Part shown: one piece after another, positions 1-64,000 of the stretch | How positions within the stretch are numbered: the first letter of the stretch is position 1 | Layout of the letters: every line of letters starts with the position of its first letter | From: Rhina ancylostomus | Taxonomy: Eukaryota | Direction: 5' to 3' | Length of the DNA stretch: 64,000 nt | Assembly (NCBI GenBank): GCA_030265395.1 | Contig: JARFYF010000029.1 | Coordinates: 20,573,101 to 20,637,100, forward strand | The notes under the pieces: generated by a model | Told to the model about the DNA's origin: nothing | Seen by the model: the letters and a program-made list of their open reading frames with translations, nothing else | The model's database searches: none | Program-made: the position numbers and the translations under genes

Positions 1-479
1 CATGGCCTATTAGACCTTTTCAGAAACTGTATGTAGGCCTTTGTGAAAAGGAGAATGACAAGGCAGTATCACAAGAGAACGGGCTGGTGCACCATCTGGA
101 TGTGAATAAGTAATATTCCTGACAGAGTTAGAGCCAGAAGCAAACAATATGCCAACAAATCTTCTCAAAGGGCAAAAGATGTCTAAAATGGAGATGTAGT
201 GCAGAAACTGGAAGATTAGTTTTAATCCAAAGCTATTAAAAATAGCTGAAAGCTTTATGTTTGTGACAGGATGAGACTATAAGTGAGTACATCCATTAAA
301 GATCTTATCTTGGCATTGCAATTTTGGTGCCATGTTAAATCATGGCTTCCAGGAATAATTTGGCTTGGAAGATAACTGAAATAAATGGCAAGAATACCAC
401 ACATTATTTCATAGTTGCATATTGTAACAATTTCAAAAGGACTTATATTGGGATCATAAATAATACATACTATAAATAC

Positions 480-700
480 ATCCAGTCATGAAGTCAGAAG
501 ACATTTCTTTATGCACAGAGTGATGAGAATTTGGTGTTCATTGATGTATAGAATGATTGAGATGAATTGCAGATGCATTTAAGAGGACGATAGATAGCAC
601 ACATGGAAGAAAGGAATAAAGGAATATGTTGATTCTGCAGACTGAGGCAAAATGGGACAAGGCTCGTGTGAAAACAGAAATGCATCATCTGAATAACTGC
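480..700 (+). mobile_element. CR1 LINE 3' fragment
   Basis: Degenerate CR1 ORF2 C-terminal pattern (ttctttatgcacagagtgatgagaatttgg...gcatttaagagg). Confidence 0.65.
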
Positions 701-1649
701 TCAATTCTTGTAAAATTCCATTTAAAAATCTGGATAAATGTTTTTTTCTTAATATATCACCACAATGTCCAAAATAAAGCATATCATTCCATCTTCTTTC
801 CAGTTTTCTATCTGCTCCCCTGAAGGTGGCTGCTTTATGCTAGCTCAAATTCACTGACATGTCAGTTATATCTCATCAAGTGTTCATCCTTATAAATAAG
901 CCTCATGTAAAGTCAATAGGAATTTGATGTAGCCCAGATGAATCCCATCCTTACTGACCATCCACATGAATGATCATGTTTTCCCCAACAAGGATCACAC
1001 AATAGTAGACAAGACAAACTAAGGATATTTCACCATCTGAAAAATGTGGAAATACTGGGGTTGGTTGTGATGTCCCACTTCTCACCTGTTGTAGTTACAT
1101 ACTCTGCTCCAAACTGGAGGTTAAACTGGGGTGGTTCTGCTTCTGTGGCATCGTATCTCTCCACAGCCACAGACTTGGCACCATAGTATCCGTATTCATT
1201 TTTAATCACCTTTCCATCAACTCACACGCCAAAGAGATAATTCATGGTGATGATCTATGGTCCTTTAAGATCCTAGCAGGTGTGAAGATGCTGCAGAGAA
1301 ATCAATTTAAGTTCTGAGTAAAAACTCCCCATGGCATGAAATTACCCAGGTGTTGATGTTAATAAAGAGAAAATTGAGGGAAGTACATGCCTAAATTGTC
1401 AATATTCAGTTCCCAGTGGGTGAATTACCTTACTGCAAATGCAAATTGTAAAATTATCCCTTTAGTTTCTTCTGATAGACTTACCAGAGTACTTGTAATG
1501 GCATCTGGTGAAATTACATATATTGTGCTGTCGTGTGAGGCAGTTTGAAATTCACATTAAAGCAATGTTGGTAATTAAGTAATAGGAATCAATGTCAGAT
1601 GAAAGTTAAATCATACATGCTTGAAAAGAGAAGAATTCTGTTGCTGGCT

Positions 1650-2416
1650 TAATGGTGACATATTTCTTTTATACTGTAATGATGGAATGAGGGACCTAAA
1701 TGTTCTTTCAAGTGGATAAAAACAATCCCAGAGCATTATTCTGAAGAAGAGCACAGGAATATCTCCCCATTGTCTCAATGTGCCTATATATTTATCCCAC
1801 AAACAAGACCTAAAATAGTTTTTCTAACTCGTTATCTTTTGTGAGAGCTTGTTGTATGCACTCTTCCTAGAAAGCAACAGTAATTAAACTTCAAAAATGT
1901 ATTTCATTGTCTTTAATATGCATCTGGTTCTATCTGCCCTTCACCTCTCCCCTAATGGTTCCCATTATCACCTTTCTTACTGATCAGGTTCTAACACTGG
2001 CAGCCTTCTGTGTTTCTGCTTTATCACCCTCCAGCAGCAGTCTCCACCTTCACCTTCCTCTCCCCCCACCTGGCTCCATCTGCCTTTTTGTCTGTTTTCA
2101 CCTATCATCCACCTTCTTCTGTCTCCCAAATCCACTGGTCCCCACCCTCATCTTGCTCCAGCTGCCCATCTTTCTCACTCCTCCTATCACCTACTGGCCC
2201 CAGTCTCGCCACTTTCCTCTCCACTCTCAGACCTAATGTAGGGTCTCGACCTGAAACATCAACAATCCTTTTGCCCTACAGATGCTGCTGGACACGTTGT
2301 TCCTCCAGCTGCTTGTTTTTAGCTCCAGGTTCCAGCATCAGCAGTCTCTTGTGTCTCTATAATAAGCAGGTCGTGAGGTTTGGAAAAGTGCTATGTAAAT
2401 ACAAGTTCTTTCTTTT
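1650..2416 (+). mobile_element. Deu-domain SINE (SacSINE1/AmnSINE-like) split by a Penelope-like-derived insertion at ~1910-2358
   Basis: Deu-like core (gtggataaaaacaatcccagagcattattctgaagaagagc...tttatccc); its tail gtgctatgtaaatacaagttcttt resumes at ~2360. The insert ends gggtctcgacctgaaac...cagcagtctcttgtgtctc. Confidence 0.7.
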
Positions 2417-4309
2417 ACTTTTATAAATGTCAAGAAATAAATGTCTGCCAGAAAATACACACAGTGCTGCACTAACATTTGGCTCATGGTGTCATTTACC
2501 TTCAAATCAACTGTATTGCAATCCTAACATCCTTTGCATATATTTCCTTAACTCAGCACTATGGTGCTGCTGTTGTGCACCCTCTGGCAAGCAAACTACT
2601 CAATTAAAATAATAATACATAAAATAAGTTCAAAAGAGGTCTGTAACATGAAATTTGGATGCTTTTCACAAACCATTTGCTGAAGCCACCAATTGAATTG
2701 CAATGCTGTTGAGCCCATTCATAGTTTGCACATTATGGGAGCTTTTCTGCAGCCCTTAAGTGATTCTTTACCCTATACACAAATAAAACAATTTTGGCTC
2801 TCCATCATGGTATGCATTCATTGCCAACTATCAGTTCCTCTTCCATATCCAATAAACTGAAAAATACTTCCAAAATACTGAAAATTGTTTTAATTCTGAG
2901 GAAATTATTTTAATAAGTGAAAATCTTTTATAATAACAAAAATATATGAAAATTCTATATTCAACAATATAAATAAGTTGCCCGCTTGAAATTAACATAA
3001 TTTATGCTGTGGTAACTGGACTGGTAGGGAGCATGACACTGATGACATGTAAGCAGTTATACTCAGTATTGGAATTATCTGTGGTTAACAGGAGCAACCC
3101 ACATGTTGTGTCCACCTAATATTTTTTATTTCAGGACATGATAAAATTCTGCAAGAGTTTACCAAAAATCATGAAGGCCCCCAAATAAACAGCCCATGAA
3201 AAGCATCAGTGAAAGCTTGGTGAATCAGATCAGTGCACATCTAACATAAGTTGGCATCCTTGACTAGTTCCACATAAGGTACTGGGCTTGGAGGAAAGCA
3301 GGACTTTCTTCAATCTAATCATTAATAGAGTTTGCCAAGTTAATTTATGCACTGAGGAAGTTGTATGGTTTTCTGGAGAATTTCCTCATTTTGGAGAGTA
3401 GATAAGAGAACATCATATGTGCATTGTCTTGGACCCACAATACTCAGCATCAATTTGTGTGTGTAGATTACTAAGAGCCCAGGTAGTACGATCTGTCAAG
3501 ATGTACTTTAATGTGGGCATAACAATGAATTGTTTTTGCATATCCAGGAAAGATTCCTAAGCACTGGCTGTTCCTTCCCCCTCCCCCCTCTCCTCCACCT
3601 TCTCCCTAAATATTCTCTGGTTCAAGGAAGGGCGAGGGGCAGCAGATGACAGCAACTTTCCTCTCCCTGCCACCTCTTAATAGACAATGAGAAACTCACT
3701 CTCCAGCTGTGACTGTGAAAAATACTTCCTATTTCAGAACATCGGTACTCTCACTTCCTTCTCCATTCTTCATTTCTTCTGGTTATTTATAGTTTCACAA
3801 CAAAACTGTGTATGCCGTGATTTTTAATTAGAGTATTTTACCCTTCCATATATTGCAGCACAGCTAAATTTGCTATTTTCAAAACATTGTTCACCTTTTA
3901 TATTTTTTCTTTTAAGCATGTGGTAGTGTTTCATTCATTTTTTACATATTCTTAAGTGATAGATCAAGCACTGTGTCTCCTTTTCAAAGGGCAGGTTTGA
4001 ACTGTTGGCTTCCAGAAGCAGTGCTAGGGTTGATGGACACGACTGTGCGTGGGGAGGGAGGGGTGAGGCAGCTGTGCAGGGTTAAACAATGAGACCACAA
4101 TGGTCAAAGACAATAAGCTCCGATAGTAGCATGGACAAAGTCAAACTAATCATATCTTTCATCATCAAGAGACCCAGAAATGAGATTATCTACAACTTCA
4201 GTCATTGTATGATATAATGCTGGTTTGAAAATAAGAGTTGCATAGTGCTGGTAAAAACAATGAACAGTGGCAGTTGTGTTTTGGGAAAAAAAAGTAGATT
4301 CGTTAAAGT

Positions 4310-4660
4310 AACCTTTTGAGTCATAAGCTATGGTTCAAACTCCCTTCTAGGTACTGGAGGACGCACACGAGGATGACATTTCTCTGCCACACTTGGGGAG
4401 TCACTGTATTGTAGATGGAATATTAAACTGAGACTCCACCTGTCTCTCAGGTGAATTACAAAATCACATTAAACTATTTGTAATGTGAGGAGTTTTCCAC
4501 TATCCTAGGTAATATTAAGCCCATGGCTTGACTGGCTATGATCATTAATCTTATTGTTGCTTGTTGGTCCTTGGGTGAAAAATGGTGATTGTGTTTTATT
4601 ACATTATGGCAAGGACTACAGAACTTCACATAGACTTTAATTTATAAACTGCTCCATGAC
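4310..4660 (+). mobile_element. Degenerate Deu-domain SINE
   Basis: B-box-like ggttcaaactccc, then attaaactgagactccacctgtctctcaggtg core. Confidence 0.65.
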
Positions 4661-5069
4661 TCGGAAGTTGTACAACTTTAGGTAGCATTATTCAACCCTG
4701 TTGTGACCAATTGGGCACTACTATGTGCTCCTCAAGCATACACTTGTGGCATGGCATATTGCAACACTTGCGAGACTCAACACTTGCAAGACTCATGCAT
4801 CAGGTTAATACACAGATTAGGAAAATCATGACATTAATCCTAGTGTTACTTTGATGTGACACTCTTACTGTCAGTAGACATCAGCGATGGAGCTAACTTA
4901 CACAGATATCCCTGGATTTATCACTGAAAATACCTCCTCACCTATCTCCCATGCTTATGCTTCTTTAAAAGCATCTTCAATTACTGCAAGTTTTTAGCAA
5001 TAGATTTGTAGGAGTGTCAGTTGCTGAGAGGTATTGGTTCTTATTGCTGATACTGTCACACAGGCACTG

Positions 5070-5415
5070 GAACTCAACAAAATTACAAATGTTGGAAATC
5101 TGACATAAAAGCAGAAAATAATAGAAACACTCAGCAAGTAGGCAGCCTGATCTGCCCAATATTTTCAGCAGTTTCTGTTTTTATTATGAAAACACAATGA
5201 TGGTTGGAAGAACTCAGCAGGCCAGGCAGCATCTGTGGAGGAAAGCAGGCAGTCAATGTTTTGGGTCAGGACCCCTTTTCAGGTCCTGAAGAAGGGTACT
5301 GACCTGAAACGTTGACTGCCTGCTTTTCTCTACAGGTGCTGCCTGGCCTGCTGAGTTCCTCCAGCATCATCATGTTTTTCATTTAGATTCCAGCATCTGC
5401 TGTCCTTTGTTTCTC
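5070..5415. repeat. Palindromic Penelope-like/MER6-like non-autonomous repeats (two adjacent copies)
   Basis: Arms 5186-5283 and 5285-5382 are near reverse complements. Related single-arm or deleted copies at 7038-7180, 42900-42990, 46890-47010 and 59390-59545. Confidence 0.8.
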
Positions 5416-6040
5416 GAGGCATATGGCTTGCTTGCCTTTATTAGTCAAGACACTGAGTTCAAGAGTCAGTAAATTATGTTATGGTTTGAAAACACTGGTT
5501 AGACTGCATCTGGAGTATTGCATTCAATTCTGGTCACCCCATTATAGGAAGGATATGGAGGCTTTGGAGGAGGTGCAGAGGAGGCTTATCAGGATGCGGC
5601 CTGGATTAGGAGGCATGTGCTATGGTGACAGGTTGGACAGGCTCTGATTGTTTCTCTGGAGCATGGAGGCTGAGGAATGATCTGATAGAGGTTTATAAGA
5701 TTATCAAAAGCATAACTAGATAGCCAGTATCCTTTTCCCAGCAATGAAATGTCTAATACTAGAGGGTATGCATTAAAGGTGAGAGGGAGTAAGTTCAAAA
5801 GCAATGTGCAGGGCAAGTTTTATGCACAGACAATGGTGGATGCTTAGAATGCACTTCCAGGGGTGGTAATGGAAGCAAGTATGATTGAAGTGTTTAAGAG
5901 TCTCTTATATAGGCACACGCATGTGCAGAGAATGGAGGGGTATGGAGATTGTATCGGCAGAAGGGATTTGTTTAGTTGGACATTTAATTACTAGTTTAAT
6001 GATCGGTCCAACAGTGTGGACCGAAGGGCCTGTTCAATGT
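5416..6040 (+). mobile_element. CR1 LINE 3' fragment (RT C-terminus plus 3' UTR)
   Basis: LVRLHLEYCIQFWSPHYRKDMEALEEVQRR in ORF 5423..5647; tail tggaccgaagggcctgtt. Confidence 0.9.
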
Positions 6041-6089
6041 TGGTCTAACCCATTTATTGCCAATTCTACAGGAATCCCATTTTCTTCCG

Positions 6090-6320
6090 CGTTTCTCTTG
6101 AACTTTTCTCAGATTCTACCATTTGCCTGCACACTCGGGGCAATCTACAGCAGCCATTTAATCCACAACCCGCGTGTGTTTGGGATGTGGGAGGATATCA
6201 AAACGTATGTGGTCCCAGAAGGAAAATGTGCAAACTCTGCATAGGCAGTACCTGAGGCCAGGATGAAACCTGGGGCACTGTAAGACAGCAGCTCTGCTGT
6301 ACCAATGTGCCAGCCACTGT
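6090..6320 (-). mobile_element. tRNA-derived V-SINE (HE1-like)
   Basis: tttgggatgtgggagg...tgtgcaaactctgcatagg...ggatgaaacctggg is the reverse complement of the V-SINE head and core. Confidence 0.75.
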
Positions 6321-7299
6321 GTCCTTGAGGTAGGAAATAAATCTTTGCTTCAGAAGGGTAGTACAACTATCTTATTTCTTGCATAAAAATAGTAGTACCC
6401 TTTTTGCAGATGAGGTCATTGAAATCCGATGGAAATCTAATATGTGGTGTTCTTTTGTTCAATATGATTCATAGTCCCAGCTCCTATTCTGGAATCTGCA
6501 TCAAAAAATCTGGAAAGCAATGTTTGTTTATGGTTTTACCTGGCAGACAAGTTTTGGACTTGCAAACAGACGGAGTTTGACTGCCAGTAAAGAACTGGAC
6601 ACACGTTGTATCAAGAGCCACATGTTCTATTAGGGGATGTATGGCCCTGGCTCGGTTTGTTTGGTTATCTGACCACTAAGCCATATAATGTATCTGCCAA
6701 ACATTTCACTATTTTTAAAAAAGATATAATATGTACCATGGATACCATAAATAACTAGTGACAGGAATATTATACACACGATACATTACAAAAGACATGC
6801 TGCTTAGTTATTAAAATAGGGTCTCTCCCCAATGATTCCAACATAGCAGGTTAGCAGAAATTGGGAAAATAACATTAGAAGCAACACCGTCAAAGTCCTA
6901 GGGCAACATTTCACTTTTCATGTAATGTTCTGTGAATNNNNNNNNNNNNNNNNNNNNNNNNNNNNNNNNNNNNNNNNNNNNNNNNNNNNNNNNNNNNNNN
7001 NNNNNNNNNNNNNNNNNNNNNNNNNNNNNNNNNNNNNCCTGTCTTTATTCCTGATTAAGGGTTCTGGCCCGAAATATTGACAGCCTGCTTTTCTCCATGG
7101 ATGCTGCCTGGCCTGCTGAGTTCCTCCAGCATCATTGTGTTTTTCATCTAGATTCCAATATCTGCAGTCCTGTGTTTCTCTGTTTTGATTATCACAGATG
7201 CTATAATCCACAGTGAGGTGCCCAGAATCAGGAATTGTATCCCGAACTCTGGGCTTCAGCCAAACCTCTTTACCTCCAGAGACTAGGTCTTTGGTGGCC

Positions 7300-7730
7300 A
7301 TCACCTTTGGTGTTCAGAATGCCCTGGAGAATGAGGACAAGGCACACAGACCAGGGCAGCCTGTTAGAGGGGAAAGGAATAGAAACGGGATAGGGCCTCT
7401 CAGCAGCAGAAAATATCCAACAACAGCTTGCCATTTTGCCAAAAGTAACCTTCCTATGTACAGCTCAGAAAAGAACAAGGCTTGAGAGCACCCTCACCCC
7501 TTCTCTAACAAGGTGCTGATGGACACATGCCACCTGCTACAGAGCAGGGTAAGAGCCGTGTTGTCTGTTTCTGAATACTCCAGGAGGGAGATTTTGTTTC
7601 ACTTTGCAGGGACCACCAAAGCAGTATAATTGCAATTCTCCCAATGAGCAAGGAATGCACCCACATTACCCTGGAGGCTCCATATGTGAATCCTGAGATG
7701 TTCAGCAAGTGCAAGTGTTCCATACCTTTA
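7300..7730 (+). mobile_element. PIF/Harbinger transposase relic
   Basis: ECTHITLEAPYVNPEMFSKCK from 7653 resembles the HARBI1-type DxTH...AP...NRKG block; disrupted. Confidence 0.6.
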
Positions 7731-7744
7731 TCCTTACTACCTAA

Positions 7745-8030
7745 AAGGAGACCATTTGGCCCAATGAGTCTTTGCCAGCTCTCAGAGCAACCACTTTAAT
7801 CCCATTCTCCCACTCATTTCCCTGTAACCTATCTTCTTTAGCATGCCCATTAACATCATCTCCCCACAAAACAAATTCTTACAACAAAACCGCACTTAGG
7901 AGCAAAATGCAGTAATCAATTTGTGTAGGAGGATACCGGAGCATCTAAAGGAGAATATGCAAACTCCGCGCAGATGGGATCAGAGGTCCCTCGTGCTGTG
8001 AGGCAGCTGCTCTACCTACAGCACTATTGT
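7745..8030 (-). mobile_element. tRNA-derived V-SINE (HE1-like)
   Basis: gaccatttggcccaatgagtctttgccagctc tail and aggaggataccggagca...atgcaaactccgcgcag core. Confidence 0.7.
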
Positions 8031-8229
8031 TTTGCTCCCTGATTGAATAGCTGGACTGTGATCATACACAGAGGGTCATGGAGCTTTCTTGGAAACGAGC
8101 AGGTAGTAGTGACACTTTCTTTATTTTCATCAGTCTGCAGGACACTTTTTTATCAGGCACAAGCAAGGCCCAGCTCCTCACTGCAGACAAGGATTATTTT
8201 CTCACCACCAGACTTGTAACTGCAGTCTA

Positions 8230-9120
8230 AAATCCACAAACAAGAGGTGACCAGAATGAGATCCATGCCCCACACCCCCTCACTAAGTGAATGGAGAAGC
8301 AGCAAAATAAATCTTGAGGGTAGAAAACTAATTTATGCTCCATTGAGCTACTGACAATCCCCTTGGGTGGAGAGGAGACGGGTGCAGAGGTTGTTGATTG
8401 GACAGAGGGGGACACAGGAACCTTAGCAATTTTAGCAATCGTTTGGAAGGGAGATGTTGAATTGCTTTGACAAAATCCTGAAAGCATCTTTGAACACCGG
8501 CATCCTGACCCATAGTGCCAGGAGTCTGAGCTTTCAATACAACACTCTAATATTGGGTGGCTTCTGATTGTGGTGCAGAAGAAGCCGAGACTGATGGTGT
8601 CATCTTATACTGCATGATGGTAGGGTCTGCAAGTTTGGAAATGGACCTGGCACCACTTCTATGCTGGAAAGCCCGAGCTCCAGGGTCTGTAAAAACCCTG
8701 CATAAGGCTGGAGCCACAGAACCTAATTTTCTGTAATGCTGCATGCATACAGGCAACTTTGCCAATGCACTGAACATTTCATTGTGTACACCTTTTAGTG
8801 TTCTTCTTAATTGCACCGTTGGAGTTCCCATCTGAATCCTGTGCAGCAGAAACGTACAACCTTGCCCTCTGAAGAGATGGCACTTTCACTAGATCTCACC
8901 TGCTCCCAAGGCTGCTTGCAGATGTTGTCTCAAAGCTGTCCACTGCAGAATGTGTAGTGTCAGCATCCGAGCTGGTGAAGCTATTGTCAGATTGGGTGAT
9001 GGTCTGTCTTCTTCATCACTCTCTTGCAACTGAACCACATCTGTGGAATGATGTCTTTGACTGGTTTCTGCCACAACATGCCTCTGGTGTAGGAGATGCA
9101 AGTCAGCTAACATACTAGAT
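8230..9120 (-). mobile_element. Probable Harbinger second-ORF (Myb/SANT gene) relic
   Basis: Aligns by eye with 34420-34840 (RRTLKGVHNEMFSAL vs RRRLMRKHTGMCGEF; KAQTPGTMGQDAGVQRCF vs QAQISPIMALDTNIQKCF), whose upstream part has a Myb/SANT-like motif. Confidence 0.5.
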
Positions 9121-10268
9121 ACCTTGAATTGAAGCTAGCCCATAAGAAGTTGGGCCTCTTTGATCATGTAATCAAGTTGACAGAAGTGTAGTTAATGTTA
9201 GGTACTCACTGAGATCATGATAATGAAATACAACACAACATATTTGTGCATTTTGTACTAGATCGCACATGGCTGGGTTAATCATACATCGCCATCTAGT
9301 GCCTATTTTCCTGTGTGGTCCAATTTGTCCACCTTAGTCCCTGAAATGGAACATTAGAGGAAAGAGCGGTTGGACAGTTAATATATTGTGCATGCTTAGA
9401 TATGTTGTTCTGCGACTGTACCCAACAGATCTTTCTTAGGCTCTGGTTTGTCTCAATACTTTGCCTTTTGTCATGCGCATTAGGGTCATTGACCCTGTAT
9501 CTCTGTATATAATCACTCATGCATATGATGATCAATGGGGATAATCTTAGTTCTCCAAACTGACCAGATATAGAAACACATGGCTTTGTCAGTCTTGTAT
9601 TCATTGGAACTTTATTTTCTTCAATAAGGCTTAAACAAAAAGAAACCATAGCTTAACTTGTAAAAAAAACACAACAGGAGAATAAAATATGTGTTCATAA
9701 TGCCTTTGTGATAAAACTGTATAATTTTTAGATTTTAATATTGGTGACTGAGTTCCAGTTTTTAAAAAAGTACAATTTGAAAAAGGACCAGTGTAGAAAA
9801 GGTTACTTGACTAAATTACTCATAGATCTTAAATAATAAAATGGATGATGTATATACATTGCCCTTCTGTCATACCTTATCAGATTTTATTGGTTCCAAT
9901 TATTGTTCAATAATCGGCTGGGAGAAAATGGCTTCTGTATGGCCTCTTTGGCATGATGTAAGGAATAGCTGCCAAATAACATTATGAATAGAAATACTGT
10001 GCAGTAAACAATATGGTCATTCATGATGTCATTGAAAATGGAATACAAAATACTAGAACATGGCAGGGAACGAGTGCCACAAGCAAATATAAATGCTTTT
10101 CCATCCAAAGCACTAAAACAATTGAGGTACGGCTCAATGAAACATAATCCCTTTAATATCTATTGGTGAAGATTAACAAAGACTGGAATACCACAGCTCA
10201 GCTAGAATTCAGCACTACGGACAGCTACATCTCAACTGATGTCAAAAAATGTATTCTTTGTTTTAAAG

Positions 10269-10315
10269 GCAAAAAAGAGTCTGGAGAAAACAAGACCACT
10301 AACAACGCTGTGGAG
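10269..10315 (+). CDS. Candidate internal exon of an unidentified + strand gene ((G)KKESGENKTTNNAVE; other open frame AKKSLEKTRPLTTLW)
   Basis: Acceptor tattctttgttttaaag and strong donor GAG|gtaaga; 47 nt; lies in non-repeat sequence. Confidence 0.5.
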
Positions 10316-12099
10316 GTAAGACACTCCTGCTTTGGAATAGGTCTGTGTTTTTGCTTCGTAGTTGCCTACAATTTAATATAAAATACACAGATCTGGCATG
10401 GCCCTTTAGCTCCTTCTAGGACACATGACCAGATTTAGTTCTGTAAATGTTTAAGTCCTTAGGTCATTAAAGCAAGGCATGTCAAGGCAAACAAAGAATC
10501 TGCATCAGTATTAACATCAATTGTTTGTTTACATATTTCTACTGATATTACTGAGCAGTATTTGCTTAAAATCAATTGGGAGAGATGATCTAATGAAAAC
10601 AAAACTGACCTCATTCTCTAAGAGTTTGTTGTCCCTCCCATTGCCTTCCAGCTCAGATCCTCTATAGTACTCTATATCACCTTCAAATTGTTTCTCTACT
10701 AAATGACTACCTGTTCCATCTTCTTTCTGTCACCTCCAGAAATTGCTGAAATTCCTTCTTCTGTCTCTAGTCTCCGTTTTCGCTCTTTCCAATATTTTGC
10801 TTTCCATTGTCTAAGAATGTCTCCCTTTTGAGCACTCTGCTACTTCCTTGCAAGCCACTGTTTCTCCCCTTGGTTTATTTCCTCTCCAACATAATTTCCT
10901 CAACTGTCTTATTCCTAATTGTTTTCTCTGCTCTATAATCTTATCTGCTCTGTGGCTTTCTTCTTTGTTCTAATGATTTTTACCTTTCTGAACCTCCAAC
11001 CCTTCCAGAATGATTGTTTTCTTCTGCATTTCATCTTTCCCAGTTTAGAAACATGGAGTTATACAGTATGGAAACAATCCATTCTCTCCTCTGCGTCCAT
11101 GCCAATGCCATGCATCCATTTAGACTACTCCTACACTAATCCCATTTTCTCCCTACATAATCACCCTACATTAGTTATTTTATAGTTACAGAGTCTCTTA
11201 GCACAGCAAATCCCCATCTCCTTTAGTTTGTATATCTGTGAGACAGCATTTTCCTGGCTCTACTCTATCATATGTTATCTCCCATCCAGTGTTTCACCAG
11301 TTTTCTCAGGTAACCATCTCCTGTGCATCTCTGTGTCCTTTCATCCGCAAAAATTGCTATTTTATAGCTTGTTTTTATTCACCTTCTGATGTATATTGAG
11401 CTTTCTTTCTCTTTTGTCCTCCCTGCTCCTTTTGATATGGCTTGTATCCTCTGTCTATTTTTCTTTTCTCCATTACCCTGTGAATAACTCTCATGATGAT
11501 TTCTTTCTTTTTCAATCTTTTTTATTAGTTTTCAAATCAATACAAATGGTATATAGCATCAAAGTTTGTATTGGTNNNNNNNNNNNNNNNNNNNNNNNNN
11601 NNNNNNNNNNNNNNNNNNNNNNNNNNNNNNNNNNNNNNNNNNNNNNNNNNNNNNNNNNNNNNNNNNNNNNNNNNNNNNNNNNNNNNNNNNNNNNNNNNNN
11701 NNNNNNNNNNNNNNNNNNNNNNNNNNNNNNNNNNNNNNNNNNNNNNNNNNNNNNNNNNNNNNNNNNNNNNNNNNNNNNNNNNNNNNNNNNNNNNNNNNNN
11801 NNNNNNNNNNNNNNNNNNNNNNNNNNNNNNNNNNNNNNNNNNNNNNNNNNNNNNNNNNNNNNNNNNNNNNNNNNNNNNNNNNNNNNNNNNNNNNNNNNNN
11901 NNNNNNNNNNNNNNNNNNNNNNNNNNNNNNNNNNNNNNNNNNNNNNNNNNNNNNNNNNNNNNNNNNNNNNNNNNNNNNNNNNNNNNNNNNNNNNNNNNNN
12001 NNNNNNNNNNNNNNNNNNNNNNNNNNNNNNNNNNNNNNNNNNNNNNNNNNNNNNNNNNNNNNNNNNNNNNNNTGCAGGTATTGGAAAATTTGACTTTTG

Positions 12100-12500
12100 A
12101 GGCTGGGGTTGATTTTTCTTTGAAATGAAGGGAGCTGTGGCGAGAGTTAATTGAAATGGATAAAATTATGATAGGCCTATTCAGGGTGAATAGAAGAGAC
12201 CTGGTTCCCAAGGCAAAGAGGTCAATAATTAGAAAACACAGATTTAAATTAATTCATAGAGGGATTAGTGGAAACTTGAGGGGAAAAAAAAACATCCGAG
12301 GGGTTGTAGGATCCTAGAACTGGCTGTCTGGAGGCAGAAACTCTCAACACATTTGACAAGTAGGAGCACTTAGTGAACTGTAGTTTTCAGGGCTGTGGTC
12401 AAAGACATTAAGTACAAGAATAGCCTAAACATGATGTTTGACTGCTGTGGACATGACGGGTTGAATGGCCTTTTTCTGTGCTGTTTCCATGATCCTATAA
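12100..12500 (+). mobile_element. CR1 LINE 3' fragment
   Basis: Degenerate ORF2 end and tail gggttgaatggcctttttctgtgctg. Confidence 0.75.
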
Positions 12501-13299
12501 TTAATTCCTTCTCAAACAGATTTCTTTTCCCACATTATTATTTCAAATTAAGCAAGGAAAAAGCCTATATTTTTAAATAAGTGATTAAAATGAAATTAGA
12601 AATAGAATGAGCAATGTGAAATAAGTTATTAATTAAAATGTTGAACAATGTTTGGACTAATCAGCCAACCAGAACAGTGGAGAGAAAAAGCAACAACTGT
12701 GTGTGTGTATGTGTCTTAGTGTTTCTTCTCTCTTTTCATTTCTTTCTCTCCTTGTCTCAATACTGCTCACCATCTTATTTTATTCCTCTTGCCTTTGCTG
12801 TTAGGGAATGATTTTCTTTCTCATCTCATCAATAATTTTCAAGTATCTCTTGCCTTTCTTTCTTCTGCAATGCACTCTTACATTTTACACCTATTCTGAA
12901 ATCTTTATCTATCTCCCATTGCTACTCCTATTTCTTTCAAAAATGTTCACGATTCTGTTCGCTGTTTTCTCTCCATTACAACTCATGCCTCTATCTTTAC
13001 AGCGTGTCAGCTTCTTAATATGCACTTACAATCAGATACTTTATATTCATGTTATTTCTGTACCTGCAACTCAATATTGTCCCACCATCAGATTATCTTC
13101 TAGTTATCTTTCAGGTTGTATCTTTTACCACAAGGCTTTTTTCTGCTTTATCAATATGATTTTCATCTTTTCCATCATTTGGTCACACATCCATCAAGTT
13201 TCTTACATTATTAATAATTTTCTGTTTGCTTATTTTGCTTTGTCCACTTTCTCCTATTAATTTTAGTCAGTTGTTTGTAACTATCCCAATGCTCTGTTT

Positions 13300-14030
13300 C
13301 TTAGTAATTTTAATTAAGAAAATTGAAGTCATTGTCTTCAGTCCCCAATTCTTTGCCAGCTTCTGATTCCATTCTCCCTGGAAACAGTCCAAAACTAAAC
13401 CAGGCTGCCTGCACCTTCAGTGTCCTTCCAAATTTGCACATGAAAAGCAGGTTCACAAATTCTCCACCCACTTTACATTCCCAAACTGTGCTCAAGTATC
13501 AGCTCATCCAAACCTTTATTACTATGGACAGATTAATTAAACATACTCCAGCCAGGCCTCCACCTTCCATCCTCAGTTATCAAAGCACCAGAAANNNNNN
13601 NGCTTGTGAACTAATTCACAGTAAATTCCATTCATACATCATCAGCGTGCTAACTGGCTTATACTGCTGCCTCTTTAAGGAATGCTTTGATTCAAAAATA
13701 CTCTAATTTCAAATCTTTTCTCTCCCTCAGTCTGTAAATTTCCTCTAGCCCTACAACCCTCTGATACATCTGTGCACCTCCAAAGCTAACCTCTTGTACA
13801 CCCCGAATTGAATTGCTCTATTGTCAGTGCTGTGCTTTCAGATGCAAAGGCAGTGGTGTTGAAGTTCCCTCCTGAAATGTCTCCACCTCTCTAACTTCTT
13901 TCTGTTCTCTAAGATGTTATTTCAGACCCATATTTTTGACCAATCTCTTGTCTCATTTAGGTTGATATCACTCCAATGAAGTGTCTGAGATGTTATGTTA
14001 TGGGCATTGTGCAAGTACAACCATTGTTAC
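13300..14030 (+). mobile_element. L2 LINE 3' fragments
   Basis: SDSILPGNSPKLNQAACTFSV resembles the L2 RT C-terminus; L2-type tail ccctacaaccctctga...tttttgaccaa. Confidence 0.7.
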
Positions 14031-14739
14031 TATCACTCTCCACTTTGCTGTGTGCTCTCTCCAGAGCTCTCACTTTGTCCTCTGCTTCTCGGACATAGAT
14101 TCGTTTCTCTCACTGCCAACTTCTAAAATCACAGTCTCTTTCCTCCTCCTCATCTCTTTCCCAATACCCCAACACTTACCTGCCTCACCCAACAGGGTTT
14201 TTATTGCTCTGCCCTCCTTTCTCTCCTCCCCAATACCTGTCGCTTTTCTATTAGTGTTTTTACTGTTTTTATCCTGAATAAAGGAAAATTGTGCAGGATT
14301 ACTTTGTAAAATGTTTAGGTTTTGGAAGCAGTGCTTTTTGTATATGCTTACAATATTTTAAGAATAGTCTGATGAGCAGAGACTAAATGAGCAGAGATGA
14401 GCAGAGAAGAGACTTTTCTCTTTAAAAAAGAAAATAAAACAAAAAAGATATTTATTCAAAGCTGCAATGTCCTGCTGAATTTTATGCTGAGTCATTATGT
14501 ACCATTTCTTCAAGTAATGTCTAATAATCTTCATAGAATGTGATTAGGAAAAAGTAGGTCACATGTACATCCACCAGTAGCTGCACATGAGCTTGTCATT
14601 ACATTCAGAATAACGACTTCCCACCTTTCCTTGCTTTTGATTGAATCAAAATTTCCTTCTTTATGCAGCATTGATCTGGTTCATTTTAGATAAGACAATA
14701 GTAAAACTTGTAGATCTCTATACCGTTAAAACAAGTGAA

Positions 14740-14910
14740 TGTAAGAATTAGGAGCAGAGGAATGAAAAAGCCCTTCCAGTAGGCTCCATCATTCTTTAAG
14801 GTCATGGTTTATCTCGCACCTCATCTACATTTTCCTGTGGTATCCTCATATTCTCCCCAAGTCCAAAATTAGATCTCAATCTTGGTTATATTCAACAATT
14901 AAGTTTTGAC
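14740..14910 (-). mobile_element. CR1 3' UTR fragment
   Basis: gtaagaattaggagcagagg...cattctttaaggtcatgg is the reverse complement of a CR1 tail. Confidence 0.6.
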
Positions 14911-15679
14911 AGGTCTGTATTAGTTGATAGTAATTTGATAAATTACACAACAAGGTTCATGGGAACTTCATTATTTACTCCAAATGGTAAAAGATCGACT
15001 GAGAAAAATGATGGTATTTATCCATCTTGTAAATTATCCAAAAAAGAAAAGTATAAAATGAGTTAGTAAGTAATAACATTGGTGTCCAACAGAGATAAGG
15101 ATTACAGCAATGTAAGCTGCAAGGTTATTATAGCACCCACTGAGATGAGGATTTGCCCCGTGTTATATTCACAGACTAGCCACTCCCGGCAGTTCCAAAA
15201 ACAGCCTGCTTGTAAGTGTTTTGCAAACTCCCAGAAACAAATGCTCAAAATAACATGATGTGCACCAGATCAACATTATAGAGGGACAAAATGAGTGCAA
15301 ATAATCAGGCCATAAAAGATTTATTTTGCCAGGAACTATCAGTAGGCTACCTGTAGTAGGGCGACAGCATGTCTTTTTTTTATCAGAGACTCCAGCAATC
15401 AGAATCCCAGGAAGATCTGGGTTCATATAACCTATCCCTGTACAAATGTACTGATGTTGTGTATTAGTAAAAATGAAATATTCCTCTGAGCTTGCACCCA
15501 AGCCTGGGGACCCGAAGACTCTCCTGTCTCACGGTCCATAATGCATTCCTCCATGCAGTTAGCTGAGGCCTTGCAACAACTGCTTTACTCAAGCACCAGA
15601 CTGCCTAAAGTATGGAGAAGTTAGGAGATCAGGACAAACCATTGTCAGAAGATTACTTATTGGAATTGGAGGAAAGCAG

Positions 15680-15910
15680 GGATTAAAGGATGGAAGAGGG
15701 AAGGGTATGTGAGGGAGAGAATGCTGGGCTTGCCATGGGATCAGGATGGGATCCGAAGGAGAGAGGAATAGATTGAAGAGAGAGAATGATGGGGTTGCAG
15801 GGTATGAGGAGAATGGGAGATTGGGGATGGTGTGGGGATGGCAGAAAGGAGATCCAAGAGGTGACTGGAGATTGGAATGGGGGAGAGGACTTTGGGCAGG
15901 AAGGACAGAA
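15680..15910. repeat. Purine/G-rich low-complexity tract
   Basis: Runs of ggga/gagg/ggatgg with very few C on the + strand. Confidence 0.6.
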
Positions 15911-17985
15911 GAATTTGCTCACCTTGACTGACCAGACTCATCCAACTATGTAGCTGGCATGCACTGAATGTGCTTGGATCTTGAGGTATCACATTTATAG
16001 TAATAGTATGCATGTTTCTTTTATATTTATGATGTATTTCTACAACTGTTAAATGTTCTGCTTCACTACAAGGAACGTATGCATTAAGCCTGTTTAGACT
16101 ACTTTGTTCTTCTCTGACCACTATGTCCACAGATTTTGTTTAGAAAGTGTTCTCCCCCTATATCAACCACTAAATCCTCCTCTCTTTTTGAGATGTTTGT
16201 CCTTTCTCTGCACATGAGAAGAGATAGAGTTGGCAATATTTCTATGATTCTGTTTTCATAGTATATCGTGATGTACTGAGTGCATTGATCACTGCTCATT
16301 GTTAGAATCTCCTGACATTCTTTTGCAATTTACCAATATTAGCATCTCTTTGTCACAGTCACTGCCAAACTTAATGTACAGTATTTCCTTAGATTTCCCT
16401 TTTTTACACCAATGGTTTTCCAAAAAACCAAGTGAGCCTCACCAATGGTTTATTCATCACATAGAGGATTGTTGTGAATGGTGGTAACATTACTTTGCTG
16501 CAGCAAAGAAGACAGATGCATTGCATTATCTGCAATGTGATGATAAGGCAAATTTTGTGATCCTGCACCCTCAGTTATGAAAAAGTGCTTAAAATGAGTG
16601 CCGATCATGGCAGATTTACCCCACAGAATACCTATCCTTTAACCCATTCCTCACTGGAACCTTAATGTGACAGAAATATCCCAAGTTTCAAGACTTTTTG
16701 AGTTATGCTATTTGATTGTAAAACAATAAATGACCATCCAGCTGTGAAATTGGAGCAGCAGATAGAGTTACAGTCAGGAGGGTTTCCCAATGTGTGTGCA
16801 AACATCAGAGGAAATGTGTGGAAGACTACAAGAATATAACTGGTTAATTACACCATGTTCAAGGCTTTATCCTGAAGATATGGTGGGAGATTGGGAGAAC
16901 CCACTATACCAGTCTCGCCCACACATTTTACAGGGTTTTGTTTTTACTATCGTTAAATAAAAGTAATGAACCAATTCTGACTGTGGCATCACAATCTACT
17001 TGCATGTAACAGAGCAAAAATCACAGTGGTGGACCATTAAACTTAGTTTTGCCTGTGACCATTTCATTTCCATATTTCCATGAGCCCTTGCCCTTTTTTA
17101 CTGGGAGTGAGAATGGAAACGGCTCTCCTGCATGGTTCTGTATGATGGGACAAGCATCTGTGTTTCTCCTTAACCAATCCATTTGAAGGGTTGTTAAATG
17201 AACAAAATAGAATTTGAAACAAGTGCAAGTTAATCTATTAATTCAATGTCATATCAGGCATAGAAAGGAAATAGAATGGAAAAGAAAAAAAGTCAGAAAG
17301 TAGTCTGTATTTTTATAATCCCTAATAATAATTAAAAATATTGCAGACTTGCAATAGTTCATTTTCAATGTCAATAGCATTGACAAGCAGTAATTAACAT
17401 TTACTATGTCATTAAGAACATACTTCCACTGAAATTACATGATTTAACTTTCTGTGCCAAGTTGACTTCACATCTGCTTTGTAAGTGCAGCAAGTTCATG
17501 CTGCTCCCTGCATTTGAATGATCAGTGAAGTGATGAATCTCCAACAGAAAATTGTCGACTTCTGGGTCTAATTGTGTGTCTGCCCTTGACTGAAGGTGCC
17601 ATTACATTTGCACCGAGCTCTATTAGCCTTGCCATTACTCTGACAGCAATTTTTGAATCAATTTTACAGCAGGACAAAATTGTGACTAGTTCTGCCATCT
17701 GGACAAAAATACAAATGGGACTTCATATGTCTGTGATTCAAAGTGACCTGTGACGATAACTAATGATATTGATACTGATTATGTTGAGCAGTTATAAAGA
17801 ACTGTTTAAATGTAATAAATCTTGGTGTTCATCAGGAAATGATAACAGACCAAAGCTGAAGCTAGCCACCATTCATTGAGCTCAGTGTACAGAGCACAGC
17901 CTCTCTGATGCTGACTTGCACTCAGCATTTGCAGCTTCAACATGGCTGCTTCTTCTCTACCCTTTTACTTCCCTGGATTATGCAG

Positions 17986-18152
17986 GGAATGTCCTACGTT
18001 AAATTATGCAGCAGAGAGAAACTGGAGGGAATTGTATCTTTGCAACTAACTTCAGAAAGTTTTCATGATGTTAGAAAAAGTGGCACACAAGCTTTGGATG
18101 GGTCATTTCCAGGAAAATCTCCTCTGTGCACTGATTCTGCCCACATACCAAG
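17986..18152 (+). CDS. Candidate exon of the same + strand gene (GMSYVKLCSREKLEG...DSAHIP)
   Basis: Pyrimidine tract then tgcag acceptor, 167 nt open in phase 0, donor AAG|gtatga. Confidence 0.35.
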
Positions 18153-20027
18153 GTATGAGAGAGAGAGGAGGGAGATTTTCAGTTGCCACACTGGGCTGGG
18201 ACACGGCTGTTGACCATGTAGTTTTTAGGTTATCTCTTTCTACCCCATTCCAGTCAACACAATCCTAAATAGGAATCAACCCTTCGTGAGGATATTATTT
18301 ATTGACCTTTAAATATACAAATCAGGGTCCTACATACAAACATAATTCTTGATCTGTCCAGGTTTCTAGGTTGAAGAAGTTCAAATACATCAGTGATAAA
18401 CTATTTTGATGGTCCAAAGGAAGCAGGAATATTCATCACAATAATGATGTGGATGCCTACCTCCCTGGACACACCCAAAGAAGTGCCTGCTGCCTCCACA
18501 GATGGGCCTGGCTGCAGGCTGGTTTGGCCCACAATCTGCCCCCATAGTGTGCAATCATGTTTATTATTAATTATTCATTCATGGGTTATTAGACCACACT
18601 AATTACCTCTGAAATGAGAAGGCAGTGAAGACTCAACCCTATTGGTACATCCGGAGGTACATAACAGCCAGATCAGGGTAAGAAAGGTAGATTTCCTTTC
18701 CTAAAGGATATTAATGCATGCCAGTCTGATAGTTTCATGCTTATCATCCTGCTTCAGGGCAGCAGACAGCTAGTGGCATTGTCATAAGGCTCAGGTTCAG
18801 AATAGGCTGAGCTGGCTGCTGAATTTAAAGTCAGATGGGCTCTAAATGGCCCTTCAGGAAAATCTCAGGTGACTCACAGCAGGAATTGCCTGGTTGAATT
18901 GTCTGAGTGATACGAAGTGGACCTGAACTGGTTGCATCAGACCTCACTCATAGAAAAATAGATTTTCAACTACATTACACTGTAAAAAAAATCTGTTGAA
19001 TTTCCAGACAATACCCTGGTTGCTCTTGGTGACAGGACCTCTTTCTTGTACTGTGGACAATAGGAAGTCTCATTTGGGTGACAGAAGAACCCTGTTTCAG
19101 ATTTATGAATTCAGCAATTACTTCTGAAACAATCACTAAGTACATTGTAATGAAAATCCCTTGAAATAATTAATAGCCTTTCTCTCCAGTGCACTAGCTA
19201 AGCACAAATGTAACACATGAAATAATTAACATTCGAAGTAACAATATGTTGACTATTTCTAACCTAGGTGTCAATTCACAACAGGCTTCAAGCCTACCAG
19301 CACAATTCAGTGGGGAACCAGGAATGTGCAGTCCAGCAAAGTACCCTCCTTAACATCAAGCAAGAAAACTCAACAGCATCAGGAGCTGTGGATCATCTCC
19401 CTGAAACGTTACTCCAGTGCCAACAGATTGTGAATGTCATTGTGCTCCCTGTGAAACCTGACAAGCTGGACAGCCCTCAGAATGAGACCCCCACTCATCA
19501 AATGGGAACAGACGCCAACTCCACCTGCTCAACACCTCAAAAATTAATTGAAGACAGGCTTCAAGGAACACCTGTGAANNNNNNNNNNNNNNNNNNNNNN
19601 NNNNNNNNNNNNNNNNNNNNNNNNNNNNNNNNNNNNNNNNNNNNNNNNNNNNNNNNNNNNNNNNNNNNNNNNNNNNNNNNNNNNNNNNNNNNNNTAGTGT
19701 AACTTTACATTGCACAATTTTAAAGCCAGATTAAGCATGTTTTTGATTCACAGGTCCATTTCTAACTAAATTCACCTTTCATTTATTCTTTTCCTATCAT
19801 TTAAATGGCAATTTTGTCTTTCTTTCTGTGGTACATTGACTTAAATCTCCAGTGGGCAATCATGGTGAATATTTTGCAATTAATGTTTTATTTTTCCAGT
19901 GTTCTCTGACCAAAGTTATCTCCCCCCTAGCCTCTAATCCTCTTTGCCCTAAATTCAGAATCAAGAATGTGGGATAGTCATTGCTTATGGCTGATTCTGT
20001 GGATAATGTCAATAGTTGGTTTACTTG

Positions 20028-20112
20028 CGGGCTGCCCCCAGAACACTCTATGCAAAAGACGCATTTCACTGTGTGCTTCGATGTACATGTGACTAATAAA
20101 GAGATCTTATCT
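20028..20112 (+). mobile_element. 3' tail fragment of the SINE at 28455-28740
   Basis: Near reverse complement of 28460-28541 (ttgcgggctgcccccagaac...gtgactaataaa). Confidence 0.85.
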
Positions 20113-22264
20113 CTTGTCAGAAGACACAGTTGAATAGTCTTTGAAGTGTTCCCTCACTTCTCTCCCTCTATTCACCAAGTGACTTGCTGAAATCTGAGTC
20201 AGTCAGATCTGGACAATTAACTGCCCTGTCATGACTATCCAATACTTTGGGTTTGTTACTTTTCAATATCATTTCACATTTCTTTAAATCTTCAGTCTTC
20301 TGTTTGGTAATGATGAATTACTGATCTTGGTTATCTTAAACTTGTTTCATTACCAGTCTATCCATGACATATGTTGCTGGAAAATTTTGGGGATTAGCTC
20401 CTAAAATTCATCAGTTAACCCTCAGCAGAGAACTGACATACCTGACAAATCAACAATAGACTTATTCTGGCTTGAAGACAGAAATACACAAAATGACTTT
20501 ACAATTACTGACAACTAATTTTCTAGTGATTTGGTGAATATTTGATTGATGAAAATTGTGTATCTTTGGACATCAAGGGCACAGCTTTAATAACTTAATT
20601 TCTAAATTATAAAACTCACCAAATTTTAAGGCAGTTTGATATAAGCATTTCAACCTTATTGTAGATAATTCAGATTCATGGATTGCATTGACCATTATTA
20701 TCATTGCTGTTAATAAGCTTTTGGTAGATTAAAGAAAGCAGAGTAGGTTTTTATATTGAGTTTTCATGCACAAATGTTTTTAAATGTATCTGAATTTATA
20801 GATCACTTTAGTTCAGAATAGGTCTTCAGAAATTTTATATTTTCTTTTGTCATAAAATATAATTTTGATTAGAATTAGAATACTTCACTCATCATGACAG
20901 CAATATATTTAATGCAACAGAAGAGCAACACCAGATGGTAAATGACTTTGTTTCAAAGAGCAGTGGGAGAAAGAAGAAAGTGAGAACAGATATTCTGCAG
21001 AGGAGACCAGAAATTTTATAATGTATATAGTTTTCATTGAGGTATCAAGGTACATTGAGAAAAGTAACCGTCAATCAGGGGAGCATAATGTTCCTTAGAG
21101 ATGTACTTAACAGTATTTGTTATTGCTCCCAATTTTCTGCTGGAGGATGTTTCTTAAACTAGCTCTGCTTAGATTTGACTTAACAAATTATTCTGTAGGA
21201 TTGTTAAAAAAGAACACTAGGGTAAAAATCATCCGTGGTCTCTGTTAGGTGAATTGTCATCTTGTTAGTTTTTACATAGTCTGATAATTGGTCCAATAAT
21301 GCACACTTTTCATTAAATCACAATTCTCTCAATAAATGGCACCTAAAGAATTTCAGTATATAATCAATATTTTGTGATATATTTCAGTTCATTGTTCATT
21401 GTGTGATAGGATAGATTGTGTGATTGTCAATCACCTTTAGGGAATCTAACTTACATTAAAGCTATTATTTATTAATATATGTAATATTTATTATAACAGA
21501 AAGAAAAGATATTTTAAATTTTTGCTGTGGCATATTATCGTATTATTTACAACATTTCACATTGTACATTCACAGGATTTCTTGTTGCAAGTTTAAAAAG
21601 GCAATGCTTGAAATTTGTGGTACAATAGTTACATTTTTCATTGTACTTTGGATTTGAAGACAGTCCTTCCATACATTAATTGTTTCCATTCATAAGGTGC
21701 TGGCATGGCAAATATTTGATTGATAATGCAGCCAAAGGGTTTAAGTACGATGAAATATTCTGTGGAACATTATTCTGTGGAGGGTTGCTACCACTGATGT
21801 GGCATAATTAGTAAACCAGCCAGAAAGTGTTAGCCACCAAAATGTATTGCAACTTCTTTAAAGAGCAGTAGCAGGGAATTTTAGTTGGCCGCTAGCTGTT
21901 TAACTAGACGTCAGGTGGCAGTTCCCAGTGTAGGCTTCACCTCATTTACCAGGGTGGTGTCTCCTTCCAAGCCAAAGTTTCAACCCCATCTTGGCCATTA
22001 TGGAAATTCTTTAGTGCCCGAATGCTGCTCCCTTTAGAGTATGCAACACAGTGACTTTGTAAGGTCCTTTCCATAAGTTAAAATTCCAGCGCCTACCCAA
22101 TACCCATTTAGATTTATTTTGGTGAATTATTTGTATTTTGTTGGGCTTTACCATTTTAAATCTAGATTTCCAAATAGATGCCGAACCATTGAGCACCTTT
22201 TCTCAACTTTTCTCCACAATAAAAGAACTGTCCCAGCAAGGCTCTGACCAACAATAAAAATATC

Positions 22265-23010
22265 AACAACTTCCATTTATATACCATGCTTAACAAAACA
22301 AAACATCCTGATGAGCTTCACAGCAACATTATCTGATAAAAATTGACTCTGAGCCACATCAGAAGCTGTCAGGGCAGATGATGAAAAGCTTAGTCAAAGA
22401 TGTTTGTTTTAAGAATAACTTTAAGGAATAAATAGAATTTTTGTGGTAAAGTAAGAGAAATCTTAAACTTATAGCCAAGGCAGCTGAAGGCAGAGCACCA
22501 AACTGTGGAGCAATTAAATTTGAGAGCCCAGAAGGTTATAAGAAGGGGATTACAGATATAAGGAGGGGTGAGAGGGATAGCGGGATATGAAAACATGAGT
22601 GAGCAGTTTAACACTGAGGTGTTGTTGAATGAGGCACCTAAATAAAACAGGTGGGTGATGGGTGATTTGGACTTGGTGTACGGAAGAAAATGAGCAGCAG
22701 AACTTTGGATGGCCTAACATTTCAGAGTGTTGAATAAAGAAGGCCAGCTAGAAGTGCACTAAGGGAGGGTTTCAGATGAATGAAGGCAATGTTCAGTGAT
22801 TTAGTGGAGTTGGAAATAGATGGTCCTAGAAATGGCATAGATATATAGTCCAAAGATCATCACAGAGGCAAATTTGAAACCAAGGTATCAGCAGAATGAT
22901 TAGTTTCAACCAGTTGTCCAGACAGAAAAGGTGGTATTGACCAGGGAACAGAAGGTAAGGTAGATACAGAAAATAATTACTTTGGTCATCTCAATATTTA
23001 TTTGCAGGGA
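22265..23010 (-). mobile_element. L2 LINE 3' portion
   Basis: Reverse complement of the same L2 tail as 13700-14030 (aaaagcttagtcaaaga...gccaaggcagctgaaggca). Confidence 0.75.
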
Positions 23011-23608
23011 GAGTTGAGGAAGGTTAAGTTGAATGCATTAAGGTGCTCAAAAAATAGAAGCAAGTAGATTTAAAATATCTTCCGTTTTAAGTTGTCTTCA
23101 TCACTTTGCAACATCAGGGATTATGAACACACTGCCTGTGCATTGGGGTCTGTAATGAGACTCTAGGGAATTGAGTTCATTTCAGCAATCAATAAAACTT
23201 CTGAGGTAGAATGTGTTCATATTAAATAAATAAGCCACTGAAATGAGTATAATTATACGTTTTCCATAATATTTTCAAATGTCTTCTTAATTTATGAAGC
23301 ATAATCTTGCACCTGAAAGCACTTTTAATGGAACGTTTTTTAGTGCATTGTTTACGGAACTGTGTAAAGTGAAGATGTAAAATAGGATGATTGTATTCAT
23401 GATAGAGANNNNNNNNNNNNNNNNNNNNNNNNTACTGCTTTAGAAATTAGTAAATATTTTAAAAGTTGGTTCTGCCTTCCTTGGAAAAGAAATAGCACAG
23501 AAACATCACTTGGTTTCTGTAATGTTTGCAGTATCTTTATATTTTTAAAGAAAATGTGCATTTTAAAAAAAGAAAATAAACATGTGTGAGATATGTTCTG
23601 TTTTGCAG

Positions 23609-23656
23609 CAGATGGAAGTGCTAGGGTACAGCGTCAATAAAGAAGACTGGAAGTGA
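23609..23656 (+). CDS. Candidate terminal coding exon (QMEVLGYSVNKEDWK* in phase 0, or SRWKC* in phase 2)
   Basis: Acceptor ttctgttttgcag|cag (NAGNAG), followed by UTR-like sequence with AATAAA at 25486-25491. Confidence 0.45.
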   Translation, partial: QMEVLGYSVNKEDWK

Positions 23657-26600
23657 AATCCAGCCAGCACCCATTTGGTTACTAAGGGTTTCTCTCAGCA
23701 TTAGTCACAAAAGACTACAGCATTCAACAACAGATGAAAACATAAGCTGAGTTTATACCTGAGCAGATGTTACAATGTGTAACAAGTCCAGACCCAAAAA
23801 GAGATATGTAATGTATTTGGAACAGGAAATTAAAAGGCATCCAGGATTCAGTGCTGGGGAAGAGGTACATCATCTATATCAAACATTTGGAGGGAATGCA
23901 TCACCCCTCAACCTCGCTCTCTTCCCTTCCAGAGGGTGCCTCATGTACCTTGACTGTTTTGTGCTGGGTAACATTCGTAATGTTTATTTAAATATATAAG
24001 ATTACTGTTGGCAGGAATAAAATCCTATTCCCATCAGTGAAAGTAAATTTATTCATTCAGTCCAGGTGGAAATTTGGCCCAAAGGTATAAATCAGCTGTG
24101 TTGTGTGTAAATAAAATTGAAGTTACTGTTCTGAAATTAGAGCTGACCTTACTTGGTAGCTGGTCTTGTCTTGTTGCAACTTTGTCTTAATAATTGAGTA
24201 GGGTTGGAGGTGTAAAAATACTGTCAGTTCTTGCATTGTGCTTCCTAATTTAGGCAGCACTTGTGTCTTAGTCATTTATTTCTGCTTAAAAAGCTGATCT
24301 GATTAAAAATACATTTTAGAAATAAATGTTGTTCATCGTAAAGATTTTTATTCTTTTGGAGGCCATAGCAATCTCTAAATTGCATGGCTTGTGGAACAAA
24401 GGTAAAAGCTGAACCTGCTCCTTCTTGGCTTCCCACCTGTCATAAGAATTAGAAGCCCAGAGATGAAGAGCAGAAAGGAGCCCCACAGATGTTAAAGTTC
24501 TCATTCCTGAAACTGCCTCCAGCACAAACAAATGAATAGTTTTAATGTGGAGAATGGACAATATAGCAGGCCACAGCTACAAAAAAAACTCTTCTTTCAC
24601 CTCTGGGTCCTGGAATTTTAATCCATCTACACTGATAGAACGAAATTATCTTCTCCATAAAAACTCTAAGAATCTTAAAAAAAAACTGGCTTACTACAGG
24701 ATAAACTTAAAGGTTATCTATAAAATTTTAAAATGCTATGTTACTCATCACACAGCAAAAATTGCTTTAACAGTATTAGCCCAGGGGCTTCCACAACAAA
24801 CCAGAGAGAAAACACAACTCCTTTGCCTTGATGAAGGTCTCTGCTGATAAAGACCAGCAAGTCAGAGATTGTGCTGCTGTTATCAGTCAATTGCTCTATC
24901 TTAGTAACTCTATTTCTGGCCTGTACAAATTTATAGCCTATCGGAGAGTCACACACCCAATACCACAAAAATGTTAGTTATGGTTCAATTTTTTACTGCT
25001 CATGACTGTAAGCCTAAATTAAGCCAAAGGTCCTAGGAGATACAAAATACTTTGTGTTGCTCATTGATAAGATTGATAGGAACTTTCCAAGACAGCACAT
25101 ATTACTTAAATAAGGCACTGCGCCAGAGCTAACTAGCATTGCTCTATTACTTGACACATGCACAATTAAATCAGTCAATGTAAAGTGAGTAGTTTCTCTA
25201 ATCACTTTGGAATTTTAATCATAAAGTTTGCAGTTACACAAAATGCCTGTGGCATGAATAACTTGGCATTGATGTTTGAAGAATATCTCCCAGGCACACA
25301 GTTCTTCCCTGCTCAGACACATCACGGTAATCATGGGGTCCAGAGATTTGAAATTATTTGAAATATTGTTAAATGATCAAACCACTGCTGCCCTACTGTG
25401 TACCTCCTATTGGTTGTGAAAGTTTTTCCCTCTATTGCTTTTATCCAACTTGTTAGACATTTGCTTTATGAAATATTTATGTTTCAATAAAATATATACT
25501 TCATAGAGACAACTAAATATCTGTTGTTTGATTATACACAGCGCATGTTATCACCCAGTGTACTTGGACAGAACAGAGTAAAATAAAAGCACGTGTATGT
25601 ACATCATAATTAATGTACAGAAATAGAGAGAGAAGCCCAGCTGGAATAGTTCCAATTTTACAATGTTCAACAGGGTCTAAGAATTTGTACCTATTATTAG
25701 TGGAGTTCACCAAACATGGAAGCCTGAGAGAATGGCCATGGATCTAGCTGGTTAGTGGATACGACAGGTCCCAGATCTACATGGATATTTCTTGAATGAT
25801 TTTCTAAACTGTTTCCTCTGCCTGCATGGGGAGATCTGGACAAGGCTCGGGAGGTTAGTTGTTACACAGGGAGAACCTGCCTTCTCACCCTCATCTGTTG
25901 CCCAACCTAAAGTTGGTACAGCAGGTGCACCTCACTGACTTAAGTGAAACTGGGGTTCACAGGATCCCTGAAGATCCAGAACAGGGCTGCTGGTGCTTTT
26001 GCTAATCAAACCCGAACAGGGCACCAAGGATTACTTTTCAGTGACTGGGCCCAGTGAACTTTATAAAATCATTCAAGTGGAACTCATACAACTTATTATA
26101 TCTGTTCTATCTTTCCTGGTAGCTTTGAAAACTTTACTTTTGAGTGTTTATCCAATTCCCTTGGGAAAGTTACTCATGAACCTGATTTCACCACTCTTTC
26201 AGGTAAAGCAGCTCAATGCATAAAAAATATACTTCCTCCTCTTCTAAAGACTTCCTCCTCTCCTGACTAAAGACTGCACTCTTGCAAACAACCTGATTCC
26301 ACACCAAAGGAGCTTGAGAGAAGTTTAATCATAATTGTTAACATTTTTAAGTTTTCTTGTTCACTAGGAGGAGTTGCAGGGAATATTCTAGTCTTCTCTT
26401 GCTCGGCACTACCCACCTTTTCACCATCTCCATTAGATGATGGACATTGTTGTTGCTGCTCCTTTGCCCAGGCCTTTCAGTGAGCTCTCAGTGTGTTCTA
26501 ACATCATACTCTAATGAATGCAATGGCATACCAGGAGAAGAATTTAACAAATTCAAATGTGGCACGTATATTCTTATGTATTCACATATAGGTCATGGGT

Positions 26601-27099
26601 ATCATTGGCTGGACCAGCATTTATTGCCTGCTCCTTATCACCACTTTTGTCCCAGTTGTAAGTCCAATAACAGCCTTTATTCCTTTTTTTTATTTGATAG
26701 CCACAAATTTAAGAGCAGGAAGAGATAAATTCAATGGATTGAATATAATGTGTTAGCCAGGGTTTATCCATCCTTTTAACATCAATGTCCTTTCTTTATC
26801 CATACTTCCTGGCACCGTTATGTAAGGACCATCAACTCCCTTTTAATTGCCTCCACTGATTCTTTACTGTTGTGTCTAGGACTATGCTTTAGGACTGTTC
26901 CTAAAATCTAATGTAAAGAAAATAATTTTCTGGATTTACTACTATATTGGTTTCGGTTGAATTCCGCTGTGGTCAGCTGGAAGGCATTCCTTCCTTCTCT
27001 CATGCTTGCTGGTAATGCAGGGAAAATACAATACAATGCGATTAAAATAGGATTGGCGTAAAGAGGCGGACTCTGTGGGCCGAAGGGCCGGTGTCATGC

Positions 27100-27850
27100 T
27101 GCATGCCTCTCTAGCATCATTTCCTACCACAGTTCGTGAAACAGAGTACTTCGCACAAGAAGCCCAAATCCAGCTCGTTACCACCGGAGGATCGGCGGGG
27201 GAAAGCCAGCGTTCACTGCGGCCGGGATTGTCCCGGGCGGGTGATTGACAGATGGGTAACGGATGATTGGCAGGTGGGTAAACGTCTTGTGACACGTGGG
27301 TAATCGGGTGATTGACAGGTGGGTGACCGGTCATCTCCATGGAGTTACTCGGCTCCATCGTTGGAGTCCACGCCCGACCGGTGGCGGGATCGGGATTGCC
27401 GACCCGGAGACCAGGTAAAAAAAAGTTCAGTTTTGTTTTATTGATGTTGCTTCTTTTTCTGGTGATTAAAGTTATCTCATAAAACTCTTACAAACCCTCA
27501 CAGACTTTGACAGGTGGCGAGCTCCTCCCATGGCGACGGCTATCAAGATATTTGGGGGCAGACTCCCCAGCCGAGGCCTCGACCACCCCACTCCAGGAAG
27601 GTCAGTTGTTCCCAGGTTCGTGTGTGGGCGTGGGGAGAGCGGTGCAGAGAGTCCTGGCAGCAGGTTTAATTGAGTAGGATTCAGTCCAATGTGTTGTATT
27701 AATAAAGCAGCTTGAAAAACTGAAGTGTTCATATTTAAACTGTACAATACATTTGTTTAAATACATTTTTTGTACGTCACGTGTGAGATATGTTCGCAGC
27801 GGAGGATCATAAGCTCTGGGTTTTGTAGTTTGAGCAACGCTGACGCCGCT
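27100..27850 (+). promoter_or_regulatory. CpG-rich promoter and probable first exon (donor after 27414)
   Basis: The only clearly CpG-dense non-coding stretch in the window. TGATTGACAG at 27242 and 27309, TGATTGGCAG at 27264, CACGTG at 27293, GTCACGTG at ~27776, and donor CAG|gtaaaa. Confidence 0.75.
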
Positions 27851-27959
27851 GTGGTTTATCTGTTAGGTTAAATGTTTCATGGATAGCATATGTGCAGGAG
27901 ATGTCCACCCTTTAATTCAAAACAATGCATCCAGAAAAGAAATGGGTGAATGCCAGATA

Positions 27960-29560
27960 CAGGAACACAAGTTCCTGTTGTTTTCTAACCAGTATTTGGT
28001 GCTCAAGACTGACGGGGGCGAGATTTGCCTGGGAGTGCANNNNNNNNNNNNNNNNNNNNNNNNNNNNNNNNNNNNNNNNNNNNNNNNNNNNNNNNNNNNN
28101 NNNNNNNNNNNNNNNNNNNNNNNNNNNNNNNNNNNNNNNNNNNNNNNNNNNNNNNNNNNNNNNNNNNNNNNNNNNNNNNNNNNNNNNNNNNNNNNNNNNN
28201 NNNNNNNNNNNNNNNNNNNNNNNNNNNNNNNNNNNNNNNNNNNNNNNNNNNNNNNNNNNNNNNNNNNNNNNNNNNNNNNGCATAAGTAAAAAGGGATTAT
28301 GAACCACCGGCAGATTTTAAGGAATTAGGAAAGAGATTGAACAGCAGGATCTTTAAAATGGTTATCTCCAAATTGGTACCATTGCCACCACTAGTGAGTA
28401 CACAAATAGGAGTATAATACAGATAAATGTATAGCTTCAGAAAGAGTGGATCAGATCAGATATATTTATTAGTCACATGTACATCAAAACACACAGTGAA
28501 ATGCACCTTTTGCATAGAATGTTCTGGGGGCAGCCCGCAAGTGTCGCCATGCTTCTGGTGTCAACATAGCATACCCACAACTTCTTAACCTGTACGTCTT
28601 TGGAATGTGGGAGGAAACTGGAGCACCAGAGGAAACCCACGCAGACGTGGGGTGAACATATAAACTCCCTATAGACAGTGGTGGGAATTGAACCTGGGTC
28701 ATTGGCGCTGTAAAGGGTTACGCTAGCTGCTACACTACTAGAAGGAGAGCTTTAGATTCCTGAGACATAGGGACCCATCCTGGGGAAGATGGGATATGTA
28801 TAGATCAGATGGGTGATGCATTACAGCTCATCAGTACTGGGACCTGTGTCCTTGCTGACAGATTTGTTATTGATTTAGGATGGTTTTATACTTTCTGGGT
28901 AACAGGATGAAAGCTCAGCAAAAGTTCAGAGGGGAGAAAAGCAGAACTGGAAATGAATGAGAAAGTTTGAAAAATACAGAAAATAAATATATATTTGGAA
29001 AATAGAACAGCCTGCGTTTGCTTAAATATATATAACTAAATGTAGGGAGTGTAGTGAATAAGACAGGTTAATTAAGGATACTGATAGACACATGAAAGTA
29101 ATTGGGATAAGGCTGATTTTACTAGACTGAAAAGAAATATAGCAAAAGTGAACTGGAAATGACTATTTGGAGCAATGAAAAGACTTTAAGGAAGAAATTC
29201 AAGGGAAAAACATGTTTCCATGAAGAAACTGAATGGGAATGGCAAATCTGGAGCACCATGGATGTCAAGGTGCATAGACAATAAGAAAAGGCAAAAGAAG
29301 GCATGTCATGCACTGAGAACTTAACGCAGAGGAATGTCTAGATATGAATAGAAAATGTAAGGGTGAAATTGAAAGGGAAATTAGGAAAGCAAAAGGGTAT
29401 GAAAAAAGTACTGGCAAATAAAATAAAAAAAATCAAAGATGTTTTATAATTATATAAAGAGCAAGAGAAAAGAGAAGTGCCTCCGTGAGGCAAAAAGGGA
29501 TGACCTGTAGAGCCAGAAAATTAGGTAATGTTCCCAATGAATATTTGATAACTTTGCTCA
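27960..29560 (+). mobile_element. CR1 LINE fragments (ORF1 and ORF2 pieces), interrupted by a SINE
   Basis: SNQYLVLKTDGG ORF1 motif, esterase-region remnants at 28280-28450 and 28740-28880, ORF2 remnants up to 29560. Confidence 0.7.
28455..28740 (-). mobile_element. Near-complete tRNA-derived V-SINE
   Basis: B-box ggttcaattccc on the minus strand at ~28683-28694, V-core tgggtttcctctggtgctccagtttcctcccaca, AATAAA and microsatellite tail. Confidence 0.9.
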
Positions 29561-29589
29561 AGCTACCACCCCCCCCCCCCCCCGCATTC

Positions 29590-30310
29590 ATCATTTCTGA
29601 AATTGAAGAGACAAGGACAACTGGATCACAAAGGATCCAGAGGGAGGTGTCAGGGATGTTCTGATGGATTGGTAGGTGTGGGCTATTATGGTTTGCACAA
29701 CCATGATGTGTGTTGCAGCATCTCAACAATTGCAAGGAAGGCCAACATTCAACAGCTCTGGAAGCATAGATCTACTTTTATGGGGGGATCTACTTTTATG
29801 TTCTAATGACTGAATGTGCAGCCAGGCTCAGCTGCCGTCAATAAGTTCAGAATGGCAGCTTGTTGACCACTGACTGTGGTCCTCGGCAGTGGAGTTGGTA
29901 AGTGTGAGGGCAGAGGACCATAGTACCTCAATGTCAGCACCCCAGGTAGGGCCTGTGTGTTTGAAGGTTATGTTAATCTGTGCTTCTGTGCTCCCTTCAA
30001 CCTGGTTGCAAATGGTCTCAGTGACATGTCATGAGTCATTCCAAGGTGTGCTGGTGTTGGGTTGTGGTGAATTTTCTCTCCAGCCGCATTGTGATTGGCA
30101 ACCAGTTTCTGGAGTGCAGTGCGTTGACCCTGGATTTTATGAGTTTGGTCACTGCCCCCACTTCTGCAAATATTCAGCTGGTGCAGTTAGGCCCACCATC
30201 AGAGAGGCCTGCAGGTCTCTGAAGGTTTTAGTCAGTGTTGTAAATGGCAAGCCATTGGAGGCAAATTACTGTGGTGTAGTGACAGGCCCAATGCCATATA
30301 GATGTTGAGT
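29590..30310 (-). mobile_element. Vingi/Ingi-clade non-LTR retrotransposon RT relic
   Basis: Minus strand reads HTGPTWGADIEVLWSSALTLTNSTAE...WSTSCHSELID, resembling the LAGxxWGA...LRTSALAL.YS.AEY...W.RS.H..LVD block. Confidence 0.7.
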
Positions 30311-30439
30311 GTATGAGTGAGAATGTGGTAATCATAATTTTCTGGCAGAGTCTTACTCATAGCAGCAAGACTCAGATGGTGTCTCTAACTAAGGGATTGA
30401 GGCCAGGCAATTAAAGCAGGACCAGAATGATGGGATAAC

Positions 30440-31600
30440 ATGAACAAATAATAAAACTAGAAGATTCTCAATGTCCCTGGTGACTATATCCACTGGAAAT
30501 GTGTCCAGCTGCAGCTCCAGTCAAACCACATAGAGCAATTGGAGCTGTGGTTGGTCATGCTGCAGGTACAGAAAGAGCAGTAACTGCAGGCAGATAGTGA
30601 AGGAGTCCCATTGGTCATCCCCCTCTCAAACAGGTATACCATTTTGAATACTATTGGTGGGGGCAATGGGCCTCTCAGAGGAAAGCAGCAACAACACCAT
30701 GTGCCACCATGATTGCCTCTGGTCAGAGTAGGGGAGGGAAAAGTCTAGATGAGCAGTTATGGTGGGGGATCCATTAGTGAGGGGAACAGACTGCCCCTTC
30801 TACGGCTGAGAATCAGGCTCCAGNNNNNNNNNNNNNNNNNNNNNNNNNNNNNNNNNNNNNNNNNNNNNNNNNNNNNNNNNNNNNNNNNNNNNNNNNNNNN
30901 NNNNNNNNNNNNNNNNNNNNNNNCTACGGCTGAGAATCAGGCTCCAGAATGGTGTGTTGCCCTCTCTGGTGCCAGGGCCAGGAATGTCTCTGATCAGGTA
31001 CTGCACAATCTGAAGGGGAAGGGAAAACTGCCAGAGGTCAGAGTATACATTGGTACAAATGACAAAGGCAGAAAGAGGGATGAGGTCCTGCAAAGTAAGT
31101 TTAGGAAGTTAGGCAGAAGGTTAAAAATCAGGACTATCAGGTTGTAATCTCAAGATTACTCCCAGTGCCAAGTACTAGTGAGGGTAGAAATAGGAATGTA
31201 GGACAGATGGACTGCTTTAGTTACTAGGATCATTGGGATCACTTCTGGGGTAAGTGAGACCTGTACAAAAGAGACAGGTTGCGCCTAAGCTGGAGAGAGA
31301 ACCAATAACCTTGCAGGGAGGTTTGCTCGCCCTACTCAGGAGTGTTTAAACTAGTTTGGTGGGTTAAGAAATACAGCAGTTCTGCAGCAGATAGGGAGAA
31401 AATGGTAGAGGATTAATCAAGTAAGTCCATTGGGCAGAGCAGACAGAGGCAGGATAGGCAGGGCTGGCAGGCTCAACTGCATTTACTTTCATGTAAGGAG
31501 AATCACAGGCAAGTCAGAAGAGCTCATGGCATGGATCAGTACTTGGAATTATGATATTGCAATCACAGAAATGTGGTTGAGGAAAGGACAGGGGAATAGC
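30440..31600 (+). mobile_element. CR1 LINE 5' part: ORF1 SGNH esterase and start of ORF2 endonuclease
   Basis: SGARARNV...VYIGTND...FRKLGRRLK (esterase) and LNCIYFHVRRITGK...YDIAITEMWL (APE N-terminus); disrupted. Confidence 0.9.
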
Positions 31601-33989
31601 TCGGATAAATCTATCACAAGGGGTTTAAATTAAAACGAGAAAATACAAAGGCCACCAATATTATCAAATAGTGATGTGAAACAGCAAAAGGAAGCATTTA
31701 AACATGTTTAATGAATTATATTAATTTACATAGAATATTACACAGGGCATTTGGTCCAACTACTCCATTGTTGTACTTGTGCTCAGTTCAAGTCTCCTTG
31801 CAGTTCATCATACTGTAAAAATGGTACAGAGGCACTGGAGATCAGTTCTCCTCAGTCTAACCAAAGATCATTTAGCATCCTTCTCTCAATTTAATCCCTC
31901 TACAAATAACCACCGGTGTTTCCTTGCTTTTATTATGACCTTATTAATCTGTGATCTCTCTGCTTGTTGGTGCATAAACTTGTTGAGTTTGAATTACAAG
32001 TAATTTCCTGCTGAAGGACAAATAAGCATTCTGTGGCAGTAATACCATGGTATATTTATTGGCTTTCACGATGGCCAAGACATCGTGGCACCATACTGGA
32101 ACCATGAACATTATCCCTGTTAGAAAGTGCATTTTTGCCACCTCATGCTAGAATTGTGATACTACAACTGATGGGTAAAATAGTTGTCAATATCTTTATT
32201 GTACATAAATAAATTTTAGTCAGATTAGCATTCTCTAACATCAAAATCATTTTGCCAATTCCTAGCATCCATGATTTTCTAACTAGCCTGGTTCACTAGC
32301 TTCTCAGTCTGTTTACATCTGACCGAGATGCTCAAAGTGATGAAAATTCTAACGTGCTTCCAGTCACAATTTGCTTTTTAAACGATTAATTACCATGGTA
32401 TGAGCTCATGGTTCCTATTTTAAAAAGTATATTCACCCTACCTTTTGGGCAGTGCTTCTTTGTGTCAAAGAGGATAATTTTAATTATAGGCAGAGCAAAG
32501 AGCTAACTGAGATACCTCATTTGGCAGGAACTGGTCTAGATTGAAGACAGAAGGTGCCTTCTGATAGTGTTTAAAAGTTTTGAAGCAGAAGAAAAGGATT
32601 GTCCCTTAGAATCCTAAAAGAAAAATCATAGCCTCCCTGCCTCAGAAACCACCACTGCCCTCCTCCCTCTCATGAAACACTCTGGCTGCTGGAGCTTTGC
32701 TGTCTGATGGGACCTCCACTCATTAATGATGTGAATGCTGAATGTTTTGTCATGATTACTGTGACAAAATCTGAGATTATCCAATTCCCAACCCAAGAAT
32801 TCCTCTCCACTGTGCTAGACAGGAACCTTGAGCAGGTATTGCCCTTTACCTCTCTATCACTCACCAACCCTTCTTTAATCACTTCCCTCAGCTTCATGAT
32901 AGGATCCCTGCTGATTCCGTGAGCTTCAAAATATCCTTCTGGCTGAGATGAGATATTTTATGCATTTCCTCGATCAGGGGGATTTTTTTCTCACCCTATG
33001 GGTTGCTCTGCTTAGGTCAGTCAAAACTAAATTGACAGTTTAGTTTATTCTGTATACAAGCTGCCTGACATTTGCCACTTTAATTCAACATTGCATCTGA
33101 TCTCCATTTTTGACTTTCTACACTGAACCAGAAAAGCTCAATTTAAGTTTCAGGAGCAGCACTTCACCCGTCTATTAGACATATTGCAGCCACTTGACTA
33201 GCCTGACCTTTTAACTATGTAACCTCTTTTCTGTGCAGAGCTGGGCCTGAAAATGTTTAGTGCTTGGGCAAGACCACTCAACCAGAATGTCAAGTAATTC
33301 TGGGTGAAACCAGATAGTAAATTTTATTGTAAAGAAACACAGAAACCACATATTATGAATACTGATTGGACCAATTTGCTATAGTTTTTGATCATGTTGC
33401 TCTTCAGCATACAAGATGAGGGTACCACCCTGGAATAAATATCAATTTTACTGTGGTGTTGCTGGGGTTACAAAGGTTTCTTGGACCAACCTTGATTCAG
33501 ACTTGAAGATTACACACTCATTGAGGAAACTGCATCGGTCAGATTGTTCTTCATTACTAACAAATTCAGTGTTTTTAAACACTGGACACATGATCTTAGT
33601 CTTAATGGCTGATATATCAAAGCAGATCTGTAGGATTAATATTTTTCAATTAACAGTTCTCAAGTCACTGTAGAAGTAGGTTGGATAGTATTCCATTTTG
33701 AGAAATTGATGAAAAATTGATCAGCAGTGTGAGAAATGAGCTTGTTAATCTATTAATGGACTGATTATTCAATGAAAAAGTAACTTTTTGAAATAGTAAC
33801 TTGGGCAGCTTTGGTCTTTGAGTGACTGAGGCCACTTTGGACTCTCCTGGGCCTGCATCTTTAATGCATTAATATTAAAGTCATTATTAAAGGTCTAAAG
33901 CCAACCTGATCGTCTTAATAGGAAGAGATTTGTGACTGTAGCAGATAGCAAAGATGGTTCTCAGAGACTTGCAGCTTGCTAGTAGAAAT

Positions 33990-34900
33990 AATGCAACTTG
34001 GGCAAAACTGATCATCCCAGTTTTCTGATATGGGTCTGGAGGCCCTTGTGGATGAGGAGAAGAGAAGTTCTCCACCCACCAAAGATTCAGGCAACCTCCA
34101 GATTGTAGACAGATGATTCTGAGAAAGAACAGTACGATGAATACAAGGAACCAAGCTTTGGGGATATTAACATAATGATGTTGGACATTTAATATCCTCA
34201 TATTTGTGGTCAAATTGTATCATAAAATCCCACCAACCACACCACTAGCCTTGTACCTGCCAATACAACACTCCCCCACCAATGATCTCCATCAGTCAAC
34301 ATATAAATGGCCCAACAAGCCCTCACATTTCTAAACTCCAAGAGTCACAGCCACAGCCAATGCCTTGCACATATTGCCAGCTATTCACCAAACATGAATT
34401 GTCTGCAGACGGGGGAAGGACAAAGGGTTGTGCAGCTGCATGCAAATTCTGCTACAGAAAACTCGGGTAAGAAATTCAGCAGAGAAGTTTACAGAAGGAG
34501 GCTGATGCGTAAGCACACTGGAATGTGTGGTGAATTTCCAGGAAGCCTGATATAGTGTGCAGAAATGTTAGGTCCAGTTCAAACATGGATGTAGAGCCTG
34601 GAGCCTATCCTTTCCATTTCAACACTTGAGGACCTGACCACCATGGGCAGTGTCTCAGCTTTAATTGCAGAAAGCAGAAGGCAGCCAACATCTAAGCTGC
34701 AGTGGAAACTTAGACCTGTCATGCAAGCTCAGATTTCTCCCATCATGGCCCTAGATACAAACATTCAGAAATGCTTTCATGGTGTCATGGCACCCCAGAA
34801 GCTGTTTTTCAGCAGATTACCAGGATTGCTTAGTGGAGTGCCAGATGCTTCATGGCACACAAAACTATTGTCTTCTCTCGGGGTGATGGCATCTTTATAC
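33990..34900 (+). mobile_element. Harbinger Myb/SANT ORF relic
   Basis: QFSDMGLEALVDE at ~34018-34056 resembles the Myb/SANT-like N-terminal motif; the downstream part is homologous to 8400-8850 (-). Confidence 0.55.
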
Positions 34901-34924
34901 CATTACCGTTTCTCTACCAGGTTG

Positions 34925-35440
34925 TGAGGGGCACAGCAGGGAATGACATAGTACTGTTACTACTGCACAACTCAGCATCCTGACCTCCGTTCTAACTGTA
35001 GAGTTTGAACACTCTCTCGGTGACCGTGGTGTTCCTGTTTTCTTCTGCATCCCAAATATTGACAAGATAAATAACATACAAGTTACATTGATTGACAGGG
35101 CAACTTGTATGTTATTGTTATTATGACATTGAAGGTCCATGCTGATGCTCAGAATAATCCCATCAAACCATTCCCCCTCTTTATATTTCCTGGAAGTGTT
35201 GCAATATATTCTCTTACACAACTCCCCTTTAATTTTATTTTGACATTTACCAACACTGAGGGGTAATTTACAGTAGCCAATTAACCTGTCAGCACATTTG
35301 TGGGATGGAGTAAGAAACTGGAGCACTCCAGGGAAACCCATACAGTCACAGGAGAGAGAGGGAAAGTAAACTCCAGACAGCACTTGAGATCAGGTTTGAA
35401 CCTGGGTCGCAGATGCTGTGTAACAACAGCACCAACTGCA
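34925..35440. mobile_element. Two V-SINE copies in opposite orientation (+ 34925-35080; - 35130-35440)
   Basis: gaaactggagcactccagggaaacccatacagtcacagg...caggtttgaacctggg on the second copy; decayed head on the first. Confidence 0.7.
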
Positions 35441-35779
35441 TCTCCAGAAGAGTCCAAGTACAGGTTTTAGAATGATGTCAGGAATATGGTGATCAGTAGG
35501 TAATGCAAGGGCAAAGCAGCCACATTTTGGACTGACACCAATGTTTGAGATATAGCATAAAGCAGATTGTCACAGAATGAAACCCTGGAGACTTGACATT
35601 GGCCAATGCTTGTAAGACATGGTGAACTCCCCAGTGTTAGTCTGGAAAGAGCCAGAGGTGAAGAAATTCATGATGCTTATCTTCACTGCCACTGGCTTCA
35701 GAATTCTGGATCTGCTTTGCAACTGCTTTTGTGTCTGAGTCCTGTGGCATTACTCAATGCGTTTTGGGAGACCGGGACT

Positions 35780-37375
35780 GTTTACAGGTAGTCAGCATGG
35801 CTTTGTGCATTTGAAATCATGTCCCATGAATTTGACTGAGTTTTTTGAAGAAGTGACCAAGAGGATTGACAAGGCAGGACAGTAGACATTGTCTACATGG
35901 ACTTTAACAAGGCCTTTCACAAGGTCCCATATGGTAAGCTGGTCCAGAAGACTAAAACACATGAGATTCAGGGTATGAAATTGGCTTGGTGGTAGGGGGC
36001 AGGTGGTGGTAGTGGAAGTAGTTTTTCAGATTTGAGACATGTGACCAGTGGTGTGCTGTTGTGATTGATGCTGTGTCCTCTGTTGTTTGTCATATATATT
36101 AAAAATTTGGTTCAGAATGTAGGTGGCATGATTAGTAAGTTTGATGATGATGCCAAAATTGGCGGTATAAGGTCACAACAGGATGTAGATTAACTGGAAA
36201 AGTGGGCACCGGAATGGCAGATGGAACTTAACTTGGACAAGTGTGAACTGATGCATTTTGGGAAGTTAAACCAGGACATACAGTGAATGGCAGGACCTAG
36301 GGGTGCAATTACATAGTTTCCTGAAAGTGGGAACACAGTTAAACAGGGTGGTGAAGAAGGCATATTGCATGCTTGCCTTCATTGGCCGAGGCATTGATTA
36401 CAAGAGTAGGGATGCCACGTTACAATTATACAAAATGTTGGTTAGGTGGCATTTGGAGCTGCTGAGTCCCAGGTCTAGGAGTTTGGTGATGAATGTGCTT
36501 GGAATTATAGTATTGAAGGTGGAGCTGTAGTGAATAAACAATAGTCTAATGTAGGTGCCTTTACTGTCCAGATGCTCCAGAGATGAGTGTAGGGCCAGGG
36601 TGATGGCGTCTGTCGTAGACCTGTTTCGGTGGTAGGTGAATTGCAGTGGTCTGGGGCTCAATTTCGGACTGGCATTGTCTCTTGGCATCTCTGATCGCCT
36701 TACGGAGTTGCAGCTCAATTTCTTGTAAAGGTCAGGGTCACCTAATTTAAACGTTGCAGTCCCGGACTACAGTAGGGAGTGGATCTCCCGATTCATCCAT
36801 GGTTTCTGGTTGGGAACACCCAGATTGTCCTCTTTGGTACACAGTCCTCGACACACTTGCTGATAAAGTCTGTGGCGGTGGTGACGTACTCATCTAGGCT
36901 GGCTGCTGAATCTTTGAACTTGGACCAGTCGACCTACTTAAAGCAGTCACATAGAAGCTCATCTATGTGGACGGACATGATTAAGCGATGGAGGGTGCAG
37001 AAAAGACTTACAAGGACGTTGCCCGTTTTGGAGGGTTTGAATCATAAGGAGAGATTAGATAGGCTGTGTTTTCCTTAGAGGAAAGGAGGCTAAGAGGTGA
37101 CATAATAGAAGTATATAAAATAATGAGCAGTTTGGTAGGGTTGTTAGCCAAAGTCTGTTTCTGATGGTAGGAGTGTCTCAAATTAGAGACCATAGTTTTA
37201 AGGTAAGAGTCAGGAGATTTAAAGGGGATCTGACAGGTAAATTCTTCACACAAAGAGTAGTCGGTATGTGGAATGAGTTGTCAGATGAGGTGCTGGAGGC
37301 AGAAACAATTACATTTAAGAGGTATCTGGACAAATAGCTGAATGGGCAGGGCTTCTATACTGTACGACACTATGA
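35780..37375 (+). mobile_element. CR1 LINE RT and 3' end, with a nested Rex1 fragment
   Basis: QHGF, DIVYMDF.KAF.KVP, KFDDDAKIG-like remnants and [20 protein letters not shown]; resumes at ~36965 with RVQKRLTR. Confidence 0.9.
36455..36960 (-). mobile_element. Rex1/Babar non-LTR fragment
   Basis: [28 protein letters not shown]...[18 protein letters not shown]...KLLDLGL in ORF 36398..36718. Confidence 0.85.
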
Positions 37376-38559
37376 TTGCATCCTTTGGGAGGAGGGGTCT
37401 GCAAACACACTTCTACTTGTTGATATGTATAGAGGGGAATTCATTCCTGAAATCTCACAGCATCTACTGCTGAGGGCTCTTCTCCCCTTCCCCTCCTAAC
37501 AGGTAGCCTGGTCATCATTTTTCATTTCATGCTGCAGACCTGTAGTTGCCAACCCCTTATGTCTGGCAGCATTGAGGTTAGATTAAGAGTTAGTTCTAGC
37601 TTTTGCTACGTTACTCCCTGAAGGCATTCCAAACACTGGTATTAGTCAAAAATCAAACACTGACAATTCCCTGCAGCCTACTCTCATTCCAATCAACCAC
37701 CAAACTAATCTGTAACTAATCTCTGATCCCTTTAAGTTACAGAGGAAAGGGAGTTCTTTCTGCTGCTAAACACTCAGTTCTCCATATGATTTGGAATACA
37801 TGGCATTAATTGGATACAATATTGCTAGTGTCAAATCATGTTACACAAGGATTGACATCATGCCTTATCGACACACTGCTGGCCCACCCAAGCTTCATAC
37901 ATAACTTTATCATTCCCCATATGATAGCCAGTGTAAGGTGGCTAAAGGTGCACTTTATGCAAGAAATTTAAAGCATATCAGCAGCTTTACCACCCCCCCC
38001 CTCAACAATGGGAGCCCAATTTCACAGCCCTGGAATTGTGAGATTGTGAACATATTATATTTATGTTCCTTTCAAATTAAGATTCTGCTTCCAGAAATTA
38101 ATAAGATTTGAGGAAAAGTCTGGGTACTTTACACGTTTTGTATTAAAGATGTGTTGTGGATTTATTTTGACTTCATTTAACATGACACTACAGTTGTGAT
38201 GTTGTTTGGAGAATTAAGTTAAGTTTGAACTTTTGGTGACACTTTTTGTTACTGGCTGCGCAGCATGTCTGAAACTGCTATTGTGCTGTCTGATGCTTTC
38301 ACTGGCCCCAAGGGTTTTGCACAGTGAACAATTAATTAATGCCTTTCTTCTTTTTGTCACATTGGATGGCTGAGTGTGAAGGAGACATTCTGTATTAGTT
38401 TTTAAATTATCAGCTTGAAGCTATACCACAGTGTTCATTCCTGTGAAAGTTCTTGAAGATCCCTCTCCATGACAACAGTCTGAAACTGAACCAGCTGGAC
38501 ATAAGCTGTGGAGCACTTATCCATGCCTTCATTTATACCCAATTACCATGTTATCATAA

Positions 38560-38770
38560 TTGACTCTGAGTTGAGCCATGTTCAAGATGTCTATTAACCC
38601 CATCCCTACCTCATCTGCAGTAGAAACCTCATACATGCCTTTATTCCTTCTACACCTGACTATTTAGCACACTATTGTCCAGCCACCCTCTTTCTATTCT
38701 TTGTAAATGTGAGGCCATCCAAAGCACTTCAGCTTACATTTTATTCTTGTACCATTCACACATCAGCCTA
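38560..38770 (+). mobile_element. L2 LINE fragment
   Basis: gtagaaacctcatacatgcctttattccttctacacctgactat resembles L2 ETLIHAF.TSRLDY. Confidence 0.6.
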
Positions 38771-39409
38771 GCTTAGCAACACTAAAAGTCACTCTACACA
38801 ATAGACTCTCTGATGTCTGAGCAACTAAGCTAATCAACTGAATCAAGCTGGCTACAATTGATGGTTCTAGGGAGTTGAGAGTATTCGGTGCTCCCAGGTA
38901 AACAAGTCCCTGTCTATCACAGATCTGCTGTAAGTCTAGGACAAACAGCAATGGACTCTGATCATACCAGGAATACACTGGAAATCTCTCTCTCCCATCC
39001 CTTGTGGATCAGACCTGACATAGGAGCAGTGACCCCACCTATTTGGATAAAGATTTCTGACCCATTGAATAGAAAGAAAATGGTAACTAATATCATTTTT
39101 TAAAAATTAATTTTAATTTTAAAGTTTGTAGTTATTCCTTAGTGTTTTAATATGTATTGAAATAGATTTGTTTCCTTGCTGCTTTTAATTTCGTTAGTAA
39201 TTTTTATTATTAATCAAAGCAATGTTAATAGCTTTTAAATTTCTCTGAATAGAAGAAACATTAACAATCTGTTGCAGTGATTTGACAACTTTGACAGGGT
39301 GCTTTGCCCCCTGAGTGCTCCTGTTAAAGGCAATCAGGACATTCCAAGGGTGGGGTCTCAGCAGTATGCCCCTCTATGGCCTATTTACTACTGATGTCTC
39401 ACTATTCAT

Positions 39410-39680
39410 TATCTGCCTTCCACTACTGTCTGTGTGGAGTTGCATGTTCTCCACTATGTGTTTTTTTTCCTCTGGGTGCTCTGGTTTCCTCCCACTAACC
39501 AAAGGCGTGCAGTTTGGCAGGTTCATTGGCCATTGTAGGTTGGCCACAGTATTTATTGAGTGGTGGAATCTGAGGAGATTTGATGGGAATGTGGGGAGAA
39601 CAAGCTACAGGACATATTAGTGCAGGAATAGGATTGCTCTCTGAGCTAGCATGGACTTGATGGGCCAAAATGATGTCTTA
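39410..39680 (+). mobile_element. V-SINE
   Basis: gtctgtgtggagttgcatgttctcc...tctgggtgctctggtttcctcccac core. Confidence 0.8.
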
Positions 39681-41029
39681 TGTTATAGAGAAATATGGGA
39701 AAAAATATGGAAATCACCTTTTTGCCCAGCTCCAGGCTGCAGATGAATAGCTCATTGAGCCCTCCATATCTGACCCAGGTATGTTCAGGCAGCAGGCTGA
39801 ATCCAGCTCAATTCAACCCAGTGTTTTTTCAACTTCTGAAACAGTTGGAGGCCATGAAAGGGTCAACAGCTCTCTCCTTTGGCACTGAATTCTTTCATGG
39901 GCATTGATGGTTGAAAGACCTTCAATTTTCAGTTTATATGTGTTTGCTTAATCTCTGATTAAATTCTAAATGGAAAAGTTATCTCTCTTTTTGGTTAATA
40001 AAATGATGTGGATGTGCCTGTCTGCTCTGGTGGACTTTGATGTATCACACTACCCGACCTTCCTTAATAATGAGAACTGGCGATGGATGGTAGGTCAGTG
40101 TGTTGCTGGTAGAATGATGAACACAAATAAGTTTTTTGTAACTTGCTTCTGGTAGTGGGGTGATGCCAAGTAGATTAAGATTGATGAATAATGACGTATT
40201 TGAACTGTGGACTCCTCTTAGAAAAGAGTGAGATTTCATTTCAAACAAAGCTAAACTGAGGGAGGTTGAACTAAATCAAGGAAAATCCACATGTACTGTA
40301 TTGAAATAGGAGCTTTCAAATCAGAAATGTTCCTTTCTGTTGAAGCTGTTTTTGCATTTTTACCTTCAAAATTATATGACTGTATGTATGCAAAATGTAC
40401 TTGTGCATTCCAAAGAGAAAAAGTATATAATTTTAAGATGCAGAATTTCTGGGGAAGAAATCAAGTGACTAGACACCAAAAAGGTGTGGAAAAATGCTCA
40501 AACAATACAACTAATTAAAAGGAACTACTTAAAGAAAAGCCAAGGCAGAAAAGGAATATTATTTTGGAAGAACAAACACTAAATGAACAATGGTACAAAG
40601 GTATTATGTATGGATGCTTTGGATATAAGAGAGTTTAAATAATATAGCTACCAAATTGTATAGTATGCAAATAAATAAGGATTTGTACAACAGACTGAGT
40701 ATGGATTAGTATAACTTTAAAGCTTTGCATCAGATTATTGTAGCCAGTTTACAGAGGTTATTTTCTGTGAAGTGCTTCTAGGGAAAATGGCAATATCATT
40801 GTTATGCCTTAATAGAGGATGCAGCAAGTCTTCAGAGTGTGATCGATACACTTATTGTAACTAACCATGTACACAAGTTACAGAGAGTGGGAAAGTATTT
40901 AAAGTCCCAGATACCAGGACTATGGTGGCTGCTTATTCAGCTGTGACGAGCTGTGGAGTTCATCATCAGCATCTGTCTTCACTCCAGATGAAGAATCTCT
41001 TAGCTTCATTAAACTGACAGTGCATTTGG

Positions 41030-41290
41030 AGTTAGTGTAATTTAGATTCACTAGATTGATCCTTGGGATGAAGGAGTTCTCCCATGAACAGACACTCAGG
41101 AAGATTGTCCTGTATTCAGTGATTAAAAAGAATATGAAGTGAACTCATTGAGACATAGTGGATTCTGAAAGGGATTGACAGGCTGAATGCTGGGAGGCCG
41201 TCACAGGCTGGGGAAACTGGAACTTGAGGACAAAGGCTCGTGGTAAAGGGTTGATTAAAATATTTGTGTGAAGTAAAGGTTTCCTTTCAC
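41030..41290 (+). mobile_element. CR1 fragment
   Basis: agattcactagattgatccttgggatgaagg...aaagggattgacagg ORF2-end remnant. Confidence 0.65.
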
Positions 41291-41855
41291 ATAAAAGGCT
41301 CAGGAGATGTTGTAAATATTGGCATCTTGTCTGTTCCTTTTTCCAGTTTTAATCCATATTGCAACACACTAGTACCAATGCGTTGGCCAATAATAAGTGA
41401 AGAGAGTTTAATGAATCTGTGTAAATGAAAAAGAACTTAACCAACAATTTTCTGAACCTTCAGAGACAACCTGATAAACAAATTATCAGGCCACTTTATG
41501 TATCTTGCATATAGCTAGAGTCTGATTGATTTTATTAGTATGATATTCTGTGAGTTTATTATTGAAGATAATATTTCTGCAGGCACCCTCTTGAGTGATA
41601 ACACACAGGGATAAACTGCATGGAATACAGAGGGCAAGATTATTCTTAATACACTAAAAAGGCAGACAATGGTTAATTACCATGTTCTGGACACCTCAAG
41701 ATAGAAATACTAAAAGTGCTATCTCTTTTAATCAAACAGCAGAAACACAACAAACTGAATAGCNNNNNNNNNNNNNNNNNNNNNNNNNNNNNNNNNNNNN
41801 NNNNNNNNNNNNNNNNNNNNNNNNNNNNNNNNNNNNNAGTTGTTTTGCATTTGGT

Positions 41856-41861
41856 TTTATT
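41856..41861 (-). terminator. Probable polyadenylation signal of the lectin gene
   Basis: AATAAA on the minus strand about 120 nt after the stop codon. Confidence 0.6.
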
Positions 41862-41977
41862 ATTTACTGCTGGCTTAAATCATTACAATCACCTTAAACA
41901 CTCTATCACTCCAAGGTAATTCAAAATAATGAACCCATTTTGAAAGGCCTGCCAAGTATCATCATATTTTGTTGACT

Positions 41978-42051
41978 TTAGGCGAGTTTGTAGGTGCAAA
42001 TGAAAGGTAGATCTTCTGAACAGTCTGTATCACTCCATCTGCCTTTGGTAT
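41978..42051 (-). CDS. Terminal C-type lectin exon: (D)TKGRWSDTDCSEDLPFICTYKLA*
   Basis: Acceptor ttttttttattccag, phase-1 join. W-S-D-x-x-C and F-I-C motifs, stop TAA at 41980-41978. Confidence 0.95.
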
Positions 42052-43728
42052 CTGGAATAAAAAAAACTATGGCTGAGCTACAATAATCTTACAGATTGTT
42101 ATTCACCATTGGATCATACTGATGTGTGAAATGGTTTGATTTGTTTTCCCTCTATTTCATAGTGTGCTTGAGCATTAGTTTATGCTTTACATTCAGATCA
42201 AAGATTCCCATTTCCCAACAGAGCCCTTCAACATAAACAAAAACTTCCCTTCATCACAGGAAGAAAACGTGTCCATGATTTATAGGTCATTTTAGCAGTG
42301 CAATAAATGAGCCCTGTCTATGGGAAGGGAAGATTACTGGTCTGACAACAAATGTGGCCAAGAATAGAATCTTGTGAATACTTTGAAACAGGCTGGAGTA
42401 TATTTTACAGAAAGTATGACCATTGTTGTAGACACAAAGTGACTATTCCAGGAAAACATTTATTTAGTTGGAGATATATTTAATTGTTGCTGATTGAAAG
42501 GCGATAGAAAATGAGGCTTAGGAAAGTAGTCTTCTGATCCAGGCTCCATCTGGCAATCAGAGTCTGTACTGCCACACTGCCCCTGCCAAACCCCTGTGTG
42601 ATAGGACAACACCCCTAATTCAGAGAAGATAGCACTATCCCCCTTTCCCACCTCCAGCCAATCAGGACTGGTTATGTTACAACTATAAACAGTGCCACCC
42701 AGAATCTGGGCCTTGAAATGCCCTTGTTGCACATCCCCCATGATGCAGAATCCCATCTCCTGATCTCTCACACCCACAAGACATCATCCACCCTCTCAGG
42801 CTTTGATTTCCATCGTATCACTCAGGTTGCTTGTGCCTGAGAACCACAGTAAGAGGAGCTTTGCTGTCAAATTCTCCAAAGAAATATGTTCTTTTGGAAT
42901 ACATTCTTCATTTTCTGTCACTGCAAATGCTGCCTGATCAGCCAAGCATTTCCAGAATTTTCTGGTTTAATTTCCATTTTCCAGCAGCTATATGATCTTG
43001 CCTACAAGAAGCAGCCAGCTCAAACTTCCAAAATCCCTGTGTTCATGTAGATGACTCTGTCTAGTACCCACCCTAATCCTGAACATCTATCTTTAGATAT
43101 GGTCAGATCTGTTGACATATGCTTATGACCTAGAGGTCAGCAGTATGTTTTCTTTTGTCAGCTTGGCAACATTGACAGAAGGAAAATGCACTCTCCACAT
43201 CTTGTAACTTCAATATACAAGTCTGAGTCAGTTATTTATGTTTCAGCACAGGTTGAACTGGTATGAACCATATGGCCATCTTTTGTTTACTTAAGTTTTA
43301 TGAATCCTCAACTGATCCTACTGTTCATGTCAAAGGATCAAACTTTGATGTTATTGTGCTGTTTCTCGGACTAATGAAGATTCACTGCAAAGTAGTACCA
43401 GTCCCAAGCTATGCCTATAGATAAGCTGACAGGTGTATTCTGAATGAGGAATCTATAACATAGCACACTTGCATCAAAACTACTGAGGAGGTCTTTAGTA
43501 ATTTTCTTTGTGAATATTCCTCTGTCTATTTTGGACAAGATACTACCTCCGTTCCCAATGGACAAACTGTCAACCCATACAACACAGCTGCTTCTGAGTC
43601 TTTCTCACTCCATTGTCGCACATGGAAAGTTACTTTATTGCTTTAGTTTATCAGTCAGGTTCTCTAGTGTATCTGGAATTAGTTTGGATGAAAGTGCCTT
43701 TGAAATGCAGTCTAAAATGGTAACCTAC

Positions 43729-43840
43729 CTCCAGAATTAAAGCTCACACAGTTCTCATTTTCTTTTACATTGTCAGGCTGGTCATTGTTCCATTTTGTAA
43801 AATCTAGCATAGATCCATCACTCCACAGAAAAATACCCTC
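43729..43840 (-). CDS. C-type lectin domain exon: EGIFLWSDGSMLDFTKWNNDQPDNVKENENCVSFNSG
   Basis: Acceptor ttttttcacatag, 112 nt, donor gtaggt (phase 1). Contains WSDGS, W-x3-QPD-N and E-N-C-V motifs. Confidence 0.95.
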
Positions 43841-44022
43841 CTATGTGAAAAAATATATCATTATTTGCATGTCCCTATTTTTGTGAAAAACATGCAATGT
43901 GAACTGTCTATTTTCAAATGGATGATAACCTTTAATAAAAGCATAGCATTTACTATGAATATTTTAAGAGGCTTTGTGATAACACAGTAATATTAGGGCT
44001 ATAAGAAGCAAGGGAACTCTAC

Positions 44023-44163
44023 CTCATAGCAGTCACTAAGGCCAATCCAAGTGGTGGGTTGTGATGGGTCCTGTGCCTTAATCAGACTTTGAATGAATTG
44101 ATTGTGTTCATTCCAGTGGATGGAGGCAAGGTGGCCATTTGGCACATATTGCCGGCACTGTAG
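44023..44163 (-). CDS. C-type lectin domain exon: LQCRQYVPNGHLASIHWNEHNQFIQSLIKAQDPSQPTTWIGLSDCYE
   Basis: Acceptor ttttcttttccatgtag, 141 nt open frame, donor gtagag. Contains the HLASI and WIGL CTLD motifs. Not in the ORF track. Confidence 0.95.
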
Positions 44164-47029
44164 CTACATGGAAAAGAAAACATTTTCAGGAGTTTTTCTT
44201 TTTCCCCCAATTATCAAGCTCAGTTCTGTGCCTTGTTCTGTAATCAGTTTTTCACTGAAGAAGATTCCAGAGATTGCCAATCCAGAAATACTGCCCATTG
44301 AAAAAAAGCACATCATAGATTTTAACAAATTACAGTTATGATGTATGAAAAGCAACTCACAAATTAACCATAAAAAGCAAAGGGAAATACTGAAATATTT
44401 TGTCTTGAAGTTGGATTGCACCTTTCCTGGTCACTTGCTCTAAATTAGATCCCCCAAAGAGATCATCAAATTGGTTAAGAACAAATGTGTGTTAATGTGG
44501 TTTCCACTTCAGAAATTGCCATGACTTGCAACGTGCACGGATCCCAATGGGAAAAGCATTGCTGTAACACTGTTTCCACCATCTTGTGGACAACACTCAG
44601 GGGGTGGTGGGGTGGGCTGGAATCATCAGTCCATAAATCTCAAGAATAGCCAGACACTAATTGCACATAGACTTTCAAGGAGGAGAGGAAGATTGCAAAG
44701 AAGGGAGTTTCCACCATGTGTGTTTCTGTCCATCCTCCCAGGTTGCCTGCTGCATCTAGCCCCACATTTTGTTTTACCTCTGAGTGATTATTGAGTCCAG
44801 CACATTATTTTCTCATTAATTTGTGCACAGATCTTGGGACAATATTAGTCATGCTGATGTTACCTGAAGTGCCCAATCTAATTTTGTGATTGCTGCAATT
44901 TTGTTGAAAACGATTGCTAATCTGATTCACTCCAGGTAACAGCAATTTTGGAAAATGTAGCACTGGAAAAAAAAACATCCAATTTCTTGCTGTTACACTC
45001 TTAACATTTTAAACTTGCCCAACTTCCGTTCTTCTGAAAAGCTTTCAAGCACCAGATTCTTTGTCACTGGTACTGGACAGAATCTTAAGGAAAATGCAGA
45101 GGAGTAAGGCTTTACTGTCCATCTAAAGAAAACTGTGATTCATAACAATGTATCAGTGCTTAAATGAAACCAGAATTTTTGATATCTCTAGTGCCAACCC
45201 AATATCATTCCAAATTCAGCCACTCTTAAAGAATTTCCTAATTTTAGGGTTTTTTTTTCCATCACTTTGAATCTGTGCTTCATTATTATAATGTCAACAT
45301 TCATCTTGAGCCAATGATATGGTTTTATCTTTTTCATACAATTTTGATATATTTTTTGCCTTTCATTAACTCCCATTCATAGTTGAGGAATGGAAGTTTC
45401 TCAATCTTACGAGATGATTTGGTCTATAAATGCCAGGCACCAGATAGTTACTCTTCTTGGTCCTACATCTCCTTTCAGTCTTGGAGATCTGAATTGGATA
45501 CATCACTGAAATTACAGACAGACTTTCTCCACGATATCATCCAGTCTAATAATCAACACTGTAACTTCAAGGTTTACAGCAAATAGCATCAATATAGAAA
45601 GTAGTAAGCACAAGGAAATTCAGAACTATAGTTTCAGAACTTACAACTGTTGTCAGTACCAATGCTGAGACCTCCCAGCCTTCAAATATATTATCTTGAT
45701 TATCTTTATTATTTATTAATTGATTTTGTTTTTGGTCATTCTCAGTGGTAATTGATTGAAGGGCATGCTATTATCTCTTTGAATATAACATTGCATTTAA
45801 CACTAGTGAGAAGAGAGAAATGCAGGGAAAAGCAGCTTTGTGATCATCAAAAGGAAATTATGCAGCAGCAGCAAATTCATGCAGGTGTGGAGTTAATTTT
45901 CAGTCAGCCACTGGAACTGACGCTTTCCTCAAACCTTTGTATTAAATGCTTATACCTTCCAGGGCTTCTAAGACCTTTCAGTCTGTTTCCTCAATGTCTG
46001 TGAGCCCAGAGAACCAATGGTTAGCATCAGTGGCTATCAGGCATGATAACCAAAAGTCCTGCTGCCCCTACTAAGTTGTCCATCGGTATCCTCCTTGGAA
46101 ACCTCATTGATTAGCTTTAGGCCATTTTGCAAACACATGCTGGAAACAACCCTTTCTGGAACATTGGCTTCAGTTAAACAACTGCCACCTCAGTTCTAAG
46201 GTCCCAGTCATACTCATCTTCTGGCATCATACTGGAGTAAAATAGTGGGATCATATGGTCTTGGCTATGAATGCAGTAATCAAGGAGGAAGAGGAAGTAG
46301 TTCTGAGAGTATTTCTGGAGAATATAGTTGGAGATTTCTGTTGAAGTTTCTGATGTCTTCCCCTACTGTGAAGAATGAACAACTTCCCAAAAGGGTCAGA
46401 GATTTCTTGACCAGAGGAGTAGAGCTCAGTATTGAGTGATTAGGAGAAGCAAACCATTAAAAACAAATCTAACTGTGTACTGTGAGTCCAATTTATTGAA
46501 ATCAATTGTTGATAATCATGAGCTGCTGTCAACAAGTTCTCCTGAATGACCTCATCTTCCTCCTCATGTTTTCAAGGTAGCCTGAAGCTGGTTTGCTGTT
46601 GTGCTGGTACTGATGAGGGCCGCAAAGGGGGAACTACTGGGTGTGATCAAATGATGAAGGGTCTACCCTATTTTCTTCATCTTCACCCAGATGGGCAAAC
46701 CCCTTCTGAATGGTACTGATAAAAAAACATAGCATTAATTCAGCATTTCATAAGAATTCAGCATTCAAGGCATCTGAAAGGGACCTTAAAATCCAAATTT
46801 TTGCAGTATTAGAATATGGAGAGTTCAAAAGAGGTCATGATACTCATTCTCTGTTACTGATTTTGGGTGAGTAATATTAGCTGGATTAGGAAATGAAAGA
46901 TCTTTGACCTGAAAAGTTAACACTATTTCTCTTTCCATGGATGTTGCCTGACCTGCTGTTTGCAGTATTTTGTTTTTTTTAATTTCAGGTAGCCAGCATC
47001 TGTAGTGTTTAATTTTCAATTACTGCAGA

Positions 47030-47740
47030 ATATATCCTCCAACCATTAATTCTCTGACTTAAGACTGCGGGTATTGCAGATTACATTGTATGTGAAGTCT
47101 ATCTGAACTATTCCTTATTGGATGGTGTCCAGCAGATTACTCGATGTAACTGAGGGTAGCTGAGGCCACCTGAGGCCCAGGAACACCAAGTCTTTGCCCA
47201 GCTTCTAGGAGAGCTCCACAGCATGTCTTGTGGAAGCATCGTCTTGTCTTTGATTAGGATTAGAAGGTTATTTTTGCCTAGATTTCTGGGTCAGTCTGTT
47301 GCCTCCTCCTCTGAAAAGAGTAAGAAAGCAGCTCTGTAGTTTCGGACTGTGTTAGATGGATGTTAGGTATTGTAGACTAAATACTGTGATCACTTTCAGG
47401 GGTCGGAGTGGAATCTTCGACTTGTTACAAAAATCATCTAAAGTTTTTCTCACTATTTTCTTTCATTTTTTCTAGCATCTTCAAGGAAATTCTGGGTGGT
47501 GGATGAAGGGGAAATACGTACAGAAGTTATATCATAAACTTGGGGTTTATGGGCCCAGGATATTAAGGTGATGACACCTCCAAATTTTAACACCTTTCAG
47601 ACAGCCTCAGGTGGCCTCAGCTACATCAAGTAATCTGGCTGGACATCATCTGATAAGGAATAGTTCAGATAGACTTTAGATCAAATGTAATCCGCAATAC
47701 CTGTGATCTTAAGTTGGAGAATTAATGATTGGAACATATC
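47030..47740. mobile_element. Non-autonomous DNA-transposon-like element with ~140-bp terminal inverted repeats
   Basis: 47030-47176 and 47604-47740 are reverse complements (aagtctatctgaactattccttat / ataaggaatagttcagatagactt; gctgaggccacctgaggc / gcctcaggtggcctcagc). Confidence 0.8.
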
Positions 47741-48329
47741 CATGTAGCACTTTGTTTTCTTACATTCAGATGCAACTTGACTTGCATGGTTATTGGGTAC
47801 TATTGGGTTGAAGAGTGAAGCCCCCATGGTTGAATAGGTTGCTCATACACAACAAATGGCACAGAGTAGGTAAGGCTTTTGAAATGATTATGTTTTATGA
47901 CTTTGAGAAAGGGCAGAGATGGCAGGGGAAATTACAATAATACTGTGAATCCAATAGTTCAGTACCTTTTTTTGTGGCATTAATTAACTGAAATGAATCA
48001 AGCTGGAAACAAACCAGGACTTTGAGTGAACCTTTCACCATTCTAATTCTTCTCTGTTCATAGTAATGCTAATTTTGTGGGAGAAATTGTAAACCAAAAT
48101 AAAAAAGGTTAAAATTAACCTCTAATATGAGAACTTACCAAGATGTCAATGGCATGTTGATACCTATCATACCAGCNNNNNNNNNNNNNNNNNNNNNNNN
48201 NNNNNNNNNNNNNNNNNNNNNNNNNNNNNNNNNNNNNNNNNNNNNNNNNNNNNNNNNNNNNNNNNNNNNNNNNNNNTCAATGAAATTTGGGACAATTTAT
48301 ATCCATTAAAATTGTCAAACATCAACAGA

Positions 48330-49020
48330 AACCAGAAACTCAAACAGACCACCTTGTAGCGTCTGCATCTACCTGAGCAAATCAGACACCGGGGAATTCA
48401 TAAATGAGCGGCTCACATCCTAATGCTTCCCAAGGATTTTCTAATATGAGTATGCCACAAGTCAGATGTGTGATGGAATATCTTTCACTTTTCCGAATGG
48501 AAGCAACTGAGAAAACTCAACACCTTTCTGGACAAGGCATCTATGTGATCATGTTCAGCCTGTAAATCTGTTCCTTCCAACGTTGCTGAAAAGTAACTAT
48601 TGTCAGTAAGATGGAGAGTCCATCCTAAAAAAAAAGGCAGTGTTTCCATTATAGGATTGGGTCAGCAGTCCATTCAAGCATAAGGTGGAGAGTCCATTCT
48701 GTTTTATGGCAGACATTCCATTCTAGGATATGGTGGAGGTTCCAGTGTAAGATAGAGCAGAGAGTTCATCCTAGGCAGAGGATGACCTTCAAACCCTTAA
48801 CTTTTAATATCCAACAAGGACAAGAAAAACTGACACAGGGGAGGATGGTCACTTTCAAATTCCCATCAGTGTCACATACCTTTCTTATTTGGTGACTGTT
48901 GTCATTGTTTCATTGTCAATGGGTCAAAACTCCAGAACTCTCTACTTATAAATGCAAGTACCCTCACTACAAAGATTGAAGTTGGTATAAAAGGCATACT
49001 TCCTTTGTAATGAGAGCAAT
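48330..49020 (+). mobile_element. CR1-group LINE 3' fragment interrupted by the repeat relic
   Basis: cacaagtcagatgtgtgatggaatatc before 48600 and ccttcaaaccc...gggtcaaaactccagaactc after 48785 are successive parts of one LINE tail. Confidence 0.7.
48600..48785 (-). pseudogene. Intronic decayed copy of the octapeptide repeat
   Basis: Minus strand reads PRMNSLL-YLTLEPPP-YPRMECLP-*NRMDSPP-YA*MDC*P-NPIMETLP, matching exon units such as YPRMDPPM and YTGMDSPP but with stops and a frameshift. Confidence 0.8.
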
Positions 49021-49087
49021 ATCAGCACAATATCCCAAAAATCATCACATTAAACAAAAGGAAAATATCAGGATTATTTTGCCTTAC

Positions 49088-52000
49088 CTCAGCTTCTAAC
49101 CAGGTTACCTTCATCTTAGTGAAGAATTGATAACAAGATGACAGATAGATGTAATGAGTCCATCCAGGTAGACAGGATTGTTTGTATTGCTGGACTGGTG
49201 TTTCTGAATGAGATGCAACCTTTATACTGAGATTAGGATAAGAGTCATCCAGTTTTTGTTTCATAGCAGAAAAACGTGGATATGCTTTTTCATGGTATAA
49301 TGGAGCTGCCACTTCAGGGTGAGTTGGGGATAATGCTTCAGGGTTGAGTGGATGTTTAGTTTCAGGATGTGATCCAACTTCAGGATAAGATGGAAGTTTA
49401 CCTTTAGAGTAAGCTGGAGGTTCTATTTTGGTATGCAGTGGATGTTCCAATCCAGGATTAGGTGGTGAGTCCATTCCAGTATATGGGAAGGGTTCCATTT
49501 TAGGATGCAGCAAAAGTTCCATTTTTGGATACATTGGAGGATCCATCCTAGGATAACCTGGATGTTCCATTTTGGAATATGGTTTATGTTCCACATTAAG
49601 ATGAAGGGATGATGATATTCTTTTAGGATCAGGGATAAGTACCACTTCAGAATAAAGCTGTGATACCCCATCAGGATTGGGCAGAGCTGTCCCCTTGAGA
49701 TTCAGCTGAGGGGGTATTTCAGGGTTTAGCTGATATATCATTGCAGAATTGGTTGGATACGTCATTTCAAACTGAGGGTGAGATGCTACTTCTGGATTAG
49801 GTGGAGACACCACTTCCAAGTAAGAAGGAGATTCCATTTCAAGATTTTCCAAATGTGCCATGTTAGCAGAAGATGGGGATTCTGCTTCTGGAGAAAATTG
49901 AGATACCACTTCAGGGTAAGGTGCTGACAGTATCTTAGAATAAGACCGAGGAACTGCTTCAGGATTAGTTAAAAGTGCTGGTTCAGCAGAAGGCACTTTT
50001 GAAGGAAAAGTTGGAGACATTACTTCAGGAACTGGCTGTGTTCCCACTTCAAGGTCAGATGAAGACATTTCTTGGGGATGAGGTGGAGACATCACTTCCG
50101 CATAAGGTGGCGGCATCACTTCGGGATAAGGTACGGAAATCAGTTCAGAAAGAGATGGAGGTATCACTTCATTAGTACTCAGAGCCACTCCAGCAGGCAA
50201 AGTTGAAGACATCACTTTAAGTGAAGGTGGAAGGACTATTTCAGGTGANNNNNNNNNNACAGAGATACCAGATTGATTGATGGCAGAGGTGCTACTTTAG
50301 GTGATAGTGGAAGAGAAACATTGAGTGAAGATGGAGGTGATCCCAGAGGTGCCACTTCAGAGGTAGGGGGAGATACTGCATCTGGTGACGATGGAGGTGC
50401 CACCTCAGGTAATTGTGGAGATGACACTTTAGGTGTTGTTGAAGATTCCCCGTCAGGCAAATGTGGAGGTGGCACCTCAGGTGATAATGGAGATGCTCCT
50501 TCAACAGATGATGGAAGTGTCACCTCGGGAACTGGTGGAGGAGGCACTTCAGAAGAAGACAGAGGTGCCACTTCGGATGGTGGTGGAGGCGCCACTGTAG
50601 GAGAAGGCAGAATTGTTGCCTCAGGAGAATGAAGAGGAATCATTTTAGGATCAAGGAGAGGTAATTCAAATGAGGGAGGAGATGCTATCTCAGTTACTGT
50701 CAGAGATGCCATTTGAGATGAGGGTGGAGTTCCTACCAAAGGTACTGGTGCTAGTTGGGGATGCACTAATTCTGGTATTATTTCAGGATCAGCCAGAGAT
50801 TTAATGTCACCAGATGTCACTTCAGGTGCTGACGGAGGTGGTACATTGAGTGAAGGTGGGGATGGCAATTCCAGTGTAGGTGTCACAGTGAGTGAAGGTG
50901 GAGGAGCTGCTGCTACAGGTGAAGGTGGAGGAGCTGCTGCTACAGGTGAAGGTGGTACATTGAGTAAAGGTGGAGAGGCTGATTCAGCCGAAGGAGATGT
51001 CCCATTAGATAATGGCAACATTGCTACTTCAGGTGCAGGTAGAAGTGGTGCATTGGGTGAGGATGGCAGTGGTATTCTAGGTGAGGAAGGTGGTGGCACT
51101 CCAGGTGTAGATGGAGATGGCATTTCAGATGAAGGTGGAGATGGCAGTTTAAGTGGAGGTGACGTTTTGGGTGAAGATGGAGATGATGCTACATTGGGTG
51201 AACTTGGAGCTGGTACTTCAGGTGAAGATGCAGGTGAAAAATTGGGTGAAGATGGAGGAGGCACTTCAGGTGAAGATGGAGAAGGCACTTCGCGTGATGA
51301 CAGAGGGGGCACTTCAGGTGAATATGGAGGGGGCACTTCAGGTGATGATGGAGGGGGCAGTTTGGATGATGATGGAGGGGGTGATGCAGGTGATGATGGA
51401 GGGGCCGGTTCGGGTGACAATGGAGGGGGTACTTCAGGTGGTGATGAAGGGGGTGGTGGGGGTGGTGATGGAGGGGGCAATGCGAGTTGTGATTGGGNNN
51501 NNNNNNNNNNNNNNNNNNNNNNNNNNNNNNNNNNNNNNNNNNNNNNNNNNNNNNNNNNNNNNNNNNNNNNNNNNNNNNNNNNNNNNNNNNNNNNNNNTAA
51601 TGTACGGGGCACTTCAGCTGATAGAGAGGGTGCTCCAGATGATGGAGGGGGCATTTCTGCTGATGACGAAGGGGGCACTTCACATGATGATAGAGGAGGC
51701 ACTTCAGATGGTGATGGAGGGGGTATATCAGCTGATGACGGAGGGGCCAGTTTGGGTGGTGATGGGGGGGCCGGTTGAGGTGGTGATGGAGGGGCTGGTT
51801 TAGATGATGACAGAGGGGCCGGTTCGGGTGACGACGGAGGGGCTGGTTCAGGTGGTGATGGAGGGGCTGGTCTGGGTAGTGATGGAGGGGCCAGTGCTGG
51901 TGGTGACGGAGGGGCTGGTCCAGGTGGTGACAGAGGGGCCGGTCCGGGTGGTGACAGAGGGGCCGGTTTAGGTGCTGGTGCCACTTTAGGGAAAGCCTGA

Positions 52001-52622
52001 GGTGATTCTTTTGTAGGCAGTGATGGTTGCTCAGGTGAAAGTGCTTGTACCACTTTAGGATTATGCGCTGCTTCCTTTTCAGAAGAAATTAGAGCTATCC
52101 TTGAAGGTGAAGAAGGTAACTTCAATTCAGGATAAAGTGAAGGTGCCATTTCATGATATAGTAATGTGTCCTCTTCAGCATTAGGCTGAGATACTGCATC
52201 AGAATAAGAGGAATACATTAATTTTAAAGAAGGATAAGATGGTAATTCAGCACGATTGCCTTGTCCTACTTCATGATTTCTTTCAGGGCCCAGTTCACCA
52301 TCCATTATGGGACTAGTTTCATGATCAGGAAGTGATTCCGTCATGTAAAGTGCTCCTTCCGGATTGGATTCTTTTAATTTTTCATTCTCATGAAAAGCAT
52401 AAGCTGATTTTGAAGGATAATGTTGAGTGTAACTTTGTTTGACATCCGCATAATCATGATAAAGTACCACTTCAGGATAAGGATTTGATGCTAATTCATG
52501 ATATGGATGCTGAACTTGTTCATTATTGAAATAAGGATTCACAAGCTTCTCGTTTACTGGATATGCTCGCTGTAATATTTGCCGCTTCTTCAACATGCCT
52601 GACAATTTTCGAATATCGAAAG
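49088..52622 (-). CDS. Giant coding exon (~3.5 kb): Pro/Ser/Glu-rich octapeptide repeat region plus N-terminal part of the C-type lectin domain
   Basis: Acceptor ttcttttttatttaatcacag. ORFs 50236..52674 and 49022..50215 join across the 10-N gap (SPEIVLPPSLKVMSST continues open after it). The exon ends SCLPGWTHYIYLSSCYQFFTKMKVTWLEAE|gtaagg (phase 0), a typical CTLD start. Confidence 0.9.
49300..52150 (-). repeat. Coding 24-bp (8-aa) tandem repeat array, consensus approximately SPEVPPPS / YPEMEPPP
   Basis: Plus-strand units such as cacttcaggtgaagatggaggagg recur every 24 nt, most homogeneously at ~51200-51980. An exact 27-bp duplication lies at 50892-50945. Confidence 0.9.
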
Positions 52623-53039
52623 CTGTGATTAAATAAAAAAGAAAGCTGAAATAATCACAAACTGAAATTCCCACTGATACTATCTCTCCATGCCAGTTTA
52701 AAACACATGCCAGATGTCCTATTTAAAAAGAACCCAAATTATCTATTACTAGCAGACTCTGAATGTTAGCTGCAGGGAAAATTTTAAAAGATGAGTTCTT
52801 TTTAATTACCCATGAATCAATATTTTTATTAGCATAATAGAGTAATTAATATCAAAGCCTGAAGCAAGGTTCATATGACTTCTGAAAAGTACAGTACTAT
52901 TCAGCTACCTCTGATGACAAATGCATAGGCATTTACACTTTCATTGACAGTTAAAGTTTACTTAAATTGAAGTTAATCAATTAAATGAATTAAAATTATA
53001 CTGCATTTTTTAAACTCTTGAATTTAATATACCAATGTA

Positions 53040-53330
53040 AGGTCATAGAGTTATATAGCATGAAAACAGGCCCTTCAGCCCAACTCATCCATGTCGACCA
53101 AGTTGTCTACCTGAGCAAGTCCCATTTACTTTTGTTTGGGCCATATCCCTCTAAACCTTTCCTATCCTTGTACCTGTCCAAATGTCTTTTAAATGTTGTA
53201 ATTATACCCACCTCTACAGCTTCCTTTAGCAGCTTGTTCTGTATACCCACCACCCTCAGGCCCCTTTTAAATATTTCCTCTCTCACCTTAAACCCATGCC
53301 CTCTAGTTTTAGACTCCGCTACCCTGGTTG
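53040..53330 (-). mobile_element. CR1 3' end
   Basis: catagagttatatagcatgaaaacaggcccttcagcccaac...ctcaccttaaacccatgccctctag. Confidence 0.85.
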
Positions 53331-54119
53331 AACCTGATAAATTATAAAGCTTAATATTTTAATTTTAATGCAAAGAGCATTTCAAATGAAATCCTGAAAT
53401 TAGTGATGCTACTTGTACAAGTAGAGGTATTATTAGTTTTCAGAGAATAAATAAAATTTATTAAAATGGCCCAAAATAAAATCAAGATAGATTGATTAAT
53501 TTCACAAAAAAGATTATTCTCCTAAATACTCAAGTGAAAAATGCTGAGTACATATCTTCCAAGTGTCAATCTAAATGGCATTCTGGAAAAATAACTAAGT
53601 GGAAGATGTTCACTAATACTTGGACATAAATTGAACAGTATTTGCTGAACACTGCACTAGAACAGTTAAATGCAATAATTGCCAGTTTGCTCTCTGAAAT
53701 ACCCCAGTTCACTGTGGGATGCATGAAAATGGCATATCGCTGTTATAGGAGATTTCACTCTTTGAATGTCAAGTGAGTCTACAATCATCCACTATAGATT
53801 ATGATCATCAATGTTCAATACCCGGGTAGTGCCCTGGTTTCTTAATACCTTTGCCCCAGACCAAATAGTGAGTACTGAAAGAGCAAGGGCTATTTGCTTT
53901 GTAAAATTGTGGAGCAGGCTTTTCCATTCTTTACGCTAAGGAATCTGTTCTTGAATCTTGTATCAGATTAGATCTGATGCAAAAACTGTGTTCGCATTCA
54001 AATGAATGTTAATTGTAGTGTTATGAAGAAGAACTAAGTAGGTTACATTGATTTGATTTATTGTGTTTCATTCAATGTTTTAAGTGTAAAATGAAAGTGT
54101 TTTAAGTGTATTTAGTACC

Positions 54120-55400
54120 ATGATTACAATGAACAATCGAGGTCCTTGACCAAGCGTTGGTAAGTAGGTAATTGGTGAGTAAGTGCCATTGGATAACACT
54201 GTTGATGATTCCTTTTCATCACTGCTGATGCTGATGAAGCAGTGGTTGCTAAGGTCAATTTGAGCTGCCTTTAACGTACACAGAGTGCAGTCTTTGAGTT
54301 GGTGCTTGTGAAGGATAAGTTCAAATGATACTACCTAATCAGGAGAGGTGGCCGCCTTCTTCTGGCAGAGGTAGCTCAACAGCTTCAGGACCCATCAATG
54401 AAGAAAGGATAGGGTTTAGCTCTCTTGTAAAGATTGAATAGTTACTGGACAGTTTGAAAGCATCTGACATTTGTCATACAAAATGTAGAACTTGAACTAG
54501 AAGTAAGAAAGGAAAAAGGAAGAAATCCTGTAGAGCATCTCCTTCAGCACTAACAGTCACCATGGCCTTCTCTATCCTCATGATAGCCAGTATCGTTTGT
54601 TCAAAGAGACAAAGTGTGCAGAGAATATTAGATACTTCTCTGCATGGAGTTAGATTGAGACTTTGCCTGCAAGAAGTATATTAGTAACAGACTTGTGAAA
54701 AATTGAGTGAAAATGCTATGGTAATATTCACATAAAAGATGTGAACAACTGTTGTTGAAAAAGTATTGAGTATGTTAGTAAAAAGAAAAGGATGTGTAGT
54801 GGTTCACTGTTTTGTAGGAAGCAGGGAGATTATTGAGAATAATGAGGCTGTAGGTAGTCCAGATGTAGAAGGTGATAAGGGAATAGCTTTGCTGCCATTG
54901 TAGCCATGCCCTTGGCTCCTGAACAGAACAAGGTCTTTCTTTCCCAGCAGCTGAATCAGGTTCTCTTATCAGAATCAGAAAACCTATTGGTCCCCCTTCT
55001 GGCATTTCTTTCTTCAGAATTTTGCTATTTTTTATGTGGGCCAATTGAAGAGTTCACCAAAGAGGTGCTGGCTGCACACATATGATATGAGATTCTTGTC
55101 TCCTACATCCTAACTTAGAGTACAAAAAAAGGAGGGGAAATCAGACGTTTCCTTCTGCATGCTGGCATGGGCTGCTTCATTTGCTGAGGTGAATTAAATT
55201 GAATATTGTGGAAGCATTGTTACATATTCTGATTTCTGATGTTATGATGGACATATGGTTATTAATGAAGCAGCTGAAGATGGCTGGGCCTGGCATAATT
55301 CCTTAGATTTCTCCTGCAGTGATATTGTAGAGCTGGGATAACTGACTCACTTTCAGCAACCTTTGTGCAAGGTATGACTGACCAGTAGAATACTTTCCCT
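54120..55400 (-). mobile_element. CR1-group LINE fragments (same family as 48330-49020)
   Basis: aatgaagcagctgaagatggctgggcct...tcctgcagtgat and related RT remnants. Confidence 0.6.
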
Positions 55401-55479
55401 TTGCACTCTCCTCACAGCTCACAAAACCATCTAGATTTGTATCATAGACAAACTTGGATTCATGACACTTGCCCCCCCT

Positions 55480-58400
55480 CAAAACAAACCCCTGATATAG
55501 ATTATGAAAAGATGGGCCCTAGCAACAATCACTGTGGCAACCCTCTAGTCACAGCATCATCATCTGAAAATGATCCATTTATTCCTATCCTCTGTTTACA
55601 ATATATTTTCTAAAACATAAATTCCCAGTCCTCACCAAACTTTGTTTAACAACAGCAGCTTATCAATGGCCTTCTGAATGTCCAAAGCCACCATATGCAT
55701 TGGTTCTTCCTTATTTATTCTGTTAGTTACAGCCTTAAAAACCCTTAATAGATTTGCAAGCATAATTTCCCTTTCATAAATGCAAATTGACTTTCCTCAA
55801 ATTTATCATTATTTTCCAAGTATCACCTACTAGTAGATTCCTGCATTTTTCCTTCTGCTGATACCAGGCTGAATGGCCTGTTCTCTCTTTCTTTCCTTTC
55901 TTAAACAGTGGATTACATTTGTTATCTTCTAATTCAGAATCAATAGAATTTTGGAAAAATCCACTGTTTTCATTCCCACTTCTTTCAAAATCTTGGGATG
56001 TGGAGCATCAGATCCTGGGGTCTTATTGGCTTTCAGTCTCATAAGCTCTTCCAATAATGTATTTTATTAATGCTAATTTCATTCCATTCTTCATTCACCT
56101 TCAACCTGCTGTTCATCATTACTAGTTTTGTTCTGTATTTTCTCCATGAAGGCAAACACACAATATTTCTTTTTTTGCCATTTCTTTATTCCCCAATATA
56201 ATTCCTCTTGTCTCAGTCAACAAAGGACATAGATTAATTTCTGGTAATATGTTCATGTTTACATGTCTATNNNNNNNNNNNNNNNNNNNNNNNNNNNTTT
56301 CTTAGAATAATCCCACGTTCTACTTTCTTGTATCAATTTCTTTTAATGAGGAATTAAGAGATAGTATAATTCTGCAGAAGCAAACTAAATATAGCAGAAA
56401 TGGAAGGGAATCAAGGGTGCAATGAATGTGAGAAAGTTAATATTACTAAAGAGGAAGTATGAAAGAAATGAATAGCAATTCAAACAACACTGCGGACGTG
56501 CACTTACGGAATAGAAGCAGGAGTAGGCTATTGCCCCTCAAGCCTGCTGTGTCATTCAATAAGAACCTGGCTCATTTGATTGTAATCTCAACTCCTCATT
56601 ACTATCCCCTTGCTTGTTTAAAAAAAATGTCTTAAAAATATTCAATCATTGACTTCAGCACCATTTGAGGAAGAGAAGTCCAAAAGACTCACAACACTCT
56701 GAAAATTATTTTAAAGATTTGCCTTGTATCAGTCTTAAATGGGTGACCTCTTATTTTAAACAGTAACCCCAAGTTCTAGGTTCACCCACAAGAGCAAACA
56801 TCTTCTCCACATACACCTGTCACAACCTTTCAGAATTTTATAGATTCCAATCCAATCCTCTTACTTTTCTAAGCTCCAGTGGATACAAGTCTAACCTGTC
56901 CCTACCTTTTCTTATTAGACAACCCACCTCATAGCCTGCATCTGATGAATGAAGAGATAATAGATGTATTAGTCATGATTTTCCAAAATTCCTTACATTT
57001 TGTAAGCTTGACAGCTGTTTGGATCTTTGCAAATGTAACACTGCTATTTAATAAGGGAAGAAAAAATTGTGACTCATGGACCGGTTAGCCTGATATTCAT
57101 TATTGGCAAGTTGCTGGAATCCATTGTTGGCATTAACAGTCTATATGAACCAGGCAGAGTCAACATGGTTTTATGAAAGAAAATGTTGTGTTTTACATAT
57201 GTGATAGAGTTTTTGAGGGTGTAACTAACAAAAGAAGAACCTTCCTGGAACTGAACCTGCCCCCAGATCCCTCTGCTCGTCTACTCTGCCACGTACCTTG
57301 CCATTTACCTCGTACTCTGCCCTGGAGTTTGTCCTTCCAAAGTGTACCACCTCGCACTTCTCCGGATTGNNNNNNNNNNNNNNNNNNNNNNNNNNNNNNN
57401 NNNNNNNNNNNNNNNNNNNNNNNNNNNNNNNNNNNNNNNNNNNNNGGACAACATTGAGGAGGGGCATAGATAGAGTGGACATGAAATATCTTTGTCCCAT
57501 TATTGAGTGTTCCAATAGCAGAGGGCATGCATTTAAGGTGAGAGGGGATAGGTTCAGAACAGATGCGAGGAGTACATTATTTACTCAGAGTGGTGGATGT
57601 CTGGAATGCGTTGCCTGATAGGGTGGTGGAGGAAAATTCATTGGGGGCTTTTAAGAGGGGCTTGGATGTGCACATGAATGAGAAGAAAATAGAGGGATAT
57701 GGGCATTCTGTACATAGGAGAGATTAGCAATGTTGGCACAACATTGTGGGCCGAAGGGCTTGTTCTGTGCTGTACTATTCTATGTTCTGTTATTGCAGGA
57801 AGTTTTGATTTTCAAATGCCATTTTAAAAGGTATCACATCAAAGATTATTCCATTAAAATAAGGCCTCAGAGTTTGTGGGCAACCTATTAGTACGGATGG
57901 AGAACTGGGTTGGAAACTGGATGGGAATAACAAGAATGTTACTAGTGGAAGATTGTTATCAATGGGGTACTGATAGTCCTCAGCTTTTTATGTCCTCTGC
58001 AAGCAGCTACTGATTAGCCCACCTACATTCTTGTCCTAATCATTTATATATGTGACTTGGATAGGAATGTGGATGTGCTGATTGGTGAATTTGCAGAGGA
58101 TGTGAAAATTAGTGGTTTTGGATAGTTAGGAAGGTTGTCAAATGATTCAGTGGGATATAGACCGGTTGGAAATATGGGTGGAGAAATGGTAGATGAACTT
58201 CAATCCTGATATGTGTGAGGTGTTAGTCTTTGTGAGGTCAAGTCTTGAGGTCAAGAGGAAAGTACACAGTAAATGGCAGAACCCTTTGGAGTATTAATTA
58301 CTGAGGGATCTTGGGGTGAAAGTACCCAGCTCCCAGTAAGTGGCAACACAAGTGGATTGGATGGTAAAGAAGGCGTGCGTAATACTTGTCTTTATCAGTT

Positions 58401-61290
58401 AGGGGATTGAGTGTAAAAGTTGGGAAGTCATGTTGCAGCTGTATAAAACTTTGGTTAGACCACATTTGGATTATTGTGTGCAATTCTGGTTGCTGCATTA
58501 CAGGAAAGATGTGGAGGCTTTGGAGAGGGTGCCAAAGATGTTCACCAGGATGTTGCCTCAATTAGCGTATTAGTATAAGGAGAGTTTGAACAAACTTGGA
58601 TTGTTTCCTCGGGAGTGTCAGAGGCTAAGGGGTGGTGATGAAGTATAGAAAATTATGAGAGGCATAGATAGGGTAGATAATCAGAATCTTTTTCCCAGGG
58701 TAGAAATGTCAAATACAAGAGGGACTAGCTTTATGTTGGGAGAGGGAAAGTTTAAAGGAGATTTGTNNNNNNNNNNNNNNNNNNNNNNNNNNNNNNNNNN
58801 NNNNNNNNNNNNNNNNNNNNNNNNNNNNNNNNNNNNNNNNNNNNNNNNNNNNNNNNNNNNNNNNNNGGAGAGGGAAAGTTTAAAGGAGATTTGTGATGCC
58901 ATTTTTTTACTCAGAGAGTGGTGGGTGCCTGAATGCACTGCCGGAGAGGTGATGGAAGCAGATACAATAGCAACATTTAAGAGACATTCAGACAGACACA
59001 TGAAAAGGCAGGAGTTTGAGGGATATAGGCCATGTGCAGGCAGATGTGATTAGCTTAAATTGGCATCATGGTTGGCACAGGCATTGTGGGCTGAAGGGCC
59101 TGTCCCTGTGCTGTACTGTTCTATGTTCTAATTCATAGTAATGATTTAGTTGAGTACAATATGTTACAAAGCTACTTGGGAAAGTTGGTGAGTCGTAAGG
59201 AGTAAACAAAGATCCTGCAAAAGGCTAGAGACAATGGGCGAGGTGGCAGTGGAAAAATGTGAATTTTTTCCTCCGTGGTGAGGTGGATGAAAAATATTGG
59301 TGTATACAGAGATCTCAATGTATGGGTTCATGAGTTGCAGAAAGTGAAGACACAAAGCAAGTACTTAAAAAAACAATTGATATGAAAAGCAAAGAAAATA
59401 CAAGTACTGGAAATCTGAAATAAAACCAGAAAATGTTGAAAACACTCAGAAGATCAAGCAGCATCAGTGGAATGTCAAACAACTCTGTTTCTATTTCCAC
59501 AGATGCTGCTGACCTACTGAGTGTTTGCAGCATTTTCTAGTTTTAAAGCAATTGACATGTTAGCCTTAACTATAAGAGGAATGGAATACAAAAAAAGAGA
59601 AGTCCTACTTAAATTGTGCAGGACTTCAATGAAAATAGACTTGGAGTAGTGCATGCAGGTTTGGTTTTAATGAAGACAGTATGTACTTAGAGCCAGTGCC
59701 TTATGTATTCATTGAGTCTGTTACTGGAACAATGGAGGTTGTCTTAAGAAGTGTAACTGAACAAGGTCAGCCTTTACTCACGAGACATCAAAAGAATGAG
59801 AGTTGACATGATTGAGATATATAAGATTCTAAGAGAGGGATTGAAAGGGTAGATGACCAGAGCCTGCTTCCTCCATCTGGAGAGTCTAGATCTAAGGGGA
59901 CAGTCTCAGGGTTACTGGTTTGATATTCAAGGCTGAGATTAGGAGAAATTTCTACAAACAAAATTCTCCTGTCCAGAAAGTTCTAACTGATCAGTCAGCA
60001 AGTATATTCAAGGCTAAGGTTAATAGATTTCTTGATTTGGGGATGGAACAGTAAAGTGGACCTGACACACAGTTCAGCCATAGTCTTATTGAATTTTGGA
60101 GAAGGCTCAAGCTTACTCCTGTTTCTATTTCTTAAGTTCCCGTGCTCTTATTTCACATCCAGCTAAACAGTTAAAATGAGCCTCACCCTATCATATTATC
60201 TGAAGGATGGTATATCCAACAATGCAGTGGACCAAGTATGTGGTGCTATATGTAGTGTGTCAACTGTGTAGCATTCTTATCAGTATTTCCTCATACTGTT
60301 AGCTCCCAATGGATGGTAAATAAAGAAAATTCTGAAATGCTGTGGCTTTAAAAACAATTTGTGTATTCTAATTGAGGACCAAGGACCATTGACTAATATT
60401 AATCTTACTGCACAACTCCAAAGTACAAGAGGTCATATCTCATTATATTTCCATAACAAATGCACCATTTCACATATTTGTTAACCTACAACCTAAATGG
60501 TAATTTCCATCAACATATTTTCATTAGTGGCATTTGAGAAAGCTAGGCAATAACAACACACCTGCAATATTGACCCCAAACATCTCTCAAAACTAAATAG
60601 CTGTGAGAATAGATGGGATAAATAAGGGGGGACTGGTGAATATGGCATATTTGATTTTTCAATAAGGTCCCACACAAGGGGATGGTCAACATGATCAGAG
60701 CAGACTGTTGGAGGTAGTATACAGACATGGAGGGAAAATTAGTCATCAGAAAGCAAAGAGTGGATATCAACAGATGTTTCTTGGGTTTGCAGGCTGTGAC
60801 TAGTTAGTTACCACAAAGAGTGGGGCTTGGCCCATTTGTTCATCATCTACGTCGATAATTGTGTGAAGGGGCCAAATGTCATATTTCCAAGTTCACTGAT
60901 GATTTAAAACTAGGTGGGATTGTGAGTAGGGAAGAGAATGTAAAGAAACTTCAAAGTGATATCAACAAGCTGATGCAATACAAGGTAGAAAAAAGAAAGC
61001 AGAAAAATTGAATACTTCTTTAAATGCTGAGAGATTGGGTAATGTTGCTGTTCAGAGGGATCTAGGTATTCTTTTGCCCAAGTCACTGAAAGCCTACATG
61101 CAGATGCAATAAGCAAATAGGAAGACAAATGGTACCTTGGTGTTTATTTTGAGAGAACTTCAGTACAGGAGTGACGATGCCTCACTGAAGTTATAAAGGG
61201 TTTCAGTGAGACTGTACCTGGGGTCTCATATATTGTTTTGTCTCTTTACCTAAAAAAAGGATAAGTTTGCTACAGAGGGAGTACAGTAAC
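55480..61290. mobile_element. Cluster of nested CR1 fragments in both orientations filling the first coding intron
   Basis: NPEKCEVVHFGRTN (57225..57515 -), RGIDRVD...RGHAFKV (57298..57618 +), long RT-to-tail copy at 58040-59130 (+), further copies at 55480-56330 (-), 59150-60140 (+) and 60560-61290 (+). Confidence 0.85.
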
Positions 61291-61392
61291 AATTCAAAGA
61301 ATCAAAACAGTTCCTTATCATTTTATACTGGAATTCACTTCTATTTACACACATCACATTTTCTTCAAAGTTAACAAACTAATTGTAATTAC

Positions 61393-61447
61393 CTGCAGCA
61401 TCAACTAAGAGCCTTGCACTGATCAGAAGAATGATCCTTAATATCAT
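61393..61447 (-). CDS. Coding exon 1 (signal peptide MILRIILLISARLLVDAA) of a proline-rich C-type lectin gene
   Basis: Minus strand: acceptor ttttgtttttcctttcag (exon starts 61477), ATG at 61447 with A at -3, 18 mostly hydrophobic codons plus G, then donor GTAATT. The phase-1 end joins the acceptor at 52622 to give ...DAA-AFDIRK in frame. Confidence 0.85.
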
Positions 61448-63119
61448 ATTTGTACCATGAAGTTCTTTTCCTGCAGCCTGAAAGGAAAAACAAAATTTTA
61501 CATTAATATGTTTAAAAGTAATTAGTGTGAAAAGAGAGAAATTCCAATCCTGTTCCAATATCTTTTCTCCAGTCTACAGAGTGATAGTTTACATTGGTAA
61601 TTATATATACATCAGGTCTGCACCACATTTGAAAGCACAGAAATTTGATACAATTGGTAGATCGACACTGATGTCAAAACAACTACCAGCCAGTATTTGC
61701 TTCTTATTGGAACTGAGGGAAAGAAGAGGTGGAGTTTTCACAGTACAACTGGAGTGCACCTTAGGTATTGCGATACTTACAATATATCCCAAATGTTTTA
61801 GTCAGATCATTAATCAGCACATGTTCCAAGTGGGATCAAGGAGAAAGCTCCATTTCTGCTAACATGAGACTTGGAACTAGACCTTAAACAATCATTCATC
61901 TCTCTCTGTTGGGTCACTCGCCATTTTAGTCATCAGTAGCCTGTTAACTATTTAATAGTCTGAAACACTGAACAAAATTGCGGTACAAACTATTTTTATT
62001 TAATGCAAAAGCCATAGAAAAGCACACCATGAAACAAACGAAGGTAATAATTAACTATAATGTCATTACGTTTTTGGATTTTATTTCTTTGTGACCGTCA
62101 GTTGCTGCCTTATTTTCACATGAGAATACAGGAAATCAAGTTCAAAGCAACTGCCAATAAGGTATATAGGAGCCAAAAGACACTACAAATCAAATTAAAC
62201 CTCAACAAATGATAAAGAGTTAAGGTTAGAAGAGTGAAATCAATTGTTGATTTTAAAACAAATGTGTCGAGTTGGTTTGATCTTCAGTGGTTAGTGTTGG
62301 TGAAAAATGGAAACTGGAAAACAGTGACTGCTGCATTTGGTTTAGAGACCTTTCGTTAGCAGGAATTAAAACAGAGATAAAGGTTATATAATTCTGTAAC
62401 AATGAAGCAGCCCAAATCAGAATAGTGGATAGCAAGAGGCACTAATGTTTCATGTGAAGAAGGAAGCTTCAACAGTGGTCATAGCTAATAAAGAAATGTC
62501 AATAATTAAAAACACAAGACATTGAGGATGTACAAAAGATGAGAGAGATTATGAGAGGCAGAATATGTTAGAGTACATATAATAATTTCCTTCACTAGTG
62601 ATCTACTTTGCTCTTTCCAAGGCATCCCATAAAGCTATTGCAACACTCTATATTGAGTATGGTGCAGCTGGAGTCCAATGTCTATGATCACATGACATGT
62701 CATTTCTGTAAATATTGTTGAACAGGGATCCCAAGCTTGTTTCTTCAAGGTCTGAAACATTTTGCTCCCTTCTTTGTGTTGCCTTCTACTTATCCTGACA
62801 AAGAAGCAGTAAAACATTATTAACGATAGAATTTTTGAAGTGAAAGTGATTACATACACCACAGAACAGACCTTAGTGCTTTTAATGTTTTTTAAGAAAA
62901 TTTTACAGAAAACGTTCAGCTACCTTTAAACTACGAAGTCAGTCAGTGGAACAGGAACATCCACCAATTAGCTATGCTCTCTGAACTGGACGATGTGTTT
63001 GCTTGCAGCCCCTTCCAGATTTTTTTTTATTTCTAATGGGTCATGAAGGCATCTTCTGGGTAAATGGGAATTTGGTCTGGAACTACTAGTGCTTTATGAT
63101 GTCCAAGTCAAACAGGATG

Positions 63120-63550
63120 AGAGGGTTGTCTTATCACAAATGGCTAAAAGGTTGAAGTTTAGAAAAATGAGGGGTGATCTTGTTGAAACATAGACCCTAA
63201 ATGGTATGATTAGGTAGATGTTGAGATGTTCCCACTACTGAGGGAGACTGGAACAAAAGGGCGTACCTATATAAGAGCAAGCAGTCATTTAAGCCTGATG
63301 TGTGAAGAAATTTGTTTTCACACATGGTGATACATCTTTGGAACTCTTTATCCAGAGAGTTATGCAGTTAGAGCACTGTGGCTATTTAAATAGGAGGTAG
63401 AAACATTTTAAAAGATTGGTGAAATGAGGGCTGTGTGGAACTGGGAATGAAGGGGAGTTGAGGCCTGGAACAGATCAGCCATGATCATATTGAATGGAGG
63501 GCAGGTTTGATGGGCCAAGTGGCGTATTTCTGCTCCTATTGTGTTCTTGT
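63120..63550 (+). mobile_element. CR1 3' end
   Basis: gaagtttagaaaaatgaggggtgatctt...cagatcagccatgatcatattgaatgg...ctgctcctat tail. Confidence 0.85.
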
Positions 63551-64000
63551 TTCCGGTTGCTATGTGCATGTAGCATGTTATTGCATGGGCTTACACAAAG
63601 AACTGAGGAGAATGATGTCCACCAGCAATGGTGTCTCTGGAATTATAACACTTGCTAAATTGGCCTAGTCCTGAAGAATAAACTGCCAGACTAGGTCAAA
63701 TTCATTTGGTGAGATCACTGTAGCAAGTGGACAGACTAAGTGCCTCAGAAACCGGGGAATGGGTGAACGTTGATGTACATTCCTCACTCATGGAACTTCT
63801 AACCCAGGAGCTGGTATTCTTTGGCACTTTCTACCTGATTGCTTCATACCTTGAAATGCTGTTCTACATTCTGGTTGTTGTAACTGCACAGCACCAGTTC
63901 TCACATTTTGATATTTCTTCACACATGCAAAATTAGCCTACATCACATGCATGCTTCAGCAATTTGGCATATATAAGATAACCAGTTTACACTCTTGTTT

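Follow-up and report, generated by a model that had tools for sequence, protein, structure and literature searches.

The window analysed, a 64,000-nucleotide stretch of Rhina ancylostomus DNA, carries on its minus strand a lectin gene of five coding exons with canonical AG/GT ends, all at the coordinates originally proposed. Coding exon 1 (61447-61393, 55 nt) encodes a predicted signal peptide of 18 aa and ends in a phase-1 donor; compared over 27 codons with the stingray orthologue described below, it showed 74% identity. Coding exon 2, the giant exon (52622-49088, 3,535 nt including 110 N, phase-0 donor), encodes the stalk and, at its 3' end (49088..49177), the first 30 aa of a C-type lectin domain (CTLD). 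The rest of the CTLD is encoded by exon 3 (44163-44023, 141 nt), with the first helix Cys, the WIGL motif and an extra seventh Cys, exon 4 (43840-43729, 112 nt), with a QPD motif followed downstream by Glu-Asn-Cys, and the last exon, exon 5 (42051-41978, 74 nt), with WSD instead of WND and a TAA stop. The intron phases are 1,0,0,1. Lectin_C was matched exon by exon (exon 3 E 1.9e-5, exon 4 E 0.012, exon 5 E 0.015), and an AATAAA is found at 41861, past the stop codon. Directly upstream of coding exon 1, near 61477, a pyrimidine tract with AG resembles an acceptor, which suggests a possible non-coding first exon. The exons, the Lectin_C matches and the translation, which contains no hydrophobic anchor, bear out the original prediction of a signal peptide, a single terminal CTLD and no transmembrane segment, and the whole stalk indeed lies within one exon.

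The predicted in-frame joining of the five exons held for the coordinates and splice ends, but not for the sequence as assembled: the coding exons add up to 3,917 nt, with a shift of frame at a 10-N assembly gap (50249-50258). A frameshift or stop in the gaps had been named beforehand as evidence against the gene. A contig from a related species (DNA run X2) bridges the 10-N gap and restores the frame there, with 493 bases compared to 492 in the window despite a 9-base deletion elsewhere, so that the gap corresponds to about 20 bases in the related species with the frame kept. The stingray protein is continuous through the positions of this gap and of a second one, of 100 N (51498-51597). The latter was spanned by neither of the two sequence runs compared, and the protein is therefore given as about 1,300 aa or somewhat more. 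In all three sequenced stretches of the giant exon one frame is free of stops, whereas the remaining two on that strand contain 13-39. Against run X2, 8 of 28 changes in the central block of the stalk were silent (32% expected, p = 0.71) and none created a stop, and all four indels outside the 10-N gap were multiples of three (9, 3, 3 and 72). This block is thus read as a region whose sequence drifts while its frame persists, the pattern of a spacer. Both runs cover introns and behave as DNA contigs, and they therefore carry no evidence on expression either way.

The stalk has the predicted length of about 1,150 aa, but the uniform Pro/Ser/Glu repeat that had been described turned out to be three compositionally distinct blocks. 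Block 1 (52021..52622, about 200 aa) is rich in Tyr, His and charged residues, non-repetitive and present in one copy only in the genome, and its first 60 aa share 80% identity with the stingray. Block 2 (50259..52020, about 550 aa plus the 100-N gap) consists of 35% Pro and 20% Ser, nearly lacks Tyr and has an 8-residue (24-nt) period. Block 3 (49178..50248, about 355 aa) is Tyr/His/Met-rich and built of 8-residue repeats, [SP]-P-P-Y-P-[EKR]-[VM]-E, with a period that is also found in four relatives, including stingray and sawshark. Two dibasic sites, KKR at about residue 30 in block 1 and KR at about residue 980 in block 3, are both kept in the stingray. No acceptor-like site was found anywhere within the giant exon (15+ pyrimidines and 8+ T of 20), and hence none of the kind upstream of the CTLD that the original prediction had listed as a danger to itself. 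The Gly/Glu-rich open reading frames at 50249-51800 on the opposite strand are the Pro/Ser repeats read in reverse complement.

All four complete CTLDs tested have seven Cys and a pI of 4.5-4.65. AlphaFold2 modelled the CTLD of the sawshark orthologue confidently, with pLDDT by block mostly 83-97 and 68 in one loop, and its repeats without regular secondary structure; this fold was made from a 23-row alignment, whereas a 9-row alignment gave a pLDDT of 46.6. The best Foldseek matches, at 30-37% identity, were lithostathine (top, E 2.6e-14, 30% identity), a snake galactose lectin and the aggrecan CTLD, a similarity that is generic, as dozens of CTLDs matched at 25-37% identity (ovocleidin-17, 28%). 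In single-domain sequence comparison the aggrecan CTLD was the best match (79.7 bits), above REG. The Atlas clusters closest to the CTLD (0.94) carried the name REG4 or were generic CTLD clusters, which we take as a lead only; a search there with the first 200 aa gave no usable match. In galactose-type Ca2+-dependent lectins, QPD is paired with WND. This pair was present in none of the orthologues or the paralogue: window and sawshark have QPD/WSD, the stingray QLN/WNE, the paralogue QPE/WDD and the catshark QPD with a broken end. In no orthologue is the predicted sugar site perfect.

Protein searches with the CTLD, which scored 46 and 53 candidates, and with the stalk pointed to elasmobranch relatives. 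The stingray protein XP_059832435.1 (Hypanus sabinus), a computed gene model auto-named 'mucin-2-like', is continuous over 1,406 aa, with Lectin_C (PF00059) as its only annotated domain; its CTLD is 80% identical to that of the window, and the stalk parts are 56-58% identical. In A0A401Q343 (Scyliorhinus torazame) and UPI00398EB393 (Pristiophorus japonicus, automatically named 'brevican core protein-like'), a CTLD with 72-77% identity follows the same 8-residue Pro-rich repeats. The three proteins are likely orthologues, judging from these alignments. The two shark records (285 and 364 aa) begin at an internal Met, do not have a signal peptide and look 5'-truncated; the full giant size was observed in rays only (window and stingray model). 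A search of 1.84 billion proteins with the final 384 aa encoded by the giant exon returned four proteins, three of them from named elasmobranchs; no bony-vertebrate relative of the stalk was among these matches, although low-complexity relatives could escape such a search. The predicted giant proline-rich lectin gene is real and shared by rays and sharks. A shorter paralogue (about 380 aa) lies head-to-head with it just beyond the window edge. BLASTP gave no significant similarity between the N-termini of the two (E 1.5); a match was seen for the signal peptides only, with 44% identity over 27 residues (E 0.003).

The gene is located on C29, between an IQSEC gene (Sec7; IQSEC3) and a PARP12-like gene. 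The HMG-CoA synthase genes are on C104 and C1, which does not agree with the REG4 synteny (HMGCS2/PHGDH/NOTCH2). The LMF2/NCAPH2/CHKB locus, which holds ovocleidin-17 in birds, is on C51 and contains other, short lectins. In a CTLD tree built without REG, PRG2, OC-17 and CLEC19A sequences, the window lectin grouped with the lectins of this locus (98/96). The first of the three CTLD introns precedes C1, the second follows WIGL and the third separates C2 from C3. These are the group VII positions that had been predicted, but they are common to groups VII, XII and antifreeze-like lectins (PMC514892) and hence not diagnostic of group VII. As the intron positions agree equally well with REG, EMBP and antifreeze-type lectins, and the gene lies at neither the REG4 nor the ovocleidin-17 locus, 'REG-like' here describes ancestry and not membership. 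The proposed growth from a small REG-like gene is accordingly upheld as descent from a short lectin, since short relatives with the same introns are present in this genome, but not as descent specifically from REG, given the shared introns, the other locus and the higher aggrecan score.

We regard it as rather probable that rays and sharks have here an intact, conserved gene derived from a small three-intron soluble lectin, in which the second coding exon grew into a stalk of 8-residue Pro-rich repeats, and that the product is secreted and serves as a long spacer, tipped by the lectin domain, in a gel or matrix outside the cell. The signal peptide would be removed, and convertases may cleave the two conserved dibasic sites. 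From its composition, the Pro/Ser block would form an extended rod, probably O-glycosylated or phosphorylated, whose length and composition may matter more than its sequence. The flanking Tyr/His/Met blocks could, again by composition, serve chain association or cross-linking. Ca2+-dependent anchoring of the chain would fall to the acidic CTLD, with a protein or surface a likelier target than galactose, and the spare Cys of this domain may join heads by a disulfide. A more specific proposal, which we consider possible but doubtful, is a structural family of three-block polymers restricted to cartilaginous fish, whose flanks would cross-link through Tyr/His on either side of a Pro/Ser spacer and whose lectin heads would be joined by disulfides. 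It would share its origin with the lectins of the ovocleidin-17 locus and be co-secreted with the paralogue for egg jelly, egg case or enameloid. If this is true, lectins of egg or mineral matrices were already present in the earliest jawed vertebrates.

Within the spacer reading, a narrower and in our opinion unlikely variant would make the product a biomineral matrix protein of enameloid, denticle, tessera or otoconia that regulates crystals in the manner of SM50 or ovocleidin and has a phosphorylated, acidic tail. The net charge of -49 of the window stalk and the CTLD pI of 4.65 are consistent with such a role, but the sawshark repeats are net neutral. S-x-E was mildly enriched in the window and stingray stalks (21 compared to 13.5 expected, 17/500 shuffles; 18 compared to 13.0, 34/500) and unenriched in the other three of the five orthologue stalks. 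Lithostathine as top fold match also agrees with it, yet that match is generic; the tree groups the protein with ovocleidin-17-locus lectins, but the gene lies outside that locus. SM50, perlucin and ovocleidin-17 have been cited as mineral-matrix C-type lectin proteins (PMC8144736).

Quite unlikely, in our view, is an EMBP/PRG2-style pro-protein, in which the stalk, as a pro-piece, would keep a small defence lectin masked and in store until cleavage frees it. EMBP is cationic, whereas the CTLD here is acidic, leaving no cationic domain in need of masking. The conserved KR site could release the last ~330 aa, but a dibasic site directly before the CTLD is absent. The paralogue, with a stalk net charge of -14, has a Glu/Asp-rich stretch in exactly this position, and an acidic neck together with the same introns defines group XII (PMC514892); nevertheless the WIGL motif, also kept in the paralogue, differs from the WIGG of EMBPs, and the 80%-conserved N-terminus and conserved 8-residue period exceed the needs of a disposable pro-piece. 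That the giant exon was misread, the real product being a short lectin skipping the repeats or the locus being broken, would fit the frame break at the 10-N gap but is very improbable, as this exon contains the start of the CTLD and no acceptor-like site, its frames are open across 3.4 kb and bridged in frame by the relative, and the stalk is conserved in the stingray.

Our sequence and literature searches produced no named vertebrate gene of this architecture, in line with the original prediction. In the literature covered, mainly open-access journals, neither a description of the giant lectin protein nor the identifiers XP_059832435.1, A0A401Q343 and UPI00398EB393 were found. Within eight supplements of PMC13188829, lectin, mucin, brevican and proline were not found. 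A0A401Q343 was absent from the text and one supplement of a shark skin mucus proteome (PMC10707392), which is a weak blank. On the searches made, the gene is unstudied so far. The catalogue of matrix proteins from the egg case, jelly, skin and enameloid of sharks and rays is poor, and incorrect names ('mucin-2-like', 'brevican-like'), gaps in assemblies and truncated gene models keep such proteins out of sight. The present gene provides a concrete candidate, with its orthologues, its paralogue and sites open to testing, and an example of how a small lectin gene may become a large spacer protein via repeat growth within one exon. That short lectins occupy the ovocleidin-17 locus of this genome questions the view of those genes as specific to calcitic-egg layers (PMC8144736).

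Among known systems, lecticans (aggrecan, brevican) likewise have a long low-complexity region before a C-terminal CTLD. They combine a Link/Ig N-terminus and Ser-Gly sites with an EGF-CTLD-sushi end, and their intron positions differ from those of the window gene. Lectican identity was rejected, as Lectin_C is the only domain, without link, Ig, EGF or sushi domains, and Ser-Gly sites in the stalk are not enriched (3 compared to 4.0 expected). In gel-forming mucins a Thr-rich PTS region is flanked by VWD and further Cys-rich domains; the MUC2-type label of RefSeq was rejected, with only PF00059 in the stingray protein and, in the stalk, one Cys and 3% Thr. In SM50 the CTLD is N-terminal. SM50 of sea urchins, also Pro-rich, and bird ovocleidin-17/XCA are mineral-matrix CTLD proteins (PMC8144736). 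Ovocleidin-17 has about 150 aa and 28% identity to the sawshark fold query, and membership in ovocleidin-17/XCA was rejected for this stalked protein, with its gene on C29 and the ovocleidin-17 locus on C51. Group VII (REG/lithostathine) and antifreeze-like fish lectins share the signal peptide, single CTLD, lack of an anchor and three introns, but group VII is a CTLD alone without a neck; the window protein adds the ~1,150-aa stalk, the QPD motif and the extra Cys, and is not at the REG4 locus. Group XII (EMBP/PRG2) likewise has a signal peptide, a terminal CTLD and identical introns, with an acidic neck in between (PMC514892). The neck of the window protein is far longer and made of Pro-rich 8-mers, its CTLD is acidic, and the fourth position of WIGL, Gly in group XII, is Leu in all complete orthologues and the paralogue. 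As a neck is already known in group XII, the giant layout represents the extreme of a known design.

The window contains a conserved open gene that encodes a leader, a three-block stalk and a C-type lectin domain (CTLD). Its five exons were found on the minus strand (C29:20573101-20637100; genome size 2.2 Gb) as originally predicted; they are bounded by AG/GT, and the intron phases are 1, 0, 0 and 1. A hydrophobic leader of 18 residues comes from exon 1. The 3,535-nt exon 2 carries the opening 30 residues of the CTLD at its 3' end; exons 3 to 5, each matching Pfam Lectin_C, supply the remainder. An AATAAA lies 117 nt beyond the stop. In each sequenced part of exon 2 one frame was free of stops, compared to 13-39 stops in the other two. 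An out-of-frame upstream ATG was also observed (window 61458-61444, minus strand); the ORF it opens has 4 codons, and its stop shares bases with the main start codon. Intron 1 carries very high-copy repeats at 52839-53505 and 56841-59508 (contig depth >50,000).

In-frame joining of the exons, also part of the original prediction, did not hold in the assembly: the exon lengths add up to 3,917 nt, with a frame shift at a 10-N gap (50249-50258). DNA of a related species bridges this gap. The contig of run X2, a DNA run from that species, has 493 bases over 49900-50391 in comparison to 492 in the window, with 10 extra bases at the gap and a 9-base deletion elsewhere; the gap therefore corresponds to approximately 20 bases in that organism and the frame is kept. 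The other four indels within exon 2 (9, 3, 3 and 72 bases) were all multiples of three. No bridging contig was found for the 100-N gap at 51498-51597. The stingray (Hypanus sabinus) protein XP_059832435.1, 1,406 aa and annotated as 'mucin-2-like', aligned with the window ahead of the two gaps, in the stretch separating them and beyond them. With gaps of 20 and 100 bases the predicted product is 1,308 aa; the stingray protein measures 1,374 aa when counted from its second Met. Its residues 1-32 precede the signal-peptide Met as extra sequence and probably come from a mis-joined exon.

Searching with the C-terminal 384 aa of exon 2 retrieved the stingray protein at 47% identity. A full HMMER scan of 1.84 billion proteins found four proteins: the stingray protein, a contig protein (P0011), the sawshark 'brevican core protein-like' UPI00398EB393 and the cloudy catshark A0A401Q343. 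CTLD identity to the window was 80% in stingray, 77% in sawshark and 72% in catshark. Both shark records begin at an internal Met, without a signal peptide, and look truncated; giant size is therefore demonstrated in rays only. In these two models the loss appears to be at the 5' end, and the C-terminus of the catshark model is aberrant.

Tyr, His and charged residues are abundant in the first stalk block (~200 aa), and its first 60 aa share 80% identity with stingray. The second (~550 aa) has 35% Pro and 20% Ser with Tyr nearly absent, and the third (~355 aa) is rich in Tyr, His and Met. A period of 8 residues ranked first or joint first in all five orthologue stalks. Thr makes up only 3% of the stalk, a single Cys is present, and no Ser-Gly enrichment was found in it. 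Of the 28 substitutions that separate run X2 from the window, 8 were silent (32% expected, p = 0.71), and there were no stops; the stalk sequence drifts while the frame is kept. The stalk's only dibasic sites, a KKR at about residue 30 and a KR at about residue 980, both recur in stingray. S-x-E motifs showed a mild excess in the window and stingray stalks, with no enrichment in the other three orthologues.

AlphaFold2 gave a confident CTLD for the sawshark orthologue (23-row alignment). In Foldseek, lithostathine, snake galactose lectins, CEL-I and aggrecan ranked closely (26-37% identity), and by sequence score aggrecan (79.7 bits) exceeded lithostathine (64.8) and REG4 (57.5). With a pI of 4.5-4.65 the domain is acidic, and seven Cys were counted in all four complete domains tested, the odd one directly after WIGL. 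At the sugar site, window and sawshark read QPD/WSD, stingray QLN/WNE and the neighboring paralogue QPE/WDD. Galactose binding usually requires both QPD and WND, which makes conserved sugar binding doubtful.

Judged from the sequence, the product is probably a gel or matrix scaffold. It would be secreted and possibly cleaved at the two dibasic sites. The Pro/Ser block would form an extended modified spacer, chains may associate via the Tyr/His/Met blocks, and the CTLD head would anchor the chain in a Ca2+-dependent manner, with the spare Cys perhaps dimerizing heads. A role in mineral matrix in particular is unlikely, and an EMBP-style pro-protein seems slightly less likely again. That the gene model is an artefact is very improbable.

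A head-to-head paralogue of ~380 aa lies just outside the window at C29:20656588-20667340 (plus strand; window-scale 83488-94240). Its signal exon (83488-83542) is followed by a second exon of 254 codons (88118-88881) and CTLD exons up to ~94240, all on the plus strand, giving a signal peptide, a 224-aa neck (Pro/Tyr, then Glu/Asp-rich) and a CTLD. This CTLD is 54% identical to that of the window gene, with the extra Cys in the same place. By 150 and 86 selected ORFs scanned, the lectin pair is flanked on one side by a Sec7-domain IQSEC gene and on the right by PARP12-like (winged helix, CCCH, WWE, PARP), SLC6A, FAM180 and SLC13 genes. The exons for Sec7 and IQ are located 37-73 kb to the left of the window, and the gene is probably IQSEC3; an ORF at window 19268-19699 (plus strand), running into a 116-N gap, resembles the C-terminal exon of IQSEC3. 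HMG-CoA synthase, a REG4 neighbor, sits on contigs C104 and C1, and the window gene on C29.

At C51:17394000-17430000 at least three short lectin genes have the same introns as the window gene. A choline kinase gene is 13 kb off on one side, and NCAPH2 and an LMF gene are 0.55 Mb off on the other; carnitine acyltransferase was not among the matches listed for C51. These genes are among the flanks in the ovocleidin-17 (OC-17)/REG figure of PMC8144736, and that paper describes OC-17/XCA as specific to calcitic-egg layers. The C51 neighborhood matches the bird/reptile OC-17/XCA neighborhood, which suggests a candidate OC-17 locus older than amniotes. The assignment of each flank in the figure to the OC-17 or the REG locus is our assumption. 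In a 32-row CTLD tree that left out REG, PRG2, OC-17 and CLEC19A, the window gene and stingray paired (98/93), which makes a ray the likely host, and the window gene, paralogue, C51 cluster and a C112 lectin grouped together, apart from 23 other CTLDs (98/96). The C112 gene (C112:66696500-66699600) also encodes a short lectin with three introns, and its calcium loop is degenerate. Separately, at C68:5039000-5093000 at least six CTLD exons without introns follow one another, two of them in open frames of 777 and 1,683 codons; they may be parts of one multi-CTLD gene.

The gene is real and conserved, and apparently unstudied, as no description of the protein was found in the published literature searched. 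Three introns at these positions are common to groups VII (REG/lithostathine), XII (EMBP/PRG2) and antifreeze-like lectins, and XII is told from VII by an acidic neck, according to PMC514892. Since those groups have the same three introns, the window gene belongs to the wider VII/XII/antifreeze-like stock, but it lacks some defining features of each named group. It likewise lacks defining features of mucin-2 and of the lecticans, after which its orthologues were named. The gene is an extreme variant of the neck-bearing soluble lectins and not a new class.

Follow-up and report, generated by a model that had tools for sequence, protein, structure and literature searches.

A gene with five coding exons, encoding a predicted signal peptide, a Pro/Ser-rich repeat neck of at least 1,111 aa and one C-type lectin domain, in that order, was identified on the minus strand of the window, a stretch of 64,000 nucleotides from Rhina ancylostomus. 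The splice sites are canonical and the phases are 1, 0, 0 and 1. Orthologues were found in one stingray and three sharks, and the gene is thus common to sharks and rays. Our best explanation, which we think has an even chance of being right, is a secreted lectin on a mucin-like, O-glycosylated Pro/Ser stalk that would tether and swell extracellular matrix or mucus.

Structure of the gene

The following features were identified, given here from 5' to 3' on the minus strand.

61393..61477, minus strand: exon 1, with the ATG at 61447, an 18-residue predicted signal peptide, a phase-1 donor and canonical AG/GT sites
51970..52622, minus strand: N flank of the giant exon (about 217 aa; lag 8 z 3.6; two S-x-E sites)
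51100..51969, minus strand: homogeneous 24-nt core with the unit P-E-[PV]-[AP]-P-P-S-[SP] (11 S-x-E sites; TRF period 24, 72-77% matches)
49175..51099, minus strand: diverged distal repeats, Pro/Ser/Leu/Val-rich and then forming a Tyr/His/Met/Lys-rich C flank (lag 8 z 4.5-9.8; nine S-x-E sites)
49088..49174, minus strand: start of the lectin domain, about 29 last residues of the giant exon, assigned from its sequence and from the orthologue's domain (PF00059, E 2e-18)
48632..48790, minus strand: intronic relic of the 24-nt repeat (three stop codons; TRF period 24; lag-24 identity 0.43)
44023..44163, minus strand: lectin-domain exon with splice sites, 47 aa, WIGL, an extra Cys three residues past WIGL, phase 0/0
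43729..43840, minus strand: lectin-domain exon with splice sites and the QPD motif, phase 0/1, 81% identical to the orthologue
41978..42051, minus strand: last coding exon with the WSD motif, the final cysteines and the stop codon

The giant exon runs from 52622 to 49088, with an acceptor at 52622 and a GT donor past 49088, which bears out the exon limits proposed in an earlier note on this DNA. The start of the lectin domain at the end of this exon had been missed there, and the reading given in that note leaves out the C-terminal lectin domain. Exon 1 shows 74% identity with the N-terminus of the stingray orthologue and a 9-residue hydropathy of 2.98, and its signal peptide predicts secretion of the protein. 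No 19-residue hydropathy window of the neck exceeds 1.15, and a membrane anchor is therefore absent. The N flank, which is 62% identical to the stingray orthologue, has a basic, amphipathic-looking conserved start up to K-K-R-Q, followed by diverged Tyr/His/Pro-rich 8-mers. This start motif is present in the whale shark and, in a looser version, in a paralogue; the ESM Atlas returned no usable match for the N flank. The C flank has the unit P-[KR]-M-E-x-P-P-Y, and no second genomic copy of it was found at E 0.01. The distal repeats are 44% identical over 105 aa to a near-perfect 8-mer array in the sawshark orthologue, and the exon at 44023..44163 is 94% identical to the stingray orthologue.

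The giant exon consists of three stop-free segments (341, 412 and 387 aa) separated by two N gaps (51498-51597 and 50249-50258). The core holds the gap of 100 N, and its length here is that of the assembly. In relatives, the 10-N gap corresponds by hand measurement to 20 nt in two sequencing runs and 44 nt in a third, with the frame kept in all, and a single contig of run X4 covers the entire exon at 3,215 nt, a length consistent by hand with phases 1 and 0; the gaps therefore leave the frame intact in relatives. Contigs from four runs extend through the introns, and these reads are therefore no evidence on expression. Pfam searches of two long frames of the window gave no family above the cut-off because no more than the beginning of the lectin domain falls within the exon, and a search of 145 stop-free stretches from positions 1-41900 also gave nothing above the cut-off. 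Gly-rich frames on the plus strand were rejected as genes, being antisense shadows of the repeat.

Period, frame and composition of the neck

The eight-residue periodicity claimed in the earlier note was recovered by lag-8 and lag-24 analysis (core z 7-11), and it extends into the flanks (z 3.6-9.8), on which the note had made the claim depend. Measured against 500 shuffles, of the whole sequence and within 40-aa blocks, lag-8 identity is 0.60 (z 11) and 0.43 (z 7-8) in the core. The corresponding values, also from 500 shuffles, are 0.23 (z 4.5-4.8) in the distal part of segment B, 0.22 (z 9.4-9.8) in the C flank and 0.13 (z 3.6) in the N flank, where the signal is weakest and lag 10 outscores lag 8 over the first 120 aa. 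Over the repeats of the exon, nucleotide identity is 0.37-0.75 at lag 24 versus 0.21-0.55 at lag 21. The register P-x-x-P-P-x-S-S is common to both ray cores, and position 2 is occupied by E in the window and by S in the stingray. Repeat units vary by lineage (PSLPPLSS, PRMESPPY); they are E-bearing in the window, S-bearing in the stingray and R/Y-bearing in the sawshark.

The period most likely arose from growth and homogenisation of the 24-nt unit through slippage or unequal crossing-over. Slippage can explain it because the stop-ridden intronic copy, which matches the sawshark repeat at about 50% identity (E 7e-11) and is spanned by contigs from each of the four runs, retains the 24-nt period. 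Among the length differences listed, all 12 of those counted in the exon are multiples of 3 and five of them are multiples of 24, whereas four of six in introns are not multiples of 3. A -1 nt difference in the repeat core of run X1 and the core-to-core joints were excluded from this count as misplaced repeat copies, and five adjacent X4 indels were merged into one 27-nt event. In the protein alignment with the stingray, nine of 20 gaps are multiples of 8. The 50 exonic substitutions among those listed comprise 16 synonymous and 34 nonsynonymous changes and no stops, against a neutral expectation of 29.5% synonymous (omega about 0.9), and they look near neutral. Ray necks of 1,000-1,200 residues have nevertheless remained open although their flanks are only 53-62% identical. 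Selection most likely keeps the frame and the Pro/Ser-rich character, not single residues. Of the proposed selection on frame and period, the first part is upheld by the in-frame indels, and the second is undercut by the intronic copy with its three stops. The exon is a clear example of a minisatellite in coding sequence, in which the unit was turned over by lineage, the register was kept and an adjoining non-coding copy serves as the control.

The neck contains 24.8% P, 15.8% S and 3.2% T, with 216 S/T over the three segments; P, T and S together make up 33-56% by segment, the highest value being that of segment B. The Thr content is low for a mucin domain. The dipeptide Y-P is enriched (13 versus 5.0-6.9 expected), Ser-Gly occurs only three times and the neck has a single Cys. 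D and E account for 9.5% of residues, net charge is -0.045 per residue and the most negative 50-aa block reaches only -7, that is, acidic blocks are absent. The polyanion envisaged in the earlier note is not supported by these values, and the secreted, extended, Pro-rich and O-glycosylated chain that it also proposed is plausible. The neck is likely to be a sugar-coated spacer rather than an acidic calcium-binding scaffold.

Lectin domain, orthologues and related families

The full-length orthologue from Hypanus sabinus (XP_059832435.1, 'mucin-2-like', 1,406 aa) has the same layout, with a C-terminal PF00059 domain as the only Pfam match. The shark orthologues are Pristiophorus japonicus 'brevican core protein-like', Scyliorhinus torazame scyTo_0019611 and Rhincodon typus XP_048463829.1. 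Orthology is based on domain identity of 66-80% together with N-terminal or repeat sequence in common; the names are automatic and the shark models partial. Two protein searches were dominated by multi-domain mannose receptors, the informative matches being a few single-domain shark and ray proteins. In the tree, the window domain groups with the stingray orthologue (98/93) and then the sawshark (95/93). The elasmobranch clade is separate (82/86 with a Heptranchias lectin), and its deeper placement is weakly supported.

The window domain has seven Cys and WIGL and is 80% identical to the PF00059 domain of the orthologue, which places it in the C-type lectin superfamily. The seventh Cys is found in every orthologue and in the paralogue. 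QPD occurs in the domain encoded in the window and in those of the sawshark, catshark and whale shark; the stingray orthologue has QLN and WNE instead of QPD and WSD, and sugar binding is therefore not universal. The usual motif is WND, from which the WSD of the window deviates. The best single-domain PDB scores are those of BJcuL (104 bits), rattlesnake lectin (99.5), the aggrecan domain (98.4) and lithostathine (89.9), and the PDB matches also include struthiocalcin-1 and ovocleidin-17. Profile scores are about equal for reptile lectins, aggrecan and lithostathine, and the tree, with weak deep nodes, included no REG sequence.

Free lectins (REG1 lithostathine, REG4, reptile galactose lectins, ovocleidin-17-like proteins and eosinophil MBP) likewise consist of a signal peptide and one C-terminal domain. 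Of the introns of the window gene, one lies ahead of C1, one follows WIGL and one separates C2 from C3; group VII, group XII and the AFP-like genes of fish have these positions in common according to an excerpt of PMC514892. The gene differs from the free lectins in its neck of more than 1,100 residues sharing an exon with the domain start, in the seventh Cys after WIGL and in its own elasmobranch clade. It also departs from group VII in that a mature lectin of that group consists of little more than the domain. Group XII (eosinophil MBP-like) has an acidic neck, as excerpted from PMC514892, and Gly at the fourth WIGL position; it was rejected because the neck here is barely acidic and the motif is WIGL. 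Lecticans (aggrecan, brevican, versican) are also secreted, and a giant exon encodes a long extended part of them that precedes a lectin domain and is probably glycosylated, but the orthologue lacks Ig, link, EGF and CCP modules and Ser-Gly is scarce. Gel-forming mucins (MUC2/5) were rejected as well, with no Pfam match to vWD or cystine-knot domains and only the single neck Cys.

The paralogue lies head-to-head with the gene, 22 kb away, and has an acidic neck, the final 86 residues of which contain 23 D+E and four S-x-E (2.8±1.4 S-x-E expected from composition). Database isoforms of the stingray paralogue are without inner neck parts. The locus lies between IQSEC-like (Sec7/IQ) and PARP12-like genes, with DENND11 and SLC6 as further neighbours. 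None of seven SPARC Ca-binding matches fell on contig C29, and searches for HMG-CoA synthase and P2X, which we take to be marker genes of the REG4 and PRG2 loci, gave no match on it. None of five gene accessions was found in the literature, nor was a paper combining a shark enameloid proteome with a C-type lectin; subscription journals and supplements may differ. The shark-and-ray pair is apparently undescribed, and databases mislabel it as mucin-2, brevican or snake-lectin-like.

Candidate functions and the S-x-E sites

In the preferred reading of a lectin on a glycosylated stalk, the neck would be an extended, O-glycosylated spacer of polyproline-II or disordered conformation, and the head would bind galactose-type glycans or matrix proteins, Ca2+-dependently at QPD/WSD. 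The seventh Cys may pair lectin heads, cleavage may occur after K-K-R, and the molecule would tether and swell, or cross-link, extracellular matrix or mucus. The low Thr, the stingray loss of QPD/WSD and the WSD in place of WND are points against it.

A mineralised-tissue matrix protein of the SM50 or avian ovocleidin-17 type, whose Pro/Tyr/His repeats self-assemble in enameloid, dentine or tesserae, possibly with the acidic paralogue and with phosphorylation of minor importance, is possible but rather unlikely. C-type lectins have repeatedly become part of biominerals, and in SM50 a lectin domain is combined with Pro-rich regions (excerpts of PMC8144736 and PMC6771980). Sea urchin SM50/SM30 are likewise secreted, with a lectin-like domain and a disordered Pro-rich repeat, but their domain order is reversed and the repeat different, a likeness without evidence of orthology or of mineral tissue. 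The lithostathine, struthiocalcin-1 and ovocleidin-17 matches, the Y-P enrichment, the charged residues and S-x-E of the paralogue neck and the 8-residue PDYXXPXX repeat of elasmobranch Scpp and Sparc-L (PMC9122587, in excerpt) also favour such a role. Against it, the locus differs from the LMF-flanked one reported for OC-17-like genes in the accessible part of the source, and the paralogue S-x-E count lies within its expected range. The word 'lectin' is absent from eight supplementary text files of a catshark mineralising-cartilage paper, a weak point, as genes may be given by accession only.

A bolder version, which we consider unlikely, is that sharks and rays built an SCPP-independent mineral-matrix module from a duplicated free lectin gene, in which a 1,100-residue, 8-periodic Pro/Tyr/Ser scaffold copy and the head-to-head copy with an acidic S-x-E neck would pair via the shared extra Cys and organise enameloid or tessera matrix. 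If true, the solution would resemble that of SM50 or amelogenin, and an 8-residue Pro/Tyr repeat would have arisen twice in elasmobranchs, here and in Scpp/Sparc-L. The few mineral matrix proteins listed for cartilaginous fishes would gain a candidate from outside the SCPPs if the pair were found to be expressed in teeth, denticles or tesserae.

A role in the innate immunity of skin or mucosal secretions, with a lectin head that recognises microbial glycans and a neck that only anchors the head in mucus or holds it off the surface, is distinctly unlikely. The nearest structures with a single domain are those of free galactose-binding lectins, of REG proteins and of the aggrecan domain, and a C-type lectin from bullhead shark skin is cited in the available part of PMC10707392; however, with 72-80% identity between ray and shark the domain is conserved rather than fast-evolving, and the catshark orthologue accession is absent from the main text of a shark skin-mucus proteome. 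A mostly dispensable neck, a pro-piece from minisatellite expansion that is trimmed or spliced out to leave a functional free lectin domain, would suit the near-neutral omega, the highly variable neck length, the paralogue isoforms and the acidic neck of group XII (PMC514892, excerpt), but is very doubtful given the open ray necks, the 8-mer repeats persisting in two sharks and the absence of a dibasic site beside the domain.

The earlier note had favoured a FAM20C-phosphorylated, Ca-binding polyanion convergent with SCPPs, which is very unlikely. Its estimate of about 20 S-x-E motifs was accurate (22 in 1,111 aa), and the count exceeds composition shuffles, the comparison that the note had proposed (13.1±3.2; at least 22 in 11/2000). 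S-x-E is the dominant secretory phosphosite motif according to an excerpt of PMC12650399, and some sites may be phosphorylated. The excess is confined to S-P-E (11 versus 3.4; other S-x-E, 11 versus 9.9), S-x-x-E is enriched alike (23 versus 13.1), and the S-x-E excess disappears because a null retaining the 8-residue register yields 17-23.5 sites. An SPEV site of kappa-casein is phosphorylated according to the earlier note. The stingray orthologue has 18 S-x-E versus 12.9 expected (68/1000 shuffles reach 18) and three S-P-E, with S in its 12 core units where the window unit has E. In the alignable flanks, six of 12 S-x-E are kept in the stingray, where the background conservation of S and of E would leave about 4.6. 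Sites are at least 8 residues apart and unclustered, and the last 228 aa of the neck before the lectin domain have none. Two partial shark models have 0 in 145 aa and 2 in 243 aa, counts that carry no weight since the models cover only the flank that lacks S-x-E in the window too. A selected motif is thus not borne out; the sites look like a by-product of the S-S-P-E junction of the unit in this lineage, and S-x-E counts within repeats should not be taken as selection.

The premise that cartilaginous fishes lack the SCPP cluster is not supported either, as an elasmobranch scpp gene is published, though absent in the elephant shark (PMC9122587, in part), and elasmobranchs own S-x-E-rich spp2 duplicates as well. 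Elasmobranch Scpp/Sparc-L are also secreted, with the 8-residue Pro/Tyr motif PDYXXPXX and about 1.8-2 S-x-E per 100 aa in the accessible text of PMC9122587. The window gene, at another locus than sparc-L, is not D/E-rich, has a lectin domain and a unit other than PDYXXPXX (a two-unit DNA pattern of which had no genome matches), and its intron phases differ from the phase-0 first coding introns of SCPPs in that text. Of the SCPP features compared, S-x-E sites are present and sparc-L linkage, phase-0 introns, a D/E-rich domain and PDYXXPXX are absent, and the SCPP-like scaffold is mostly unsupported by the composition, the locus and the register null. The S-x-E density is 1.98 per 100 aa, and that of elasmobranch Scpp is 1.8 (PMC9122587, excerpt); this Scpp-level density and the acidic paralogue neck are both compatible with a mineral role.

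Structure and reading frame of the window gene

The giant exon lies in a lectin gene (the window gene) with a Pro/Ser repeat neck before the lectin domain. Its features, in window coordinates, are as follows:

61477-61393, minus strand: upstream leader exon (ATG at 61447) encoding an 18-residue hydrophobic leader
52622-49088, minus strand: giant exon, a single exon with AG acceptor and GT donor
52580-52622, minus strand: basic N-terminal motif ending K-K-R-Q, conserved in window, stingray (Hypanus sabinus) and whale shark
48632-48790, minus strand: intronic repeat copy with three stops and lag-24 identity of 0.43, present in relatives' runs
44163-44023, 43840-43729 and 42051-41978, minus strand: exons completing the lectin domain

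The intron phases are 1, 0, 0, 1, and the C-type lectin domain begins in the last ~29 residues of the giant exon. Two assembly gaps divide this exon into three segments of 341, 412 and 387 residues, all without stops; the known parts of the protein total ~1,270 residues, exclusive of a core gap of unsized length. Contigs from four DNA-like public runs of relatives (X1-X4) were aligned to the exon, and gap bridging was read by hand. In X2 and X3 the 10-N gap corresponds to 20 nt, in X4 to 44 nt, with the frame intact in all. A 10.6-kb X4 contig covers the whole exon (3,215 nt) and is compatible with phases 1 and 0; together with the bridged gap, it indicates that at least one relative has a single exon with an open frame here.

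The earlier note had proposed selection on both frame and period. All 12 events counted among the listed exonic length differences have lengths divisible by 3, five of them also by 24; for this count, five adjacent X4 rows were merged as one 27-nt event, and a single -1 row as well as the core-to-core joints were left out as misaligned repeat copies. Of the six listed intronic rows, four have lengths that 3 does not divide. The 50 listed exonic substitutions comprise 16 synonymous (expectation 29.5%), 34 non-synonymous and no stop changes, with omega ~0.9, which is close to neutral. From the indel sizes and the lack of stops we infer that the open frame is under selection. The proposal is not supported for the period, since the intronic copy retains its lag-24 identity with three stops. 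This copy shows ~50% identity to the sawshark unit, a likeness at least equal to that of the coding flank. Descent from a 24-nt unit with unit-sized slippage can explain the period with no selection on it. Of the 20 gaps in the alignment of window and stingray proteins, 9 have a length divisible by 8 residues. Within the 24-nt array, 27 nt (9 residues) are perfectly duplicated at 50892-50955, with one copy fewer in X4; this is a recent event that is in frame but off-register.

The eight-residue period itself was borne out in core and flanks. Lag 8 and its multiples rank top in the homogeneous core (z 11 and 7-8) and likewise in the distal neck (z 4.5-5.6) and C flank (z 6.9-9.8). This also holds when shuffling is confined to 40-residue blocks; the N flank gives a weaker signal (z 3.6). 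Two partial proteins from sharks show the period as well (z 16.5 and 5.9), as does the neck of the stingray protein (z 11.4). Unit profiles share one register with Pro first: PEVPPPSS-like in the window, PSLPPLSS in the stingray core and PRMESPPY in the sawshark flank.

Lectin domain, relatives and proposed function

The sole long homologue found (one match among 3,475 candidates) is H. sabinus XP_059832435.1, annotated 'mucin-2-like' (1,406 aa). Partial, shorter models occur in sawshark (Pristiophorus japonicus), cloudy catshark (Scyliorhinus torazame) and whale shark (Rhincodon typus), and lectin-domain identities to the window are 80% (stingray), 78, 72 and 66%, respectively. No orthologues were found beyond elasmobranchs, a weak negative in searches dominated by mannose receptors, and no published description of the gene was found in the literature searched. 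Other loci in the genome searched are:

Contig C29, ~20,656,600-20,667,350, plus strand: intact head-to-head paralogue (sequence stretches L007:9600-9641, L008:4218-8767, L009 ~270-345)
L015:7207-8316 and L017-L019, plus strand: IQ/Sec7 (IQSEC-like) gene flanking the pair upstream
L009-L026, minus strand, and L032, plus strand: downstream PARP12-like (zf-CCCH, WWE, PARP), DENND11 and SLC6 transporter genes
Contig C51 near 17,396,160 (L005), plus strand: related lectin exon, 47% identity, WIGL then cysteine

The paralogue begins ~22 kb from the window gene on the opposite strand, has an identical exon plan and groups with Hypanus XP_059832554/5 (100/99). The last exons of the IQSEC-like gene may overlap the window at its left.

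Of the seven cysteines in the window lectin domain, the extra one, after WIGL, is common to orthologues and paralogue and absent from the Heptranchias lectin; an odd cysteine often links chains. QPD, the mark of galactose-type binding, is kept in the window and three sharks and lost in stingray. A profile of six elasmobranch proteins gave two reptile galactose lectins, an aggrecan domain and lithostathine as top single-domain scores. The three domain introns sit at positions given for lectins of groups VII and XII and of the fish antifreeze-like type (excerpt of PMC514892). Lectican and gel-forming mucin identities were rejected, and the protein is a new variant among soluble single-domain lectins.

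Our preferred reading, held with middling confidence, is that the protein would be secreted, with a long, extended, O-glycosylated neck, and would tether and hydrate extracellular matrix or mucus. The K-K-R-Q motif may be a pro-peptide or assembly signal, possibly a convertase site or oligomerisation helix. A mineral matrix protein of lectin type is the nearest alternative, although unlikely. The C51 exon may be a ray member of the OC-17/XCA locus, because it lies ~0.58 Mb from an LMF gene and LMF2 flanks that avian eggshell-lectin locus (excerpt of PMC8144736). A genome-wide PF00059 search also detected at least seven clustered lectin-domain matches on contig C68 (5.04-5.09 Mb, plus strand), each in a single exon, two of them within long open frames (777 and 1,683 aa). 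An immune lectin is improbable, and a dispensable pro-piece more so.

S-x-E motifs and charge

About 20 S-x-E motifs had been claimed; 22 were counted in 1,111 neck residues, compared with 13.1±3.2 in composition shuffles (11 of 2000 reach 22). S-P-E accounts for all of the excess (11 vs 3.4), the remainder being at chance (11 vs 9.9). Non-consensus S-x-x-E is equally enriched (23 vs 13.1), as the repeat-unit junction S-S-P-E would predict. Shuffles within register columns give 23.5, 21.3 and 17.0 S-x-E for blocks of 48, 80 and 160 residues (1532, 930 and 129 of 2000 reach 22). The stingray neck contains 18 S-x-E (68 of 1000 shuffles reach 18), and the 12 units of its core contain no E. Where the flanks can be aligned, the stingray retains 6 of 12 sites of the window, against ~4.6 expected by hand calculation (S 69/113, E 41/65; 10 core sites not alignable). 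The excess appears to follow from the repeat unit, and S-x-E is not supported as a selected motif.

Some sites may well be phosphorylated, because the density (1.98 per 100 residues) equals that of elasmobranch Scpp (1.8; excerpt of PMC9122587) and secretory phosphosites have S-x-E as their main motif (excerpt of PMC12650399). The same points favor a phospho-polyanion, which is nevertheless very doubtful; D+E is only 9.5% of the neck and K+R 5.0%. The gene is not an SCPP: its genomic linkage and intron phases differ, it lacks their acidity, and its domain content is of another kind, S-x-E presence being the sole point of agreement. The premise of the earlier note that cartilaginous fishes lack SCPPs applies to the elephant shark but not to sharks and rays, which have them (excerpt of PMC9122587), and catshark spp2 duplicates are rich in S-x-E (excerpt of PMC13188829). 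The earlier observation is confirmed and its interpretation partly supported. None of the seven SPARC calcium-binding matches was on contig C29. The acidic calcium-binding reading fits the paralogue better; its 226-residue neck is Pro/Phe/Tyr-rich in the first half and acidic in the last, with 23 D+E and four S-x-E in 86 aa and a lag-12 period.
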